From: Dehalococcoidia bacterium
GTDB lineage: Bacteria > Chloroflexota > Dehalococcoidia > Bin125
Assembly: GCA_022828105.1 (NCBI GenBank)
Contig: JAJEJC010000007.1
Span: 336,688 to 400,687 of the forward strand
Direction of reading: 5' to 3'
DNA length: 64,000 nucleotides
Position 1 is the first letter of the stretch. Every line of letters begins with the position of its first letter. Below the pieces are notes generated by a model. That model ran no database searches. It saw only the letters and a program-made list of their open reading frames with translations, and had not been told where the DNA came from. Of the stretch, positions 1-64,000 are shown piece by piece. The translations under genes and the position numbers were made by a program.

Positions 1-192
1 GTAGGTGCCCTTGTCGGGAATCCGGCGCGGATAGCCCTGGCGCATGATGAAGGCCGAGAAGGACGACGGCATGACACGCTCGCAGTCGTCGTCGCACTCG
101 GGACATGGCTGCGGCTCCGGCGCTTCGCGAATCGGCCTTACGACTTCGAAGATGCCCGCGCACGATTCGCACAGGTATTCATACAACGGCAC
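1..192 (-). CDS. FmdB-family zinc-ribbon protein, partial (runs off window start; not in the ORF track)
   Basis: Manual translation from GTG at 192: MPLYEYLCESCAGIFEVVRPIREAPEPQPCPECDDDCERVMPSSFSAF...; matches the MPxYEYxCxxC...CPxC pattern; overlaps the recO stop. Confidence 0.85.
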   Translation of the reverse strand, partial: MPLYEYLCESCAGIFEVVRPIREAPEPQPCPECDDDCERVMPSSFSAFIMRQGYPRRIPDKGTY

Positions 193-1006
193 GGTCCTGC
201 TCCTCTCGCTCTCGCTCGGTGGCCGCGGAGGCGGCGTGGCGACCGATTGCCTCCGCGCGTTCCAACGACTCCTGAAAGCCGCCCGAGCGCAATTGTCCAT
301 CCAGCGCCTGCTCCATCGACAGCCGCAGGTGGCGGTCCAGCTCCGCCGACGTGTTGGCGTCAACCCGCACCTGCGACGTCGCTTCGCACGACGAACGTCT
401 CATATAGCGTAACAATCGAAACACCGGAGAGGACAGCCGCTGTCCGACGCCCGCCTGATGGCAGGACGGACAGACCGCTCCGCCGTCGGCCGGCGCATAG
501 CCATTGCCATCGGGACCGAGCACCGCGCGGCAGCGGACGCACTCGTCCAACTCGGGCCGATAGCCCTGCTGGTCGAGAAAGCGCAGCGTGAACCATCGGC
601 GCACCGCGCGCGGCGCGGATGTCGCCGCCAGCACGTCCAGCGAGCCCTTGAGCAATGCGTAGAGCGGACCCGAGGCGACGTCCAGGTCGGTCGAGCGGTC
701 GACCAGCTCAGCCATCGCCAACGCCTCGGTCATGCGGTCGACGTCGTCGTGCAGCGAGGGCCACGCGTCGAGCGTCTGGGCGTCGGTGATCACATGCAGC
801 GATCGGCCTTGCGCGAGCCCAAACTGGCCGCGACTGAGCGGCTCCACATGGCCGGCCAGCTTGCTCAACGGCTTGCGCACGCCCCTGGCGACCGCCTCGA
901 TCCGTCCCCGCGTCGGAGAGAACAGCACGCAGATCCGATCGGCATCGCCGATCGGTCGCTGCCTCAGCACGATCGCCTCTGTGCGAATCGGATGCCGTCG
1001 CGGCAT
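179..1006 (-). CDS. recO: DNA repair protein RecO
   Basis: N-terminal OB fold (EAIVLR...DADRI...ARGVRK.SKL.G), CVRC/CPSC zinc finger; adjacent to recR. Confidence 0.93.
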   Translation of the reverse strand: MPRRHPIRTEAIVLRQRPIGDADRICVLFSPTRGRIEAVARGVRKPLSKLAGHVEPLSRGQFGLAQGRSLHVITDAQTLDAWPSLHDDVDRMTEALAMAELVDRSTDLDVASGPLYALLKGSLDVLAATSAPRAVRRWFTLRFLDQQGYRPELDECVRCRAVLGPDGNGYAPADGGAVCPSCHQAGVGQRLSSPVFRLLRYMRRSSCEATSQVRVDANTSAELDRHLRLSMEQALDGQLRSGGFQESLERAEAIGRHAASAATEREREEQDRAVV

Positions 1007-1635
1007 CAGTCGTCTCCGTTCGGCTGTTCAACCTCGACGCGGTGCGTCATCGCCGCGCGCAGCGTGCGTTCGTCGGCGTACTCGACATCGGCGCCGACCG
1101 GCAGGCCGTGCGCGATCCGCGTGACTCGCACGCCCATCGCGCCGATCACCCGCGACAGGTATCCGGCCGTCGCCTCGCCTTCAAGATTCGGATTCATCGC
1201 CAGGATCACCTCGTCGATCGACGCGTCGCCCAGCCTGGCCAGCAATTCGCCCACCTTGAGGTCCTCGGGGCCGATTCCGTCCATCGGCGAGATCGCGCCG
1301 TGCAGCACGTGATAGCGGCCGCGATACACGCCCGACCGTTCGATCGCGGCCACGTCCAGCGGCTCCTCGACGACGCAGATCGTCGAGGCGGAACGGTCGG
1401 AATCGAGGCAAATCGCGCAGGGGTCGGCGTCGGTGATGTTCTGGCATGCGGCGCACAGTCGGGTCGAGTCCTTGACCTCGAGCAGCGCCTCGGAGAGCGC
1501 TTCGGCCTCGGCGCGAGGCGCACGCAGCACGTGATAGGCGAGCCGCTGCGCGCTCTTGGGGCCAATCCCGGGCAGCCGGTGGAACGCCTCGATCAGACGC
1601 GCGATGGTCGGCGCGGTTGCCGGCGAGCGCTGCAT
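1006..1635 (-). CDS. recR: Recombination mediator RecR
   Basis: LPGIGPKSAQRLA HhH, CxxC-x8-CxxC, ICVVEE, YHVLHGAISP, Toprim NPNLEGEATA. Confidence 0.97.
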   Translation of the reverse strand: MQRSPATAPTIARLIEAFHRLPGIGPKSAQRLAYHVLRAPRAEAEALSEALLEVKDSTRLCAACQNITDADPCAICLDSDRSASTICVVEEPLDVAAIERSGVYRGRYHVLHGAISPMDGIGPEDLKVGELLARLGDASIDEVILAMNPNLEGEATAGYLSRVIGAMGVRVTRIAHGLPVGADVEYADERTLRAAMTHRVEVEQPNGDD

Positions 1636-2021
1636 TACTGCAGGCCCGGCAGCGACAACCCGTCCGTCAAACCCGACATCCGCTCCTGCTGCATTTCTTC
1701 CAGCCGGTCCTGCGCCTCATTGACGGCGGCCAACACCAGGTCCTGCAACATCTCGGTGTCATCGGGATCGACGACATCCGGGTCGATCACCACTTCGCGC
1801 AGCTTGTGGTCGCCGCCCAGGGTGACCGAAACGACGCCGCCGCCGACCGACGCCTCGACCGTCGCGTCCTTGAGTTCGTCCTGCGCCTCGGCAAGCTGGT
1901 TCTGCAACTCCTGGGCTCGACGAACCATCTCGGGCGAGAAGCCGCCGGCGCCGGCGACGCCCTGTCCGCGCGCCTTGTTGGAGCGCGCCGGGCGGAACAT
2001 GCCACCCTTCCGCTTGGCCAT
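1635..2021 (-). CDS. ybaB: YbaB/EbfC family nucleoid-associated protein
   Basis: VEASVGGGVVSV...IDPDVVDPDDTEMLQDLVLAAVNEA; canonical dnaX-ybaB-recR order. Confidence 0.93.
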   Translation of the reverse strand: MAKRKGGMFRPARSNKARGQGVAGAGGFSPEMVRRAQELQNQLAEAQDELKDATVEASVGGGVVSVTLGGDHKLREVVIDPDVVDPDDTEMLQDLVLAAVNEAQDRLEEMQQERMSGLTDGLSLPGLQ

Positions 2022-2084
2022 CGTCAACCCTTTCGCCCGGTCACCCGGTGTCGCTCTGTCCAGTCTACGCGGTCGGATCGTCGG

Positions 2085-3755
2085 TCAGTTGGCCTGATAC
2101 GGTCGCGCGCCAAAGCGCCGGCTTGCATCCTCGCTGATGCGGCTGCGGGCGGGCTCGGCGTCCTTGCCGCCTGTTGGGGCAGGAGATGAAGCAGGGGATG
2201 AGGCGGGAGACGAAGCAGGGGTCCCGGCTGACTTCGGATCGTCCCGCTGTTGGCCCAGCACGCAGACGACCTGGGCCGGACGCTTGAGGATCTCTTCAGC
2301 GACCTTGGAGAGACTGGGCAAGGAGTCCTGGCAGCGCTTCATGTGGCCTTCGCGATTGGGAGCAAACTCCAGGATCAGTCCTTCGTCCGAGGTCCTGGCA
2401 TCCTGGCACCCGTCCCGAACGGCGGCGGCCAGCACCTTGTCACGACGCAGCAGCGTTCCCAGCAAGTGATCAAGCAACCGTTGACCCGAAGGTTGCTGTT
2501 GTTGCTGGGGTTGCCGCTCGGTCGCGCGCGCCGGCTCCGGGGAAGCGGATGTTCGGTCCGGCAGGCTGCGCGTTTGTTGTTGATCTCGACGTTGGTTCTG
2601 TCGGCGTTGCCCATCGGAACGCTGCTGCGGTCGTGATTGGCGCTGCTGACCGCCCTGCGGGGCTGCCTGCGGCTGCGGAGCAGGCGCCTCGACAACCGGC
2701 GGTCCGTAGACGATCGACGCGAGCGCCAGTTCCAGCGGCAACGGCTGGTACGGATCACGACGCACGTCGGCCTCAGAGAACGCGCGCAGGGCCGTCACGG
2801 CGGCCGACGCCTCGATACCCTTGCTGACCTCCTCAAGCCGTTCAATGTCCGGGGCGGACAGCGAGAGCGTCTCGGACGCGCCGGTCAATGAGAGCAGCAC
2901 GTGGCGCAGATGCGTCACGACCTGTTTCTTGAATCGTCCGAAGTCGATCGCATCCTCCTGCACCGCCGCCAGGACACCGAGCCCCTCGCTCAGCTCGCCG
3001 CGCAGCGCCGCCGAGGCCAGTTCCATCGCCCGCGCGTCGGGACTCAGACCGAGCGCCTCCTGCGCCGATTCCAGCGTGACCGACGAACCGCACATCACCC
3101 AGACCTGATCGAGCAGGTTCACCCCGTCGCGCAGCGAGCCGGTCGCCTCGCGCGAGATGATCCGCAGCGCTTCGTCGGGGATCTCGATTCCCTCGGACTC
3201 GGCGATTGCCCGCAGCCGCGCCACCATGTCGTCGACGCTGACGCGGCGGAAATCGAATCTCTGGCAGCGGCTGAGGATCGTCGGTTTGAGCGCCTCGGGA
3301 TCGGTCGTGGCGAGGATGAATATGACATGCGGCGGCGGTTCTTCGAGCGTCTTCAGCAGCGCATCGGCGGCGGGACCGGTGAGCTGATGCACCTCGTCGA
3401 TCAGATAGACCTTGAATCGCGCCGATCCGGGTCGGTAGTTGGCCCGCTCGCGCAACTCGCGGATGTCGTCGATGCCGCGGTTCGAAGCGGCGTCAATCTC
3501 GACCAGGTCGAAGCCGAGATCGTCGTTGTCGCCCAATGCGGTCGCGCCGGTTGAGGCCGTCCGGCCGTTGATCGCCCGCGCCAGAATCCGAGCCGTCGTG
3601 GTCTTGCCCGTGCCCCGAGGTCCGCAGAAGAGATAGGCGTGCGAGATCTTGTCCTGCGCCACCGCGTTGCGCAGCGTCCGCACAACCGGCTCCTGGCCGA
3701 CGACCTGGTCGAAGTCGGCCGGCCGCCACTTGCGGTAGAGCACCGTTCCGCTCAC
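2085..3755 (-). CDS. dnaX: DNA polymerase III subunit gamma/tau
   Basis: LYRKWRP, Walker A GPRGTGKTT, EIDAASNRG, DEVH, KTLEEPP, SRC; GTG start at 3755 preceded by GGAGG; zinc-module cysteines absent. Confidence 0.95.
   Translation of the reverse strand: MSGTVLYRKWRPADFDQVVGQEPVVRTLRNAVAQDKISHAYLFCGPRGTGKTTTARILARAINGRTASTGATALGDNDDLGFDLVEIDAASNRGIDDIRELRERANYRPGSARFKVYLIDEVHQLTGPAADALLKTLEEPPPHVIFILATTDPEALKPTILSRCQRFDFRRVSVDDMVARLRAIAESEGIEIPDEALRIISREATGSLRDGVNLLDQVWVMCGSSVTLESAQEALGLSPDARAMELASAALRGELSEGLGVLAAVQEDAIDFGRFKKQVVTHLRHVLLSLTGASETLSLSAPDIERLEEVSKGIEASAAVTALRAFSEADVRRDPYQPLPLELALASIVYGPPVVEAPAPQPQAAPQGGQQRQSRPQQRSDGQRRQNQRRDQQQTRSLPDRTSASPEPARATERQPQQQQQPSGQRLLDHLLGTLLRRDKVLAAAVRDGCQDARTSDEGLILEFAPNREGHMKRCQDSLPSLSKVAEEILKRPAQVVCVLGQQRDDPKSAGTPASSPASSPASSPAPTGGKDAEPARSRISEDASRRFGARPYQAN
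2179..2225 (-). repeat. Imperfect 12-bp coding tandem repeat (PASS x3) in the DnaX low-complexity tail
   Basis: Translation TPASSPASSPASSPAP. Confidence 0.7.
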
Positions 3756-3790
3756 GTCGCGCCTCCGTCGGCTGCCGAGTCCACGGTCGC

Positions 3791-3820
3791 AGAGTAGAAC
3801 ATACAATCTATCTCTGTCAA
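3791..3820 (-). promoter_or_regulatory. Sigma70-type promoter for dnaX-ybaB-recR-recO with an overlapping LexA-like box
   Basis: Minus strand TTGACA-18nt-TACTCT; spacer region contains TAGAACATACAATCTA (3795-3810), resembling GAAC-N4-GTTC. Confidence 0.55.
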
Positions 3821-4293
3821 CCGCGCGCGGCTTCGGCGAATCCGGCACGCTCCAGCGCGATCCGCTCCAGCTCCTTCATCCGGCGATCCTCCTCTACCTC
3901 CTCGTGATCGAATCCAAGCAGATGCAGCGTGCCGTGGACTGTGAGCAAGGCCAGCTCGGCCGCCAGTGTGGCGCCCCGTTGCCGCGCCCCGCGCGCCGCG
4001 ACCGGCAAGGCGATCACAATCTCGCCCAGGTCGGCCGCGCCGTCGGGCCGGCGCAAGCCGTAGAAATCGGTGTTGAAGGAGAGCACATCGGTCGCCGAGT
4101 CCTCACCACGAAAGCGCCGATTCAGCCGCCGCACGGTGCGCGAGTCGGTGACACGCAGGGAGACGACGCGGGCGACTCGCAGTTTCCGCGATGCGAGCGT
4201 CTCCCGCACGCAACGCTCAAGAGCGTCCACATCAACCCGGTGGAGAAACGGTGGATCGACCAGGATGTCGACGAAATGTCGGTCGGCGCTCAC
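3817..4293 (-). CDS. ybeY: rRNA maturation endoribonuclease YbeY
   Basis: LNRRFRG.D.ATDVLSF, LGEIVI, HGTLHLLGFDH metal-binding motif. Confidence 0.95.
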   Translation of the reverse strand: MSADRHFVDILVDPPFLHRVDVDALERCVRETLASRKLRVARVVSLRVTDSRTVRRLNRRFRGEDSATDVLSFNTDFYGLRRPDGAADLGEIVIALPVAARGARQRGATLAAELALLTVHGTLHLLGFDHEEVEEDRRMKELERIALERAGFAEAARG

Positions 4294-4294
4294 A

Positions 4295-5767
4295 TCAGGA
4301 GAATATGGCGGCGACGGCGGCCTCGGCGGCGTTGATCAACAGGCCCGGATGCAGGCCGATTACGAGCACGCCGGCGGTGACCAGGCCCATCGCCGCGAGC
4401 ACGCTGTTCGAGGGCCGCGCCACCTCGGGCTGAGTGTCTTCATCCTCGACCGTATCGATGAACATCGCCTTGACCGGTCGCAGGTAGTAGGCAGCCGAGA
4501 TCAGCGTGTTCACCGCGCCGACCACCGCAAGCCAGGCCAGACCGCTCTGGACGGCCGTCTCGAACAGGTAGATCTTGCCGAAGAACACGGCCGTCGGCGG
4601 CAGACCGATCAGCGAAATCAGGGCGAAGGCGAGCACGAATGAGAGCCAGGGGGCGCGCTTGCCTAGTCCCGCGTAGGAACGGATGTCGTAGCTGCCGCCG
4701 TTGTGGTTGGCGATCAGGATGATCACCGTGAACGCGGCCAGGTTGGTGACCGTGTAGCCGGCGAGGTAGAAGAGGATGCCGCTCGCGCCGAGCAGTTCGC
4801 CTCGGTCGGCGGAGATTGCGGCCAGCCCGATCATCAGCGTCCCGGCCTGCGCCACCGAGGAGTAGGCCAGCATTCGCTTGATGTTGTTTTGTCGGATGGC
4901 GAAGAAGTTGCCCACGAACATCGAGAGCGTGGCCAATGCGGCGAAGATCGTCTTCCAGTGCTCGGCGAGCAAGTCGTCGCCCAGCGCCTCGAAGAAGATG
5001 CGGATCAGAATGGCGAACGCGGCCGCCTTGGAGGCGACGGAGAGATATGCGGCGATCGGTGTCGGCGCGCCGGTGTACGCGTCGGGCGCCCACATCTGGA
5101 AGGGCGCCACCGCCGCCTTGAAACCGAATCCGGCGATCAGGAAGACCGCCGCCAGCATCAACGCCTCTTCCTTGCCTGCGCCCTGCCAGGCAATGTAGGA
5201 GGCGATCTCGGAGAGGTTGGTCGAGCCGGTCAGGCCGAGCAGGATCGCCATGCCGTAGAGCAGCACCGCCGAGGCGACTGCGCCTGTGAGCAGGTACTTG
5301 AGTCCGCCCTCCGAGCCCCAGCGATCCTTGTGGAATCCGACCAGGATGTACTGCGAGATCGAGGTGAGCTCGAGCGCGATGAAGACCATGATCAGATCGC
5401 GGGAACCGGCCAGCAGTTGCAGTCCGGCGGTCGAAAACAGGATCAGCGCCAGGTACTCGCCGCGCCGCGAGGGCGTTCGTTGCAGGGTCTCGGTCGAGAC
5501 GAGCACAGCGGCCATTGCCGCGCCCGCGAGCAGGATCTGGAAGAACACGGCGAACTTGTCGACGACCAGCGCGCCGCCGAATCCCTGCGAGCCAATGTGA
5601 CCCTCAGTCAGCAGAATCGCGGAGTAGAGGATCGATCCCAACAGCGCCGCCAGCGTCAAGCCCATCAGGATGCGGCGGTCCTTGAGGAAGAGATCGGCGA
5701 ACAGCAGGAAGCCGCCCACGACCAGCAGGACGAGCTCGGGACCGAGCAGATTGACGTCGTTCAGCAT
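4295..5767 (-). CDS. nuoN: NADH-quinone oxidoreductase subunit N
   Basis: Antiporter-like; ALELTS, EGGLKY, GFKAAVAPFQMWAPDAY.GAPTP, KRMLAYSS. Confidence 0.95.
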   Translation of the reverse strand: MLNDVNLLGPELVLLVVGGFLLFADLFLKDRRILMGLTLAALLGSILYSAILLTEGHIGSQGFGGALVVDKFAVFFQILLAGAAMAAVLVSTETLQRTPSRRGEYLALILFSTAGLQLLAGSRDLIMVFIALELTSISQYILVGFHKDRWGSEGGLKYLLTGAVASAVLLYGMAILLGLTGSTNLSEIASYIAWQGAGKEEALMLAAVFLIAGFGFKAAVAPFQMWAPDAYTGAPTPIAAYLSVASKAAAFAILIRIFFEALGDDLLAEHWKTIFAALATLSMFVGNFFAIRQNNIKRMLAYSSVAQAGTLMIGLAAISADRGELLGASGILFYLAGYTVTNLAAFTVIILIANHNGGSYDIRSYAGLGKRAPWLSFVLAFALISLIGLPPTAVFFGKIYLFETAVQSGLAWLAVVGAVNTLISAAYYLRPVKAMFIDTVEDEDTQPEVARPSNSVLAAMGLVTAGVLVIGLHPGLLINAAEAAVAAIFS

Positions 5768-7323
5768 CAGCCGCCTCCCGCCCCTGCAGAGACCACCGCT
5801 TCAATCTCATGCACAATCGGCTCGACGCCCATCTCCAGCAGGTCCATCACGATCGACGGGTAGACGCCGAGCAGCACGATCAGCGCCATCAGCGCGCCGA
5901 TGATCGTGTACTCGCTCCAGTGATTGGCGTCGGGCAGGTGCGACCACTTCTCGTCCTTCGGTCCGAAGAACGTGCGCTGCAGCGCCCAGAGGATGTAGGC
6001 CGCCGCGAGCAGCACGCCGAGCAGCGACACCGAAACCGCTGCGGTCTGCGACTCGAACGCGCCCAGGAAGATCGTGATTTCGGCCACGAATCCAGCCAAC
6101 GCGGGCAGTCCGAGCCCTGCCAATCCGGCGAAGACCATGCCGATTGCAAGCAGCGGGATGTAGTGCGCCAGACCGCGCATGTCGGCAATCTGCCGCGTAT
6201 GCGTGCGGTCGTAGACCAGGCCGACCATGACGAAGAGCATGCCCGTGATCAGGCCGTGTGTGACGAGCTGCATGGCCGCGCCGCTCATCCCCGTGACTCC
6301 GAGCGCGGACACACCGAGCAGCACGAAGCCCATGTGCGATACGGAGGAATAGGCAATCAGCCGCTTCAGATCGGTCTGCCGCATCGTCACGATCGCGCCG
6401 TAGACGATCGAGACCGCGCCGATGATCGCCAGCGCCAGGTCGGCGTCGGCGCCGACGTCGGGCATCAGCGTGAACAACAGTCTGAGGATGCCGTAGCCGC
6501 CCATCTTGAGCAGCACACCGGCGAGGATTACCGAGACTGCTGTCGGCGCGTCGGTATGCGCGTCGGGCAACCAGGTATGCAGCGGCACGACCGGCAGTTT
6601 GATTGCGAACGCGATCAGGATGAAGGCAAAGATCACCGGAGCGGGCAGGAAGGCCGCCGCAATTGCGTCGGCGCGGATTTCACGGAAGTCGAAGGTGTCG
6701 GCGGCGACGCCGAGCGCCAGGAATCCGACCAGCATGAAGGCCGAGCCGAAGACCGTGTAGAGCACGAACTTGAGCGCCGAGTAGTTGCGGTTGCCGCTAC
6801 CCCAGATCGAGATCAGCAGGAACATCGGGATCAGTTCGAGCTCCCAGAAGAGGAAGAAGAACAGCAGGTCGAGCGAGGTGAACACGCCCAGCACCGAGGT
6901 CTCGAGCACGAGCAGCCAGGCGAAGTATTCCTTGGTGCGCATGTCGATGCGCCAGGAGACCAACACCGCCACCACGGAGAGGAACGCAGTCAGCAGGACG
7001 AGCGGCGTCGACAGGCCGTCGACGCCGAAGGCGTACTTGACGTTGAAGCCGACCGCCTCTGCCGAGATCCAGTCAAACTCGTCGATGAACTGGAAGCCGG
7101 AGACCGAGCGGTCGAAGATGATGAACATCACCAAGGCGATGATCAGTGCGCCGAGCGAGATGCCCAGCGCGATCCACTTGGGATAGTCGCTCGGGTTGCC
7201 GGGCGCGTTCTGCACCAGCCACTGCGTCGGCGTGTGCCTGCCGGGCAGCAGCGCGATCAGCAACACACCCAGGAGGGGCAGGAAGATCAGCAGCGACAGG
7301 ACAGGGAAGCCCGGATCCATCAC
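5767..7323 (-). CDS. nuoM: NADH-quinone oxidoreductase subunit M
   Basis: GVDGLS, FWELELIPM, IKLPVVPLHTWLPDAH, LLKMGGYG, KRLIAYSSVSHMG. Confidence 0.95.
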   Translation of the reverse strand: MMDPGFPVLSLLIFLPLLGVLLIALLPGRHTPTQWLVQNAPGNPSDYPKWIALGISLGALIIALVMFIIFDRSVSGFQFIDEFDWISAEAVGFNVKYAFGVDGLSTPLVLLTAFLSVVAVLVSWRIDMRTKEYFAWLLVLETSVLGVFTSLDLLFFFLFWELELIPMFLLISIWGSGNRNYSALKFVLYTVFGSAFMLVGFLALGVAADTFDFREIRADAIAAAFLPAPVIFAFILIAFAIKLPVVPLHTWLPDAHTDAPTAVSVILAGVLLKMGGYGILRLLFTLMPDVGADADLALAIIGAVSIVYGAIVTMRQTDLKRLIAYSSVSHMGFVLLGVSALGVTGMSGAAMQLVTHGLITGMLFVMVGLVYDRTHTRQIADMRGLAHYIPLLAIGMVFAGLAGLGLPALAGFVAEITIFLGAFESQTAAVSVSLLGVLLAAAYILWALQRTFFGPKDEKWSHLPDANHWSEYTIIGALMALIVLLGVYPSIVMDLLEMGVEPIVHEIEAVVSAGAGGG

Positions 7324-7329
7324 CCGCTC

Positions 7330-9345
7330 CTAGAACAACACGACGGCGATCCAGATGATCATGCCGCCGAGTCCGATTGACAATGTGCCCGCCTGCACCC
7401 AGCCGTTCTGCACGAACCGGGACGCAGACGAGACGGTGAGACCTTCGCGCCAGGCGCGGTTGACCACGCCGTCCACGACATGCTCGTCGAACCACGCCGA
7501 GCCCTGGGCAATCCAGCGATAGAAGACCCTGCGGGCCAGGAAGTTCTCGGCCAGCGAGTCGAGATAGAACAGCTCGGTTGCGAACTTCTGCGCCTCGGGA
7601 ATCGGCCAGATGCCGCCGATGCCCCAGGAGCGAATGCGGTCGCGGTGGTGAATGAAGGCGAACGCCGCGAACCCCGCCGTCAGCGCGAGCGCGGTCGAGC
7701 CGAGGAAGATGCCCCAGCTCCAGTGGAACTTGCCTGCGTGCGGATCGGGTAGCGCGCCGTAGACCCAGGTCTGGAACTCGCCGCCGATCGTCAGGAACCC
7801 GGCCACCACCGAGATCACCATCAGAATCAGCAGCGGAACCGTCATGCTGCGCGGAGACTCGTGCGGGTGCGAGGGATCCTCGTTGCCGTGCTCGCCGGGC
7901 GCGACTTCCTCGCCGCCCTTGTACTCGCCGAAGAAGGTCATGTAGACCGCGCGGACCATGTAGGCGGCGGTCAATCCGGCGGCCAGCAGTCCGAGCACGA
8001 AGACGCCCTTGTTGTGGTCCCAGGCGTAAATCAGGATTTCGTCTTTCGACCAGAATCCGGAGAGCGGGAAGATGCCAGCGAGCGACAACGTGCCTACCGC
8101 AAAGGTGATGAACGTAATCGGCATCAACGTCCGCAGACCGCCCATCTTGCGCATGTCGAAGGTGTTGGTCGAGTGGTTCACCGAGCCCGAGCCGAGGAAC
8201 AGCATCGCCTTGAAGAAGGCGTGCGTCATCAGGTGGAAGACCGCCGCCGCGTAACCGCCGATGCCGATCGCAAACATCATGTAGGCGAGTTGCGAGATCG
8301 TCGAATAGGCGAGGACCCGCTTGATGTCGACCTGGACCAGCGCCAGGATCGCCGCGCCCAGCGCCGTGCCCGCGCCGATCCAGGCAATCAGGTCCGATGC
8401 CGTCGACGAGGCGTGAATAACCGGGAAGAAGCGGGCCAGCAGGTAGACGCCGGCGGCGACCATTGTGGCCGAGTGGACCAACGCCGAGACCGGCGTGGGA
8501 CCCTCCATCGCGTCGGGCAGCCAGATGTGCAGCGGGAACTGGGCCGACTTGCCGACCGCGCCGGCGATCAGGCCGAGACCGAACAGCGTCATCGCCGTCT
8601 GGCCGATCATCAGGCCGTTGAGCGCGAACATCCCCGCCTCTGCCCCGCTGTCGGCGAGCGCGTTGATCGCGGCGATGTCGAGTGTGCCGGTCTTGCTGTA
8701 GATCAGGATCATCGCGGCGAGCATTCCGAGGTCGCCCAGACGGGTGACCAGGAAGGCCTTCTTGGCTGCCGCCGCCGCAGCCGGACGGTGGAACCAGAAT
8801 CCGATCAGCAGGTACGAGGTCAGGCCGACCAACTCCCAGAAGGCGAACAACATCAACAGGTTGTCGGCCAGGACCAGGCCCAGCATCGAGGTCGTGAACA
8901 GCGCCATGAACGCGAAGTAACGCCGGTATCCATGGTCGCCGTCCATGTAGCCGGTCGAGTAGACCTGGACCAGCAGCGACACGCCCGTCACCACGACGAG
9001 CATGACCGAGGTCAGCCCGTCGATCCGCACGCCGAGGTTGACCTTCAGATCGCCGGCGCTAAACAGCAGATGCGTACCGATATCAAGCGGCAGACCGCGC
9101 AGACCGATTGAGTCGATCAGGTTGATCACGGCCAGCACGAACGCAACGGCCAGTGCAATGATCAGAGGCGTCGAGGCCAGCCTCGGTCCGCAGAACTGGT
9201 CGGCGATCGGCTTCCAGGCGCGCGGATAGCTCGGATCCCACTCGGGAATCTGGCGCTGCAGATTCTGATTGAGCGCCGAAATCCCGGCCAACGCGAACGC
9301 CGTCAGCGGCAGAAAGAGAATGACCCAGAAGATCGTCTCCGGCAC
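7330..9345 (-). CDS. nuoL: NADH-quinone oxidoreductase subunit L
   Basis: FWELVGLTSYLLIGFW, GKSAQFPLHIWLPDAMEGPTPVSALVHSATMV, HAFFKAMLFL. Confidence 0.96.
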   Translation of the reverse strand: MPETIFWVILFLPLTAFALAGISALNQNLQRQIPEWDPSYPRAWKPIADQFCGPRLASTPLIIALAVAFVLAVINLIDSIGLRGLPLDIGTHLLFSAGDLKVNLGVRIDGLTSVMLVVVTGVSLLVQVYSTGYMDGDHGYRRYFAFMALFTTSMLGLVLADNLLMLFAFWELVGLTSYLLIGFWFHRPAAAAAAKKAFLVTRLGDLGMLAAMILIYSKTGTLDIAAINALADSGAEAGMFALNGLMIGQTAMTLFGLGLIAGAVGKSAQFPLHIWLPDAMEGPTPVSALVHSATMVAAGVYLLARFFPVIHASSTASDLIAWIGAGTALGAAILALVQVDIKRVLAYSTISQLAYMMFAIGIGGYAAAVFHLMTHAFFKAMLFLGSGSVNHSTNTFDMRKMGGLRTLMPITFITFAVGTLSLAGIFPLSGFWSKDEILIYAWDHNKGVFVLGLLAAGLTAAYMVRAVYMTFFGEYKGGEEVAPGEHGNEDPSHPHESPRSMTVPLLILMVISVVAGFLTIGGEFQTWVYGALPDPHAGKFHWSWGIFLGSTALALTAGFAAFAFIHHRDRIRSWGIGGIWPIPEAQKFATELFYLDSLAENFLARRVFYRWIAQGSAWFDEHVVDGVVNRAWREGLTVSSASRFVQNGWVQAGTLSIGLGGMIIWIAVVLF

Positions 9346-9349
9346 GCCG

Positions 9350-9544
9350 CTACACCTTCCCCAGGATTTCCCGCGCCACGTGCGTCTTGGAGTCCGGCAC
9401 GTAGAGCATCACCGGCGCGAAGTCGCCTTCGTCCTGACGATCCGGCTCGACCACGAAGCGCACCGACACACCCTCGGCAAACAACAACTCGCGCAGCGTT
9501 TCCGCCACGTAGCGATTCGGCACGGTCATCAGCGGGGCCCACAT
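9350..9544 (-). CDS. Small soluble protein inside the nuo operon (DUF2007-like)
   Basis: 64 aa filling the nuoK-nuoL gap with 7-nt and 4-nt spacers; pattern W..L.T......AE....LL..EGV ... LYVP......AREIL. Confidence 0.6.
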   Translation of the reverse strand: MWAPLMTVPNRYVAETLRELLFAEGVSVRFVVEPDRQDEGDFAPVMLYVPDSKTHVAREILGKV

Positions 9545-9551
9545 GTCAATG

Positions 9552-9866
9552 TCAGCCCTTCAACAAGGTCGTGCGGTCGACCGAGATGGTTTGCCGGTTG
9601 CGGTACACGACCAGCGCCAGCGCCAATCCGACCGCAACTTCCGCCGCCGCCACGGCGATGATGAAGACCACGAACACCTGGGTCGAGAGCGCGACTTCGG
9701 CCGTGCCGAAGCGCGAGAAGGCCACGAGCGTCAGATTGACCGCGTTGAGCATCAGCTCGACGCCGATCAGCACGCCAACCGCATTCTTCTTCGACAGGGC
9801 GATGAAGAAGCCGATGCAGAACAGCAGCGCGCCGAGGACGAGGTAGTGCTCGAGTCCGATGATCAT
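9552..9866 (-). CDS. nuoK: NADH-quinone oxidoreductase subunit K
   Basis: ELMLNAVNL, AAAEVAVGLAL. Confidence 0.95.
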   Translation of the reverse strand: MIIGLEHYLVLGALLFCIGFFIALSKKNAVGVLIGVELMLNAVNLTLVAFSRFGTAEVALSTQVFVVFIIAVAAAEVAVGLALALVVYRNRQTISVDRTTLLKG

Positions 9867-10474
9867 GTGCTGGCCTCACCGTCAGTCGGCAAGGGTGGGT
9901 CCACGACGTCAACCGGGTCAACCGACCCATCGTCGTCCAGTTCGGCCTGCAGCGACGCCGCGTGCACGGCGGCGTCTTCGTCATCCTGCCGCGCCAGGGC
10001 GATTGCCCCGACCAGCGCCGCGGTCAGCAGCACCGCGCCGATCTCGAAGGGCAGGATGTAGTGCTTGATCAAACTCTCGCCGATCAGACGCGCCTGTTCG
10101 GTCAGCGCCGCCTCGCGCACGGCGCCCCAGTCGGTATCGATCGCCACCCACATCGTCGCGATCATCACCATGATCACGACCACCCCAGCCGGACCAGCGG
10201 TCTTGATGTGTTGCGAGTTGTCGCGTTCGGCGCGCGGCGTCAGCATGATCGCGAACAGCATCAACACCGAGATCGCGCCGACGTAGATGAGCACCTGTAC
10301 GACCGCAATGAACTCGGCCGAGAGGGTCAGGTACAGCCCGGCAATGCCGAGCATTGACAAAACCAGCCAGATTACGGCGTGGATCAGGTTGCGGCTGACG
10401 ACGATCATCGACGCGCCGCCGATCGTCATCGCGGCCAGGGACCAGAACGCCAGGTGGAATCCGAAGTCGCTCAT
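9863..10474 (-). CDS. nuoJ: NADH-quinone oxidoreductase subunit J
   Basis: AEFIAVVQVLIYVGAISVL, LPFE. Confidence 0.95.
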   Translation of the reverse strand: MSDFGFHLAFWSLAAMTIGGASMIVVSRNLIHAVIWLVLSMLGIAGLYLTLSAEFIAVVQVLIYVGAISVLMLFAIMLTPRAERDNSQHIKTAGPAGVVVIMVMIATMWVAIDTDWGAVREAALTEQARLIGESLIKHYILPFEIGAVLLTAALVGAIALARQDDEDAAVHAASLQAELDDDGSVDPVDVVDPPLPTDGEAST

Positions 10475-10476
10475 GG

Positions 10477-11781
10477 TCAGTCGCCGCCCACCTGCAACTG
10501 CGGCTCCTCGCGCCGCGCCGCCACTTCGCGCGCCGCATTGAGGCCGCCGATGTCAGAGCCGGCCATGCGAATCCGCGCCGGCCGCCGCAGCGGCGCCGGT
10601 CGCGCAACCCTGGCAAAGAGCATGACTGCGCCCAGCGACAGGGCGATGTTGAACACGGCCATGATCGGCAAGGCCACGGTCGTATCCCAGCCTTCGGAGA
10701 TCAGCAGGGTTCGTTCGACGAAGGCGACGACGACGAACAACAGGGTCGCCGGCACGAGCGCCTTCCAGCAGAAACCCATGAGCTGATCGACCCGGAGGCG
10801 CGGCAACGTGCCCCGAGTCCAGATCAGCAGGAAGTACACCGCGCCCGTCTTGGCCAGCAAGATGACCCAGCTTGGTACCCACTGGTCCAGACCCCACAAC
10901 CACCAGCCGCCAAGGAAGAACGTTGCGATGAACGCCGAGACCACCAGCGTGTTGCCGAGTTCGACCGCATAGAACAGCCCGAATCGCATGCCCGAGTACT
11001 CGGTGTGATAGCCGGCGACGATCTCCGATTCCGCCTCTGAGATATCGGCCGGTGTGCGATTCAGCTCAGCCGAGGCCGCGAAGAAGAAGGCGATCGCCGA
11101 GAGCGGGAAGAGCAGGATGAAGATCACGTCTTCCTGCTGCTGCCACTGCACGATCCCGTTGATCGACATCGTGCCTGAGAACACCACCAGCGTGAGCAGC
11201 GCCAGCACCATCGGCACTTCGTAGGAGATCGACATTGCCACGGCGCGCATCGCGCCGAACAGCGCGTACTTGTTGTTCGAGGCCCAGCCGGCCATGAACA
11301 GCACCAGCACCGCCGTTCCGGAGACCGCGAGCAGGAACAGCACGCCGACGTTGAGATCGGCCACCGACATCCGGGGACCGAACGGCAACACGCCCCAGAT
11401 CAAGATGCCGGGAATGAAGACCAGCACCGGCGGCAGGAAGAAAATCAGCTTGTCCGCCGCGCGCGGCGCGAGCTGTTCTTTGAGGATCAACTTGACCGCG
11501 TCGGCGACCGGCTGCAGCAATCCCTTGGGCCCGACGCGGTTTGGTCCGTAGCGCTGCTGGAAGCGGGCGATGACCTTGCGCTCGACCCAGATCAGGATCA
11601 GCAGTGTCGGACCGATCACGCCGAGAATGCCCAGCGCGCCGAGCACGCCGGTGATGATCGAGGCCAGCCAGTCGGGACCCCAGTCGGCGATCCACTCGGT
11701 GATCAACCGTTGCAGATTGTTCAGGTCGCGGAAGTCGTACCACGCGCCCAGGACGCTGCCGATGCCAGCGAGGTCGGTCAT
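10477..11781 (-). CDS. nuoH: NADH-quinone oxidoreductase subunit H (with N- and C-terminal extensions)
   Basis: ERKVIARFQQRYGPNRVGP.GLLQPVADAVKL, SNNKY, SYEVP, EAESEIVAGYHTEYSG, PRLRVDQ. Confidence 0.95.
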   Translation of the reverse strand: MTDLAGIGSVLGAWYDFRDLNNLQRLITEWIADWGPDWLASIITGVLGALGILGVIGPTLLILIWVERKVIARFQQRYGPNRVGPKGLLQPVADAVKLILKEQLAPRAADKLIFFLPPVLVFIPGILIWGVLPFGPRMSVADLNVGVLFLLAVSGTAVLVLFMAGWASNNKYALFGAMRAVAMSISYEVPMVLALLTLVVFSGTMSINGIVQWQQQEDVIFILLFPLSAIAFFFAASAELNRTPADISEAESEIVAGYHTEYSGMRFGLFYAVELGNTLVVSAFIATFFLGGWWLWGLDQWVPSWVILLAKTGAVYFLLIWTRGTLPRLRVDQLMGFCWKALVPATLLFVVVAFVERTLLISEGWDTTVALPIMAVFNIALSLGAVMLFARVARPAPLRRPARIRMAGSDIGGLNAAREVAARREEPQLQVGGD

Positions 11782-12938
11782 CGATCGATCTCCCCCACCA
11801 CGATGTCAATCGAACCCAGCGTCACGATCGCGTCCGCCAGCGTACCGCCAATCGACATTTCCTTCAGCGCCGAGAGGTTGATCAGCGACGGCGGCCGGCA
11901 GTGGAATCGATACGGCGCGGGTCCTCCGTCCGAGACCAGGTAGAAGCCCAGTTCGCCTCGCGGCGACTCGACCCGCGCATACGACTCGCCCGGCTCGGGC
12001 CGCGCATGCAGCGGCAGGTCGGCGAGATATGGACCGTCCGGCAAGGTGTCGACGACCTGGCGAAGGATCCTGAGACTCTCTTTGACTTCCGCCATGCGCA
12101 CCAGGAAGCGGTCGAAGCAGTCGCCCTGCTCGCCGACCGGCACGTCGAACTCGTAGCTCTCGTATCCGCAGTACGGATTCGCCTTGCGCAGATCCCAGGG
12201 CACTCCGGTCGCGCGCAGCACCGGACCCGACAACGACGAGTTGATCGCCATCTCCGGAGAGATCACGCCGACGCCTCGAGCGCGAGCGTGCAGGATCTCG
12301 TTCTCCAGCAGCAGCGCCTCGTAGTTGGCGATGTTCTCCGGCATGTCGGCCAGGAACTGCTCCAGGGTCGGCAGCAACTCATCGGGCAAATCGAACGCGA
12401 CGCCGCCAATCCGCATGTAGTTCGTCGTCAACCGCGCGCCGCAGGTCATCTCAAACATGTCGAGCACGCGTTCGCGGTCTCGAAACATATGGAACAACGG
12501 CGTGTGCCAGGCGCCGCAGTCGTTGATGAACGTGCCGTTCGCCATCGCATGGGAAGCGACCCGCTGCAACTCGGCAAACATCACCCGGATTGCGTTCGCG
12601 CGCGGCGGCACCTCGACGCCCAGCAGCTCCTCGGCCGCCAGGCAGTAGGCAAGGTTGTTGGACATCGCGGCCAGGTAGTCGATCCGGTCCGTGAACGGAA
12701 TGTTCTGCGTATAGGTCCGTTCTTCGGCCAGCTTTTCCATCGAGCGGTGCAGGTAGCCGATCCGCATTTCCGCGTCCTGGACGATCTCGCCGTCCAGCGT
12801 GACCTTGAGCCGGAACACCCCGTGCGTCGACGGATGCTGCGGTCCCAGATTGACGACGACCGGCTCGGAACCGTCGCCGCTGGTCAGCGCTTCGATCGTG
12901 CCCTGCATGGCGAGGCGTGTGTCGTCGGACATCGTCAC
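11778..12938 (-). CDS. nuoD: NADH-quinone oxidoreductase subunit D
   Basis: NLGPQHPSTHGVFR, GYLHR..EK, DRIDY, C-terminal GEIDR; no NiFe CxxC motifs. Confidence 0.95.
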   Translation of the reverse strand: MTMSDDTRLAMQGTIEALTSGDGSEPVVVNLGPQHPSTHGVFRLKVTLDGEIVQDAEMRIGYLHRSMEKLAEERTYTQNIPFTDRIDYLAAMSNNLAYCLAAEELLGVEVPPRANAIRVMFAELQRVASHAMANGTFINDCGAWHTPLFHMFRDRERVLDMFEMTCGARLTTNYMRIGGVAFDLPDELLPTLEQFLADMPENIANYEALLLENEILHARARGVGVISPEMAINSSLSGPVLRATGVPWDLRKANPYCGYESYEFDVPVGEQGDCFDRFLVRMAEVKESLRILRQVVDTLPDGPYLADLPLHARPEPGESYARVESPRGELGFYLVSDGGPAPYRFHCRPPSLINLSALKEMSIGGTLADAIVTLGSIDIVVGEIDR

Positions 12939-13534
12939 GAGGCGTCCTCGCTTTCATCGACGACGGCGACTTCGCCCTCAGGCTGCGGGTCGTTGGGATG
13001 CAGAGGTCGCTGCGGCACGCTGCCCGGCACCGGCCATGAGTTCTCTTCGCTCTCATGCGGAAAGCCCGGCAGTCCGGCGCGCACCTGGCCCGGCATCTGG
13101 AGGAAGTCCTTGCGCAGCGGATAGCCGGGGAAGCCGTCCCAGAGGAACATCCGGCGCAGGTCTGGATGGCCCTCGAAGCGGATGCCGAACAGGTCATAGA
13201 CCTCGCGCTCCTGCAAGTGCGCCCCGTGGTAGACGCCGGTGAGTGAGGGCAGCGCCGGATCTTCGCGATCGAAGATGCGCGCCTTGGCCTGCAGGAGGTG
13301 ATTCAGGTCCAACGATTGCAGGTGATAGACCATTTCAAAATGCAGTTCGTGGTCGACCGCGGTCAGGTTGGAGAGGAAGACCAGGTCACTCTGCTCTGCG
13401 TCGCGCAGGGCACGGATCGATTCGACCAGCGTGTCCGGATCGAGGAAGAGCACGCCGTCATATACGCAGGCCGCGCCGGGCGCGCTCGCGTTGACGATCT
13501 CCATCGCCGCCGTCGCGTCGTATTGGATCGTCAC
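12935..13534 (-). CDS. nuoC: NADH-quinone oxidoreductase subunit C
   Basis: EREVYDLFGIRFEGHPDLRR, PLRKDF. Confidence 0.94.
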   Translation of the reverse strand: MTIQYDATAAMEIVNASAPGAACVYDGVLFLDPDTLVESIRALRDAEQSDLVFLSNLTAVDHELHFEMVYHLQSLDLNHLLQAKARIFDREDPALPSLTGVYHGAHLQEREVYDLFGIRFEGHPDLRRMFLWDGFPGYPLRKDFLQMPGQVRAGLPGFPHESEENSWPVPGSVPQRPLHPNDPQPEGEVAVVDESEDAS

Positions 13535-13535
13535 G

Positions 13536-13916
13536 TCAGCGCCACTCCAGCGCCTGGCGCCGCCATTCGTAGACGAGCCCCAGGAACAGCACGGCGATGA
13601 AGATCAACGCTGCAACCAGTCCGGTCACGACGACCGAGTCGAGCGCGACCGCCAGTGGGAAAAGGAAGATCACTTCCACGTCGAAGAGCACGAAGATCAG
13701 CGCGACGAGGTAGTAACGGAAGTTGAACTGTACCCAGGTCGGGCCTTCGGTCTCCACGCCGCACTCGTAGGTGTCGGACTTCACCGCATTGGGCATCCTG
13801 GGTCGGAGACCGAACTTGAAGAACGCCCATGACGCGATCAGCGGGAGCGAGGGAAAGATCGCGGCAAAGATCAGCAAGATGCCGAGGTGCGCGTACTGCT
13901 CCAGGACGTTCTCCAT
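13536..13916 (-). CDS. nuoA: NADH-quinone oxidoreductase subunit A
   Basis: K..TYECG, RYYLVALIFVLFDVE, YEW...ALEW. Confidence 0.95.
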   Translation of the reverse strand: MENVLEQYAHLGILLIFAAIFPSLPLIASWAFFKFGLRPRMPNAVKSDTYECGVETEGPTWVQFNFRYYLVALIFVLFDVEVIFLFPLAVALDSVVVTGLVAALIFIAVLFLGLVYEWRRQALEWR

Positions 13917-13982
13917 CTGGATCAGCCTTACCAGCCTTGCTTCGCCTCATCCCCCACCGACGCCGATGGGTGACTCTGAGGG

Positions 13983-14011
13983 AGTATATGCACCAGCCCC
14001 AACTCGCTCAA
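13983..14011 (-). promoter_or_regulatory. Sigma70-type promoter of the nuo operon
   Basis: Minus strand TTGAGC-17nt-TATACT, about 65 nt upstream of nuoA. Confidence 0.6.
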
Positions 14012-14151
14012 TGACGGCTCGCGACCGGCGATCGGATTCAAGCCCGTCGCGGGGTCGAACGGACGCTGCGGTCAACGTGCCGGGCAGGTTCCGGCCGGTG
14101 AGGTGATAGCATGTCAAGCGCCTATTCCCCACCCACCAGTGAGACGACTGC

Positions 14152-14859
14152 ATGCTGATTGACCTTCACAACCACACGTGGCCGCGCTCGCACGACTCAG
14201 TGCTCGACCCGCGGGATCTCGCCGTCCGCGCCAAGGAAGCCGGACTAGACGGGATCTCGTTCACCGAGCACGACGCGCTCTGGCCTCACGATGAGGTGCA
14301 GCAGATCGCCGAGGAAGTCGGCATCGTGATCATCCCCGGCTGTGAAGTCTCGACCGATCCCGGCCACATCCTCGCCTGGGGAATGGAAAAGTACGTGTTC
14401 GGCATGCACCGCGTCGAGCGGCTCGCCGAGCATGTCAACGAGCGCGGCGGCGCGCTCGTGCTGGCGCACCCCTACCGCCGGCAGATCGCCTGGAAGGACA
14501 ACCAGGAGGACTGGGACATCGCCGTCGAACGCGCGCTCAGTAACAGCGCGATGGAACACGTGCTTGCGCTGGAGATTCTCAACGGGCGCGGCAAGGAGCG
14601 CGAGAACCGCTTCTCGGCCGACCTCGCCGCAGCCTCCGAGATGAACGGCACGGCCGGCACCGACTCGCACGCCGTGCACGACATCGGCAAGGTGGCGACC
14701 TGGTTCGAGACCGACTCGATTGAGACCTGGCAGGATCTGGTGCGCGAACTCAAGACCGGTAACTTCTGTGCCGTCGACATGGCCAGCGGCGAAGAGTTCG
14801 CCGTGCCCTCGCGGGCGCCGAAATTTAGAATCGTCGGAGCGAGCGCGGGCGGCAGCTAG
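14152..14859 (+). CDS. PHP-domain metallophosphoesterase
   Basis: DLHNHT, TEHD, GH, AHP, GTDSH motifs. Confidence 0.88.
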   Translation: MLIDLHNHTWPRSHDSVLDPRDLAVRAKEAGLDGISFTEHDALWPHDEVQQIAEEVGIVIIPGCEVSTDPGHILAWGMEKYVFGMHRVERLAEHVNERGGALVLAHPYRRQIAWKDNQEDWDIAVERALSNSAMEHVLALEILNGRGKERENRFSADLAAASEMNGTAGTDSHAVHDIGKVATWFETDSIETWQDLVRELKTGNFCAVDMASGEEFAVPSRAPKFRIVGASAGGS

Positions 14860-14918
14860 ACTTCATTCCGTCCCGCAACAACCACCCCCATACACCGCAC
14901 ACACAAGGGAGGAGCCAC

Positions 14919-15437
14919 ATGGCAGACCAACAGTTTGAGTCCGTCATCACCGACGAAATGCGCGATCTGATCGGCAAGAAGGGTCCGGAAACGATCAGTG
15001 AACTGACCACGACCAGCGTGCGCATGTTCGCCCGCTCGGTCGGCTACGTCGATCCGGCCTTCTACGACGAAGCGGTCGCCCGCGAGCGCGGCTTCCGCAG
15101 CCTGCCGGCGCCTCCGGGCTACCTGGGCACGCCGATCTACAACCCAGCCGACTCCGATCCCACCTTCGGCGGTCGCCGCGGCGGGGGCGGGTTCCGCTCG
15201 CCCTACCCGCTGGTGCTCAACGGCGGCACCGACATCGAGTACACCGGCGAGCAGATCTGCGCTGGCGACACGCTCACGTCCGCGACCGCGCTGGCCTCGC
15301 TCAACGAGCGCTGGAGCGGCGCCTTGGGTGTGCCCATGCTGATCCAGGTGTCGGAAACCACCTACACCAACCAGCACGGAGCGGTCGTCGCGATTTCGCG
15401 CGGCACCGGAATCTCCTACCCCGCGCCGGGCAGCTAA
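14919..15437 (+). CDS. MaoC-like hotdog dehydratase, N-terminal-type (HadA-like) subunit
   Basis: VRMFARSVG..DP.FYDE..A...G....APPGY, LNGGTDIEY; GGAGG RBS. Confidence 0.8.
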   Translation: MADQQFESVITDEMRDLIGKKGPETISELTTTSVRMFARSVGYVDPAFYDEAVARERGFRSLPAPPGYLGTPIYNPADSDPTFGGRRGGGGFRSPYPLVLNGGTDIEYTGEQICAGDTLTSATALASLNERWSGALGVPMLIQVSETTYTNQHGAVVAISRGTGISYPAPGS

Positions 15438-15497
15438 CCGAGCCACTCCGAAACGGCGCAGCGGCTACAATCCAGTACAGAGGCAAGGAGAGCCCAC

Positions 15498-15965
15498 ATG
15501 TCAGACGCGGTACCTGACCAGATCTACTTCGAGGACATCGAAGTCGGCGACAGCATTCCCGAACTCGAGAAGAACCCGACCAGCCAGCAGCTCGTCCAGT
15601 GGGCGGCCGGCTCCGGCGACTTCTACCAGATTCACTACGACACAAGCTACGCGCAGGACACCGGCCTCGACGACATCATCGTCCACGGCGCGCTCAAGCA
15701 CGCCTTCCTCGGTGAGTTGCTCTGGCGCTTCGCCGGCCCCGAGGGCTCGGTCAAGCGTGTCCAGTGCTCCTACCGCGGCATGGACCCCGCCGCCCAGGGT
15801 CGCGAATCGGCGCAGGAGCGCAAGTTCCTGCTGCGCGGCACCGTCACCCGCAAGTACAGCGAGGGTGAGCGCAACTTCGTCGAACTCAACATCGAAGGCG
15901 TCCGCGCCGACGGTTCGGTCAGCACCCCCGGCACCGGCACCGTCGTCCTCCCCAGCCGCAGCTAA
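15498..15965 (+). CDS. MaoC-family dehydratase (HadB-like catalytic subunit)
   Basis: Hydratase-2 motif SGDFYQIHYD....A...G....IVHG. Confidence 0.85.
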   Translation: MSDAVPDQIYFEDIEVGDSIPELEKNPTSQQLVQWAAGSGDFYQIHYDTSYAQDTGLDDIIVHGALKHAFLGELLWRFAGPEGSVKRVQCSYRGMDPAAQGRESAQERKFLLRGTVTRKYSEGERNFVELNIEGVRADGSVSTPGTGTVVLPSRS

Positions 15966-15983
15966 TCGCTCCGGTTTCGAGCA

Positions 15984-16024
15984 CACGCCGAAGGGGCGGC
16001 CATCGTGGCCGCTCCTTCGGCGTG
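15984..16024. terminator. Long hairpin between convergent genes (likely bidirectional terminator)
   Basis: 19-bp arms CACGCCGAAGGGGCGGCCA / TGGCCGCTCCTTCGGCGTG with one G-U pair and a 3-nt loop. Confidence 0.65.
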
Positions 16025-16043
16025 CCTGCGTGTCTGCAGAGTC

Positions 16044-16673
16044 CTACCTGGCCCGCTTGCCGCGAAGCTGATACTCCCGATCCCAGAACCACTCCCGCAG
16101 CGCGTGCATCTGATGGAATCGGTGCCTTCCTCGACGCACCCGCCCGCAGTCCTTGAATCCCGCCGCCGCAAACGCCCGCTGCGCGCGCACGTTCCAATCC
16201 AGCGTGTGCAGGTAGACCCGCGTCAATGACGTGTGGGTGAACACGTAGTCCAGCAACAGACCCACCGCTTCGCGACCAAAGCCGCCGTTCCACGTCGTCC
16301 GGTCGCCGAGCAGGATGCCCAACTCCGTCTCGCGACGCTGGAAGTCGGTGTTGTAGTACATCACATTGCCGATATGCCGCGGTTCGTCCTGCGTCTCGAC
16401 CGCGAACGTCGAGCGGTAGACCGGCGTCGATCGCAACTGCCAGGCGTACTGATTGCGGTACTGCTCGAAGGTCAGCGGACTGATCGGCGCGGCGTCGAGC
16501 TCGGCGAGCTCCGGATCGGTGCGCCAGATCCAATCAAGTTCGGCATCGTCGAGGCGTTTGCGCCGCAACAGCACGAGTTGCCCCTCCGCCACGACATCCG
16601 CCGGACTCGTCACCATTGGATTCACCGGTCCTTCAGTGCCTTCGACCGCCTCAGCCGCAGGGTACGTCGTCAA
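16044..16673 (-). CDS. GNAT N-acetyltransferase (RimJ/RimL-like)
   Basis: HIGNV, ELGILLGD..W.GG.G.EA, N.RAQRAF...GF. Confidence 0.85.
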   Translation of the reverse strand: MTTYPAAEAVEGTEGPVNPMVTSPADVVAEGQLVLLRRKRLDDAELDWIWRTDPELAELDAAPISPLTFEQYRNQYAWQLRSTPVYRSTFAVETQDEPRHIGNVMYYNTDFQRRETELGILLGDRTTWNGGFGREAVGLLLDYVFTHTSLTRVYLHTLDWNVRAQRAFAAAGFKDCGRVRRGRHRFHQMHALREWFWDREYQLRGKRAR

Positions 16674-17183
16674 TCACCCCTGCGGCGGACCGACCCGCTG
16701 ATCAAGCATCGCCGCCGCGTCCTCGAGCAATGAGGCCGTATTGCGGTAACTGACCATGCGCATCGCGTCTCCCAGGCCGACCCAGCGGACGTCGATGTGC
16801 TCATCGTCGTGATTCTCGAACGACCCGCCGGTCGGCTGCATCAACCAGAAGTGAACCGCCTTGTCGATCCGCGCCTCTTCGCCGGGGAACGAGTAGCGCA
16901 TGACGCCGATCTTCTCGTCCAATGACACCGACAGTCCCGTTTCTTCCGACACCTCGCGCAGTGCGGTGTCGACCAGCTTCTCGCCGTTCTCGGGCGTGCC
17001 CTTGGGCAGCGACCAGCGCCTGGCCGGTGTCTGGACCAGAACGATCTCGACTTCTCCCTCTCCGCCTGCCTCTCGCCAGACCACGCCTCCGGCGCTGACC
17101 GCGATGCCCTTCTTGATCGACTTCTGGCTGTGAATCGTTCTTCGACTTCCGGATGTTCCACGGCGCTCGTTGCGGCTTCGCAC
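16674..17183 (-). CDS. NUDIX hydrolase (Ap4A-hydrolase-like)
   Basis: SAGGVV, WSLPKG, Nudix box GTPENGE....TALREVSEETGL; start codon uncertain. Confidence 0.88.
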   Translation of the reverse strand: MRSRNERRGTSGSRRTIHSQKSIKKGIAVSAGGVVWREAGGEGEVEIVLVQTPARRWSLPKGTPENGEKLVDTALREVSEETGLSVSLDEKIGVMRYSFPGEEARIDKAVHFWLMQPTGGSFENHDDEHIDVRWVGLGDAMRMVSYRNTASLLEDAAAMLDQRVGPPQG

Positions 17184-17281
17184 GCCTCTGCTCCTCGTCA
17201 GTTCACTTGACGGTTCTCAATCTATCAGAGGGTCACGTCAGATCACGCGGCCCTGGAGTCCTGACTACAGGCCGAGCGAAG

Positions 17282-18238
17282 CTACTCAAGGTCGTCCAAC
17301 CAGGACGCCGATTCGAGCGCTGCCTGCGCGGTCTCGCGCACGGTTGGGTCGGGATGGGTCCGCAGTTGATCCAGTTCCTCCAGCGCTTCCTCGCTGCCGA
17401 TCTCCCCTAGCGCGGCGACCGCGCCGCGCACGACTTCCTCCGTTGCGGTCGGATCGTCAAACAGCTCCAGCAGCAGCGGCGTACCTTCCTCGGAGCCGAT
17501 TTCGCCGATCGCCTGGACGGCGGCCAGTCGCTCATCGTCATCCTCTGCTACGAGCGAGCCCTCCAACACCGGCAGCCAGAATTCGTCCGCATTGCGTCCC
17601 ATTGCCTCGATCGCGCCGAGATGCAGCGCGGCGGCATCGCTGTCGTAGGCCGTCTCGATCATCCCGACCACCCAGTCGTCGGACACCACCGCGACTGCCG
17701 ACAACGCCGAGGCCCGCAGCTCCTCGTCCTCCGTCGCATCTTCGGCGATGGCCCGCAGCGCAGGCACGACGTCGCCGGCGTCCTCGCTCGCAGCCCAACC
17801 GAGCTCCACCCGCATCGCCACTTCGCCCAACGCGGCCACGGCTTCGCGACGGACCGCATCCTCTTCCTCGATCGATCCTGCAACCTGCAGCAACGAGCGG
17901 GTCGCGCCCGCCGTCTCGCATTGTCCGAGGCCCGTCACCGCGACCGTCCGCACCGACGTGTCCTCGTCCGCCGTCATCGCGCCGAAGATCACCGTGAAGT
18001 CATATCCGCCATAGTCGTCGCTCACTTGGCGAAGACGCTCGAGCAGGGCGAACCGTCCCTCGGCGTCCAACGCGCCTAGCTGCTGGCCGACGACATCGAC
18101 GGAGTCGTCTCGCAGCCTGGAGATGGCGTGCAGGTCTTGCGGCTCCAACTCGACCTGACCGGAGGCGATGGCGGCAACGACGCGGCGAAGCGCATCAAGC
18201 GGCTCAGCGGCGTCCTGATATCCGTCTGTGGTCGTCAT
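17282..18238 (-). CDS. HEAT/PBS-lyase repeat protein
   Basis: Repeated VR..AV.ALGEIG helical-hairpin units; ATG at 18238 overlaps the gpsA stop. Confidence 0.82.
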   Translation of the reverse strand: MTTTDGYQDAAEPLDALRRVVAAIASGQVELEPQDLHAISRLRDDSVDVVGQQLGALDAEGRFALLERLRQVSDDYGGYDFTVIFGAMTADEDTSVRTVAVTGLGQCETAGATRSLLQVAGSIEEEDAVRREAVAALGEVAMRVELGWAASEDAGDVVPALRAIAEDATEDEELRASALSAVAVVSDDWVVGMIETAYDSDAAALHLGAIEAMGRNADEFWLPVLEGSLVAEDDDERLAAVQAIGEIGSEEGTPLLLELFDDPTATEEVVRGAVAALGEIGSEEALEELDQLRTHPDPTVRETAQAALESASWLDDLE

Positions 18239-19236
18239 CAACCCTCCACCGTTGGCGCCCGCTCCATCAGCACCCGGATAGCCTGGCGCGGATCCAACTC
18301 TTCGAACAGCACCCGCGATACGACCTCCGCGATTGGCATCTGCACGTCCAGCGCCTCCGCAACCTCGAGCACGACCTTCGTGGTCTCGACGCCTTCCACC
18401 ACGTGCGGGTTTCCCGCCATCGCCTCGGCGAGCGTTAATCCGTTGCCGATCTTCTCCCCCAGCGAGCGATTTCGCGAGCGGGGACTGTTGGCGGTAGCCA
18501 GCAGGTCGCCAAGACCTGCAAGTCCGGCAAACGTCGACGGCTGAGCGCCCAGGGCCACTCCCAATCGCGCCATCTCCGAGAGCCCGCGCGTCATCAGCGC
18601 GGCATTGCCGTTGTCGCCGATGTCCAGACCAGTTGCGATTCCGACGGCGATCGCGATGACATTCTTCAGCGCGCCGCCAAGCTCGACGCCTACCACGTCC
18701 TCGTTCGTGTACACGCGAAATGCGGCGGAGTTGAGCGCCGCCTGGAGTCGCGCTCGGCATTCCTCCCGCTCCGCCGCGGCGACCGTGGTGGCGGGCAGTC
18801 CGCGCGCGACCTCGCGGGCGATGTTCGGCCCCGAGATCACCCCGACGCGCGCTTCGCGCTCCGCAAGTTGTAGCTCCTGGGTCAACACCTCGGTCATGCG
18901 CAGATGCGAGCCGCGTTCCAGGCCCTTGGCCGCCGACGCGTGCACGGTGTCGCCCGGAGTCAAATCCGGCAAGACCAGGCGCAAGTTGTCACGCAGCCGC
19001 TGCGACGGGGTTGCCCAGATGATCACCTCGGGCGGACGCCCTTGCGCGTCCGCCCTGAAGCGGAGTCCTTCGGGTAGCGCGATGCCGGGCAACAGTCGGC
19101 GGTGCTCCCGCGCGGCCGAGAGCTCGGCCGCTTCGGCCTCGGTGCGGCATAGCACCTCAACATCATTGCCGGCCCGCTCGGCGCAGATCGCCAGCGTGCA
19201 ACCCCATGACGTGGCGCCGACCACCATCACTCTCAT
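18238..19236 (-). CDS. gpsA: NAD(P)H-dependent glycerol-3-phosphate dehydrogenase
   Basis: SGPNIAREVA, DVVGVELGGALKNVIAIA.G, GLAGLGDL.AT, SRN; variant nucleotide-binding loop GATSWG. Confidence 0.95.
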   Translation of the reverse strand: MRVMVVGATSWGCTLAICAERAGNDVEVLCRTEAEAAELSAAREHRRLLPGIALPEGLRFRADAQGRPPEVIIWATPSQRLRDNLRLVLPDLTPGDTVHASAAKGLERGSHLRMTEVLTQELQLAEREARVGVISGPNIAREVARGLPATTVAAAEREECRARLQAALNSAAFRVYTNEDVVGVELGGALKNVIAIAVGIATGLDIGDNGNAALMTRGLSEMARLGVALGAQPSTFAGLAGLGDLLATANSPRSRNRSLGEKIGNGLTLAEAMAGNPHVVEGVETTKVVLEVAEALDVQMPIAEVVSRVLFEELDPRQAIRVLMERAPTVEG

Positions 19237-19850
19237 GACTCGGACCTGCCCATGGAGAGCACTCGTTCGGTCCCCGAGGCGATCCGCTCAATGTTGTCCT
19301 TATGTCCGATCAGCACCAGCGCCCAGGTCCCTACCGCGAACACCGCATAGACGTCAGGGGCGCCGCCAAAGACCGCCAGCAGCGACATCCCAATCGCCGC
19401 CGATGTCGCCCCGGTCAAGGAGGCCAACGACATCACCCGCACCCGCACCAGGATCGGAATACCGGTGCCCAGGGCGAACAGCGCGCCCATCGGCATGATT
19501 GCGAGCACGCCGCCCAGCGCCGTCGCCGCGCCTCGTCCACCGCGGAATCCCGCGAACAGCGGCAACTGGTGACCGACGACCGCCGCCAGTCCCGCGACGA
19601 CCTCTGCTGTCGGGCTATCCCAGACCGCCATGACGATCAGGATCGGCGCGGCTCCCTTGACCGCGTCAAGCGCCAGCACCGTGACCGACCAGCGCAGCCC
19701 CAGCGCGCGGAACGTATTGGTCGCGCCGGTGCGTCCGCTGCCCGAGGCGCGAATGTCCTCGCCGCCCCGCCACATGCCGATCCAGAGCCCGGTCGGGATC
19801 GACCCGAGCAGATACCCGATCGCCCCGCCGACAATCCAGGCCTCAACCAC
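19233..19850 (-). CDS. plsY: Glycerol-3-phosphate 1-O-acyltransferase PlsY
   Basis: YLLGSIP, GSG.TGATN, D..KG, GH..P.F.GFRGGRG.AT, HKDNI. Confidence 0.95.
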   Translation of the reverse strand: MVEAWIVGGAIGYLLGSIPTGLWIGMWRGGEDIRASGSGRTGATNTFRALGLRWSVTVLALDAVKGAAPILIVMAVWDSPTAEVVAGLAAVVGHQLPLFAGFRGGRGAATALGGVLAIMPMGALFALGTGIPILVRVRVMSLASLTGATSAAIGMSLLAVFGGAPDVYAVFAVGTWALVLIGHKDNIERIASGTERVLSMGRSES

Positions 19851-21252
19851 GGGCGCCGCCTCCGTTGCTCGACTCTTCGGAGTCCCTGCCTCGCAGCACG
19901 CAGCGTAGTGGCGTGCCCTCGAAGCCGAAGGTGCGGCGGATGCGGCCCATCAGGTAACGCTCGTAGGAGAAGTGCACACCTTCGGGATAGTTGACGAAGA
20001 AGGTGAACGTAGGCGGATCCGAGCCGGTCTGAACGGCGTAGTAGAAGCGGATGCGCTTGCCTCGATGCGTGGACGGCGTTCGTTCCATCTGCGCCTGACG
20101 CAGCATGGCGTTGAGCCGCGGCGTCGGCACTTGCATGCGGCGAGCCTCGGCGACATGCAGCGCCGCCGCGACGACGCTGTCGACCGCGTCGCCGGTCAGG
20201 GCCGAGATCCAGACGATCGGCGCCCAACTCGCAAATCTCGCCCGGCCGGCGAGCTGTCGCTCCCTGCTGTTCCTCAAACCGTCTTCCGCATCGACCAGAT
20301 CGGACTTGTTCATCACGATCACGACGCCCGAGCCCTCATCCATCGCCATGCCGATCACATGCAGGTCCTGCGACGTCACCCCTTCGTGCGCGTCGATCAC
20401 TACGGCAGAGACATCCGCGCGGCGTACTGCAGCGCCCGCCCTGCGCACCGAGGCGCGCTCAATCCCGGGCGCGACCCGTCCTCGGCGGCGTATTCCCGCC
20501 GTATCGACCAGAGACACGCGTTCGCCGCCGAAGCTGAGCATCGTATCCACCGCATCCCGAGTCGTGCCGGGCACCTCAGAGACGATCATGCGCTCGTCGC
20601 GCAACAGCGCATTGACTAACGAGGACTTGCCCACGTTGGGCCGCCCGACGATCGCCAGCCGGCAGGCGACATCCTCGGTCTCCAACGGTTCGGCGACCGC
20701 CAGGCTCTCGGTGACCCGATCGAGCAGGTCGTCGATCCAGCGGCCGTGATGGGCGGAAATGGCCACGGGTTCGCCCAGCCCAAGCGAGAAGAACTGCGCC
20801 GCCTCCGCGACCAGCAAGTCGTTATCCGCCTTGTTCGCGCAGACGGTCACCGGCTGTGAAACTTCGCGCAGCAGACGCGCCACATCCTCGTCGGCGGGCA
20901 GCGTGCCCGCTTGCGCATCAACGACCAGCACGATCGCATCAGCCTCGGACACCGCCTGCTGCACCTGTTCCGCCACGGAGTCCGCGAAAGGTCCGGTGAG
21001 CTGCTCGCCAAGCAGTCCGCCGGTGTCAATCACCGAGAAATGCTGTCCGCGCCACTCCGTCGTGGCGTAGTTTCGGTCTCGGGTCGTGCCCGGTTCTCCC
21101 CGCACGATCGCCTGGCGACGGCGCACGATCCGATTGAACAGTGTCGACTTGCCGACATTCGGGCGGCCCACGATCGCGACCGTGGGCAGCGCGTTGCCCG
21201 GCAGCGCGCGCACCTCGACCTGCGGCGGTTGGTTCTGGGAGTCCTCACTCAT
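19843..21252 (-). CDS. der: Ribosome biogenesis GTPase Der (EngA)
   Basis: Two G domains (GRPNVGKS x2, GTTRD, DTGG/DTAG, NKxD) and KH-like C-terminus; ATG at 21252 with GGAGGT RBS. Confidence 0.96.
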   Translation of the reverse strand: MSEDSQNQPPQVEVRALPGNALPTVAIVGRPNVGKSTLFNRIVRRRQAIVRGEPGTTRDRNYATTEWRGQHFSVIDTGGLLGEQLTGPFADSVAEQVQQAVSEADAIVLVVDAQAGTLPADEDVARLLREVSQPVTVCANKADNDLLVAEAAQFFSLGLGEPVAISAHHGRWIDDLLDRVTESLAVAEPLETEDVACRLAIVGRPNVGKSSLVNALLRDERMIVSEVPGTTRDAVDTMLSFGGERVSLVDTAGIRRRGRVAPGIERASVRRAGAAVRRADVSAVVIDAHEGVTSQDLHVIGMAMDEGSGVVIVMNKSDLVDAEDGLRNSRERQLAGRARFASWAPIVWISALTGDAVDSVVAAALHVAEARRMQVPTPRLNAMLRQAQMERTPSTHRGKRIRFYYAVQTGSDPPTFTFFVNYPEGVHFSYERYLMGRIRRTFGFEGTPLRCVLRGRDSEESSNGGGARG

Positions 21253-22513
21253 CTTCGACCTCCGCCGACTCTTCATCACTGACACTGTCCGATGCCGTGT
21301 CGACTGGCTGGACTGATGAGACGGTAATCAAGATGCGATTCGGCGTGATGCTCAGCAACTCGATTCCGCTCGGCGGCAGCCATTCGAGTTCGATCAGGTG
21401 CCTGCCGGCGCCGATCTGCGACATGTCAATCTCCAGAGGGCCCAGCGGTCCTTCGAGTTCCGAAATCAAAGCGACCGGGCCGTGCAGCTTGACAAGGGCC
21501 GCGGGCGGATCGCGCGGTGCGGCATCGAGTCCAGTGTCAAGGCCGACCAATCGAATCGCAACTGGTAAATCGACGGTAGTCAAGACCGGCTCAACTGCAA
21601 TCGTCACCTGAATCGCCGTCTCCGTCTCGCCCGCCGGTGCGACGCCGTCGGCGAAGACCAATCTCGCCCGCGTCGTCAGATCAGTGGTCCGACCGCCGAT
21701 GTCAATCGGTTCCGTACTGACCTCGACTTCATCATCGAGCACGTTGCGCGAGACAAGTACCTCGACCGTCGTCGGCGTCGCGCTCACGGTGCGCATTCGA
21801 TACCCCTCGGCCGGCGTGCCGATCACGTCGGGCAGGATCGACGCCGTCTTTCGGAACACTTCCTGCTCGATAGGCACGCGCACCTGGGCGAACCTCGGAT
21901 TGATGACTACCTGTGACACTGAACCACCTGCGGCAGTCCGAGCCTCGAGCGTGACATCTCGCTCCACCGACGCCCTCGCGCCGCCCAAGTCGAGGCGTGC
22001 CACCACCGAGTCGACCGCCTCGACCTCGGTTGCGATCCCCGAGACCAGAGCCGTCACGGGCGTGACTTCGGGTGTGCCTACGCGGAAACCCAGCGGCGGC
22101 AGATTCGACGGCTCCACGACGACCGGCACTTCGCGTTCGACGCTCTGCTGCAAGATTACGACCACGGTCTCGGGCTGAACCGCGCGAACGCGCACATCGC
22201 CCTCCAGGCGGTCGACGCGGACTGCCAGGCTGTGCTGTCCTGCAACTCGATTGCGCATCGAGACCGTGGCCAGGAAGTGCTCCGGACGCGCGGCTTCAAC
22301 ATCCGCCTCGCGACCGATCACGGACACGGTGACGGGCAATGGCTCGCTGGCAACGACGAGATCGGAGCCGAGGTCGCGGACCTCGACCGGCAGACTGAAG
22401 CCCAGGCGCGATTCGATCTCGCGATTCTCGGTGTCGGCGATCACGAACCACACGATCAACGCCAGCACGACCACCGAGACCAGCAGGCCCGCCTCTTGCG
22501 CCGCGCGTCGCAC
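21245..22513 (-). CDS. cdaR: CdaR/YbbR-domain regulator of diadenylate cyclase
   Basis: N-terminal TM helix followed by repeated YbbR-like beta domains; immediately downstream of cdaA. Confidence 0.8.
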   Translation of the reverse strand: MRRAAQEAGLLVSVVVLALIVWFVIADTENREIESRLGFSLPVEVRDLGSDLVVASEPLPVTVSVIGREADVEAARPEHFLATVSMRNRVAGQHSLAVRVDRLEGDVRVRAVQPETVVVILQQSVEREVPVVVEPSNLPPLGFRVGTPEVTPVTALVSGIATEVEAVDSVVARLDLGGARASVERDVTLEARTAAGGSVSQVVINPRFAQVRVPIEQEVFRKTASILPDVIGTPAEGYRMRTVSATPTTVEVLVSRNVLDDEVEVSTEPIDIGGRTTDLTTRARLVFADGVAPAGETETAIQVTIAVEPVLTTVDLPVAIRLVGLDTGLDAAPRDPPAALVKLHGPVALISELEGPLGPLEIDMSQIGAGRHLIELEWLPPSGIELLSITPNRILITVSSVQPVDTASDSVSDEESAEVEDE

Positions 22514-23422
22514 TTAGGGCCCCGATGCATCTCCGCCGGCGGTCGACGGAGTGCCGCTGTGTCGACCCCACACTCGGTCTAGCCAGCGTGTGCCCAACCG
22601 ATCGCCCCAGCGCCGCGAGTGCAACTGTCGCGCCAGCGCCACTTCCAACTCGGTTGCCGTCAACGGCGCCGAGAGCACCCCGCCAACCGCAAGCGAGACC
22701 CGCCCACTCTCCTCCGAGACTACCACTGCCACGGCGTCCGTTTCCTCAGTGACGGTCAACGCGGCGCGGTGCCGCGTGCCGAGATGCGCTCCCGCGTGGC
22801 CGTTGCCCTGGCCGCGCACGCTGTACTCGCCTGCCGGCGTCGGGATGATTACTGCAGCAGCGACGACCTCCGACGGCCGCAGCAGTACTGCGCCGTCGTG
22901 TAGCGGCGAACCGCGCCAGAAGATGCTCTCGAGTAGCTCAAGTGTCGGTTCCGCGCCCAGCCGGACGCCGGCGTCGGCCAGCTCTTCGAGGCCGGTGTCT
23001 CGCTCAAACACGAACAGCCCGCCGACCCGCTGTTGCGAGAGCTGATGCACCACCGCCACGACGATCGGGATCGACGCCCGATACGGCTGTCTCCTGCTGC
23101 CCCAGTGCTTCAGACCTCCCGCGCGGCCGACGTGCTCGAAGGCCCGCCGGAACTCCGGCTGAAACACCAGCAGCACGACGATCAACAACACCGCCAGCGC
23201 GTTCTCAACGATCCAGTCGAGGACAATCGACTCGGTCAAGCGGCCGATTACGAGGATTGCGAGCACGACGAGCACCATCCCGCGGATCACGGACATCGCC
23301 GTCGTTCCGCGCAGCAGTCGTAAGCCGGCGTAGAAGAACACGGCGATGACCGTGATCTCCAGCGCGCTCGTCCAGCCAAAGTCGCTAAACGTCACCTGGA
23401 TGTCGTTGACCAGTTCAGTCAC
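22514..23422 (-). CDS. cdaA: Diadenylate cyclase CdaA (c-di-AMP synthesis)
   Basis: Three TM helices, FQPEFRR, SPLHDGA and GTRHRAA catalytic motifs, VVSEESG. Confidence 0.93.
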   Translation of the reverse strand: MTELVNDIQVTFSDFGWTSALEITVIAVFFYAGLRLLRGTTAMSVIRGMVLVVLAILVIGRLTESIVLDWIVENALAVLLIVVLLVFQPEFRRAFEHVGRAGGLKHWGSRRQPYRASIPIVVAVVHQLSQQRVGGLFVFERDTGLEELADAGVRLGAEPTLELLESIFWRGSPLHDGAVLLRPSEVVAAAVIIPTPAGEYSVRGQGNGHAGAHLGTRHRAALTVTEETDAVAVVVSEESGRVSLAVGGVLSAPLTATELEVALARQLHSRRWGDRLGTRWLDRVWGRHSGTPSTAGGDASGP

Positions 23423-23504
23423 GACAATCGCCTCGGATCCCTAGCCAGCTTGCTGCCCCAATGCGCCGGTCGTCATGCTAGGCGACCGACCATCTGGACG
23501 CCGT

Positions 23505-24416
23505 TCAGCCGAACAGCCAGGCCATCAGCGCCTGTTGGGCATGCAAACGATTCTCTGCCTGATCGAGCACGATCGACTGCGGTCCGTCCAGCACCTCGTC
23601 GCTGATCTCCTCGCCGCGATGCGCGGGCAGACAGTGCATGACTCCGGCATCAGGCGAAGCCTTGGCGACGAGATTGACATCGACCTGGTAGCCCACAAAC
23701 GCTTCATGCCGTTGCTTCGTTTCGAGTTCCTGCCCCATCGAGGTCCAGGTATCCGTGTACACCACATCGGCCCCGAAGACCGCCTCCTCCGGATCGGACA
23801 TTGTCGACACGCTGCCGCCCGACTCCCGCGCCCTCAGTGCCGCATCCTCGACACTGGACGCGTCGAGTTCGTACCCCGCCGGCGACGCGAGTCGAACGTG
23901 CATCCCCTCGCCGGCTGCGGCGGCCGCAAGCGAACGGGCAACATTGTTGCCGTCGCCGACGTAGGCAAGGCAGCGACCGCTCGTGCCCCCGTGCTCTCGG
24001 ATCGTCAACACATCGGCAAGCGCCTGGCAGGGATGTTCCCAATCGCTGAGGGCGTTGATCACCGGCACTCCGGACGATGCCGCGAGTCGCTCAAGAACGG
24101 TCTGATCGAATGTCCGGCAAACGATCAGATCGCAGTAACGTCCCGCCACACTACCGACATCTTCCGGCGACTCGCGTTCGCCGATGCCCACTTCCGGCGG
24201 GGAGAGATACAGCGGCCGACCGCCCAGGTTGCTGACCGCCAGCTCGAACGAGACTCGGGTACGCAACGACGGCTTCTGGAAGATCAACAGCGCCGTCTTG
24301 CCGGCGAGCTCCGAGCCGCGCGGGCCGCTGCGACGCTTCGACTCAAGCGCCAGGTCCAGGACCGCGCCAATCTCCGACGCCGACAGGTCGCCAATGCTCA
24401 AGACCGATCGAGTCAT
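23505..24416 (-). CDS. argF: Ornithine carbamoyltransferase
   Basis: [46 protein letters not shown]. Confidence 0.9.
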
Positions 24417-24536
24417 CGCTCTCGCACCCTTCAGGTTCCACGGTAGCGCCAGCCAATTCCGCGTGTTGTACGTTCTTCGTTTAATGTCGGCGTGTTCGTC
24501 GCGTGTCACGCCGGTGCAAGGGACGACCTATACACC

Positions 24537-24965
24537 ATGAGCATCTGGTCACAGATCCGTCCGCCGGCGCAGACGACGGCGCACCGCCGTTCATGGCTGT
24601 TCGGGCGTACCAATCCGCGGGTGGCCGCGCTCGCGAGTCTGCCAATCGTTGCGGCAGGGCTGTGTCTCGTGATTGGATTGGCACAGCTTGCGTCCGCGCT
24701 GTCTGACCCTGCACAATCGGCCGTCATCCAGTCGGCCGCGATGCCGACCGCCGCCAACGAATCGAAGATCGACATCAACACGGCTACAGCAGCTGAGCTG
24801 GCAACGCTGCCAGGCGTTGGCGAGCGTCGGGCGCAGGCCATCATCGAGCTGCGCGAGCAGCGGCCCTTCGCATCGCTTGCCGACCTCGTGCATCGCGGCG
24901 TGCTCAAGACCAATGAACTCCCAGCGCTCGCACCGCTGATCGCGGCCTATGTTCGCGCCGACTAG
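24537..24965 (+). CDS. comEA: ComEA-family DNA-binding protein (TM + HhH)
   Basis: KIDINTATAAELATLPGVGERRAQAII HhH motif; directly upstream of comEC. Confidence 0.85.
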   Translation: MSIWSQIRPPAQTTAHRRSWLFGRTNPRVAALASLPIVAAGLCLVIGLAQLASALSDPAQSAVIQSAAMPTAANESKIDINTATAAELATLPGVGERRAQAIIELREQRPFASLADLVHRGVLKTNELPALAPLIAAYVRAD

Positions 24966-27471
24966 ACGGCTGGCCGCATTTGCCGAGCTGCGGCCGATCT
25001 ATCTCCCGCCGCTGCTGCTCTGGACGATCAGCTTCGTTGCAGGCGTCTCGCTCTCGCTCTCGATGGCAGGCGTGTGGATTGTCGCGCTGGCCGTGCTGGG
25101 CGCAACTGCGCTCTCGTTCGCCGTTGGCTTCGCCGGGAACGCCACGCCGCGCAACCGCGCGCTCCAGGCAGTGCTGATCCTGTTCGCGCCGACACTGCTG
25201 GCCCTGGGATTCTGGCGCGCCGAATCGACCAAGTTCGAACCTGACAGTCTCGCCCTTGCCGACCTCAACGGGCAGATCGTGCGCATCGACGGCACCATCA
25301 TCGAGGATCCGCAGTTCAATACTGGCGGAGTCCGATTTCTGGTGGCGGCGCAGCAGATCACACTCGGAGACCAGCGCCGCACGCTGGACGAGCAAGTACT
25401 CCTCCACGCGACGGAACCGTTGAGTCTCGCGATCGGCGATCGGATCAGCGCTCGCGCGGTGTTGTCCCCCACGGCACTTGCGGCTGACGACTATCTCATC
25501 TGGCTCGCCAACCGGCGCATCGCCGCCTCGGGACTGACGACGCCAAGCGGCGTTTCGGTTCAGGCGACTGGCCGGCTTCCTTGGTGGCAGCGCGTGGCCG
25601 CGGACGCCCGTGCGACACTCAACGATCGTTTGCGCGACGCGTTGCCACCGCCGCTCTCCGCCATCGCGCAGGGCATGGTCACGGGACGGCGCGACGCCCT
25701 CGACTCCGATCTGCGCGCGACGCTGAACGACACCTCGCTCTCCCACCTGATTGTGATCTCGGGCAGCAATCTCACGTTGCTCACGACGATCCTGATGTCG
25801 GCGTTCGCCTGGCTGGTGGGGCGTCGTCCTGCGGCGGCGCTGGCGATCGTTGCTGCGCTCGCCTACGGCACGCTGGTCGGACCGGACCCGCCCGTCCAAC
25901 GAGCCATGTGGATGGCGATCGTCTTCGCCGCTTCGCACATGCTCGGCCGTGGCGCGTCCGCGCTCTATGCCGTGACCGCTACCGCCGGACTGATGATTGC
26001 CCTCGAGCCGTACATCCTGCTCGATATCTCCTTCCAGCTCACGCTCGCCGGAACCCTGGGCATTGTCATCCTGATGCCGTCGCTGTCACACGACTTCCTC
26101 AGCGGGCAACGTGGGATTGTCGGATCGATTCGAGACGCGGCGCTCGTCACATTGGTCGCCAGCCTTGCCACGATGCCGCTGATCATCCTCCACTTCGAGC
26201 GCGCGGCACTGATTGGCATTCCCGCAAATCTGCTCGCCGCGCCAGTCTTTGCCTGGATGCTGCTCGGCTCGGTCGCCACGGCGGTTGTCGGACTGATCTC
26301 CGAGTCCGTGGCGTCGATCATCGCCTGGCCGCTGGCCTGGCTCCCGCTGCGCTGGCTCGTGATTGTCGCCGAGCGGCTGGCGCAGCTTCCCGGCGCCGGC
26401 GTTCCGGTGATCGGCTTCAGCCATGTCCATTTGCTGCTGATCTACGCCGCAATCCTGACTGCTGCATTCAGGCCCCACCGCAATCGCGTCCGCCGCTGGT
26501 ATCGAGTGCCGTTGGCCAGCAGTCGAGCTCGTCCCAACCCTCTGCACGGGATCGGGCTCGACCTGTTACCCGACCTCCGTACCCACCTGTCGCGGGCGGC
26601 GTGGACCGGGATTGTCGCTGCCGCAGGTGCCGCGATCTGGATGTCTGCCTGTTCGTCCCCGTCGGACCAGTTGCGCGTCCACTTCCTCGATGTGGGCCAG
26701 GGCGACGCTGCGCTGATCATGACGCCCGAAGGGCGCAGCATCTTGATCGACGCCGGGGACCAATCCGACGCCATCCGCTCCTCGCTGCGCCGACACCTGC
26801 CCGCCAACACCCACACAATCGACTTGCTGATTATCACCCATCCGCAGTCAGATCACGGAGAGGCGCTCTGGGCGATTGTCGACTTCTATGACATCGAGCG
26901 CGCGCTCGTGAATCAGTACTTCGACTCCACGGCGTTTGGACGTCAAGTCCTGGACCTGCTGCGCCGGCAGGGCACGGATATCGAGATCATCCGCGCCGGA
27001 CAGCGCATCGCATTCGCCGGCGAGCCCGATCTTGCCCTCGACGTTCTCTGGCCGCCGCGTCACCGCCTGCCCGAACACTACGTCGCCGATCCGAACTCGA
27101 CGTCCATCGTGGTCCGCGCTCGCTATCTGGACGCCGCCTTCCTGTTCGCCGGCGACCTGAACGCCGAACAGGAATTGGATCTCGTCCGTCAATCATGTCC
27201 CGGCGCGGCAGAATCCTGCGATCTCCGCGCCGATGTGCTCAAAGTCGCCCACCAGGGCAGCCGCTACTCGTCGACTTCGCTATTCCTGGAGTCGGTGCGG
27301 CCCAGCATCGGCATCCTCAGCGCAGGCGAGCACAATCCGCACGGACATCCACACGAGTCCGTCCTGCGCAATCTGCAGCGGGTTGGCTCGACCGCCTATC
27401 TGACCTCCGAGCGCGGAGATATCAGCGTGAGCAGCGACGGACAGCGCATCAGCATTAGCACGGAGCGCTGA
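24949..27471 (+). CDS. comEC: DNA internalization competence protein ComEC/Rec2
   Basis: OB domain, HLIVISGSN competence domain, SFQLT, LDVGQGDA, THPQSDH, KVAHQGS, NPHGHPH beta-lactamase domain. Confidence 0.93.
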   Translation: MFAPTRRLAAFAELRPIYLPPLLLWTISFVAGVSLSLSMAGVWIVALAVLGATALSFAVGFAGNATPRNRALQAVLILFAPTLLALGFWRAESTKFEPDSLALADLNGQIVRIDGTIIEDPQFNTGGVRFLVAAQQITLGDQRRTLDEQVLLHATEPLSLAIGDRISARAVLSPTALAADDYLIWLANRRIAASGLTTPSGVSVQATGRLPWWQRVAADARATLNDRLRDALPPPLSAIAQGMVTGRRDALDSDLRATLNDTSLSHLIVISGSNLTLLTTILMSAFAWLVGRRPAAALAIVAALAYGTLVGPDPPVQRAMWMAIVFAASHMLGRGASALYAVTATAGLMIALEPYILLDISFQLTLAGTLGIVILMPSLSHDFLSGQRGIVGSIRDAALVTLVASLATMPLIILHFERAALIGIPANLLAAPVFAWMLLGSVATAVVGLISESVASIIAWPLAWLPLRWLVIVAERLAQLPGAGVPVIGFSHVHLLLIYAAILTAAFRPHRNRVRRWYRVPLASSRARPNPLHGIGLDLLPDLRTHLSRAAWTGIVAAAGAAIWMSACSSPSDQLRVHFLDVGQGDAALIMTPEGRSILIDAGDQSDAIRSSLRRHLPANTHTIDLLIITHPQSDHGEALWAIVDFYDIERALVNQYFDSTAFGRQVLDLLRRQGTDIEIIRAGQRIAFAGEPDLALDVLWPPRHRLPEHYVADPNSTSIVVRARYLDAAFLFAGDLNAEQELDLVRQSCPGAAESCDLRADVLKVAHQGSRYSSTSLFLESVRPSIGILSAGEHNPHGHPHESVLRNLQRVGSTAYLTSERGDISVSSDGQRISISTER

Positions 27472-27514
27472 GGCTTCGATATCGTCAGTGCAGCGGCCCC
27501 TCGGGCGGCTGCTC

Positions 27515-27601
27515 GCCGGGATGGCGAAACTGGCAGACGCGGCGGACTTAAAATCCGCTGGCCTTCGGGCCGTGTGGGTTCGAACCCCGCTCCCGGTACC
27601 A
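27515..27601 (+). tRNA. tRNA-Leu (anticodon TAA)
   Basis: GCCGGGA acceptor stem, anticodon arm GCGGA-CTTAAAA-TCCGC, long variable arm, GTTCGAA T-loop, encoded CCA. Confidence 0.96.
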
Positions 27602-27682
27602 CCTCTCCTCCTCGTTCGGCAAAGCACTAGACTGCCCAGCGCAGCGGCGTAACTGTGCGTCGCGCCCAGAAAGGACGCTCGA

Positions 27683-28768
27683 ATGAAAGCCGCCGTCTTC
27701 CACGGCCCCAACCAGGATCTGACTATCGAAGACGTTGACGTCTCCAAGCCCGGCCCGCGCGAAGTGCTGGTCAAGACGGCCGCATCGGGCGTCTGCCACT
27801 CCGATCTTCACTTCGTCGAAGGTCTCTATCCCTTCCAGGCCCCCGGCATCCTCGGACACGAGGCGGCTGGTGTGGTCGAAGAGGTCGGAGAGCTGGTCCA
27901 GCAGTTCAAGGCCGGCGACCACGTGATCATGTGCCTCTCCGTGTTCTGCGGCAACTGCTCCTACTGCCTCAGCGGCCGGCCCAACCTCTGCCGCAGCCCC
28001 GAGACCCAGCGCCGCCCCGATGAGGACCCGCGCCTCTCCTGGAACGGAAACCCCGTCGCCCAGTTCGCCAATCTCTCGACCTATGCCGAGTTCACGCTGG
28101 TTCATGAGAACGCGCTCGTCTACGTCGACGACGAGATGCCGCTGGACAAGGCCGCGCTGATCGGCTGCGGCGTGATGACCGGCGCAGGCGCCGCAATGAA
28201 CACCGCCAAGGTGCACCACGGCAGCACTGTCGCCGTGTTCGGCGCAGGCGGCGTTGGACTATCCGCGATCCAGGGCGCGCGCATCGCCGGCGCGAAGCAG
28301 ATCATCGCCGTCGACCTGCACGAGCACAAGCTGGCCCTGGCCCGCGAACTCGGCGCGACGCACTCGATCGACGCTTCCAGCGGTGACCCCGTCGCGCAGA
28401 TCCGCGACATGACCGAGGGCGAAGGCGTCGACTTCAGCTTCGAGGCGATTGGCCTCAAGAGCGTCGCCGAGCAGTGCTTCGCCGCGATCAAGCGCGGCGG
28501 CGTCGCCACGATCATCGGAATGGTCCCGCTCGGACAGACGCTGGAGATTCCCGCGCACGAACTGCTCTCGGAGAAGGTTCTGCAGGGCTCGAGCATGGGC
28601 AGCAACCGCTTCCGCACCGACATGCCCAACCTGGTGGAGTACTACCGCCAGGGCCGACTGATGCTCGACGAGATGGTCACCCAAACAGCGCCGCTGGAGG
28701 ACATCAATGAAGCCTTCCGCGCCATGAAGGCCGGAGAGGTCGCCCGAACCGTCCTGACCAGCTTCTAG
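27683..28768 (+). CDS. Zn-dependent alcohol dehydrogenase (class III-like MDR)
   Basis: GVCHSD, GHEAAG, CGNCSYC..G...LC structural Zn site, GAGGVG. Confidence 0.93.
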   Translation: MKAAVFHGPNQDLTIEDVDVSKPGPREVLVKTAASGVCHSDLHFVEGLYPFQAPGILGHEAAGVVEEVGELVQQFKAGDHVIMCLSVFCGNCSYCLSGRPNLCRSPETQRRPDEDPRLSWNGNPVAQFANLSTYAEFTLVHENALVYVDDEMPLDKAALIGCGVMTGAGAAMNTAKVHHGSTVAVFGAGGVGLSAIQGARIAGAKQIIAVDLHEHKLALARELGATHSIDASSGDPVAQIRDMTEGEGVDFSFEAIGLKSVAEQCFAAIKRGGVATIIGMVPLGQTLEIPAHELLSEKVLQGSSMGSNRFRTDMPNLVEYYRQGRLMLDEMVTQTAPLEDINEAFRAMKAGEVARTVLTSF

Positions 28769-28777
28769 CCCGCTCCC

Positions 28778-28869
28778 CATCTCCCCCCGCTGCGCGGGGG
28801 GAGACGCGGCCTTTCTCTTTTCTCCCCCCGTCCGGCGGGGGGAGACGTCACAGCGTGACAGTGGGGGGC
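28778..28869. repeat. Two copies of a dispersed REP-like palindromic element (half copy 28778-28804; full copy on minus strand 28821-28869)
   Basis: TCTCCCCCCGC-TGC-GCGGGGGGAGA, and the reverse complement of GCCCCCCACTGTCACGCTGTGACGTCTCCCCCCGCCGGACGGGGGGAGA; matches copies at 39868 and 40415. Confidence 0.8.
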
Positions 28870-28908
28870 TCCCTCGAGCCCAGTGCTCACCTGTACGCTG
28901 AACCCCGC

Positions 28909-28998
28909 GGAGGGGTGGCCGAGCGGACGAAGGCGGCGGTCTTGAAAACCGTTAGGCGTGCAAGCGTCTCGGGGGTTCGAATCCCTCCCCCTCCGCCA
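28909..28998 (+). tRNA. tRNA-Ser (anticodon TGA)
   Basis: GGAGGGG acceptor stem, anticodon arm GCGGT-CTTGAAA-ACCGT, long variable arm, GTTCGAA, G discriminator plus CCA. Confidence 0.96.
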
Positions 28999-29005
28999 GC
29001 GCGAC

Positions 29006-29614
29006 TCAGATGTCCGTGCCGGCAATCGCCCGCGCGATGGTCATCACCGCATCGACCGTCGTCGGTTGCGGCAATCCGCCGCCGCTGTGGTGCGCGGCCA
29101 CTCTCACCCGATCCGTCAATGGCGCCACTTCGATCTGCATCGTCTGCGGCTCGCTCAGCAAGACGTTGACCAATCGCGCAACCCGATCGCTCATCGAGAG
29201 CAGTTCGACCGCCTGAAGGCATCCGGGCGTGGTGGCGTTGAGCGGCCGCCAGGCGAAGGAGCCGCGATCCTGCGGTTGCGCCAGGATCGGCGTTGCCCAA
29301 TCCGCCGGCCACTGGTCGGGCAGCTCTGACCGATCCACGGTGACATGAATGCCGGTCACGGTGATCTTGCCCAGGTGTCCGGCGGCGTCTCCACCGACTC
29401 GCGACGCCACCACATGGCGCAACGGCGCGGCGTCGGCATCGAGCTCAATCACGGCTGTCGCCCGCGTCCCGCGCGGCAACCGCATGTCCTTCATGATCGC
29501 GTCTGGATGCTCCGCCGGCCGTCCGCTCACCCGGCGCCGGGCCAGCGTCTCAATCAGCTCGTCGGCCGACGTGCTATCGGAACCGCGGCCAAACAGTCGT
29601 CTGAGGATGCTCAC
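29006..29614 (-). CDS. Hypothetical protein
   Basis: 202-aa ORF filling the gap; no recognised motif. Confidence 0.55.
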   Translation of the reverse strand: MSILRRLFGRGSDSTSADELIETLARRRVSGRPAEHPDAIMKDMRLPRGTRATAVIELDADAAPLRHVVASRVGGDAAGHLGKITVTGIHVTVDRSELPDQWPADWATPILAQPQDRGSFAWRPLNATTPGCLQAVELLSMSDRVARLVNVLLSEPQTMQIEVAPLTDRVRVAAHHSGGGLPQPTTVDAVMTIARAIAGTDI

Positions 29615-29666
29615 GTAGCCTGCCTATCACACTCGCGACAACGGTATCTCGCTAGGAGGCACAGCA

Positions 29667-30068
29667 ATGCTCGTCGTCATGCGGAGGTTCTGGATCGAGA
29701 AGGGGACGTTCGACGAGTTCGAACGGCTCAGCCGCGAGGAAATCTGGCCGCCGATTGAGGCCGCCGGCGCGCGCATCCTGGGCATGTTCCGCGCCGAGGA
29801 GGCGCATCCCAACGACGACGTGACCGAACCGTGCGACATGGTGATCCTGCTCACGCAATACACGGATCGCGATCACTGGCATGCGACCCGTGCGCGCGAG
29901 GACACCTGGCGCGGGCCCGACGATGTCCGGGCCAAGCTCGCGCGCGGAGGTCGTGAGCGCCATCAGCTCACGCTGGCGACGCACGCGACGTTCACCGAGC
30001 CGGTCCACGTCAAGATCGGCGGTCCCTTCTTCACCTGGAAGGAAGAGCCGATGGGCGAGGTGGAGTAG
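29667..30068 (+). CDS. NIPSNAP-like dimeric alpha/beta barrel protein
   Basis: R.F.I..G.FDEF......IWP.IE..GARILG.F pattern; AGGAGG RBS. Confidence 0.7.
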   Translation: MLVVMRRFWIEKGTFDEFERLSREEIWPPIEAAGARILGMFRAEEAHPNDDVTEPCDMVILLTQYTDRDHWHATRAREDTWRGPDDVRAKLARGGRERHQLTLATHATFTEPVHVKIGGPFFTWKEEPMGEVE

Positions 30069-30915
30069 CCGCCTTCGTGGCCCGCAGCGAGAACATCAGG
30101 GCCAATCGACGGTCCGGCTCGCCGTCCCGCTGCGGCAAGCGCCAGATGCCCCCTTCAGTTTCGACCAACCAGGGCAGCGCCGGGTAGACCGTCCAGTCCT
30201 GCTCGTGCAGGAAGTCGATGCTGCAGCCCGCGTCGATCACCGCCGACACGATCTCGCCGAGGCTGTGATTCCACTCGTACGAGTCCTGATTCGCCATCTT
30301 CGCGGACGCATCGGCGTAGTCCCCGTCGCCGCGCCAATGCAGCGGCCTGTCAGTCTCGAAGTACGGATAGCGCAGACGCAGGTCGCCGATCGCTGCCTCG
30401 TCGTCGAGGCTCTGCGTCAGAGGATGCACGTCACGCAGGTAGAGCATGCCACCGGGCTTGAGGAACGCGGCGCAGACCTGCGCCCATCCGCTGATGTCGG
30501 GCAGCCAGCAGATCGCGCCCAGGTTGACGTAGACGATGTCGAACGAGCCCAACCGGTTGGACAGCACGCCAGACGACGCATACAGCTCGGATTCCACAAA
30601 CTCCGCCGAGAGGCCGGCGCGATCGGCGATGTCCCGAGCCGTCTCGACCGCAGACGGCGCGAAATCGACGCCGACCACGTCGGCACCGAGCCGAGTCCAG
30701 GAGAGCGTGTCGAGTCCAAAGTGGCATTGCAGGTGGAGCAGCGATTTGCCCGCGACATCTCCGACTTCGTCGAGATCGAGTTGCAGGAGCGTCGACTCGC
30801 CGCTGAGAAAGTCGTCAACCCGGTAAAAGTCCGATGCCGCGTGAATCGCCACCGACTCATCCCAGCGGGCACGGTTGGCCTCGCGGTACCGATCCGGTAG
30901 GTCAAGCGATGACAC
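30031..30915 (-). CDS. Class I SAM-dependent methyltransferase
   Basis: LLHLQCHFGLDTLS, GVDFAP, FDIVY, WLPD, LKPGG. Confidence 0.88.
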   Translation of the reverse strand: MSSLDLPDRYREANRARWDESVAIHAASDFYRVDDFLSGESTLLQLDLDEVGDVAGKSLLHLQCHFGLDTLSWTRLGADVVGVDFAPSAVETARDIADRAGLSAEFVESELYASSGVLSNRLGSFDIVYVNLGAICWLPDISGWAQVCAAFLKPGGMLYLRDVHPLTQSLDDEAAIGDLRLRYPYFETDRPLHWRGDGDYADASAKMANQDSYEWNHSLGEIVSAVIDAGCSIDFLHEQDWTVYPALPWLVETEGGIWRLPQRDGEPDRRLALMFSLRATKAATPPRPSALPSR

Positions 30916-32164
30916 GGGAACCCATTCGCGCGGCCAGCACTTCCGGCAGAATCACCGTACCGTCCGCCTGCTGACCGTTCTCCAACAGCGCAGCGATGGT
31001 GCGCGGCAGCGCCAACCCCGACCCGTTCAGCGTGTGTACGAAGCGCGTGCTCTTGCCTTCCTCAGGCCGGTAGCGGATATTGGCCCGCCGCGCCTGGAAA
31101 TCGGTGCAGTTGGACACGCTGGAGACTTCCAGCCACTCCTGCGCGCCCGGCGCCCAGATTTCGAGGTCGTACGAGACCGACGCGTTGAATCCCAGGTCCC
31201 CGCTGCAGATTTGCAGCACGCGGTACTCCAGCTCCAGCCCCTGCAGCAACGACTCCGCCGAAGCCAGCATTTCGTCCAGCGCCTTCGACGACCTCTTCGG
31301 CGTCGTGAACTGGTACATCTCGACTTTCTCAAACTGGTGCACCCGCTTGATCCCGCGCACGTCGCGGCCGGCGCTCGTCTTCTCGCGGCGGAAGCAGGGC
31401 GTGTGCGCGGCGTAGCGGATCGGCAACTGCTCTTCCGACAGAATCTCGTCCGCGTGCATGTTGGTCAGCGGCACCTCGGCGGTGGGGACGAAGTAGTAGT
31501 CTTCCTCTTCGTCGCGATACAGGTTGTCGCGAAACTTGGGCAGTTGACCCGAGGCGCGCATCGCGTCCTCGCGCACCATCGCGGGGACGTAACACTCCTC
31601 GTAGCCGGTCGCCTGATGGCAGTCGAGGAACCAGCCGATCAGGGCCCGCTGCAAGCGAGCGCCTGCCCCGCGCAGCGCGTACATGCGCGAGCCCGACATG
31701 GCCGCCGCCCGTTCGATGTCGATGATGCCGAGCGACTCGCCGATTTCCCAGTGCGGCTTCGGCTCAAACGAAAACACACGGCGCGTACCCCACGCGCGGA
31801 CCTCAACATTCGCTTCCTCATCGTCGCCGTCCGGCGTCTCGTCCCCGACGACGTTTGGAATCTCCGCCAGCAGCACGTCCAGGGACGCCTCAACGTCGCG
31901 AAGCTGCTCCTCCAGTTCGTCGATCCGCGTTGCGGACTCACGCTGCGCTGCGATCAGGCGTTGGCGCTCCTCGTGGTCCTTGGCCTTGCCGATCGCCCGG
32001 CCCGCCGAGTTCCTCGATGCCCGCAGCTCCTCCAACTCGACCAATACGCCTCGCCGCTGATCGTCAACCTTGATGGCGTCATCCACCGGCGCCTCGGCTC
32101 GCCGACGCTCCAACGACCGACGGATGACATCCGCCTGCTCCCGGATCATCTGCGCAGATATCAC
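30902..32164 (-). CDS. serS: Serine--tRNA ligase
   Basis: N-terminal coiled coil, GQLPKF, PTAEVP, FRREK..AGRD.RG..RVHQFEKVE, EVSSVSNCTDFQARR, TLNGSGLA. Confidence 0.97.
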   Translation of the reverse strand: MISAQMIREQADVIRRSLERRRAEAPVDDAIKVDDQRRGVLVELEELRASRNSAGRAIGKAKDHEERQRLIAAQRESATRIDELEEQLRDVEASLDVLLAEIPNVVGDETPDGDDEEANVEVRAWGTRRVFSFEPKPHWEIGESLGIIDIERAAAMSGSRMYALRGAGARLQRALIGWFLDCHQATGYEECYVPAMVREDAMRASGQLPKFRDNLYRDEEEDYYFVPTAEVPLTNMHADEILSEEQLPIRYAAHTPCFRREKTSAGRDVRGIKRVHQFEKVEMYQFTTPKRSSKALDEMLASAESLLQGLELEYRVLQICSGDLGFNASVSYDLEIWAPGAQEWLEVSSVSNCTDFQARRANIRYRPEEGKSTRFVHTLNGSGLALPRTIAALLENGQQADGTVILPEVLAARMGSRVIA

Positions 32165-32670
32165 GCGTGTCGCTCCTCGTGTTTCGCAATGTGATCAATC
32201 GCCGCCATGCCCAGCACCCGCACGTCCTGCGAGATATGCGCCGAGACGCCCGCGAGCGTCATCGGCGCGTCATCCTCAAGCTCTTGCCTGCTGACCCAGC
32301 GCCACGACTCCGACGGCGGTAGCGGGCGCGTCTCTGCGCTCGGGCGCGAGAAGTAGATCAGGTCAATGTGATGATGCGCGTCCTCGCCGCCGAATGCCCG
32401 AATCGGCTCGACCATGATCGTCACCGGCGGCGAGACCTGGGGCGGATCCGGATAGGCAAACGGCACAGTCGTGGGCACAATCTCCACGGCAAACTCCGTC
32501 TCCTCCAGCGCTTCCCGACGAGCGGCCTGCATCGGATCCTCGTTCGGCTCAATGTGACCGCCGGGCGGCAGCCACAGACCAACTTTACGGTGCCAGTGCA
32601 ACAGCGTCGCGCCGTCCATCGACACAAACGTCGTCACCGTAAAGTGTCGGATACCGTCCCCAGAATTCAC
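32161..32670 (-). CDS. NUDIX hydrolase
   Basis: WLPPGGHIEPNEDP..AA.REALEET, HIDLIYF; start estimated at GTG 32670. Confidence 0.85.
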   Translation of the reverse strand: MNSGDGIRHFTVTTFVSMDGATLLHWHRKVGLWLPPGGHIEPNEDPMQAARREALEETEFAVEIVPTTVPFAYPDPPQVSPPVTIMVEPIRAFGGEDAHHHIDLIYFSRPSAETRPLPPSESWRWVSRQELEDDAPMTLAGVSAHISQDVRVLGMAAIDHIAKHEERHA

Positions 32671-32690
32671 TGTCACGTACCGTATCGCAC

Positions 32691-33443
32691 ATGGAACTGA
32701 TCTCCGCCGCCAACGGCATGTCGCCAACCTGGTCGCCCGACGGCCAACAGATCGCATTCCTCAGCAACCGCGCCGAAGGCTGGGATCTCTACACCATGCC
32801 CGCAAGCGGGGGCGAGGCCACACGGCTCACCAGCGGCGTCACCGCCGACAATCCCGCCTGGTCGCCGGACGGGCGCTGGATCGCGGTGGAGCGCAACGAC
32901 CGGATCGAGGCGGTCAGCCCGGACGGCCGCGAGCGAATCGTGCTGGCGACCGACGCCCGCTACCCAACCTGGTCGCCCAGCGGCGAACTCGCCTTTGTGC
33001 GCAACCGAGATCTGTATGTGCGGCAGGCGGACGAGCGCGAGCAGCTCGTGCTGCGCGACGCCGAACAGCCGCACTGGTCGGCGGACGGCCGGACGGTTGT
33101 GTTCGTCCGTCGCGGCATCTGGGAGCTTGAGACCGGCTCCGGAAGTCTGAGGCAACGAACCCGGAATCCCGCCGACGAGTCGCCTTGCATCCAGTTCGAC
33201 CGCGACATCGTCTTCATTCGCAATGCCCAACTGATGATCATCCATCCCGACGGCGCGATGACCGACATCTCCTATCACCCATCGCCGGCGGGCGCTCCCG
33301 CGGCGCACCCGCTGGAAATCGACACCGTCGCCTACCACCTCCACGACGGTGGCAACTGGGACATCGTCACGGCCTCGCTCGAACACGGGAACGTCCGAAA
33401 GCTGACCCGCGCGACCTGGACCTCCTGGAACGCCCGCGCTTGA
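32691..33443 (+). CDS. PD40/TolB-like beta-propeller protein without signal peptide
   Basis: Repeated P.WSPDG motifs. Confidence 0.82.
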   Translation: MELISAANGMSPTWSPDGQQIAFLSNRAEGWDLYTMPASGGEATRLTSGVTADNPAWSPDGRWIAVERNDRIEAVSPDGRERIVLATDARYPTWSPSGELAFVRNRDLYVRQADEREQLVLRDAEQPHWSADGRTVVFVRRGIWELETGSGSLRQRTRNPADESPCIQFDRDIVFIRNAQLMIIHPDGAMTDISYHPSPAGAPAAHPLEIDTVAYHLHDGGNWDIVTASLEHGNVRKLTRATWTSWNARA

Positions 33444-33467
33444 GCGACGCTTCGCTATCGTGGGCTC

Positions 33468-33941
33468 ATGTCCCACTTCCTGCTCCGACAGGCCGCTCGC
33501 GTCATCACCGGCTCCGCCGCGCCCCAGGTCGCCTCGCAGATCGCTCAGCGGTTGACTACGCCGTCGACCCGAGACGAAGATCGCCGCCGGTTCCTGATCT
33601 GGCTGTCCGGACCGTTCCGGCAATCGCAGCCCGACGCCTATGAGCGCCTCTGGCCGCGGCTGCACGGCAAGGACGAGCGCATTCGTGCGCTGACCGGCGT
33701 CTTCCTGGAGTTGCAGACCGCTGGTCCGAGCGCCGCGAACCAGTGGTTCGCACAACTCGCCGACTCAGATCCGCAGCACTTCGACGAGTTGATCGCGGAA
33801 TTGGCGCCCAGCCAACCCGATCCGCAGCAGATGATCAGACAGGCCTCGAAGGAAGCGGAGACCACGCTGCGCGGCGCGGCCCGATTCCTGGGCCGCACCT
33901 ACCGCAAGACCTCAGAGGAAGCGCGCAAACGAAAGCAGTAG
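33468..33941 (+). CDS. Hypothetical helical protein
   Basis: 157-aa ORF tightly packed between co-directional neighbours; TATCGT hexamer 6 nt before the ATG. Confidence 0.6.
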   Translation: MSHFLLRQAARVITGSAAPQVASQIAQRLTTPSTRDEDRRRFLIWLSGPFRQSQPDAYERLWPRLHGKDERIRALTGVFLELQTAGPSAANQWFAQLADSDPQHFDELIAELAPSQPDPQQMIRQASKEAETTLRGAARFLGRTYRKTSEEARKRKQ

Positions 33942-33946
33942 CGACC

Positions 33947-34441
33947 ATGCCGATGATCGATCACATCACGGACGAACAGGCCGACTTGATTCGCAACGCG
34001 CGAGTCTTTTTCGTCGCCTCCGCCGACCCCGCGATGGGCGACGGACCGAATGGCGAGGGTCCGGTCAATCTCTCGCCAAAAGGCGCGGCCGACCTTCAGG
34101 TCGTCGACCGGCACACGATCGCTTACTTCGACTACTCGGGCAGCGGCAACGAGACGGCCCGACACACCGCGGCCGGCGGCCCGATCACGGTCATGGTTAC
34201 CTCGTTCGACGAAGACGCCGCCATCGTCCGGCTCTACGGCACGGCGAAGTCCCTGCCGCTGGAAGAATCCGTCCTCGCCGACCAGGCCGAAGCCCTGCGC
34301 GCCGTCGAAATGCCCACGCCCGAGCGCCAGGTGATCGAGATCAGCGTCGACCGCACCCAAACCTCATGCGGCTACGGAGTCCCCATCTACGAATACAAAG
34401 GGGACCGTTCCAGAGACGAGCGCGGTCGGCGCTACAAGTAG
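33947..34441 (+). CDS. Pyridoxamine 5'-phosphate oxidase-like flavin-binding protein
   Basis: FFVASA, VNLSPKG, D.SGSGNETA.H, IVRLYG, QTSCGYGVP. Confidence 0.85.
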   Translation: MPMIDHITDEQADLIRNARVFFVASADPAMGDGPNGEGPVNLSPKGAADLQVVDRHTIAYFDYSGSGNETARHTAAGGPITVMVTSFDEDAAIVRLYGTAKSLPLEESVLADQAEALRAVEMPTPERQVIEISVDRTQTSCGYGVPIYEYKGDRSRDERGRRYK

Positions 34442-34455
34442 ACCTATCCGTAGAC

Positions 34456-35292
34456 CTACTGGATCAGCTTCGCCAGCCGATCCAGCTCCGGCAGCACCTC
34501 GTCGGCGCCGGCGTGGGGCAGACCGAACACCACGCGATCGACGCCGATGCGCTCGTACTCGGGCAGCGCGTCCTCGATTGCCGGGAAGACGTTGATTGAG
34601 ATCGAGTCGAAGTCGCGACCGGCCAGTTCGGCTCGGGACTTGATGTCCTGCATCGCACGCTCGACGAATCCCGGCGCGGGAATGTTCGGCAGCCAGCCGT
34701 CGCACCAGTCGACCACGCGCTGACGCGCCCACTTGCTGCCCGCTCCCATCAGGATCGGTGGATGCGGGTCTTGCAGCGGCTTCGGAATCACATGCGTGCG
34801 CGGGATATCGACGAACTCCGAGTGATACTCCGCGATCTCTTCCGTCCACATCACCTTCATCGCCTCGATCCGCTGTTGGGTGACCTTCCAACGGTCCTTG
34901 AATCGCACGCCGAGCGGTTCCATCTCCTCGGCCAACCATCCGGCGCCGATGCCGAACTCGAAGCGCCCCCCCGAAATGAAGTCGAGCGACGCCACCTGCT
35001 TGGCCAGCGCGATTGGCTCGTGCTCGGTCACCAGGCAGATGCTGGTCCCGAGCCGAATCTCCGAGGTCGCACCGGCCGCCGCGCCCAACGCCACGAACGG
35101 ATCGTGCAGGCGGTAGTACTGCTCGGGAAGCGAGCCGTCCTCCGAGCGCGGAAACGGCGTCTCGCGGTCGGCGGGCATGTGCACATGCTCGGGCACCCAG
35201 AACGACTCGAATCCCCGCTCCTCCGCCGCCGCAGCCAACGCCCCCGGATCCATCGCCATGTCGGTCGCAAAGATCATCACGCCGTACTTCAT
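34456..35292 (-). CDS. LLM-class probable F420-dependent oxidoreductase
   Basis: AEERGFESFWVPEH.H, DPFVAL, LAKQVASLD..SGGRFEFGIGAGW, PKP.Q.PHPPI. Confidence 0.88.
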   Translation of the reverse strand: MKYGVMIFATDMAMDPGALAAAAEERGFESFWVPEHVHMPADRETPFPRSEDGSLPEQYYRLHDPFVALGAAAGATSEIRLGTSICLVTEHEPIALAKQVASLDFISGGRFEFGIGAGWLAEEMEPLGVRFKDRWKVTQQRIEAMKVMWTEEIAEYHSEFVDIPRTHVIPKPLQDPHPPILMGAGSKWARQRVVDWCDGWLPNIPAPGFVERAMQDIKSRAELAGRDFDSISINVFPAIEDALPEYERIGVDRVVFGLPHAGADEVLPELDRLAKLIQ

Positions 35293-35366
35293 CGTGGGGT
35301 CCTTTCTCAAACGGTCATGCTGTCGGTCACAGCCTACGATGCGCGGTTCGCGAATAGGCTGGGTCC

Positions 35367-36299
35367 ATGCAACACGACATCCTTACGCCGCCGGCAGCGC
35401 CCAACCCCGTCCCGATGGTGCTCGACACCGACACCGCCAACGAGATCGACGATCAGTTCGCCGTCGTCCATGCGTTGCTCTCCCAGGACCGGCTGCAACT
35501 GGAAGCGATCTACCCAACGCTGTTCACGCGCCCAGGCAACACGCCCGCCGAGGGCGTCGCCGAGTCGGAGGCTGAGATTCATCGGCTGTTGGAACGGCTG
35601 CGGGTCGAACCAGGCGGCCGCGTGTTGCGCGGTGCCGACCGATTCCTCGCCGATGACCGGCCGACCGTCGCCAATGCCGCCTCCGACGACCTGATTCGGC
35701 GGGCCCTGGAGCCACGCGAGGGCCGGCTCTGGGTGGCGGCGATCGGCGCGTTGACCAACGTCGCCTCGGCGCTCAATCAGGCGCCAGAAATCGCCGAGCG
35801 CATCTGCATCGCCTGGCTGGGCGGGCAAGCGCAGCACGCTGTCGACGCTCGCGAATTCAATCTCTACCAGGACCCTGTCGCGGCGCGAGCCGTCTTCGAC
35901 AGCGGCGCGCCGCTGGTCCACATCCCCTGCTACGGCGCGGCTTCGCATCTGCTGACCAGCACCGCCGAGCTCGACGCCTATGTCCGACCTCAGGGCACAA
36001 TTGGCGAGTATCTGAGCGACATCTTCCGCGACCACGACGAGCAGTATCCGGGCCGCAGCAAGGAAGTCTGGGATCTCTCGGCGACCGGCTATCTGATCGA
36101 CGATGACTGGGTTCCCACACGCAGCATCGCGCGGCCGACGCTCTCAGCCGACATGCGCTGGATTGCTCAGCCCGACGACGCCCCGCTCGCACCCTTCGCC
36201 GAAGCTCAATATGTCAACCGCGACCCGATCTTCCACGACCTGTTCTGCAAGCTGAGCGAGTTTGATCGCGGCGAGCGGTCAGCCGGATTTGCGTCCTGA
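35367..36299 (+). CDS. Nucleoside hydrolase family protein
   Basis: DTDTANEIDD motif, IGALTNVA, EFNL.QD, WD. Confidence 0.88.
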   Translation: MQHDILTPPAAPNPVPMVLDTDTANEIDDQFAVVHALLSQDRLQLEAIYPTLFTRPGNTPAEGVAESEAEIHRLLERLRVEPGGRVLRGADRFLADDRPTVANAASDDLIRRALEPREGRLWVAAIGALTNVASALNQAPEIAERICIAWLGGQAQHAVDAREFNLYQDPVAARAVFDSGAPLVHIPCYGAASHLLTSTAELDAYVRPQGTIGEYLSDIFRDHDEQYPGRSKEVWDLSATGYLIDDDWVPTRSIARPTLSADMRWIAQPDDAPLAPFAEAQYVNRDPIFHDLFCKLSEFDRGERSAGFAS

Positions 36300-36309
36300 G
36301 CTCGAGTCG

Positions 36310-37374
36310 TTACATCGGTACGGTCACCGGGCGGGTCATGCCGCCGAAGGTGGGCATCCAGCAGGAGTGTTTGCCCGGGCCGCCGGCGACGATGATGTGG
36401 ATTTCATCGGGCTTGTCGGTGATCGGCAGCCATTCGTCGGCGCTGTGAGTGGGCAGGACTCCGCCGGCCATGCGGATGTTGACGGACTCGAGGAACTCGG
36501 GGCTGAGCTTGCTCGCGGGGTAGCGGGCGTGCTCCCAGAGGTACTCCTGGACCGACTCGCGGGTCCAGCCCTCGGCGGCGACCGTCTCCGCGTGCTCGGG
36601 TCCGAAGGCCAGCACCGGCTCGCCCTTGCCGAGGATGTTGTTGGAGCCGGCCTGACCCATCGCGCCGGCGACGGTCTGGAGGATGCCGGCGGCGGTGTTG
36701 CTGCCGTGGTCCTGGATGTTGTGCGGGCCCTCGCAGGCCCAGGTCGTGATGCAACTGTCCTCGGCGTTGAGCCCGCGCGTCGTCTGGAAGGGCGGCCAGG
36801 GCGAGGCGTCCTCGCGCTCGGTCGCGCAGAAGGCGAACTTGGCCGGTGTGCCCTGCGTCGCGCGGTCGCCGCGACCGGGCGTCGCGCCGGCGACGTTGAG
36901 TTGGACCAGGCGCACGGCTCGGCCGATGGTGGCGTTGGAGGGAAACGTGGGACCGAAGCAGCCCGAGCCGCCGTGAATCCCGGCCGCGCGCGCCGCTGGA
37001 CCTGACGCCAGCACGAAGACGGCGCAGGGATGCGTCGTTGCGTTGATCCCGTCGAGGTTGAAGGGCGGCTGCGAGATCGCCTCGACCGCCGCCAGCACGA
37101 TGGGAAACTGCTGCGGCCGGCAGCCGGCCATGACGGCGTTGATCGCGATTGCCTCGACCGTCGCCTCGCCCTGACGCGGCGCGAGCACACCCAGAACTTC
37201 CAGTGAATCGCGACCCGACGATTCAATCATCGCGTTGACGCGGCCGGGGGTGGGAGGAATCAAAGGGAGTCCATCGGACCAGCCTCGTCGGATGCACTCC
37301 TGGGAGAAGTCGAACGAATCCGAGGGCAGCGAAAACCGCTCGGCCGAACGACCTTGGGCTGTCTGTGAAGGCAT
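36310..37374 (-). CDS. Conserved protein of unknown function, putative UGSC-selenoprotein partner
   Basis: Motifs GWSDGLPLIPPT, IAINAVMAGC, NATIGRAVRL, PEHA, VAGGPG; same strand and downstream of the UGSC gene. Confidence 0.75.
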   Translation of the reverse strand: MPSQTAQGRSAERFSLPSDSFDFSQECIRRGWSDGLPLIPPTPGRVNAMIESSGRDSLEVLGVLAPRQGEATVEAIAINAVMAGCRPQQFPIVLAAVEAISQPPFNLDGINATTHPCAVFVLASGPAARAAGIHGGSGCFGPTFPSNATIGRAVRLVQLNVAGATPGRGDRATQGTPAKFAFCATEREDASPWPPFQTTRGLNAEDSCITTWACEGPHNIQDHGSNTAAGILQTVAGAMGQAGSNNILGKGEPVLAFGPEHAETVAAEGWTRESVQEYLWEHARYPASKLSPEFLESVNIRMAGGVLPTHSADEWLPITDKPDEIHIIVAGGPGKHSCWMPTFGGMTRPVTVPM

Positions 37375-37383
37375 GGGCGAGTC

Positions 37384-37718
37384 CTAACTCTGAACAGTCG
37401 GCACATATGAAGGCGAAGTCGGGGATCGTGGATCATGGCCTACACGATAAATTCTCACATCGCCCACGCGGATCGCGGTAGGAAACGGCAGGGTTTCGCC
37501 GGTTGCGCACGTGAGGTATGGATGATCACGACTGCCTGGTCTTGCTTGTCGCGCAAGCGAATCACGTAGGAGGTCCCGTCACAGGATCGAGCCGGCCCGA
37601 CGCTGCGGTAACTCACGTCCTCGGTGAGGCAGCCCGCGTCGATCAGTTCAGTGAAGCCCATGGCAAAGAAGAGATCGAACAGCTCGTAATCGCGAAGTTG
37701 TACCCTTGCCTCAGGCAC
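37384..37718 (-). pseudogene. Possible frameshifted small gene
   Basis: Frame from GTG 37718 (..QAVVIIH) continues protein-like in the -1 frame from 37518 (YLTCATGETLPFPTAIRVGDVRIYRVGH..) to TAG at 37384. Confidence 0.3.
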
Positions 37719-37730
37719 AGGAGTGACCCA

Positions 37731-38003
37731 ATGCCCAGCAACGTCGAAGTCCGGCGCGAGTTGACGAACCTGATTTCTTCGTGCCTCGACGGCACGGCGA
37801 CGGCAACGGAGTTCCTGGCATTCGCGGCTCCATTAGCGCTTGACGAAGAGATTGACGACGAGTTGCGCGGCGACCTCGATCGCCTCTCACTGGTGGCCGA
37901 CGAGGTACAGCGGTTTGGCCTTGCGCCCGAAGTATTCCTCGATGCCGTTCGCGCAGTATCGCAACGCAAGTTGGGCGTCGATCTCGCGCCGGCAGCCGAC
38001 TGA
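37731..38003 (+). CDS. Small acidic hypothetical protein
   Basis: AGGAG RBS then ATG 37731; 90 aa MPSNVEVRRELTNLISSCLDG... Confidence 0.55.
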   Translation: MPSNVEVRRELTNLISSCLDGTATATEFLAFAAPLALDEEIDDELRGDLDRLSLVADEVQRFGLAPEVFLDAVRAVSQRKLGVDLAPAAD

Positions 38004-38018
38004 ACACGCTCTCAGCGC

Positions 38019-38555
38019 TCAGCCCTGACCCAGCAGGGCCGATTCCAGGCGGTCGACGACGGCGTCGTCGACTCGGGCGCGGACGCGGTCGGGGCGCAGG
38101 CCGCCGAGCGGATGCTGCACGATCAGGCGGTCGAGCTCGGGCAGGCCTCGCTGCTCGGCTTCGAGTTGGAGCAGGTCGGTGAAGGCCGAGGTGCCGACGG
38201 TGACGGTCGGGATTCCCAGTTCTTCGAAGAGGACCGAGGCGTGGACACTCCACGTCGTGCAGCTGCCTCAATCGCAGCTCCCGATCAGGAGAAAATCGGC
38301 GCCGTTGCGCAAGGCGTCAATCGTGGAGTCGGAAGGCGGACCGCCAACCGGCTTACTGCCAACCACCAACTCGCCAAGATCGTGCCGCTCGCCCAGCCGC
38401 TCGACCATGGTCTCCATCAGCAGCCGGGCGTTGGCTTTGCGGTTTTCAAGGATCCCGGGTCGGAGGCCGTCGAGGGAGAGAGGACGAGGCGCAGCGGTCG
38501 CCTCGTGAATCGCGACGTGGGCCTGTGGGCTGAGAATTTCGATGGTTTCGGGCAT
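38019..38555 (-). CDS. UGSC-family selenoprotein (in-frame UGA = Sec at 38268-38270), 178 aa
   Basis: ORF 38268-38555 ends ..IGSCD at TGA; the same frame continues GSCTTWSVHASVLFEELGIPTVTVGTSAF..HPLGGL.. to TGA at 38019; SECIS-like hairpin follows the UGA. Confidence 0.85.
38236..38270 (-). promoter_or_regulatory. Candidate bacterial SECIS element
   Basis: UGA-GGCAGCUGCACGA-CGUGGA-GUG-UCCACG-CCUC: 6-bp upper stem with a G-starting loop 19 nt after the UGA. Confidence 0.6.
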
Positions 38556-38581
38556 GATTCGGCTCCTGCTCCGGACAACCT

Positions 38582-38833
38582 CTATTCGAGCCGAGAGTAG
38601 ATCAACTCGCGGAGCTCATCCATGTCGGGGAAGCGGCCCATGGCGGCCTTGCTGAAGACGAGGTCTCCGTTGACCTTCCACTCGAACAGGCCCCTCGTGT
38701 CGGGGACCAGCTTGACGTCCGAGACGAGGTGCTGGATGTCGGTCATCAGCTCGCCCAGCATCCAGGAGGTGCGCGGCCAGTAGCCGCAATCGGCGCAGTA
38801 GACGACTTCGATGGCGATCTGCTTGTCGGACAT
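38582..38833 (-). CDS. Rdx family (SelT/SelW/SelH-like) thioredoxin-fold protein, Cys form
   Basis: I.VVYCADCGY..R, LVP..RGLFE..VNG..VFSK...GRFP. Confidence 0.85.
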   Translation of the reverse strand: MSDKQIAIEVVYCADCGYWPRTSWMLGELMTDIQHLVSDVKLVPDTRGLFEWKVNGDLVFSKAAMGRFPDMDELRELIYSRLE

Positions 38834-38842
38834 GGTTGAGTC

Positions 38843-39841
38843 CTAGCCGCCCAGGTACTGCTCGAGCCGGCGGCCGACGTCGACGGCGTCGCCCGAGGGC
38901 AGCGGGATCATCTGCAGGTCTGCGCCGGCGTCGGAGCGGGCCTGGAGCTGCTCAGGCACCGATTCGATCGGGCCGATCACCTGGATTTCGCGGACCATGC
39001 TCTCGGAGAAGGCCATCAGCGCGCCCTCGGAGTCGCGGTCGGCCCAGGCGGCGCGGGAGTCCTTGATCTCGGACTCGAAGCCCGAGCGCGAGAGCATTTG
39101 CCAGTAGAACGAGCCCATGCGGTTGGTGTAGTGGAAGAGCGGCTGGCGGGCGTTGCGCCAGACCTGCTCGTCGTCGCCTTCGCCGGTGACGTAGACGTTG
39201 GTAAAGGGCGCGACGGTGACCGAGTCCTCGGGACGGCCGGCGTCGCGCGACGCGCCGGCGAGCTGCCGCTTGAGCGGTTCGAAGCCGCGCCGCGGCCAGT
39301 GGATCGGGTAGATGCCGTCCGCGATCTCGCCGGTCTGCTGGATCGAGCGCGGGGTGATCGCCGCGATCCAGACGGGCAGGTCTTCGCGCACCGGTTCGTA
39401 GCCGAGCAGCCGGAAGCCGCGCTGTAGCGTGTAGATCTCACCCTCGTACTGGAGGCGCTGTCCGCTAAGCAGCATCTTGATGATCTCGGTGTACTCGCGG
39501 ATGCGGCGCAGCGGACGGTCGAAGTCGACGCCGTGGAAGCCCTCGATCACGAGGTTGCCGGAGGAGCCGAGGCCGCAGACCATCCGTCCGCCGGAGATCG
39601 TCTCCAACGTGGCGAACTCCTGCGCAATCGCGGCGGGCGTGCGCGAGAAGGTGTTGAGGATGCCGGTGCCGATCTGCATCTTCTCGGTGTTGGCGGCGAT
39701 CACGGTCAGCCAGGGCAGCACCGAGTGTCCCCAGGCTTCGCCGGTGGAGACCATTTCGTAGCCGAGGTCCTCGGCGATCTTGATTTTCTCGAGCGTGTCG
39801 CGCCAGTTGGCGTCGAATCCGGCCAGGATGCCCAGTCGCAT
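38843..39841 (-). CDS. LLM-class flavin/F420-dependent oxidoreductase
   Basis: AEDLGY....GEAWG, IGTGI.N.FSRTPA, SGGR..GLGSSG..VIEGFHG. Confidence 0.88.
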   Translation of the reverse strand: MRLGILAGFDANWRDTLEKIKIAEDLGYEMVSTGEAWGHSVLPWLTVIAANTEKMQIGTGILNTFSRTPAAIAQEFATLETISGGRMVCGLGSSGNLVIEGFHGVDFDRPLRRIREYTEIIKMLLSGQRLQYEGEIYTLQRGFRLLGYEPVREDLPVWIAAITPRSIQQTGEIADGIYPIHWPRRGFEPLKRQLAGASRDAGRPEDSVTVAPFTNVYVTGEGDDEQVWRNARQPLFHYTNRMGSFYWQMLSRSGFESEIKDSRAAWADRDSEGALMAFSESMVREIQVIGPIESVPEQLQARSDAGADLQMIPLPSGDAVDVGRRLEQYLGG

Positions 39842-39867
39842 GGTGGTGTCTCTTTCTGTTCATTCTG

Positions 39868-39894
39868 CATCTCCCCCCGCTTCGCGGGGGGAGA
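39868..39894. repeat. REP-like palindrome (half copy)
   Basis: CATCTCCCCCCGC-TTC-GCGGGGGGAGA, nearly identical to 28778-28804. Confidence 0.8.
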
Positions 39895-39901
39895 GAGATT
39901 G

Positions 39902-40363
39902 CTATTCGATTTCGACGATCATCTCGATTTCGACTGCCATGCCGACCGGGAGGGATTGCATGCCGACGGCCGAGCGTGCGTGGCGGCCCGACTCGCCGAA
40001 CAGCTCGACGAGCAGGTCGGAGGCGCCGTTGGCGACGCCGGGATGGTTGCCGAAGTCGGGGGTGCAGTTGACCATGCAAAGCAGCTTGACGATCCGCGAG
40101 ACGCGGTCGAGCGAGCCAATCTCGGCCCGCAGCGAGCCGAGCAACTGGACCATCACGGCACGCGCGGCCTGGTAGCCCTGGTCGACATCGAGGTCGTCGC
40201 CCAGCTTGCCGCGGATCAGCTCGCCGTCCTGGAACGGACCGTGTCCCGAGAGAAACACGAGATTGCCGGTCCGCACCGCCGGCACGTAGTTGGCCAGCGG
40301 CGGATTGGTGGACAGGTCGAGTCCCATTTCCAACGCTTTGGCGTCGGCGTTATGTGCAGACAT
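39902..40363 (-). CDS. RidA/YjgF family protein
   Basis: ANYVPAVRTGNLVFLSGHGP, NGASDLL.ELFGE.GRHARSAVG..SLP....VEIE. Confidence 0.92.
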   Translation of the reverse strand: MSAHNADAKALEMGLDLSTNPPLANYVPAVRTGNLVFLSGHGPFQDGELIRGKLGDDLDVDQGYQAARAVMVQLLGSLRAEIGSLDRVSRIVKLLCMVNCTPDFGNHPGVANGASDLLVELFGESGRHARSAVGMQSLPVGMAVEIEMIVEIE

Positions 40364-40414
40364 CGAACGCTCCTTCGGTAGAGGTTGTCGGAAGTCAGGC
40401 TATCGCAGGCGGTC

Positions 40415-40462
40415 GCCCCCCTCTGTCCCTACGGGACATCTCCCCCGCTTCGCGGGGGAGAG
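40415..40462 (+). repeat. REP-like double-hairpin element (full copy)
   Basis: GCCCCCCTCTGTCCC-TAC-GGGACATCTCCCCCGC-TTC-GCGGGGGAGAG. Confidence 0.8.
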
Positions 40463-40466
40463 AACT

Positions 40467-40850
40467 CTAGGGATAGGCTCGGAGTTCGATCTCGTTGCCG
40501 TCCGGGTCGGCGATGTAGAGTCCGTCAGCGTAGCCGCGAGCGCCGTACAGCTCGAAGCCGGGATCGCGCACGATCGTGAACTCGTCCGACGATCTGACCT
40601 CGGCCAGGTCGTCCGCCGAGACAACCATGCAGAAGTGATCGAGATTGCGCCTCGCGTGATCGACATCGCCGGGAATCAGATCGATGATCGTCTCTGCCGA
40701 GACCCGAACCGAGGGGAACGGACACTCTCCGGCTCGCCACTCCTCGACGCGGACCGGCGCGAGACCGAGTCGCGTGGTGTACCAGTCGAGCGATCTGTGC
40801 ACGTCGGAGACTCGCAGCACGATGTGGTCCAGTGCCGTCACATGAATCAT
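40467..40850 (-). CDS. VOC/glyoxalase family protein
   Basis: LDHIVLRV.D, DHFC, LYIADPDGNEIELR. Confidence 0.9.
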   Translation of the reverse strand: MIHVTALDHIVLRVSDVHRSLDWYTTRLGLAPVRVEEWRAGECPFPSVRVSAETIIDLIPGDVDHARRNLDHFCMVVSADDLAEVRSSDEFTIVRDPGFELYGARGYADGLYIADPDGNEIELRAYP

Positions 40851-40934
40851 GATTCGCGTCCTCTCATTACGTCACTTGCGCGCAGCAATATCAAACACCC
40901 GCGCTACGATGGGTCGGCTGCTGGAGCGTTCGAC

Positions 40935-41252
40935 ATGAGCGTAGAGATTCGGATGGCAAAAGGGCTGCGGGTCCATGTCGATGTTCCCGCCACGGTCAAT
41001 GTTGATGGAGGCAATGCCCGTGAAGCAGTCGATGCGCTGATCGCCGCCTTTCCCGAGTTGCAGCGGTACGTGCTCGACGACGCCGACCGTCTGCGCCAGC
41101 ACGTCAACATCTACATCAACGACGCGCTGATCGTCGATCGCAACGGCCTTTCGGACGCCCTCGACAACGGCGACCGGTTGTACATTCTCCCCGCCGTTTC
41201 CGGCGGCGCACTGGCGCCTACTCGACCCGACTCTCCAATGAAGTGGAACTAG
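40935..41252 (+). CDS. MoaD/ThiS-family sulfur carrier with a 14-aa extension after the GG motif
   Basis: LR.HVNIYIN....DR.GL...L..GD.LYILPAVSGG followed by ALAPTRPDSPMKWN. Confidence 0.82.
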   Translation: MSVEIRMAKGLRVHVDVPATVNVDGGNAREAVDALIAAFPELQRYVLDDADRLRQHVNIYINDALIVDRNGLSDALDNGDRLYILPAVSGGALAPTRPDSPMKWN

Positions 41253-41254
41253 AG

Positions 41255-42328
41255 ATGAGCGAAACCGGTCTGTTGGTCAGCACGCGCAAAGGGCTGCTGC
41301 TCGGTCGCAGCAACGAGCAACGAACCCGCTGGGAATGGTCCGACCTCCAGCGCGGCGGCTGGATGGTCGACTACTCGATGTACGACCCACGTAGCGGCAA
41401 GGTCTGGTGCTCGGCCAGCCACTGGCAGTGGGGTCCGAGGTTGCACTTCACCACCGATTGGGGCGCCACCTGGACTGAAGCCGGCACGCCCGCCTTCACG
41501 GACGGCGAACGCTCGGTCGAGGCGATCTGGATGGTCGAGCCCGGCGTCACTGATGGCGTGCTCTATGCCGGGATCATGCCCGGGGCGATGTTCGTCTCCC
41601 GCGACGACGGCGAGACGTGGCGTGAGATCGATTCGCTCTCGCAGCATCCTGCCGCCGAGCACTGGGAACCGGGCGCGGCGGGCCTGGTGATTCACCACAT
41701 CTCCGTCGATCCGGACGATCCCGATCGTCTGGTCGTGGGCGGGTCGGCGACCGGGATCATGGTCAGCTACGACGGCGGTGAGTCCTGGGAAGTGCGCAAC
41801 GAGGGCATCTTCAACGAGCACTTCCCTGCCGAGTTCCCGCAGGGCGCGCCGTGCGTCCACTCGTTGTACGCCCATCCTCTGCAGCGCGGACGACTCTGGC
41901 AGCAGAATCACTTCGGCCAGTACCGCTCCGACGACGACGGCCAGACCTGGCACGTGATCGGTCAGGACCTGCCCGGCGTGTTCGGATTCCCTTCGGCGAT
42001 CGACCCAACGGACCCGGATGTTTGCTACTTCGTCCCGCACGACTCCGACCAGGCGCGAATGCCCTACGAGGGCTCGCTCGCGGTCTATCGCACGCGCGAC
42101 GCGGGCGCGACCTGGGACCGGCTCTCGAACGGATTGCCGCAGACCGATTTCTATCACACCGTCTACCGCCACGCCCTGGGCCAGGACGGCGGCGATCCAC
42201 TGGGCCTGTACTTCGGCTCCAGCGGCGGCGAGCTCTACGGCTCGACCGACGGCGGCGAGTCCTGGCGCCTGATGCGCGAGCATCTCGCCGCGATCACCGC
42301 CGTCCGCGCATTCCCGCTGCCGGAGTAA
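41255..42328 (+). CDS. BNR/Asp-box repeat beta-propeller (sialidase/Ycf48-like fold)
   Basis: Six S/T-x-D-x-G-x-T/S-W Asp boxes; N-terminal LLV.TRKG. Confidence 0.85.
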   Translation: MSETGLLVSTRKGLLLGRSNEQRTRWEWSDLQRGGWMVDYSMYDPRSGKVWCSASHWQWGPRLHFTTDWGATWTEAGTPAFTDGERSVEAIWMVEPGVTDGVLYAGIMPGAMFVSRDDGETWREIDSLSQHPAAEHWEPGAAGLVIHHISVDPDDPDRLVVGGSATGIMVSYDGGESWEVRNEGIFNEHFPAEFPQGAPCVHSLYAHPLQRGRLWQQNHFGQYRSDDDGQTWHVIGQDLPGVFGFPSAIDPTDPDVCYFVPHDSDQARMPYEGSLAVYRTRDAGATWDRLSNGLPQTDFYHTVYRHALGQDGGDPLGLYFGSSGGELYGSTDGGESWRLMREHLAAITAVRAFPLPE

Positions 42329-42360
42329 GAGGGCCGCAGGGTCGGTCGTATCTTCGGGGA

Positions 42361-43317
42361 GTGAGCAGACAGCCTTCCGAGACCGAGGGAACCGACAGAC
42401 CCGCCGCTCAGGGCTTGCCCGAGATGCGGCGCCCGCTGACGTTGCGGGCCGGGCTCTTCGCCTTCCTGCTGGTCCTCTTCTGGGGCGGGCAGCCGGTCGC
42501 GATCAAGGCCGGACTGGAAGAAGGCGTGGGGCCGCTCAGGCTCAGCGCGATCCGTATGGCCCTGGGCGGTGCAGTCGTGCTGATCTACGCCATCGTGACA
42601 CGCACGCGTATCCGTCCGACGCGCGATGAAGCACAGCCGTTGCTCGGACTGGGAGTCCTCTTCGTCGTCCAGACCTACTTGATGTACGCCGGCGGCGACA
42701 ACACCAGTTCGGGCCATGCGTCGGTACTGATTTTCTCGTTCCCGCTCTGGACGGCGGTGCTCGGTCACATCTTCATTCCCGGCGACCATATGTCGATCCG
42801 GCGGACGTTCGGGCTATTGATCGCCTATGGAGGCGTGGTCGTGGTCTTCGTCGGCGGGCTAAGCGCGCCCGGCGCGACGATCCACGGCGATCTGATGACG
42901 GCCGCGTCCGCCATGCTGCTCGCCTCGCGGCAGATCTATCTTGCCCATTTCTCGCACAGCATTCACCCGGCCCGACTGCTGCTAACCCAATCGGTGGCGG
43001 CCGTGATCGTCTTCGGCATTCTTGGACTGACGCTCGAATCGAGCGGACCGGTCTGGACCACCGACTTCGTCATTGCGCTCATCCATCAGGGCATCGTGAT
43101 CGGCGGGCTGGGCTTCATCGGCAACCTCTGGCTGATCCAGCGCTACCTGCCCTCCCAGGTCGCGGCGACGATGTTGTTCGCGCCGATCTGCGGCGTGTTC
43201 TTTAGCTGGTTGCTGCTGGGCGAGACTCTGGGTTACGAGGTGCTTGTCGGTGTCGCCCTGCTGGTCGGCGGCAGCGCCATCGTCCAGCTCCGACGCCAAC
43301 CCGCACCGGCTGCCTAG
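42361..43317 (+). CDS. EamA/DMT family transporter
   Basis: About 10 TM helices, FWG....IK, P.....R, LLLGE; GTG 42361 follows a TATCTT hexamer (alternative ATG at 42424). Confidence 0.85.
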   Translation: MSRQPSETEGTDRPAAQGLPEMRRPLTLRAGLFAFLLVLFWGGQPVAIKAGLEEGVGPLRLSAIRMALGGAVVLIYAIVTRTRIRPTRDEAQPLLGLGVLFVVQTYLMYAGGDNTSSGHASVLIFSFPLWTAVLGHIFIPGDHMSIRRTFGLLIAYGGVVVVFVGGLSAPGATIHGDLMTAASAMLLASRQIYLAHFSHSIHPARLLLTQSVAAVIVFGILGLTLESSGPVWTTDFVIALIHQGIVIGGLGFIGNLWLIQRYLPSQVAATMLFAPICGVFFSWLLLGETLGYEVLVGVALLVGGSAIVQLRRQPAPAA

Positions 43318-43319
43318 TT

Positions 43320-44177
43320 TCAGGCGTAGCCCCAGTCATCGAGACCAAGCAGTCTGCGGCCGAGCAGCGTCAGTTCGGCGGGCGGCGTGGCTGCTTCCTT
43401 GCCGCGCAGATCGCCGGGGAAGGCGCGCGGATTCTGGAAGGCCGGATGCGCCGAATCGCGCCAGGAAGCGATCCGCTGCTCGCGCAGCTCCTCGTTGGAC
43501 GGCTCGGCCGGGAACATGCGGACGTACTGAGCCAGTCGAGGTTTGTCGGAGCGGTTGCGGCTATTGCCGTGCGGCAACGCCGAGTGCCAGATGATGAAGT
43601 CGCCGGCGTTGGCCTCGACTTCGATCGGCGGGCCGATCTGCTCGGGAAAGCGCTCGTGCAACTGCTGGTGGCGCAGGTCCTGGTCCGAGATGCCGGCCGA
43701 AATCTCGGCGGCTCGCCGATGCGCGCCCGGCACGCACTGGAACCCGCCCTCGCCCTGGCGCGTGTCGACGAGGTAGAGCACGCCCTGGACAAGGAACGGC
43801 GTCGGCGTCTCGCGTACATCGATGTCCCAGTGCACCATGCCGTGATGGTCGTAGTCGGGATGCGCTTCGTTCGGCGGCGGCTTGAGGTTGGCCCGGTCAA
43901 TGAAGACCCACAGGTCGTCGCGACCGAACAGGTCGCGGAACAGCTCGTAGACGCGCGGATTCTGACGGACGTCCCAGAGCGCCTGGTGGTGATACATCTC
44001 CACCATCCCGTTGGGACGGTGCGGTTCGCGGTACCAGTCCGAGGGTTGATCGCGATCGAACTCGAGGAAGTCCCAGATCGCGTCCGTTACTGCCTCCACT
44101 TGCTCGCGCGGGATCAGTTGGCGAACGACGAGGTAGCCGTTCTGGTCGAAGAAGTCGCGGTCGGCGTCGGAGAGCAT
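43320..44177 (-). CDS. Phytanoyl-CoA dioxygenase (PhyH) family Fe(II)/2OG oxygenase
   Basis: FDQNGYLVV, HWD facial triad, AGDFIIWHSALPHGN..N....PR. Confidence 0.88.
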   Translation of the reverse strand: MLSDADRDFFDQNGYLVVRQLIPREQVEAVTDAIWDFLEFDRDQPSDWYREPHRPNGMVEMYHHQALWDVRQNPRVYELFRDLFGRDDLWVFIDRANLKPPPNEAHPDYDHHGMVHWDIDVRETPTPFLVQGVLYLVDTRQGEGGFQCVPGAHRRAAEISAGISDQDLRHQQLHERFPEQIGPPIEVEANAGDFIIWHSALPHGNSRNRSDKPRLAQYVRMFPAEPSNEELREQRIASWRDSAHPAFQNPRAFPGDLRGKEAATPPAELTLLGRRLLGLDDWGYA

Positions 44178-44191
44178 CGAATCCTCCTCGG

Positions 44192-44785
44192 TCAGTCGTC
44201 GAAGGGAGCGTCGACGCCCGGCGGCATGGCGACGTTGAAGGTGTTCAGACCGATCGAGACGAGCGCGTAGTAGCCCATCACCGAGGCGATCTCGAACACG
44301 CCTCGTTCGCCAATCATGCCCTTCAGCGACTCGTAGGTTGCGTCCGAGACTCGTTGACTCTCAATCAGCTCGCGGCCGAACTGGTATACGGTTTGCTGAC
44401 GCTCGTCGCCGAAGAAGGGTTGCTCGCCGTCGCGGATCGCGTCGATCGCGCCTTCCGAGACACGGGCATTCTTGGCCAGCCGCGCGTGCGCCCAGAACTC
44501 GAAGTTGGCGCGCCAGTGACCGCCCATCGTGCAGATCGCCACCTCAAGGAGGTCATTGGGCAGCGAGGTCTCGTAGCGCACTGCCGCGCCCAGCTTCTGG
44601 ACTGCGTCGCCCAACAGCGGCGACTGGAAGAGCGCGTTGAAGGGGCCGATCAGCGCTCCGTCGGCGCCGGCCAATCCGCCGTGTTCTCGTTCCGGATTGC
44701 CTCGCGGACCAGTCGTGATGTTGTCCCACAGCACGCGTTGATCGTCGTCCAGCGTGTCAAATGTCTGCGGCTTTAGTCGCGGCAT
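44192..44785 (-). CDS. Carboxymuconolactone decarboxylase/AhpD-like protein
   Basis: GPFNA...SP, EVAIC......A.FE..AH, GYY. Confidence 0.82.
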   Translation of the reverse strand: MPRLKPQTFDTLDDDQRVLWDNITTGPRGNPEREHGGLAGADGALIGPFNALFQSPLLGDAVQKLGAAVRYETSLPNDLLEVAICTMGGHWRANFEFWAHARLAKNARVSEGAIDAIRDGEQPFFGDERQQTVYQFGRELIESQRVSDATYESLKGMIGERGVFEIASVMGYYALVSIGLNTFNVAMPPGVDAPFDD

Positions 44786-44802
44786 GATCCGTCCTCCGTC
44801 CT

Positions 44803-47385
44803 TTACGGTGTTCGTTCGCTCCGCCTCGCGTGAGGCGGGAGCAGCTCATCGGGATACGTCGTTCCCACCAGCCCTTTGGATTCCAGTTCGGCCAACTCTG
44901 CTTCGGAGTAGCCCAGCAAGTCGCAGTAGATCTCCCGATTGTGTTCACCCAGCTTCGGCGGCGGCGTCTGCAGTCGATTCGGCGTCCGCTCCATCGTGAA
45001 GGTCAGGCCCGGATAGCGATGCGTCCCAACCCCGTCGACCGTCATCTGCTCGAAGAACCCGACTTCCCGCAAGTGGCGATCGGAGAGCGCGTCGAACGGA
45101 TCGTTGAGCGGCGCGGCGCAGATGCCCGCCTCCTGCAACTTGTGGAAGAGGTCTTCCTTGTGCCAGATCACGGTCTCGCGCGCGATCAACCCGTCCAACG
45201 GCACCGAGTTGGCCTTGCGCGCCTGGGCGTTGGCAAAGCGCGCGTCCATCGGCGCATGGGCCAGCTCCGACTGCACGGACGCCTCGCCCGGACCGGCCGC
45301 CAGCGCGTCGCAGAGCGTAACGAAGTCCGCGTCGGAGCCCACGTCAATCGCAATCCACTGGTCGTCGCCGCGGCAGGGATACACGCCGTAGGGCGCGTGG
45401 ATCGCGTGGCTGTTCGCCTGCGGCGGCGGATTGACGCCGTTCATCGAGTACTCGAACAGATACTCGGCCAGGGTCGGGATGAAGCCCTCGTTGAGCGGCA
45501 TCTCGATCATCTGACCCTCGCCGGTCTGCTCCCGATGCCGCAGCGCCATCAGCACGGCGACCGCGCCCTGCACGCCCGACAGCCCGTCGCTGGCCAGCGT
45601 CTCGCCGATCCCTTCGGGCCCGCGATCCGGGTATCCGCGCAGATGGGTGTGCGCCACCATCGCCTCAACGTGCAGACCGAACGCGCGATAGCCGGAATAG
45701 GGACCCTCCAGTCCGAACGCGGGCATGCGCAGCATGATCAGGCGCGGGTTGACTTCCCGCAGCGTCTCCCAGCCGATCCCGGCCTTGTCGATCGTGGTCG
45801 GCACATTGTTCTCGACCAGCACGTCGCACTGTTCGATCAGCTTGAGGAACGCTTCGCGGCCCTCGGGCGACATGATGTCGCAGGTCATCGAGCGCTTGTT
45901 GCGCGCGTGCGAGTTGAAGGAGGCGAAGCGGTTCCAGGGCTCCTCGCCCGGCTCGGCGTCGGGATACTGCGGCTGCACGCCGATCGCCGCGCCGCGCAGC
46001 ATGGCCTCGCGGGTCTGCACGTTTTCCGCGCCGCGCGTGTAGGGCTGCACCCGGTTGACCGGCTCGACATTGACCACATCCGCGCCCCACTCGGCGAGCA
46101 ACTGGGTCACATGGGGACCCGCCCAGACCACCGTGACCGCCGCCACACGGATGCCTTCGAGGGGCAGATGCAATGAGCTGCTCGGACCCTCGGGCAAGGG
46201 ATGCCGCTGGTCTTCCAGCGGATCGGGCGGCGTCATGTCGAGCACGACGCGCGAGTGTTCGCCCAGCCTCGGCGAGCGCCTCGGACGCTCGGGCTGCGAC
46301 TCGCTCATCCGGAAGGGGAAGCCCGGATAGGGCAGCGACTTGCCGTGCCAGTGCGTGATCTCGTGCCACCAGTCGCGCGATGCGAGCTGAGGGTCTTCGA
46401 GCACGTCGGCGACGGTCATCACCGCCCCGGCCAACAGACCGGCCGCCTGGGCCGAGGCCACCGCCTCGATCTTGCCCATCCCGGCCAGGTGCGCCTCGAC
46501 GGCCTCGTCCACGCGGGCGCCGAAGCCGGAGCCCGGCCTCGGTCCGGCAAGGTAGTCCGGATCCTCCAGCAAGTCCTCGCGGCCCACCCAGCGCATCAGC
46601 CTGGGCATCCGCGTGCCTGCGCCGACGATGTTGACGAACCCGTCGGCGCAGGGATACATGCCGAATCCGACTAGCCGCCGGGTCGGCTGCGCGCGCCCCG
46701 GCGAGACGCCGCTGTACTCGGCCGCGACCAGTTGAATCGTGCGCCGGTCTCGGCAGCCGACCTGGCAGCGGTAGATCGAAATGTCCACCCAGTCGCCGGC
46801 CTGCCGGTCGTGTTCGACACGTTTCAGCGCCAGCAGCACGGCAAACGCCGCCGTCGCGCCGGCGTGATAGCTCGCGTAATGGCCGGCCACCTTGATTGGC
46901 TCGCGGTCGGCCGCGCCGGTCGCGTGCAAGGGACCGCCGATCGCCTGCATCGTGATCTCCGAGCCGCGGTAGAGGCGGTACGGCCCCGTCTGGCCGTAGG
47001 GCGTGATCGAGCACATGACCAGCTTCGGATTGATTGCGTACAGCGTCTCCCAGCCCCAGCCCGCATCCTCGGCTTCGCCCGGACGCAAGTCCTCGATGAC
47101 GACATCCACGATCTGCGCCAGACGCCGCACCGTGGCCGCGCCGTCGTCGGTGTGCGGATCCAGCACGATCGACTGCTTGCTCGTGTTCAGGTGCAGGTAC
47201 AGACCGGAAGCTTCGATGTTTTGATCGTGACCGGCAAACGGCCCAAACTGCCGCGACGGATCGCCGCCGCGCGGCTCCGCTTTGATCACACGCGCGCCGT
47301 AGTCGGCCAGCAGCTTCGTGGCGTACGGACCGGCGACCTCGGTGGTCAGGTCCAGGACGACGAGGCCCTCCAACGGTCCGGCCAT
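44803..47385 (-). CDS. Tandem two-domain family III CoA-transferase (CaiB/BaiF)
   Basis: Two repeats of PLEG..V......AGP.....LA..GA.V...EP and P.LGEH. Confidence 0.9.
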   Translation of the reverse strand: MAGPLEGLVVLDLTTEVAGPYATKLLADYGARVIKAEPRGGDPSRQFGPFAGHDQNIEASGLYLHLNTSKQSIVLDPHTDDGAATVRRLAQIVDVVIEDLRPGEAEDAGWGWETLYAINPKLVMCSITPYGQTGPYRLYRGSEITMQAIGGPLHATGAADREPIKVAGHYASYHAGATAAFAVLLALKRVEHDRQAGDWVDISIYRCQVGCRDRRTIQLVAAEYSGVSPGRAQPTRRLVGFGMYPCADGFVNIVGAGTRMPRLMRWVGREDLLEDPDYLAGPRPGSGFGARVDEAVEAHLAGMGKIEAVASAQAAGLLAGAVMTVADVLEDPQLASRDWWHEITHWHGKSLPYPGFPFRMSESQPERPRRSPRLGEHSRVVLDMTPPDPLEDQRHPLPEGPSSSLHLPLEGIRVAAVTVVWAGPHVTQLLAEWGADVVNVEPVNRVQPYTRGAENVQTREAMLRGAAIGVQPQYPDAEPGEEPWNRFASFNSHARNKRSMTCDIMSPEGREAFLKLIEQCDVLVENNVPTTIDKAGIGWETLREVNPRLIMLRMPAFGLEGPYSGYRAFGLHVEAMVAHTHLRGYPDRGPEGIGETLASDGLSGVQGAVAVLMALRHREQTGEGQMIEMPLNEGFIPTLAEYLFEYSMNGVNPPPQANSHAIHAPYGVYPCRGDDQWIAIDVGSDADFVTLCDALAAGPGEASVQSELAHAPMDARFANAQARKANSVPLDGLIARETVIWHKEDLFHKLQEAGICAAPLNDPFDALSDRHLREVGFFEQMTVDGVGTHRYPGLTFTMERTPNRLQTPPPKLGEHNREIYCDLLGYSEAELAELESKGLVGTTYPDELLPPHARRSERTP

Positions 47386-47511
47386 ACGACTCCCCAGGAA
47401 CAGGCGCCAACGCGCGACCGTCCCCCAAAGCGGTTGCGGTCATGCTAAGCCACATCCGCGAATTCGCAGAATCGGTTCATGCCTGGGGCAATCAGATTGA
47501 GCGCCCTGGCG

Positions 47512-48699
47512 TTAGCGCACGCGGCGCGGCTGCATGTCGAGCAGCGGGCGCACACCGGCGTCGAAGTTCCACTCCAGGGCCGCGCCGTGCTGGCGCGCCG
47601 TCTGGAGATCGCGCCAGCGCCGTTCCAGCGTCCAGCTTCGTCGCGCGGCCTTGGTTCCGCCCGCCTTGAATAGCCGCTCGACGGCATCGACACAGGCATG
47701 GACCGCGTGGACATTGGCCAGCCGGCAGCGGCCCAGCGACTCCGGCTCCGTCTCATCGCGCTCGACCAGCGGCCAGGCTCGCGTCCAGGCCTCCTGGACC
47801 AACGCCCGCGCCGCCGACACCCCCGCCTGCGCCCGGGCGTACTCGAGCCGGAACGGCTCGCGCTCCCGCAACGCGGCCGTGTCGCCGGTCGTCGATTCTC
47901 CTGCCCAGACGGCGAGATCGTCGAGCGCACCCTGCGCCGTGCCGACCGCATGGCCGGCGTTGGCGATCCAGGCGACGAGCGAACGGTCCGGCACGCGCCA
48001 TTGCGGCCCGGCGGCGTTGGCCGCATCGAGTGCCGCCCAGGTATGCGCGTGCTGGACAAACGCGTCGTCCAGCTCCCAATCGTGGCTGCCCGTTCCGCGC
48101 AGACCCATCGCGTCCCAGGTCTCGATCACCCGTCCCGCCCGTTGCGGCAACAAGGCGAAACGTACTCGGTCCTCGAAATCGACAAAGGTCGCCACAATGT
48201 GGGTTGCGTGCTCGACTCCGCTGACGAAGTTCAACCGTCCGCTCAGCCGATAGCCGCCTGTGTCCGGCTGCGCCGTCGTCATCACCCGTGACGAGCCCAC
48301 GATTCGACAGCGCGGACCGCCGGGTTCCTCGCCGCCGATCATCTGGCTGAGGATCGAGTTCGGAAGATATGACGCCAGCAGCGATACCTCGGTCGAGATC
48401 ATCACGACCCAAGCCAGCGACGCGTCGGCGTGCGCCAGCGCTTCCATCACATGAAAGACCACCAGCGGATGCGCTTGCTCGCCATAGCTGCGCGCGGGAA
48501 TGTTGAGCCGGAACAGCCCGCGATCGGTCAGCGCCTCGATCAGGTGGACCGGGATCGTTCCGCTCGCCTCGATCTCGTCGGCGCAGTCGCGAATTGCCGG
48601 CTCCAGTTCGCGCGCCGCCTGTACAAGCCGGTGCTCCTCGTAGACGCTGAAGGCGTGGATCGCACCGGACTGGTTTGACTGGTCGGACTGGTCGGACAT
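47512..48699 (-). CDS. Acyl-CoA dehydrogenase-fold flavin-dependent monooxygenase (HsaA-like)
   Basis: ADASLAW, F.SG, WDAMGLRGTGSHD, LERRWRD. Confidence 0.82.
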   Translation of the reverse strand: MSDQSDQSNQSGAIHAFSVYEEHRLVQAARELEPAIRDCADEIEASGTIPVHLIEALTDRGLFRLNIPARSYGEQAHPLVVFHVMEALAHADASLAWVVMISTEVSLLASYLPNSILSQMIGGEEPGGPRCRIVGSSRVMTTAQPDTGGYRLSGRLNFVSGVEHATHIVATFVDFEDRVRFALLPQRAGRVIETWDAMGLRGTGSHDWELDDAFVQHAHTWAALDAANAAGPQWRVPDRSLVAWIANAGHAVGTAQGALDDLAVWAGESTTGDTAALREREPFRLEYARAQAGVSAARALVQEAWTRAWPLVERDETEPESLGRCRLANVHAVHACVDAVERLFKAGGTKAARRSWTLERRWRDLQTARQHGAALEWNFDAGVRPLLDMQPRRVR

Positions 48700-48768
48700 G
48701 GAAGCAGGCTAGAGGGACGCGCCTAGAATGCGCCGTAACACCAATGCCTCCCCGATTGGAAGTCCGAG

Positions 48769-50010
48769 ATGACTACTGAGCGCCCGCGTACGAAGGACAT
48801 GGCCCTGCGCGAACGTGCCCGCGCCGTGATTCCCAACGGCATGTACGGCCACCAGAACGCGTCGATTCTGCCGCCCAACTTCCCCCAATTCTTCTCGCGA
48901 GCCGACGGCGCCCACCTCTGGGACGCCGACGGCAACAGGTACATCGACTACATGTGCGCCTACGGTCCGATCCTGCTCGGCTACCGCCATCCCGGGGTCG
49001 ACCGCGCGGCCGCCGAAGTCCAGGACGCGGGCGACTGCATGAACGGTCCCACCGAGAAGATGGTCGAGCTGGCCGAGTTGCTCGTCGACATCACGCCCTG
49101 GGCCGACTGGGCCTGGTTCGCCAAGAACGGCACGGACGCCACCGTCTACGCCGCCTCGCTCGCCCGCACGGCGACCGGCAGGAATGCAATCCTGCGCGCC
49201 GGGGGCGCCTACCACGGCGCTTCGCCGACCTGGATGGCGGGCGGTCCCGAGGACTCCGCCGAGGGAATGATCGAGTACACATTCAACGACCTCGCTTCGG
49301 TTCGCGCCGCGCTCGACGCCGCCGAGGGCGCCGCCGCCGCCGTGATCGTCTCCGCCTTCCGCCACGATGTCGGCTACGACCAGGAGCTGCCCACGGTCGA
49401 GTTCGCTCAGGGAGTCCGCGACCTTTGCGACACGAACGGAATCCTGTTGATCCTCGACGACGTGCGCGGCGGCTTCCGCATCGACATGGCCGGCAGCTGG
49501 GCCCCGCTCGGCATCGACCCAGACCTGAGCATCTACTGCAAGGCGATCGGCAACGGCCACCCGATTTCGGCGCTGTTGGGTCGCGATCACCTGTCCGAGG
49601 CGGTCGCTGCGACCTTCGCCACCGGCTCCTACTGGTTCACGGGAGCACCCATGGCTGCCGCGCACGCCACGATCACCGCGATGCAGGAAACCGATGGCAT
49701 CGCCCGCCTCGACCGGATCGGCACAGCCCTCCGCGAGGGCTGGCAGCAGGCCGCCGACGCTCACGGCGTCGGCATCCGCCAGACCGGCCCGGTTTCGATC
49801 CCGTTGATGCTCTTCGACGGCGACGATTTCAGCACCCGCGATGTGCCCCGCGCCTACCGATTCTCCGCCGAACTCGCCGATCGCGGCGTCTACCTGCATC
49901 CCGTGCACAACGGATTTCTCTCGACCGCCATCAGCGACGAGGACATCGCCCACACGATCGAAGCCTCGAACGAGGCCTTCGGCGTCATTGCCGCGGAGTT
50001 TTCCGGCTAA
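48769..50010 (+). CDS. Class III PLP aminotransferase (glutamate-1-semialdehyde aminomutase-like)
   Basis: WDADGNRYIDYMC.YGP..LG, KNG.DAT, YHG, DDVR.GFR, YCKAIGNG. Confidence 0.85.
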   Translation: MTTERPRTKDMALRERARAVIPNGMYGHQNASILPPNFPQFFSRADGAHLWDADGNRYIDYMCAYGPILLGYRHPGVDRAAAEVQDAGDCMNGPTEKMVELAELLVDITPWADWAWFAKNGTDATVYAASLARTATGRNAILRAGGAYHGASPTWMAGGPEDSAEGMIEYTFNDLASVRAALDAAEGAAAAVIVSAFRHDVGYDQELPTVEFAQGVRDLCDTNGILLILDDVRGGFRIDMAGSWAPLGIDPDLSIYCKAIGNGHPISALLGRDHLSEAVAATFATGSYWFTGAPMAAAHATITAMQETDGIARLDRIGTALREGWQQAADAHGVGIRQTGPVSIPLMLFDGDDFSTRDVPRAYRFSAELADRGVYLHPVHNGFLSTAISDEDIAHTIEASNEAFGVIAAEFSG

Positions 50011-51938
50011 CGAGCGCCGTTGCGGCCCGAGACGAGCGAGATAGCCAGGCCGACGCCGGCGCCCAGGATCGCGCTCGCGACCATCACGCGTTTCAGGCTG
50101 GGCGCACTGTCCGAGCCGTTGCCTGTGCTGCCACCGTGCGACGACGCATCTCGCAGCGACGCGTACTGTCCGCGCAACTGGAGATCGTCGAAGCGCTCCG
50201 GCGGCAGTGATCGCAGACCGCCGTTGTGTTGCAGCTTGGGCTTCGGCTCGAGGATCGGGAACTCGATCACGCGTGCCTGGCTCGAGTTCCCCCATTGCAA
50301 CGACTCCGATTCCGGAGCCGGCTCGGGGCGTTCGACGTCCACGGCCGTCGGCATGGCCGCGCTGCGCAGCGGTATCTCCCGCATGCGCAGGATTGCGAGC
50401 ACCGAGATGAAGACGATCGCCGCCGCGAGCAGAAAGTTATCGGTGATCGCCGTCGCCACGGCTGTCTGTACCTGCGGCTCCGCCACCGACCAGACCTCGG
50501 CGCCGAGGTCTGCAACCAGCGACTCACGAAACAGCGGATCGACCAGCTTCTCTGGTTGAATCACATCGACCAGATCGGGAGCCAGCCGCTCCATCAATCC
50601 GTTCGCCAGTCGCGCATTGAACAGCGCGCCCACGACGCCGATGCCGATCACGCCGCCGACCTGTTGGAAGAATTGGCTGAAGGCCGAGACGATGCCCAGG
50701 AACTTCTGCGGCGCGGCGTTCTGCGACGCGATCGACATCACCGGCATCATTAGACCCATGCCGATCCCGAACAGGAACATCCGCCCCAGCACGCCGGGGA
50801 TCGTCGTGTCGCGCGTCATCGTCGAGAGCAGCAGCATCGAGCTGAACATCATCAGCGAGCCGGTAACGGCCAGGATCTTGTAGCGCCCGGTGCGCGACAT
50901 GATCTGTCCGGAGACAATCGATCCTGTCACCGAGACCAGGATCATTGGCCCCATCACCAACCCGGCTGTCGCCGCATCCACGCCGATCCCGACCTGCAGG
51001 TAGAACTGCAGGTAGACGAACACCCCCATCATGCCCACGCCGATGAAGAAATTGACCACGGCCGCCGTGGCGATGGTCTGAATCCGGAACAGTTGCAGGG
51101 GGACGATCGGCTGTTCGGCCCGTTGCTCGACGCGGATGAAGACCATCAGGCCGATGGCGGAGACGACGAACAACAGCAGCGTCTGCGGCGCCAACCAGCC
51201 CCACTGCGAGGCAAGGCTGAGGGCGATCATCGCCGGAATCAGCGTGACGGACAGCGTCAGGACACCGGCGGCGTCGACCCGGAACTTGCGCCTGGGCGGC
51301 CGCAGCCAGGGCATCTTGAAGGCCACGACCGCCAGCACCAGCGGTCCCAGCAACAGCATGATCCAGAAGACCCAGCGCCAGTGCAGCGCCTCGGTCAGCA
51401 CCCCGCCCAGCGGCGCGCCGATCAGGCTGCTGAGCGCGAAGACGCCGCCGAACAGGCCGATGAAACGTCCCCGCTCAGCCGGCGCATAGAGGTCGCCGAC
51501 GACCGAGAAGGTCGCCGTCATCAGGATCGCCGCGCCGACGCCCTGCACGGCGCGGAAGGCAATCAACTCATAGATGCCCGGCGCAAAGCCGCACAGCGCC
51601 GAACCGATCAGGAAGACGGTCATGCCGGTCAGCAGGACCGGTTTGCGCCCGAACGTGTCGCTCAGCGTGCCCGCGATCGGGATCGTCACGACCTGCGCCA
51701 TGATGAACGACTGCACCAACCAGGGGTACAGCTCGAGGCCGCCCAGGTCAGAGACGATCTGCGGCATCGCCGGGCTGACCACGCTCTGTTCGAGCGCAGC
51801 CATGAACATGCCCAGCATCGCCCCGATGATGATCAGCCGCTTGGTCCGGACCGGCAGGTCGATGCCAAGCGGCCGCTGGTCGTCCGGCATGGACTGCGAA
51901 GCAACGTCGGTGTCGGTACGGGAACCCTGAACAGCCAT
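50007..51938 (-). CDS. DHA2-family 14-TM MFS transporter with a long C-terminal tail
   Basis: G.LSDTFGRKP, RAVQGVG, G.PLGG.LT..L.WRWVF; extra hydrophilic linker and terminal hydrophobic helix. Confidence 0.88.
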   Translation of the reverse strand: MAVQGSRTDTDVASQSMPDDQRPLGIDLPVRTKRLIIIGAMLGMFMAALEQSVVSPAMPQIVSDLGGLELYPWLVQSFIMAQVVTIPIAGTLSDTFGRKPVLLTGMTVFLIGSALCGFAPGIYELIAFRAVQGVGAAILMTATFSVVGDLYAPAERGRFIGLFGGVFALSSLIGAPLGGVLTEALHWRWVFWIMLLLGPLVLAVVAFKMPWLRPPRRKFRVDAAGVLTLSVTLIPAMIALSLASQWGWLAPQTLLLFVVSAIGLMVFIRVEQRAEQPIVPLQLFRIQTIATAAVVNFFIGVGMMGVFVYLQFYLQVGIGVDAATAGLVMGPMILVSVTGSIVSGQIMSRTGRYKILAVTGSLMMFSSMLLLSTMTRDTTIPGVLGRMFLFGIGMGLMMPVMSIASQNAAPQKFLGIVSAFSQFFQQVGGVIGIGVVGALFNARLANGLMERLAPDLVDVIQPEKLVDPLFRESLVADLGAEVWSVAEPQVQTAVATAITDNFLLAAAIVFISVLAILRMREIPLRSAAMPTAVDVERPEPAPESESLQWGNSSQARVIEFPILEPKPKLQHNGGLRSLPPERFDDLQLRGQYASLRDASSHGGSTGNGSDSAPSLKRVMVASAILGAGVGLAISLVSGRNGAR

Positions 51939-52062
51939 GGCAAGATGTTTCGAGCCTGCGAACTAACTGCAGCCTACGCACGCCTCCAACGTCAATCAAC
52001 GCCGCACACCCGCGTCTGCCAGTGCTAACCTGACAACACTTCCGATCTCGCCAGCGAAAGGT

Positions 52063-53253
52063 ATGTCAGCGATGGCTGAGATGATCTGCGACCGAATCAA
52101 GGTGATCGACTCCGACACCCACGTGTCCGAACCGGAGACGCTGTGGACGGACCGCATCTCGACCAGGAAGTGGGGCGACCTCGTCCCCCACGTGATCTTC
52201 GACCCGGAAATCAACGAGGACCGTTGGGTGATGGGCGGCAAGAAATTCATGCCCACGGCCGGCGCTGCAATGGCCGGCTGGAAATCGCCGCCGCCCGACC
52301 ACCCGCCCAGCCTCAAGGAAGCCGACCACGGCAGCTGGGAGATCCGCGAACGACTGCAGCGGATGGACGAGTACGGCATGTACGCCCAGGTCGTCTACCC
52401 CAACGTCGGTGGCTTCGGTTCGGGCAACTTCCTGCAGATGACCGACGACGAGCTGCGTCTCGACTGCGTCCGCGCCTACAACGACTTCCTCGTCGACTGG
52501 ACGTCGGTCGAGCCTTCGCGCTTCATCCCGATCATGGCGATGCCCTTCTGGGACGTGCAGGCTTGCGTCGACGAGATGCAGCGTGCGTACGACCGCGGAC
52601 ACCGCGGCGTGCTAATGACCAACCAGCCCGACACTTTCGGTCTGCCCCGGATCACCGACCGGCACTGGGACCCGCTCTGGAACCAGGCCCAGGACATGGG
52701 TCTGTCGATCAACTTCCACATCGGCTCCGGCGACCTCACCGAGGTCCGCAATGCCAACGTCGATAACGGACGCCAGGCGGCCTACGCCAAGATCACCGTC
52801 AAGCTCTTCCTCGACAACTCCAACGCCATTCTGGACATCATCCTCTCGGGCATGTGCCACCGCTTCCCCGAGCTCAAGTTCGTCTCCGTCGAGTCGGGCG
52901 TCGGCTGGATCCCCTATCTGCTCGAGGCGATGGACTGGCAGTGGCTCAATTCGGGTTGCCGCGAAGAACACCCCGAGATGGACCTGCTGCCCTCTGAGTA
53001 CTTCCGCCGCCAGTGCTATGGGTGCTTCTGGTTCGAAGAGGACTCGGTGCTCAAGGCAATCGAGCAGTTCGGCTCCGAGAACTTCCTCTTCGAGACCGAC
53101 TTCCCGCACCCGACCTCGATGTCGCCGGGACCGAACAGCATTGCCCGCAACCCCAAGCAGCATGTAGAGGAAGTCCTCAGCGTCCTGCCCGAGGAGGACC
53201 TGCTCAACGTCCTCCAGCGCAACGCCGCCAAGGTCTACAACTTCCAGGTGTAG
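52063..53253 (+). CDS. Amidohydrolase_2 family metal-dependent hydrolase/decarboxylase
   Basis: DSDTHVSEP, AYNDFL, FHIG, VESGVGWIP, FETDFPHP. Confidence 0.88.
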   Translation: MSAMAEMICDRIKVIDSDTHVSEPETLWTDRISTRKWGDLVPHVIFDPEINEDRWVMGGKKFMPTAGAAMAGWKSPPPDHPPSLKEADHGSWEIRERLQRMDEYGMYAQVVYPNVGGFGSGNFLQMTDDELRLDCVRAYNDFLVDWTSVEPSRFIPIMAMPFWDVQACVDEMQRAYDRGHRGVLMTNQPDTFGLPRITDRHWDPLWNQAQDMGLSINFHIGSGDLTEVRNANVDNGRQAAYAKITVKLFLDNSNAILDIILSGMCHRFPELKFVSVESGVGWIPYLLEAMDWQWLNSGCREEHPEMDLLPSEYFRRQCYGCFWFEEDSVLKAIEQFGSENFLFETDFPHPTSMSPGPNSIARNPKQHVEEVLSVLPEEDLLNVLQRNAAKVYNFQV

Positions 53254-53281
53254 ACACCAGGGCAATCGCACGACTCAACCG

Positions 53282-53324
53282 CCGCGCCGGGCTCCTGCGG
53301 GAGCCCGGCGCGGTACTTTTGTTT
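53282..53324 (+). terminator. Rho-independent terminator
   Basis: 14-bp stem CCGCGCCGGGCTCC-TGCG-GGAGCCCGGCGCGG followed by TACTTTTGTTT. Confidence 0.85.
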
Positions 53325-53397
53325 CACGTTCAGCGATGGGCGGGTGAATCGGGCTCTCTGTGAGATGTACTCTGCCTCTTGGAGAAGCGATGAAGCC

Positions 53398-53952
53398 ATG
53401 ACCACCGAGACCAACTTGCTCACCGCCGACGACCTGTTGCGGCTGCACAGCAAGGGTGTACGCGGAGAGCTCATTCAGGGAGTGCTGTGCGAAACCATGT
53501 CTACGGGAGTCGAGCACGGCGAGATTGTGATGGAGCTGGGTCGGCATCTTGGGAACTTCGTCGTTCCTCGGCGACTCGGCCGTCTAATCGGATCTGACTC
53601 GGGCATCCGATTGGAACGCGCGCCCGACACGGTGCGCGAGCCGGATGTTGCATTCATCTCGGCCGATCGAATGCCGTTAGGCGAGCGGATTACTGCCTAC
53701 TCGGATGTCGTGCCCGACCTGGTGGTCGAAATCGTCTCGCCCAACGATGACTCGGACAACGTCTTCAACAAGGCGCGGATGTGGTTGAGCTTCGGCGTAC
53801 GGCTGGTCTGGGTCGTGCAGCCCGAGACTCGCAGCGTGGAAGTGCATCGGTCTGGGGCAGCGGTGGTCGTCGTCAGGGAAGATGGGCAACTCGACGGACT
53901 GGATGTTCTGCCCGGCTTCACCTGTCCCGTGGCCTCGATCTTCGGCTCCTAG
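53398..53952 (+). CDS. Uma2 family (DUF820) PD-(D/E)xK endonuclease-like protein
   Basis: GELIQG, H..I, R.PDVAF, PDLVVEIVSP, K...W..FGV..VWVV.P, DVLPGF. Confidence 0.9.
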   Translation: MTTETNLLTADDLLRLHSKGVRGELIQGVLCETMSTGVEHGEIVMELGRHLGNFVVPRRLGRLIGSDSGIRLERAPDTVREPDVAFISADRMPLGERITAYSDVVPDLVVEIVSPNDDSDNVFNKARMWLSFGVRLVWVVQPETRSVEVHRSGAAVVVVREDGQLDGLDVLPGFTCPVASIFGS

Positions 53953-54055
53953 TCGCCACATTCGAATTTGCTGGGCATTCGCTACACTGCCGACTGAACC
54001 ACAGAGACAGGGTGCGTCTGTGATTTGGCGCGCCTCAGAGAGAGGAAATCGAACG

Positions 54056-55360
54056 ATGGAAATGCAGAATGTCGTCATCGTTGACGGCGCTCGTTCCGCC
54101 TTCACGCGCGGCGGCCGCGGCGCGTTCACGGCGACCCGGATGGACACCGTCGGCGTCCAGGTGCTCCAGGAGCTCCTCAGCCGCTACCCGCAGCTTTCCC
54201 CGCACGATATCGAAGATGTCGGCATGGGCTGCGTCGGCGGCGTGGCCGAACTCGCCGGCATCGGCGCCAACCACATCGTGCGGCTCGCCGGCCTGCCCGA
54301 GTCGGTTTGCACGTTCGACTCCAACCGACAGTGCGGCTCCTCGATGGAGACCATGCACCGCGTCGCGCAGGAGATCATGGTCGGCGCGATTGACGTCGGC
54401 ATCGCGCTCGGCGTCGAGCGCATGGGCCGACAGCTCGGCGGCGGCGGCGGCGCAGAGCCGAACCGGATCACCGAGTTCAACCAGGAACGCCACCAGATGA
54501 CCGAGGCGCAGCGCAACCTCGCGCCCGACCACGGCCTCGACTTCTCCGTGCCGATCCCCGACGAGATCCTCGACTCCTCGCCCGTCTGCTCGATGCTGCA
54601 GACCGCCCAGAACGTGGCCGAGATGTACGACATCTCCCGCGAGACCCTGGACGAGTTCGCGGTCGAGTCGCACCGCAAGTACGGCGAAGCGCTGGCCAAC
54701 GGCTTCTACGAGGGCGAGATTGTCCCGATCGAGGTCGAGCGCCCCGTCTTCGACGAGGAAGGCAACCTGCTGCTCGACGAGCGCGGCGAACGCGCCGTCG
54801 TCTCGGTCGACGAGGGCTACCGCCCGGGCACGAACTTCGAGGGTCTCAGCGGTCTGCGCACCGTGCGCGGCACCGTCTCGCACACGCAGAGTGAGATCCG
54901 CATTACCGCCGGCAACTCCTGCCCGACCAACGACGGCTTCACCGCCGCGCTGCTGATGAGCGAGCGCAAGGCGGACGAGCTCGGCCTCGAGCCGCTGGCT
55001 CGGATCGCCGGCTTCGGCGTCGGCGGCGTCAAGCCGCAGGTCATGGGTCTCGGCCCGATCCCGGCGACCCGCAAGGCGCTGGCCCACGCCGGCATCGACG
55101 CCTCCGAGATCGACCGCGTTGAGTTCAACGAAGCCTTCGCCGCACAGGTCATCCCGTCGGTGAAGGAACTTGGCATCGAGATGGACAAGGTCAACGTCAA
55201 CGGCGGTTCGCTGGCCATTGGTCACCCGCTCGGCGCGACCGGCACCCGACTAGTCACGACGGTCGCCCGCGAGCTCAAGCGCTCCGGCAGCCAGTACGGT
55301 CTGGCCACCCAGTGCATCGGCGCGGGCATGGGCATCAGCACGATTATCGAGGCTGTCTAG
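54056..55360 (+). CDS. Thiolase (acetyl-CoA C-acyltransferase)
   Basis: NRQCGSS catalytic Cys, TAGNS, NEAFA, GHPLGATG, CIGAGMG. Confidence 0.93.
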   Translation: MEMQNVVIVDGARSAFTRGGRGAFTATRMDTVGVQVLQELLSRYPQLSPHDIEDVGMGCVGGVAELAGIGANHIVRLAGLPESVCTFDSNRQCGSSMETMHRVAQEIMVGAIDVGIALGVERMGRQLGGGGGAEPNRITEFNQERHQMTEAQRNLAPDHGLDFSVPIPDEILDSSPVCSMLQTAQNVAEMYDISRETLDEFAVESHRKYGEALANGFYEGEIVPIEVERPVFDEEGNLLLDERGERAVVSVDEGYRPGTNFEGLSGLRTVRGTVSHTQSEIRITAGNSCPTNDGFTAALLMSERKADELGLEPLARIAGFGVGGVKPQVMGLGPIPATRKALAHAGIDASEIDRVEFNEAFAAQVIPSVKELGIEMDKVNVNGGSLAIGHPLGATGTRLVTTVARELKRSGSQYGLATQCIGAGMGISTIIEAV

Positions 55361-55393
55361 GGCAACTGACCACCCGGACATCCTCAACCACGC

Positions 55394-55424
55394 AGAGGGC
55401 ACGGGCGTACCGCCCGTGCCCTCT
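55394..55424 (+). terminator. Hairpin terminator after the thiolase
   Basis: 14-bp stem AGAGGGCACGGGCG-TAC-CGCCCGTGCCCTCT. Confidence 0.7.
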
Positions 55425-55487
55425 TGCATCTCATTGATGTACGCCTAGCCTGTGAGCAATCGAACACCATCATCGGAAGGCAATGAC

Positions 55488-56747
55488 ATGTTCCGAAACC
55501 AATGGCGACTCGTCAGTCTGGCGCTGCTGGGAGTAATCGCGATTGTCGCAGGTGCGGTGTACGCCACGTCCGACGGTGACGCCGAAATCCGAGTGGCGAC
55601 CATGCGCCACGACGACGGCCGCGTTGAGGTCGCCGTCCAGCAACGCGACGCTAGCGGCGGCTGGGGCGAACGGCAACTGCCCGTGGCGCGCTTCCTGCCG
55701 CCCGGGGTCACCGGCGAATGGCGCGTGTCATCGCCCGTCAACGTCCTGGCGGCGGCCGGTGGCATGAGCGGCGACGCAACGTCGACCGAAGCGCCCGCCG
55801 AACTCCACTGCATCGTCCATCACGGATCAGATGTCGATCAGTTCTGGCTCGCTTTCAATGGGTTCGCCCAAGGCGGCGCTGCCGGACTTGGTGTGGCCAA
55901 TGTCGAGATCCACGGCGAGCCGATCGTTGCTGACCAGGCTGCGGCAATCGCAGACTGCGTCGAGCGCGGCGCGGTCAGCATCGCCTCAACGATTCCCGAT
56001 CTTGATGGCCTGCAGGCCGCCCTCATTGGTGCGCGTTCGAGTGGCGCAATTCTGATTACCTTCAACTCCGGCGCCGATGTCGCGGGACTCGTCGGCTCGA
56101 CCGTTCACTACGGCCTCGACGACCATGCTGCCGGACAACTCGCCGGCCGCGAGTTCAACAACGCCGGCGCGACCGGAACGATCCTCTGCGTGCTTCACGA
56201 GCCGGTCAACATCGGCCTCGAAGACCGCTGCGTAGGACTCGACAGCACCTACAACGGCGAGGTCCAGCGTCTGCAACTTCCAGCCGATGCCCTGATCAAT
56301 CCTCAAGCCACGGGGACGGCTATCGCAGGAGGAATCATGACTCATGAGGCAGCAGGTGTTGTGGTGCTCAACGGAGCCCTCGCCCCGCTTGCCACCGGGA
56401 CCGTTGCCCAGATTCAAAGCGACGCGTTGGTCGGAGTCATTGGCGCGTCCATCGCGGCGCCGTTCCTGGTAGACGACGGCGCTTTGCTCTTCGCGATCGA
56501 CGACGGTAGCCAGGTCCAAGCGACCCATGTGACGCTGGCAATCAAGAACGTCGACGCGAACCCCGCAGCACGGACACTGCTGGCTCTGTCGGCCAGCCAG
56601 GCCCAGGGCACGACCTTGATGCTGATGCGGCCGCTGGTGCTGAATCAGGACTACATCAGCAACCTGCCGGCCGACTGGAGAGCGCAATCCTGCGCCCTGG
56701 TCAACCAACTCGCCCCGCAACTCGCGTCAGCGTTCTGCGGCCAGTAA
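55488..56747 (+). CDS. Secreted type I (sugar-type) substrate-binding protein with an extra N-terminal domain
   Basis: Signal peptide; H....D.FW, TFNSG, G.DD..AG..AG, H...N.GLE.RC.G. Confidence 0.75.
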   Translation: MFRNQWRLVSLALLGVIAIVAGAVYATSDGDAEIRVATMRHDDGRVEVAVQQRDASGGWGERQLPVARFLPPGVTGEWRVSSPVNVLAAAGGMSGDATSTEAPAELHCIVHHGSDVDQFWLAFNGFAQGGAAGLGVANVEIHGEPIVADQAAAIADCVERGAVSIASTIPDLDGLQAALIGARSSGAILITFNSGADVAGLVGSTVHYGLDDHAAGQLAGREFNNAGATGTILCVLHEPVNIGLEDRCVGLDSTYNGEVQRLQLPADALINPQATGTAIAGGIMTHEAAGVVVLNGALAPLATGTVAQIQSDALVGVIGASIAAPFLVDDGALLFAIDDGSQVQATHVTLAIKNVDANPAARTLLALSASQAQGTTLMLMRPLVLNQDYISNLPADWRAQSCALVNQLAPQLASAFCGQ

Positions 56748-56771
56748 TCGGCCAAGGTGTCGTAGCAATCC

Positions 56772-56801
56772 AAGAGGGCGGGCCAATCGGCCCGCCCTCT
56801 T
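56772..56801 (+). terminator. Hairpin terminator after the binding protein
   Basis: 13-bp stem AAGAGGGCGGGCC-AATC-GGCCCGCCCTCTT. Confidence 0.7.
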
Positions 56802-56882
56802 CGGTCTCTACGACTACCAAGCACCGATTGGTCTTCGGTAAACGTAGACTGCAAGAGGACACTTCCAGAGGAGCAGATCACC

Positions 56883-58871
56883 ATGGTCACCGAGACACGA
56901 CCCGCGACGCCCGTTGGCGTTAGCCATCCGCTTGACCCACTGACCCCCGATGAAATCTCGGCGGCATCACAGATTGCCGCCTCGCACGAGCCACGCGACG
57001 GCTGGCGATTCCCGCTTGTCGCTCTTGACGAGCCGTCCAAGGACATCGTGCGCGGATTCTCCGACGGCGACGCCCTCGAGCGGCGGGCGCTGGTGCTGTT
57101 GCACGACATCACGAGCGGCGATTCCGTCGAGTGCCTCGTCGACCTGGCTTCCGAATCGGTGGTCCGTTGGTCGCCGCTGGTCGGTCACCAGCCGTTCCCG
57201 CTGATGGAAGAGTTCGGCCGCGCCATCGAGGCGGTCAAGTCGGACTCGCGCTGGCTGGCGGCGATGAAGAAGCGCGGCTACTCGGACGAGCAGATCGAGT
57301 TGATCCAGGTCGACCCCTGGCCGGGCGGCAACTTCGGCACGGCCTGGGAAAACGAGCACCGCACGCTCAAGGCAATCTCGTACCTGCGCGACTCCGAGGA
57401 ATCAAACGGCTACGGCCGCCCGATCGAGCACGTCATGGCCGTCGTCGATCTGGTCGCGAACGAAGTGATTGATGTCGTCGACGAGCCCGGGCCGCCGGCG
57501 CCCGACACGTCGCTCGACTACCGCTACAACGACATCGCGCCGCGCGAGGACCTGAAGACGCTCGACATCGTCCAGCCGGACGGCGTCTCCTTCACGCTCG
57601 ACGGACACCTGCTCAGTTGGCAGAAGTGGCAGATGCGCGTTTCGTTGCATCCGCGCGAGGGCCTGGTCCTGCATCAGATCGCCTACAACGACGATGGCGA
57701 GCTGCGCCCGATTTGCTACCGCGCCTCGATGACCGAGATGGTCGTGCCCTACGGCGACCCCTCGCCGACGCAGTACTTCAAGAACGCATTCGACTCGGGC
57801 GAAGTCGGCGGTCTGGGCCGTCTGACCAACTCGCTTGAGCTGGGTTGCGACTGCCTGGGCGAGATCGTTTACATGGACGGCCACGTGACCAACGAGTTCG
57901 GCGGTTCGCGCACAATCAACAACGCGGTCTGCATCCACGAAGAAGACTTCGGCATCAACTGGAAGCACACCCGGGTCGAGAACGACATCCCGGTCTCCGA
58001 GGTGCGGCGCACCCGGCGGCTGGTCGTCTCGGCGATTGCGACGGTCGGCAACTACGACTACGGCTTCTATTGGATGTTCTACCCGGACGGCTCGTGGGAG
58101 CAGGAGGTCAAGGCAACCGGCATCGTGCAGACGATTGCCGCAGACCCCGACGACCCGCAGATCACGCGGCACATGATCGCTCCCGGCCTGGCCGCGCCGA
58201 TCCACCAGCATTTCCTCTGCTTCCGCTTGGACATGGAGGTCGACGGCGGCACCAACACGGTCTACCAGGTCGACACGGTGCCGCTGCCGGCCGGTCCCGA
58301 CAATCCCTACGACAACGCCTTCACCGCCGTTGCCAAGCCGCTGATCAACGAGACCGACGGCGAGGGCGTGGTCAACTCGGCCTCTGCCCGTCATTGGCGG
58401 ATCGCCAACACCAACAAGGTCAATCACGTCGGCCACGCGCCGGCCTACCTGCTGGTGCCCGGCGAGACCGTCTCGCTGATGGCCGGCCCCGACGCGGCCG
58501 TTCGCGGACGCGCCGGCTTCACCCACAAGCAACTCTGGGTCACGCCGTACGACGACTCGCAGTTCTACCCGGCAGGCGACTACCCCAACCAGAGTCAACC
58601 CGGCGAGGGCATCCCCGCCTGGGTCGCGGCCGATCGCGAGATTGCCGACGAGGACCTCGTGCTCTGGTACACAGTCGGCATGAACCACATCGTCGTGCCC
58701 GAGGACTGGCCGGTCGCGCCGGTGCATCGCAGCGGCTTCAAGCTGCGACCGTCCGGATTCTTCAGTCACAACCCGGCCCTCGACCTGCCCGAGGCCGACC
58801 ACTGCGGTCACGAGATGGACCACGACTCCCACGACCACTCCAACCACGCGGCTCACAACGGCCACAGCTAG
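56883..58871 (+). CDS. Copper/TPQ primary-amine oxidase 1 (His-rich C-terminal tail)
   Basis: HPLDPL, NSLELGCDCLG, TVGNYDY TPQ motif, HQH and third His copper ligands, FD catalytic base. Confidence 0.95.
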   Translation: MVTETRPATPVGVSHPLDPLTPDEISAASQIAASHEPRDGWRFPLVALDEPSKDIVRGFSDGDALERRALVLLHDITSGDSVECLVDLASESVVRWSPLVGHQPFPLMEEFGRAIEAVKSDSRWLAAMKKRGYSDEQIELIQVDPWPGGNFGTAWENEHRTLKAISYLRDSEESNGYGRPIEHVMAVVDLVANEVIDVVDEPGPPAPDTSLDYRYNDIAPREDLKTLDIVQPDGVSFTLDGHLLSWQKWQMRVSLHPREGLVLHQIAYNDDGELRPICYRASMTEMVVPYGDPSPTQYFKNAFDSGEVGGLGRLTNSLELGCDCLGEIVYMDGHVTNEFGGSRTINNAVCIHEEDFGINWKHTRVENDIPVSEVRRTRRLVVSAIATVGNYDYGFYWMFYPDGSWEQEVKATGIVQTIAADPDDPQITRHMIAPGLAAPIHQHFLCFRLDMEVDGGTNTVYQVDTVPLPAGPDNPYDNAFTAVAKPLINETDGEGVVNSASARHWRIANTNKVNHVGHAPAYLLVPGETVSLMAGPDAAVRGRAGFTHKQLWVTPYDDSQFYPAGDYPNQSQPGEGIPAWVAADREIADEDLVLWYTVGMNHIVVPEDWPVAPVHRSGFKLRPSGFFSHNPALDLPEADHCGHEMDHDSHDHSNHAAHNGHS

Positions 58872-58904
58872 GCAAGTCCTCTCGGGCTACAGCAAGGAGC
58901 GTCG

Positions 58905-60830
58905 GTGGTCACGGAAGCTGTCAGGAAGACGCATCCGCTCGACCCACTGTCGGCCGATGAGATTGTACGAGCGTCGGCGATCATCAGCGAGCACCTGGGC
59001 TCGCCAGAGTCGTTGCGTTTCCTGCTCTTGGCCGCGTTGGAGCCTGTGAAGGGCGCACATGACGGTCCCCGCTGCGCAGAGGCGGTCTGCATCGACATCG
59101 ATTCGGGCCTGACGACTGAGGTTGTCGTCGATCTCGATGCGGCCGCGGTTCGCTCCGCCGTAGAGCGTCCCGACGTTCAGCCTCCCGCGCTGTTTGAAGA
59201 GTACGAACGCGCCGACGCGGCAATTCGGGCGGACCAAGGCTGGCGAGCGGCGATGCGAGGACGCGGTCTCAGCGAAGCGCAAATCGACCTGTCGTTCATT
59301 CATCTCTGGCCGACGGGAAACTTCGGCTCGCAGTGGGAAACGGATCACCGGATTCTCAAGGGCATCGTGTACCTGCGCGACGAACCCGACGACAACGCCT
59401 ATGGGCGGCCGGTCGAGGGGCTGATCGCGGTTGTCGACCTGTCTGAGCAACGCGTGCTTGAAGTGATTGACGAACCGTCGCCGGCGCCCGCGGCGTCCTC
59501 GTTGCGATTCGATCACGATCACGGCGGACCACATCGCGAAGATCTGAAGTCGCTCGACATCGTCCAACCGGAAGGGCCGTCATTCACGCTCGAGGGTCAT
59601 TTGCTCAAGTGGCAGAAGTGGCAGATGCGGGTCTCATTGCACCCGCGCGAGGGGCTGGTCCTGCACAAGATTGGCTATGAGGACGACAGCCGGCTGCGGC
59701 CGATCTGCTATCGCGCCTCGCTGGCCGAGATGGTCGTTCCCTACGGCGACGCGTCGGTCGGGCACTACTTCAAGAACGCCTTCGATTCGGGCGAGTGCGG
59801 GATCGGACGACTGGTCAACTCGCTCGAATTGGGCTGCGACTGCCTCGGCGAGATTGCCTACCTGGATGGCGTCGTCACCGACGAACGCGGCGGCGCGCGC
59901 ACGATCAAGAACGCGATCTGTATCCACGAAGAGGATGCCGGACTGCTATGGAAGCATACGTACCGGTATCCGGACGAACGCGGGACCCAGTCCTGGCTCC
60001 GACGCTCGCGGCGCCTGGTGGTTTCGTCGATCGCGACCGTCGACAACTACGACTACGGCTTCTACTGGTACTTCTACCAGGATGGTTCATGGGAACACGA
60101 GGTCAAGGCGACCGGGATCGTCCAGACAATGGCAATCGATGACGACGATCCGTTAGCAACCCGCAACAGGATCGCGCCTCGCCTTGCCGGCGTGCACCAT
60201 CAACACTTCCTAAGCTTCCGACTCGACATGGAGGTCGACGGACCCCAGAACACGGTCTACGAGGTCGACACCGTGCCGCTGCCGCTCGGACCCGAGAACC
60301 CATACCACAACACGTTCACCGCTCAGGCGACGCCGATTCGGGACGAGTCGCAGAGTGGTCGGGAGGTGAACTCATCAGCGGCACGCCACTGGCGGATCTC
60401 AAACGACGCGCTTGAGAATTCCATTGGTGAGCCTCCGGCTTACGCACTCACACCCGGCGCGACGATCTCGATGATGGCCGACGAGCGCTCAATGATCGCC
60501 CAACGAGCTGCGTTTGCGCGCAAGCAGCTCTGGGTGACTGCCTACGACGCGTCGGAGCGCTATCCGGGCGGCGACTACCCGGCCCAGAGCGATCCAGGTC
60601 TGGGAATTCCGGCGTGGATCGCAGCCAATCGACCGCTGGCGCAGTCGGATGTCGTGCTCTGGTACACCGTTGGAATGAATCACATCGTCCGGCCCGAGGA
60701 CTGGCCCGTGATGCCGGTGCAACGCGCCGGATTCAGCATGAAACCCTGGGGGTTCTTTGCGCACAATCCCGGACTCGACGTACCCATGCCAGATCACTGC
60801 GAGCATGACATGAATCAGGCGCGACACTGA
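58905..60830 (+). CDS. Copper/TPQ primary-amine oxidase 2
   Basis: HPLDPL, TVDNYDY, HHQHF, NHIVRPEDWPVMP. Confidence 0.95.
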   Translation: MVTEAVRKTHPLDPLSADEIVRASAIISEHLGSPESLRFLLLAALEPVKGAHDGPRCAEAVCIDIDSGLTTEVVVDLDAAAVRSAVERPDVQPPALFEEYERADAAIRADQGWRAAMRGRGLSEAQIDLSFIHLWPTGNFGSQWETDHRILKGIVYLRDEPDDNAYGRPVEGLIAVVDLSEQRVLEVIDEPSPAPAASSLRFDHDHGGPHREDLKSLDIVQPEGPSFTLEGHLLKWQKWQMRVSLHPREGLVLHKIGYEDDSRLRPICYRASLAEMVVPYGDASVGHYFKNAFDSGECGIGRLVNSLELGCDCLGEIAYLDGVVTDERGGARTIKNAICIHEEDAGLLWKHTYRYPDERGTQSWLRRSRRLVVSSIATVDNYDYGFYWYFYQDGSWEHEVKATGIVQTMAIDDDDPLATRNRIAPRLAGVHHQHFLSFRLDMEVDGPQNTVYEVDTVPLPLGPENPYHNTFTAQATPIRDESQSGREVNSSAARHWRISNDALENSIGEPPAYALTPGATISMMADERSMIAQRAAFARKQLWVTAYDASERYPGGDYPAQSDPGLGIPAWIAANRPLAQSDVVLWYTVGMNHIVRPEDWPVMPVQRAGFSMKPWGFFAHNPGLDVPMPDHCEHDMNQARH

Positions 60831-60915
60831 CCCGTAAATCAGGCATAGTGAACGTACACGCCTCGGGCGGGGCGCCTGATTGTGAGGGTCGCAGATGGTC
60901 GTCGGAGTCTCTGCC

Positions 60916-62166
60916 ATGAGTGGACTCGATGCCTTCGAACAACTCGAGTCGTGCGTCCGCTCCTACATCCGTTCCTGGCCGACCGTGTTCGAACGCGCTC
61001 AAGCCGCAAAGCTCTGGGACGAGGACGGCCGCGAGTACCTCGACTTTTTCTCCGGCGCCGGCGGGCTCAACTACGGTCACAACCACGAGTCGATGATCGA
61101 CGCCCTCGTGGACTACCTGCGCTCACAGGGCGTGCTGCACTCGCTCGACATGGCGACGACCGCCAAGCGGGAGTTCCTGGAGCGCTTCGACAAAGTCATC
61201 CTGCGTCCGCGCGGGATGTCCTACCGCGTGCAGTTCCCCGGACCGACCGGCACCAACGCCGTCGAAGCCTCGCTCAAGTTGGCCCGCAAGGTCACCGGCC
61301 GACAGGACATCGTCTCCTTCACCAACGCCTTTCACGGCATGACCCTGGGATCGCTGGCGCTGAGCGGCAACGTGGTCAAGCGCGAGTCGGCCGGCGTGCC
61401 GCTCGAACACCACGCGACTGCCCCGTTCGACGGCGAACTCGGACCAAGCGTCGACACGATTGCTGTCCTCGACGACATGCTCACCGGCGGAGAAATCTCC
61501 GCCGCCGCCGTGATCGTCGAGACGATCCAGGGCGAGGGCGGACTCCATGCAGCGGGCTTCGACTGGTTGAGGCGGCTGTCCGAGTGCTGCCGGCGCCACG
61601 AGGTGCTGCTAATGGTCGACGACATCCAGGCCGGCTGCGGACGCTCGGGCAGCTTCTTCTCCTTCGAACCGGCCGGCATTGAGCCGGACATCGTCTGCCT
61701 GTCCAAGTCGATCTCCGGCAGCGGCCTGCCGATGGCGCTGACGTTGATCAGGCCTGAACTCGACATCTGGGGTCCGGGCGAGCACAACGGCACATTCCGT
61801 GGCAACAACGCCGCCTTCGTCACCGCCACCGAGGCGCTCGACTTCTGGCAGGACGACCGCTTGGCCCGCGAGGTGCAGCGCAAGTCCGACATCGTCCGAA
61901 CAGAGTTGGAAGCAATCGCCTCGGAGCACGAGTCGACTCGAGCCACGGTTCGCGGACGCGGGCTGTTGATCGGTCTGCACTCGCCGCTCGACGGCCTGGC
62001 CTCGCAGGTCTGCCGGGCGGCATTCGAGCGCGGCCTCCTGCTGGAGACCTCGGGCGGCGCCGCCTCGGACGTGATCAAACTCATGCCGCCGCTCACAATC
62101 GACGACGAAGATCTCGAACGCGGTCTGGCCATCCTTCGGGAATCGGTCGCCGCGGTCGCGCCCTAG
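60916..62166 (+). CDS. ectB: Diaminobutyrate--2-oxoglutarate transaminase (EctB-like)
   Basis: LES.VRSY.R.WP.VF, DFFSGAG.LNYGHN, QFPGPTGTNAVE, DDIQAGCGR.G.FFSFE, SKSISG, GEHNGTFRG.N. Confidence 0.88.
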   Translation: MSGLDAFEQLESCVRSYIRSWPTVFERAQAAKLWDEDGREYLDFFSGAGGLNYGHNHESMIDALVDYLRSQGVLHSLDMATTAKREFLERFDKVILRPRGMSYRVQFPGPTGTNAVEASLKLARKVTGRQDIVSFTNAFHGMTLGSLALSGNVVKRESAGVPLEHHATAPFDGELGPSVDTIAVLDDMLTGGEISAAAVIVETIQGEGGLHAAGFDWLRRLSECCRRHEVLLMVDDIQAGCGRSGSFFSFEPAGIEPDIVCLSKSISGSGLPMALTLIRPELDIWGPGEHNGTFRGNNAAFVTATEALDFWQDDRLAREVQRKSDIVRTELEAIASEHESTRATVRGRGLLIGLHSPLDGLASQVCRAAFERGLLLETSGGAASDVIKLMPPLTIDDEDLERGLAILRESVAAVAP

Positions 62167-62168
62167 CG

Positions 62169-64000
62169 TCAGGCCGGCGTGAGGGTCAGCTCGCCCTCGC
62201 TGTTGGCTTCGATGTCCTCCCACTCGATGTAGAGCGGGAAGTACTCCATGTTCAGCCACTTCTGCATGTGGTCCTGATAGTGGGGCGAGTCGGGTCGCCC
62301 GGAGTTGCCCGGCGGCAGCACAATCCGCGCGCCGTTGAGATTCGAGAGATCGAAGATCTGCCGGTAGCTCACGCCGTGATCGGCGGGCTGGTTGACGAGG
62401 CCGGTCGCGTTGTTCGGCGTGTTGCCGTCCCCGCCCTTGGGGAAGTCGCCGACGTTGAACCGCGCCGCCCGCTCCGGGTCGCGTCCCAGGTTGTGCCGCC
62501 AGGTCACTGAATGGGCGTCGCCATAGCGCCACATCCCGCGATCGGCGCCGTGTCGTTCGCCGAGCGCTGCGCCGGCGGCAACGAGCGACTCGCCAATCAC
62601 ATCGTCCCAGGACGCGCCCTCGGGCAACGTCAGCGAGCTGTCCGCCCGCAGCTGCTCGTGCAGGATGCGCAACTCGTCGGCGGAGCCTTCGGGCAATCGC
62701 GCCGGCGCGTTGAAGAAGCGGCGCACCGTCCGGCTGATCATCTGCTGGCAGAGCTCCTGGTAGAGCAGGCCGGGCGCAGAGTCGATCGCCAGATGGCCAT
62801 TCCACTCGCTAAGCATTGCCTGCAGTTCCGTCGCCGCGCCATTCACATCAGCCGCCGCGACGCGTCCGGCCATGTAGCGGGCGTGGATGCTGGTCTGGTC
62901 CGACTGGATCTCCGGCATGTCCTCAGGCGACCAGTCGGTACGTCCCTGCAGCAACTCCCGCAGCCGGTCGGCCCGATACGGCGTCTGGCTGAAGGTCAGG
63001 TAGTAGGGATAGTCGGGTGTCGTCGTGCGGTTGTTGGCCGTGATGATCACGCCGGTGGCGGGATTCTGATCCTGTGGCAGTTCGTCGGCCGGGATTTCGC
63101 CGTCCCACTCGTGCGACCCGTCCCAGCCATTGACCGGCGTCAGCCTGGCCTGGCGGATCGGCACGCGGCCCGTGTACTGGTATCCGATCTCCCCCTGCTG
63201 ATCGGCGAAACAGTAGTTGCCGGAGATCGAGTCGTAGCGCTGGAACCCCTTGCGCGCGTCGTGGATGTTGTCCGACCTGAAGATCGGCAGCATGCCGTCG
63301 AAATCGTGACACGGATCGGAGAGAGCGAAGCGGGCGCTGAGCACTTCGTCGTCGGTTTCGGGATCGCCCTGCACGATTGGGCCGTGTCTGGTGGACCAGA
63401 CGGTCTGCGTGACCGGCTCCTCGCCGCGAATCTCGATTACCTCCTCGCGCCGCTGGAGCGGCTCGTCGCCGTCCAACCACTTGGCAACCGGACCAGAGCC
63501 ATTGAGCACGATCCGCTCGCGGTAGACGTCCCAACGGTCGCCCTGGGCATGGGTCATCGTCCATGCGACTTGCGTGTTGTGTCCGTAGTAGACCGGTCCC
63601 GGATAGCCGGGATTGACCGGACCGGCGACCACGAACTCCGGGCACTGCATGTGCATCACGAACCACTGCGGCGGGACGCTGAAGGCGAGATGCGGATCGC
63701 CCACAACCAGCGGCTTGCCGCTGGCGGTGTGTTCGCCGTCAATCACCCAGCAGTTCGATCCGTCCAGGCTGCCGCGGCGAGTACCGGGCTCTGCTTCAAG
63801 GTCGGCCAACGCCTCGGCGAAGGCGTGCCTGCCGTTAGCCCATGACGCGCCCGCCGGCGCGATCAATGCGCCGTCGGCAGGCACGTCGGGTGTCAGTGCC
63901 TGCAACGCGTCCAGGCCGAGCCGGGCGGCGACTTCCGCGTTGCCAATCTTGGTCGACCACTGAAGGTTGGCCGAGACCATCTTAAGAATGGCCAGCGAGT
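62169..64000 (-). CDS. Penicillin acylase family Ntn-hydrolase, partial (5' end beyond window)
   Basis: Autocleavage GSNCW, T.SGKP...DPHL, GHN..VAW..T, TRHGP, TANN, PPGNSG.P.SPHY.D; frame open to the window end. Confidence 0.92.
   Translation of the reverse strand, partial: SLAILKMVSANLQWSTKIGNAEVAARLGLDALQALTPDVPADGALIAPAGASWANGRHAFAEALADLEAEPGTRRGSLDGSNCWVIDGEHTASGKPLVVGDPHLAFSVPPQWFVMHMQCPEFVVAGPVNPGYPGPVYYGHNTQVAWTMTHAQGDRWDVYRERIVLNGSGPVAKWLDGDEPLQRREEVIEIRGEEPVTQTVWSTRHGPIVQGDPETDDEVLSARFALSDPCHDFDGMLPIFRSDNIHDARKGFQRYDSISGNYCFADQQGEIGYQYTGRVPIRQARLTPVNGWDGSHEWDGEIPADELPQDQNPATGVIITANNRTTTPDYPYYLTFSQTPYRADRLRELLQGRTDWSPEDMPEIQSDQTSIHARYMAGRVAAADVNGAATELQAMLSEWNGHLAIDSAPGLLYQELCQQMISRTVRRFFNAPARLPEGSADELRILHEQLRADSSLTLPEGASWDDVIGESLVAAGAALGERHGADRGMWRYGDAHSVTWRHNLGRDPERAARFNVGDFPKGGDGNTPNNATGLVNQPADHGVSYRQIFDLSNLNGARIVLPPGNSGRPDSPHYQDHMQKWLNMEYFPLYIEWEDIEANSEGELTLTPA

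What the first reader, a model, noticed from the sequence alone, without database searches (positions are those of the whole stretch)
38019..38555. Hidden UGA-recoded selenoprotein with a C-D-U-G-S-C motif and SECIS-like hairpin
Seen: the 95-aa ORF in the track stops at TGA (38268-38270) straight after ...LIGSCD, but the same frame continues for 82 more codons (GSCTTWSVHASVLFEELGIPTVTVGTSAF...HPLGGL...) to 38019. A CGUGGA-GUG-UCCACG hairpin has its G-starting loop 19 nt after the UGA, and GAGG/CCUC can close a lower stem. Known: U-G-S-C defines the UGSC family of bacterial selenoproteins, whose function is unknown, and this geometry fits the bacterial SECIS model. Inference: one 178-aa Sec protein, which automated annotation would split. 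The extra Cys two residues before Sec gives overlapping CxU and UxxC motifs, which could be a three-chalcogen redox or metal site.
Basis: partly seen in the sequence, partly recalled or inferred. Interest (0 to 1): 0.82.

Follow-up and report, generated by a model that had tools for sequence, protein, structure and literature searches.

The report
UGSC selenoprotein with conserved unnamed partner
This is a real selenocysteine-containing gene of the known but functionally unexplained UGSC family, which gene finders cut in half at its UGA codon, and it belongs to a widespread two-gene unit with an unnamed partner protein.

Summary
Window 38555..38019 (-) reads through TGA 38270-38268 to give a 178-aa protein that matches Pfam UGSC (PF24696, 139.7 bits) on both sides of the TGA. 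All 17 orthologs keep the TGA. The genome has selA, selB, selD and tRNA-Sec. The hairpin 19 nt after UGA is the only long run of synonymously frozen codons in the gene, and it shows a compensatory C-G to G-C change relative to the other Sec forms.

This is a known family, so the find is a new member, not a new kind. Its clade is a separate Sec lineage with C-D-U-G-S-C-T-T-W: Cys at -2 and Trp where other Sec forms have the third Cys. It scores below NCBIfam's UGSC cut-off (106 vs 125 bits).

Three further results:
- The 354-aa ORF at 36310-37374 is a partner found beside UGSC in 78 of 82 loci. It is fused to UGSC, or to thioredoxin-reductase-like domains, in other organisms.
- UGSC is a probable homolog (hhalign 95-96%) of the Sec-bearing C-terminal domain of GrdB-type reductases.
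- The model fold is flavodoxin-like, not an evident thioredoxin fold.

The substrate is unknown. This scan has already reported the UGSC-partner module on other DNA (707 notes).

The parts
38019..38555 (-). UGSC-family selenoprotein gene: 178 codons plus the terminal TGA, with Sec at codon 96
   Evidence: Translation with TGA=U. PF24696 scores 139.7 bits over aa 6-167. NF041046 scores 106.3 bits, below its cut-off of 125.
38268..38270 (-). In-frame UGA read as selenocysteine (U96)
   Evidence: TGA is kept in 18 of 18 orthologous genes. The same column is TGA in 40 other loci and Cys in 23. The Sec machinery is present in the genome.
38240..38254 (-). SECIS apical hairpin CGUGGA-GUG-UCCACG, with the loop G 19 nt after UGA
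   Evidence: 100% of cells are paired in 45 distinct sequences, with one compensatory pair and one wobble pair. Codons 100-106 (38258-38238) are frozen while 130 of 139 other comparable codons vary. The genome's PrdB-like Sec genes have GU-loop hairpins at the same distance.
38236..38269 (-). Possible lower stem GAGG (38269-38266) with CCUC (38239-38236), enclosing the hairpin
   Evidence: The pairing is seen in the sequence and in the MFE fold. Ala106 is always GCC and Ser107 always UCN in the orthologs. The stem is not shared by the other Sec groups, so it is weakly supported.
36310..37374 (-). orf354: partner protein of UGSC, from a large unnamed family
   Evidence: A homolog lies within 4 kb of UGSC in 78 of 82 loci. 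It is fused to UGSC in 20 of 150 representatives. 33 of 38 longer homologs are fused to Pyr_redox/TrxR-like domains. There is no Pfam or NCBIfam hit at E<=10. The AF2 model has pLDDT 83.3 and no PDB match with TM>0.27.
37375..38018 (.). 644-nt insertion that separates UGSC from orf354 in this genome only
   Evidence: Its two small ORFs match 0 of 82 loci. In ortholog L029 the UGSC stop overlaps the orf354 start as GTGA. The insert is single-copy in the genome, with GC 0.60 against 0.67 and 0.69 in the flanking genes.
38582..38833 (-). Rdx/SelW-T-H family gene (Cys form, CADC), ending 26 nt upstream of the UGSC start
   Evidence: PF10262 scores 64.4 bits and TIGR02174 59.1 bits. It lies upstream of UGSC in 17 of 17 orthologs and in no other locus.
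38843..39841 (-). LLM-class (F420-type) oxidoreductase gene, same strand, ending 9 nt before the Rdx start
   Evidence: PF00296 scores 228.3 bits. The best NCBIfam hits are below their cut-offs. It is conserved upstream in the 17 orthologs.
39902..40363 (-). RidA/YjgF-like gene at the head of the same-strand run
   Evidence: PF14588 scores 69.9 bits. It is conserved in 17 of 17 orthologs only.

Best explanation
The gene at 38555..38019 (-) encodes one 178-aa selenoprotein of the UGSC family.

How the UGA is read: UGA-96 is decoded as selenocysteine by the genome's own SelA/SelB/SelC/SelD system. SelB is directed by a short hairpin inside the coding sequence, whose GUG loop starts 19 nt after the UGA.

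The protein: the model is a flavodoxin-like alpha/beta domain. Sec96 sits between strand 3 and the N-terminus of helix 3, and Cys99 lies one helical turn further on. Inferred: Sec96 and Cys99 form a selenenylsulfide redox couple. In this clade Cys94 (C-x-U) stands in for the +6 Cys of other Sec forms.

The partner (inferred from adjacency and natural fusions): UGSC is the redox subunit of a two-part enzyme, and the 354-aa protein encoded downstream is the other part.

The mechanism: the domain is a probable homolog of the Sec-bearing C-terminal domain of GrdB-type reductases, and the partner is often fused to thioredoxin-reductase-like flavoproteins. The most likely mechanism (inferred, about 40%) is therefore a thiol/NAD(P)H-driven reductive reaction on a small, still unknown substrate held by the partner. 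Sec would act as the attacking or leaving nucleophile. In this locus the upstream Rdx (CxxC) protein is a candidate reductant.
For: Shown:
- Read-through frame and family match on both sides of the TGA.
- Residues invariant on both sides in 36 sequences: K40, K68, D95, U/C96, G97, S98, C99, T101, E111, F125, H148, P149.
- TGA in 18 of 18 orthologs and in 40 other loci, Cys in 23.
- All three UGSC paralogs of this genome carry one in-frame TGA.
- selA 525.7 bits, selB 324/350 bits, selD 353.5 bits (itself with a TGA), tRNA-Sec 70.3 bits with anticodon tca.
- Hairpin covariation and frozen synonymous sites, and the same geometry in the genome's PrdB-like Sec genes.
- AF2 model with pLDDT 91.9 and pTM 0.85, with beta-alpha repeats.
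- Partner adjacency in 78 of 82 loci. Three of the four misses are cut by a contig end on the relevant side.
- Four orf354 paralogs in this genome, all flanking the three UGSC genes.
- UGSC-orf354 fusions in 20 of 150 representatives, 13 of them over at least 289 residues.
- 33 of 38 long orf354 homologs carry PF07992/PF00070, and some are named thioredoxin reductase by JGI.
- hhalign of UGSC against GrdB-type C-terminal regions: 95.5% (E 1.5e-8, 131 columns) and 95.4%. Against all 15 GrdB/PrdB-like sequences: 95.2% and 96.4%, with the Sec columns aligned. Reversed controls reach at most 1.5% and 30 column-permuted controls at most 1.3%.
Against: - No direct proof of Se incorporation.
- The single-sequence fold energy of the SECIS region is no better than shuffles (z -0.05).
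- The compensatory change is one evolutionary event, and the hairpin codons also encode the conserved residues T-C/W-S-V-H.
- NF041046 is below its cut-off (106.3 vs 125).
- The GrdB link rests on profile comparison only. It is weaker for PrdB-type sequences alone (45.8% and 87.6%). No UGSC member hits PF07355 (0 of 47). The language-model atlas gave no usable hit for the Cys form P0005.
- orf354 shows no relationship to GrdE/PrdA (0.2-0.3%) or to the GrdB N-domain (0.1%). The own genome has no PF09338, so the pyruvoyl chemistry of Grd/Prd cannot simply be transferred.
- In this window the two genes are separated by a 644-nt insert, so co-translation as in the orthologs is lost.
- Rdx, LLM and RidA are linked to UGSC only in this ortholog group.
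Confidence: 0.85

Rival explanations
1. The TGA is an ordinary stop. The locus encodes a 95-aa protein, and the downstream frame is an untranslated remnant (a pseudogene) or a separate gene.
For: Table 11 gives a 95-aa ORF, and public gene calls hold such a 95-aa product (P0040). The hairpin region does not fold better than shuffles.
Against: The downstream 82 codons are conserved at protein level, with saturated synonymous change, in 18 orthologs. The Pfam model spans the TGA. Cys occupies the column in 23 loci and in most of the 150 representatives. The Sec machinery is complete.
Confidence: 0.03
2. UGSC is a free-standing thioredoxin-like thiol/selenol oxidoreductase, as the literature supposes. 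The neighbouring orf354 is only a syntenic gene, not a subunit.
For: [quoted passage not shown] In this window the two genes are 644 nt apart.
Against: Fold search of the pLDDT 91.9 model returns flavodoxin-like and Rossmann-like proteins (TMq at most 0.50); no thioredoxin-fold protein is among the matches listed. Adjacency in 78 of 82 loci spans bacteria and archaea, and natural fusions exist. The invariant K40, K68, D95, E111 and H148 suggest more than a dithiol site.
Confidence: 0.1
3. The C94-x-U96-x-x-C99 cluster is a metal-binding (for example Hg, Cu or Zn) or three-chalcogen site rather than a catalytic redox couple.
For: Three soft ligands lie within six residues and are fixed in 18 of 18 genes of the clade. 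His148 is invariant in the family.
Against: Cys at -2 is clade-specific, seen in 2 of 150 other representatives. The +6 position is freely C, W, Y, G, A or S in Cys forms, so a three-ligand site is not a family feature. No metal-handling genes are in the conserved neighbourhood. Nothing was tested structurally.
Confidence: 0.07

Closest known systems
UGSC family (seleno)protein (Pfam PF24696; NCBIfam NF041046; the 'UGSC-containing protein' of Zhang and Gladyshev 2008, PMC2398784, passages read)
   Same: Full-length Pfam match. The D-U-G-S-C-x-T core is invariant. Sec and Cys alternate at one column. The size is about 180 aa. It is abundant in aquatic microbes and its function is unknown. The 2008 paper mentions a fusion to an 'Unknown_1' domain (its Fig. 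S1A, not seen), which is probably the orf354 family.
   Different: It scores below the NF041046 equivalog cut-off (106.3 vs 125). Cys is at -2 and Trp at +6 instead of the G/A-D-U-G-S-C-x-T-C of the other Sec forms. In the quick tree it is a separate Sec lineage (SH-aLRT 98), sister to a Cys form and nested among Trp(+6) Cys forms.
Selenoprotein B of glycine/sarcosine/betaine reductase (GrdB; PF07355) and D-proline reductase PrdB
   Same: The Sec column aligns. The layout is the same: strand, U-x-x-(C), helix, E..GIP.. strand..HPLG. hhalign gives 95-96% against GrdB-type C-terminal regions. One GrdB-type sequence (L118) even reads U-G-S-C. Both work with a second, larger subunit.
   Different: UGSC lacks the GrdB N-terminal domain. 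No UGSC member hits PF07355. That model ends just before the Sec. The partner orf354 is unrelated to the pyruvoyl proproteins GrdE/PrdA. The roles of Sec in Grd and Prd are recalled from the literature, not checked here.
Bacterial SECIS elements (the E. coli fdhF type and the bSECISearch model; recalled)
   Same: The hairpin lies inside the ORF just after UGA. G-U is in the apical loop. The distance from UGA to the loop (19 nt) is within the recalled 16-37 nt range.
   Different: The apical stem is very short (6 bp) and the loop has only 3 nt. No dedicated SECIS predictor was available here.

Membership tests
UGSC family (PF24696 / NF041046) | Match to the Pfam model above its gathering score, spanning the Sec/Cys column | tested here: met
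   139.7 bits against a cut-off of 25, over aa 6-167 of 178
UGSC family (PF24696 / NF041046) | Match to the NCBIfam equivalog model NF041046 above its curated cut-off | tested here: not met
   106.3 bits against a cut-off of 125. The natural fusions P0092 (119.8) and P0256 (84.1) are also below it.
UGSC family (PF24696 / NF041046) | U/C-G-S-C motif at the conserved column after a beta strand | tested here: met
   D95-U96-G97-S98-C99 is invariant in 36 aligned sequences. In the model, the strand is 88-94 and the helix 97-112.
Bacterial selenoprotein (SelB-dependent UGA recoding) | In-frame UGA conserved in orthologs, with Cys in homologs | tested here: met
   18 of 18 orthologs have TGA. A further 40 loci have TGA and 23 have Cys.
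Bacterial selenoprotein (SelB-dependent UGA recoding) | selA, selB, selC and selD in the genome | tested here: met
   all score above the family cut-offs, and the tRNA anticodon is tca
Bacterial selenoprotein (SelB-dependent UGA recoding) | SECIS hairpin downstream of the UGA, under selection | tested here: met
   (covariation and frozen synonymous sites). The energy z-score alone is not significant.
Bacterial selenoprotein (SelB-dependent UGA recoding) | Selenium physically present at residue 96 | not testable with these tools
   Needs 75Se labelling or mass spectrometry
GrdB/PrdB selenoprotein B (PF07355) | Match to the family HMM | tested here: not met
   0 of 47 UGSC members hit PF07355 at E<=10. 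The model stops just before the Sec.
GrdB/PrdB selenoprotein B (PF07355) | Homology of the Sec-bearing domain, with the Sec columns aligned | tested here: met
   hhalign gives 95.2-96.4%, with controls at most 1.5%. PrdB-type sequences alone give 45.8% and 87.6%.
GrdB/PrdB selenoprotein B (PF07355) | Pyruvoyl proprotein partner (GrdE/PrdA, PF09338) | tested here: not met
   No PF09338 in the own genome. orf354 against GrdE gives 0.2-0.3%.
Thioredoxin-fold oxidoreductases | Thioredoxin fold | tested here: not met
   Foldseek matches to the model are flavodoxin-like or Rossmann-like (TMq at most 0.50); no thioredoxin-fold protein is among the matches listed. This rests on a predicted model.

The most novel reading that the evidence does not exclude
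UGSC and the orf354 family are the two subunits of an undescribed, very widespread selenoenzyme found in bacteria and methanogens. Its Sec domain shares ancestry with the GrdB Sec domain but has a wholly different substrate-binding partner. It is driven by a thioredoxin-reductase-type electron supply and performs a reductive reaction on an unknown small molecule. The clade in this window has moved its third thiol from +6 to -2 (C-x-U-x-x-C), a natural experiment on which thiol resolves the selenenylsulfide.
Probability: 0.4. Interest if true: 0.7.

Novelty: new member of a known kind. Interest (0 to 1): 0.4.

Why it matters
UGSC is one of the most abundant selenoprotein families in aquatic metagenomes: 255 selenoproteins in the GOS table (PMC2398784, passages). 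A 2026 review still lists it as uncharacterised (PMC13188914, passages).

This locus adds four things:
- A cleanly supported SECIS with a natural compensatory mutation.
- A third Sec lineage with a shifted cysteine pattern.
- An obligate partner family of more than 5,700 'hypothetical' proteins with no Pfam model.
- Electron-supply clues (TrxR fusions) and an evolutionary link to GrdB.

Together these turn 'function unknown' into a concrete two-subunit enzyme that can be expressed and assayed.

For annotation, genes of this clade fall below NCBIfam's cut-off and are split at the UGA in public gene calls.

Tried and rejected
Nothing ran, so there is no result either way.
With the natural Cys form P0005 it gave no usable hit.
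- Sequence search of the PDB with the UGSC and orf354 profiles: only chance-level matches (E at least 0.04) or none.
- Fold search for orf354: nothing below E 1e-3, and TMq at most 0.27. The best match was the class I fumarate hydratase alpha subunit, which I do not regard as meaningful.
- orf354 against GrdE/PrdA and against the GrdB N-domain: no relationship.
- Search for further cross-phylum neighbours: only lineage-specific synteny. By the start of their sequences these look like ribonucleotide reductase, a tRNA synthetase and ThiC in methanogens, and Lut-like genes in one Dehalococcoidia group. They were not run against Pfam.
- The single-sequence thermodynamic test of the SECIS is uninformative in this GC-rich DNA.
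- Earlier-findings look-up for this genome found nothing relevant.

Full report
**1. Observation**

On the minus strand the 95-aa ORF 38555..38268 ends at TGA 38270-38268 after ...LIGSCD. The frame stays open for 82 more codons to a second TGA at 38021-38019. The hairpin CGUGGA (38254-38249), GUG (38248-38246), UCCACG (38245-38240) is present, and its loop G is 19 nt after the UGA. GAGG (38269-38266) and CCUC (38239-38236) can pair below it. By folding energy alone the region is unremarkable in this GC-rich DNA (z = -0.05, 90 of 200 shuffles fold as well).

**2. Family**

- The read-through protein matches Pfam PF24696 (UGSC) at 139.7 bits over residues 6-167, that is, on both sides of the TGA.
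- It matches NCBIfam NF041046 at 106.3 bits, below the curated cut-off of 125.
- A scan of one genome per species returned 123 relatives, of which the best 80 were kept (L025-L104). The tool back-translated my query with Cys at the Sec position, so one of its two search patterns could not see TGA forms.
- Of these 80 loci, 17 are orthologs (89-97% identity) in Dehalococcoidia/Chloroflexota MAGs, all with TGA and the context FLLIGSCDUGSCTTWSVHASVL.
- 40 are other Sec forms (G/A-D-U-G-S-C-x-T-C-S-V-H-D) from Pseudomonadales, Alphaproteobacteria, Myxococcota, Rokubacteria and Dehalococcoidia.
- 23 are Cys forms: 22 Methanobacteriota and one actinomycete.
- An alignment of 36 sequences (the window, its two paralogs, and 33 of the 80 loci) has invariant K40, K68, D95, U/C96, G97, S98, C99, T101, E111, F125, H148 and P149.
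- A search of 1.84 billion representatives with the three-paralog profile found 3,521 proteins at E<=0.001. One of them, P0040 (95 aa), ends at ...LIGSCD, so public gene calls truncate this gene at the TGA.

**3. Sec machinery**

The window's genome is 2.74 Mb in 10 contigs and 97% complete. It holds selA (525.7 bits), selB (324.4 bits, 349.9 with its C-terminal piece), selD (353.5 bits, itself with one in-frame TGA) and a tRNA-Sec (70.3 bits, anticodon tca). It has three UGSC genes, each with one in-frame TGA, about 33% identical to one another.

**4. SECIS**

- All 60 Sec-form genes (45 distinct sequences) carry ACG-UG(C/G)-AGU-GU(G/C)-CA(C/U)-G at the same place.
- For the 6-bp stem, 100% of cells pair. 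One pair is C-G in 32 distinct sequences and G-C in 13, which are the window's clade. There the Cys codon UGC became Trp UGG and the Val codon GUG became GUC. Another pair is G-C in 34 and G-U in 11. Slid controls pair in 5-74% of cells.
- The compensatory change is a single evolutionary event, so it counts once.
- Independent of it, the 18 orthologous genes have 139 codons with an invariant degenerate residue, and 130 of these use more than one codon. The only long frozen run is codons 100-106 (ACG ACG UGG AGU GUC CAC GCC, 38258-38238). The next longest is two codons, D95-U96.
- Thr is ACG and Ser is AGU in 60 of 60 sequences.
- By inspection, the archaeal Cys forms have no such hairpin. The actinomycete Cys form keeps a palindrome with a different loop.
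- The two PrdB-like Sec genes of this genome have hairpins with GU in the loop 18-19 nt after their UGA.

**5. What is peculiar here**

- Cys at -2 (C-D-U) is fixed in this clade (18 of 18) and goes with Trp at +6, where the other Sec forms have Cys.
- Among 150 representatives the +6 residue is variable (C, W, Y, G, A, S). Cys at -2 occurs in P0080 and P0124 only.
- A quick tree was built from 140 rows: the 36 rows of A2, plus 104 of the 150 representatives kept by a length filter (165-215 aa) and a motif filter. The careful search did not finish, and support is SH-aLRT only.
- In this tree the window's clade (7 rows, 98) is sister to the Cys form P0005 (99) and sits among Trp(+6) Cys forms, apart from the two other Sec groups. 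The Sec label needs at least three changes.
- Library rows are Cys forms by construction, because truncated Sec forms were filtered out.

**6. Structure**

The AF2 model (36-row alignment) has pLDDT 91.9 and pTM 0.85, with five beta-alpha units. Sec96 lies between strand 88-94 and helix 97-112. Foldseek against the PDB finds only generic flavodoxin-like or Rossmann-like proteins: azoreductases, FMN reductases, receiver domains and GTPases, with TMq at most 0.50. No thioredoxin-fold protein appears among the listed matches, although passages of PMC2398784 call the fold 'likely Trx-like'.

**7. Partner**

- tblastn of the window's neighbours against 82 UGSC loci shows a homolog of the 354-aa ORF (36310-37374, -) within 4 kb in 78. 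It lies just upstream in most bacterial loci and just downstream in the orthologs and the methanogens.
- Three of the four misses (L060, L065, L070) end at a contig edge on the relevant side. L092 is the one true miss.
- The genome has four orf354 paralogs, all flanking its three UGSC genes.
- 20 of the 150 UGSC representatives carry an orf354-like segment in the same polypeptide, 13 of them over at least 289 residues. One example is P0092, 561 aa, 45.6% identity over 340 residues.
- orf354 has no Pfam or NCBIfam match at E<=10 and at least 5,755 homologs. Every name that a source gives among the 120 listed is 'hypothetical protein'.
- Its model has pLDDT 83.3 and pTM 0.85, with no PDB match better than TMq 0.27.
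- Of 38 longer homologs (621-2000 aa), 33 carry Pyr_redox domains (PF07992, PF00070), and several are named thioredoxin reductase by JGI. Three carry PF24696 and two carry no domain.
- No other neighbour recurs across phyla.
- Rdx (Cys form, CADC), an LLM-class oxidoreductase and a RidA-like gene lie upstream in the 17 orthologs only.

**8. Link to GrdB/PrdB**

- The genome's two PF07355 genes are Sec proteins (...LTPV-U-PxC-T...) whose Pfam match ends just before the Sec.
- I read 15 GrdB/PrdB-like genes of the phylum sample through their TGA (16 loci; L110, from an unpublished genome, was left out). GrdB-type sequences read ...AVILTST-U-GTSTR(C/S)GAAIATELE(R/K)AGIPV...(H/Y)PLG, and L118 reads U-G-S-C.
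- hhalign of the UGSC alignments against these C-terminal regions gives 95.2% (E 2.6e-8, 91 columns) and 96.4% (1.2e-9, 102 columns), with the Sec columns aligned.
- Against the five GrdB-type sequences alone it gives 95.5% (131 columns, UGSC 34-175) and 95.4%. Against the ten PrdB-type sequences alone it gives 45.8% and 87.6%.
- Reversed controls give 0.6-1.5%, and 30 column-permuted controls reach at most 1.3%.
- No UGSC member hits PF07355 directly (0 of 47).
- orf354 is unrelated to GrdE (0.2-0.3%) and to the GrdB N-domain (0.1%). The own genome has no PF09338.
- In the passages I read of PMC2398784, PMC9312934 and PMC13188914, UGSC is listed apart from GrdB/PrdB, with no assigned structural domain: none in the first two papers, and only its own model NF041046 in the third. 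Searches for 'UGSC'+'selenoprotein' (9 papers) and 'UGSC'+'GrdB' (4 papers) showed no title or abstract that makes the link. I did not read the papers in full.

**9. Reading**

- Shown: a genuine UGSC-family Sec gene with its SECIS, and a conserved, sometimes fused partner.
- Inferred: the two form one enzyme. Sec96 and Cys99 cycle through a selenenylsulfide. Electrons come from a thioredoxin-reductase-type system, with Rdx as a local candidate. The chemistry resembles the reductive reactions of GrdB/PrdB, but the substrate-binding subunit is different. The substrate is unknown.
- In this genome a single-copy insert of 644 nt (GC 0.60) separates the two genes, which overlap (GTGA) in ortholog L029.

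**10. Verdict**

The finding is correct, but it is a member of a known family. This scan has already reported the UGSC-partner module on other DNA (707 notes in at least 438 genomes). I rate it a new member of a known kind, of moderate interest because the family's function remains an open and now testable question.

Noticed in passing
window 37375-38018: A 644-nt insert sits between UGSC and its partner gene and is absent from all 17 orthologs. It is single-copy in the genome, has lower GC (0.60) and holds two small ORFs (87 aa on the minus strand, about 90 aa on the plus strand) with no Pfam match. Its origin is unknown.
   Followed up: partly
L025 2312-3931, and the Rdx positions in L025-L041: In 11 of 17 orthologs the Rdx gene lies 1.0-1.9 kb further upstream of UGSC than in the window. 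In L025 the gap holds a 539-aa ORF with a signal-peptide-like start. The Rdx-UGSC spacer therefore seems to be an insertion hot spot.
   Followed up: partly
G000 C4:303510-304451 (L011): The genome's selD itself has an in-frame TGA (context GG-U-GSK), so it is a Sec-type SelD.
   Followed up: partly
G000 C7:343796-344155 and C2:44777-45169 (L105, L106): Two PrdB-like selenoprotein genes (LTPV-U-PxC) have long C-terminal extensions. The Pfam model PF07355 ends just before the Sec, so its match misses the Sec-bearing part of these proteins.
   Followed up: partly
G000 C4, about 412340-412372 (L022), upstream of UGSC paralog 1: The orf354 paralog there ends ...VCLDC-TGA, in the same frame as the UGSC start 8 codons downstream. 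I did not examine whether that TGA is only a stop.
   Followed up: no
G000 C9:92963-95839 (L123, L124): UGSC paralog 2 is sandwiched between two orf354 paralogs.
   Followed up: no
L093, about 4226-4273: An actinomycete Cys-form UGSC keeps a palindrome (CGTGCA-CGA-TGCACG) at the SECIS position. This may be a remnant of a recent Sec-to-Cys change.
   Followed up: no
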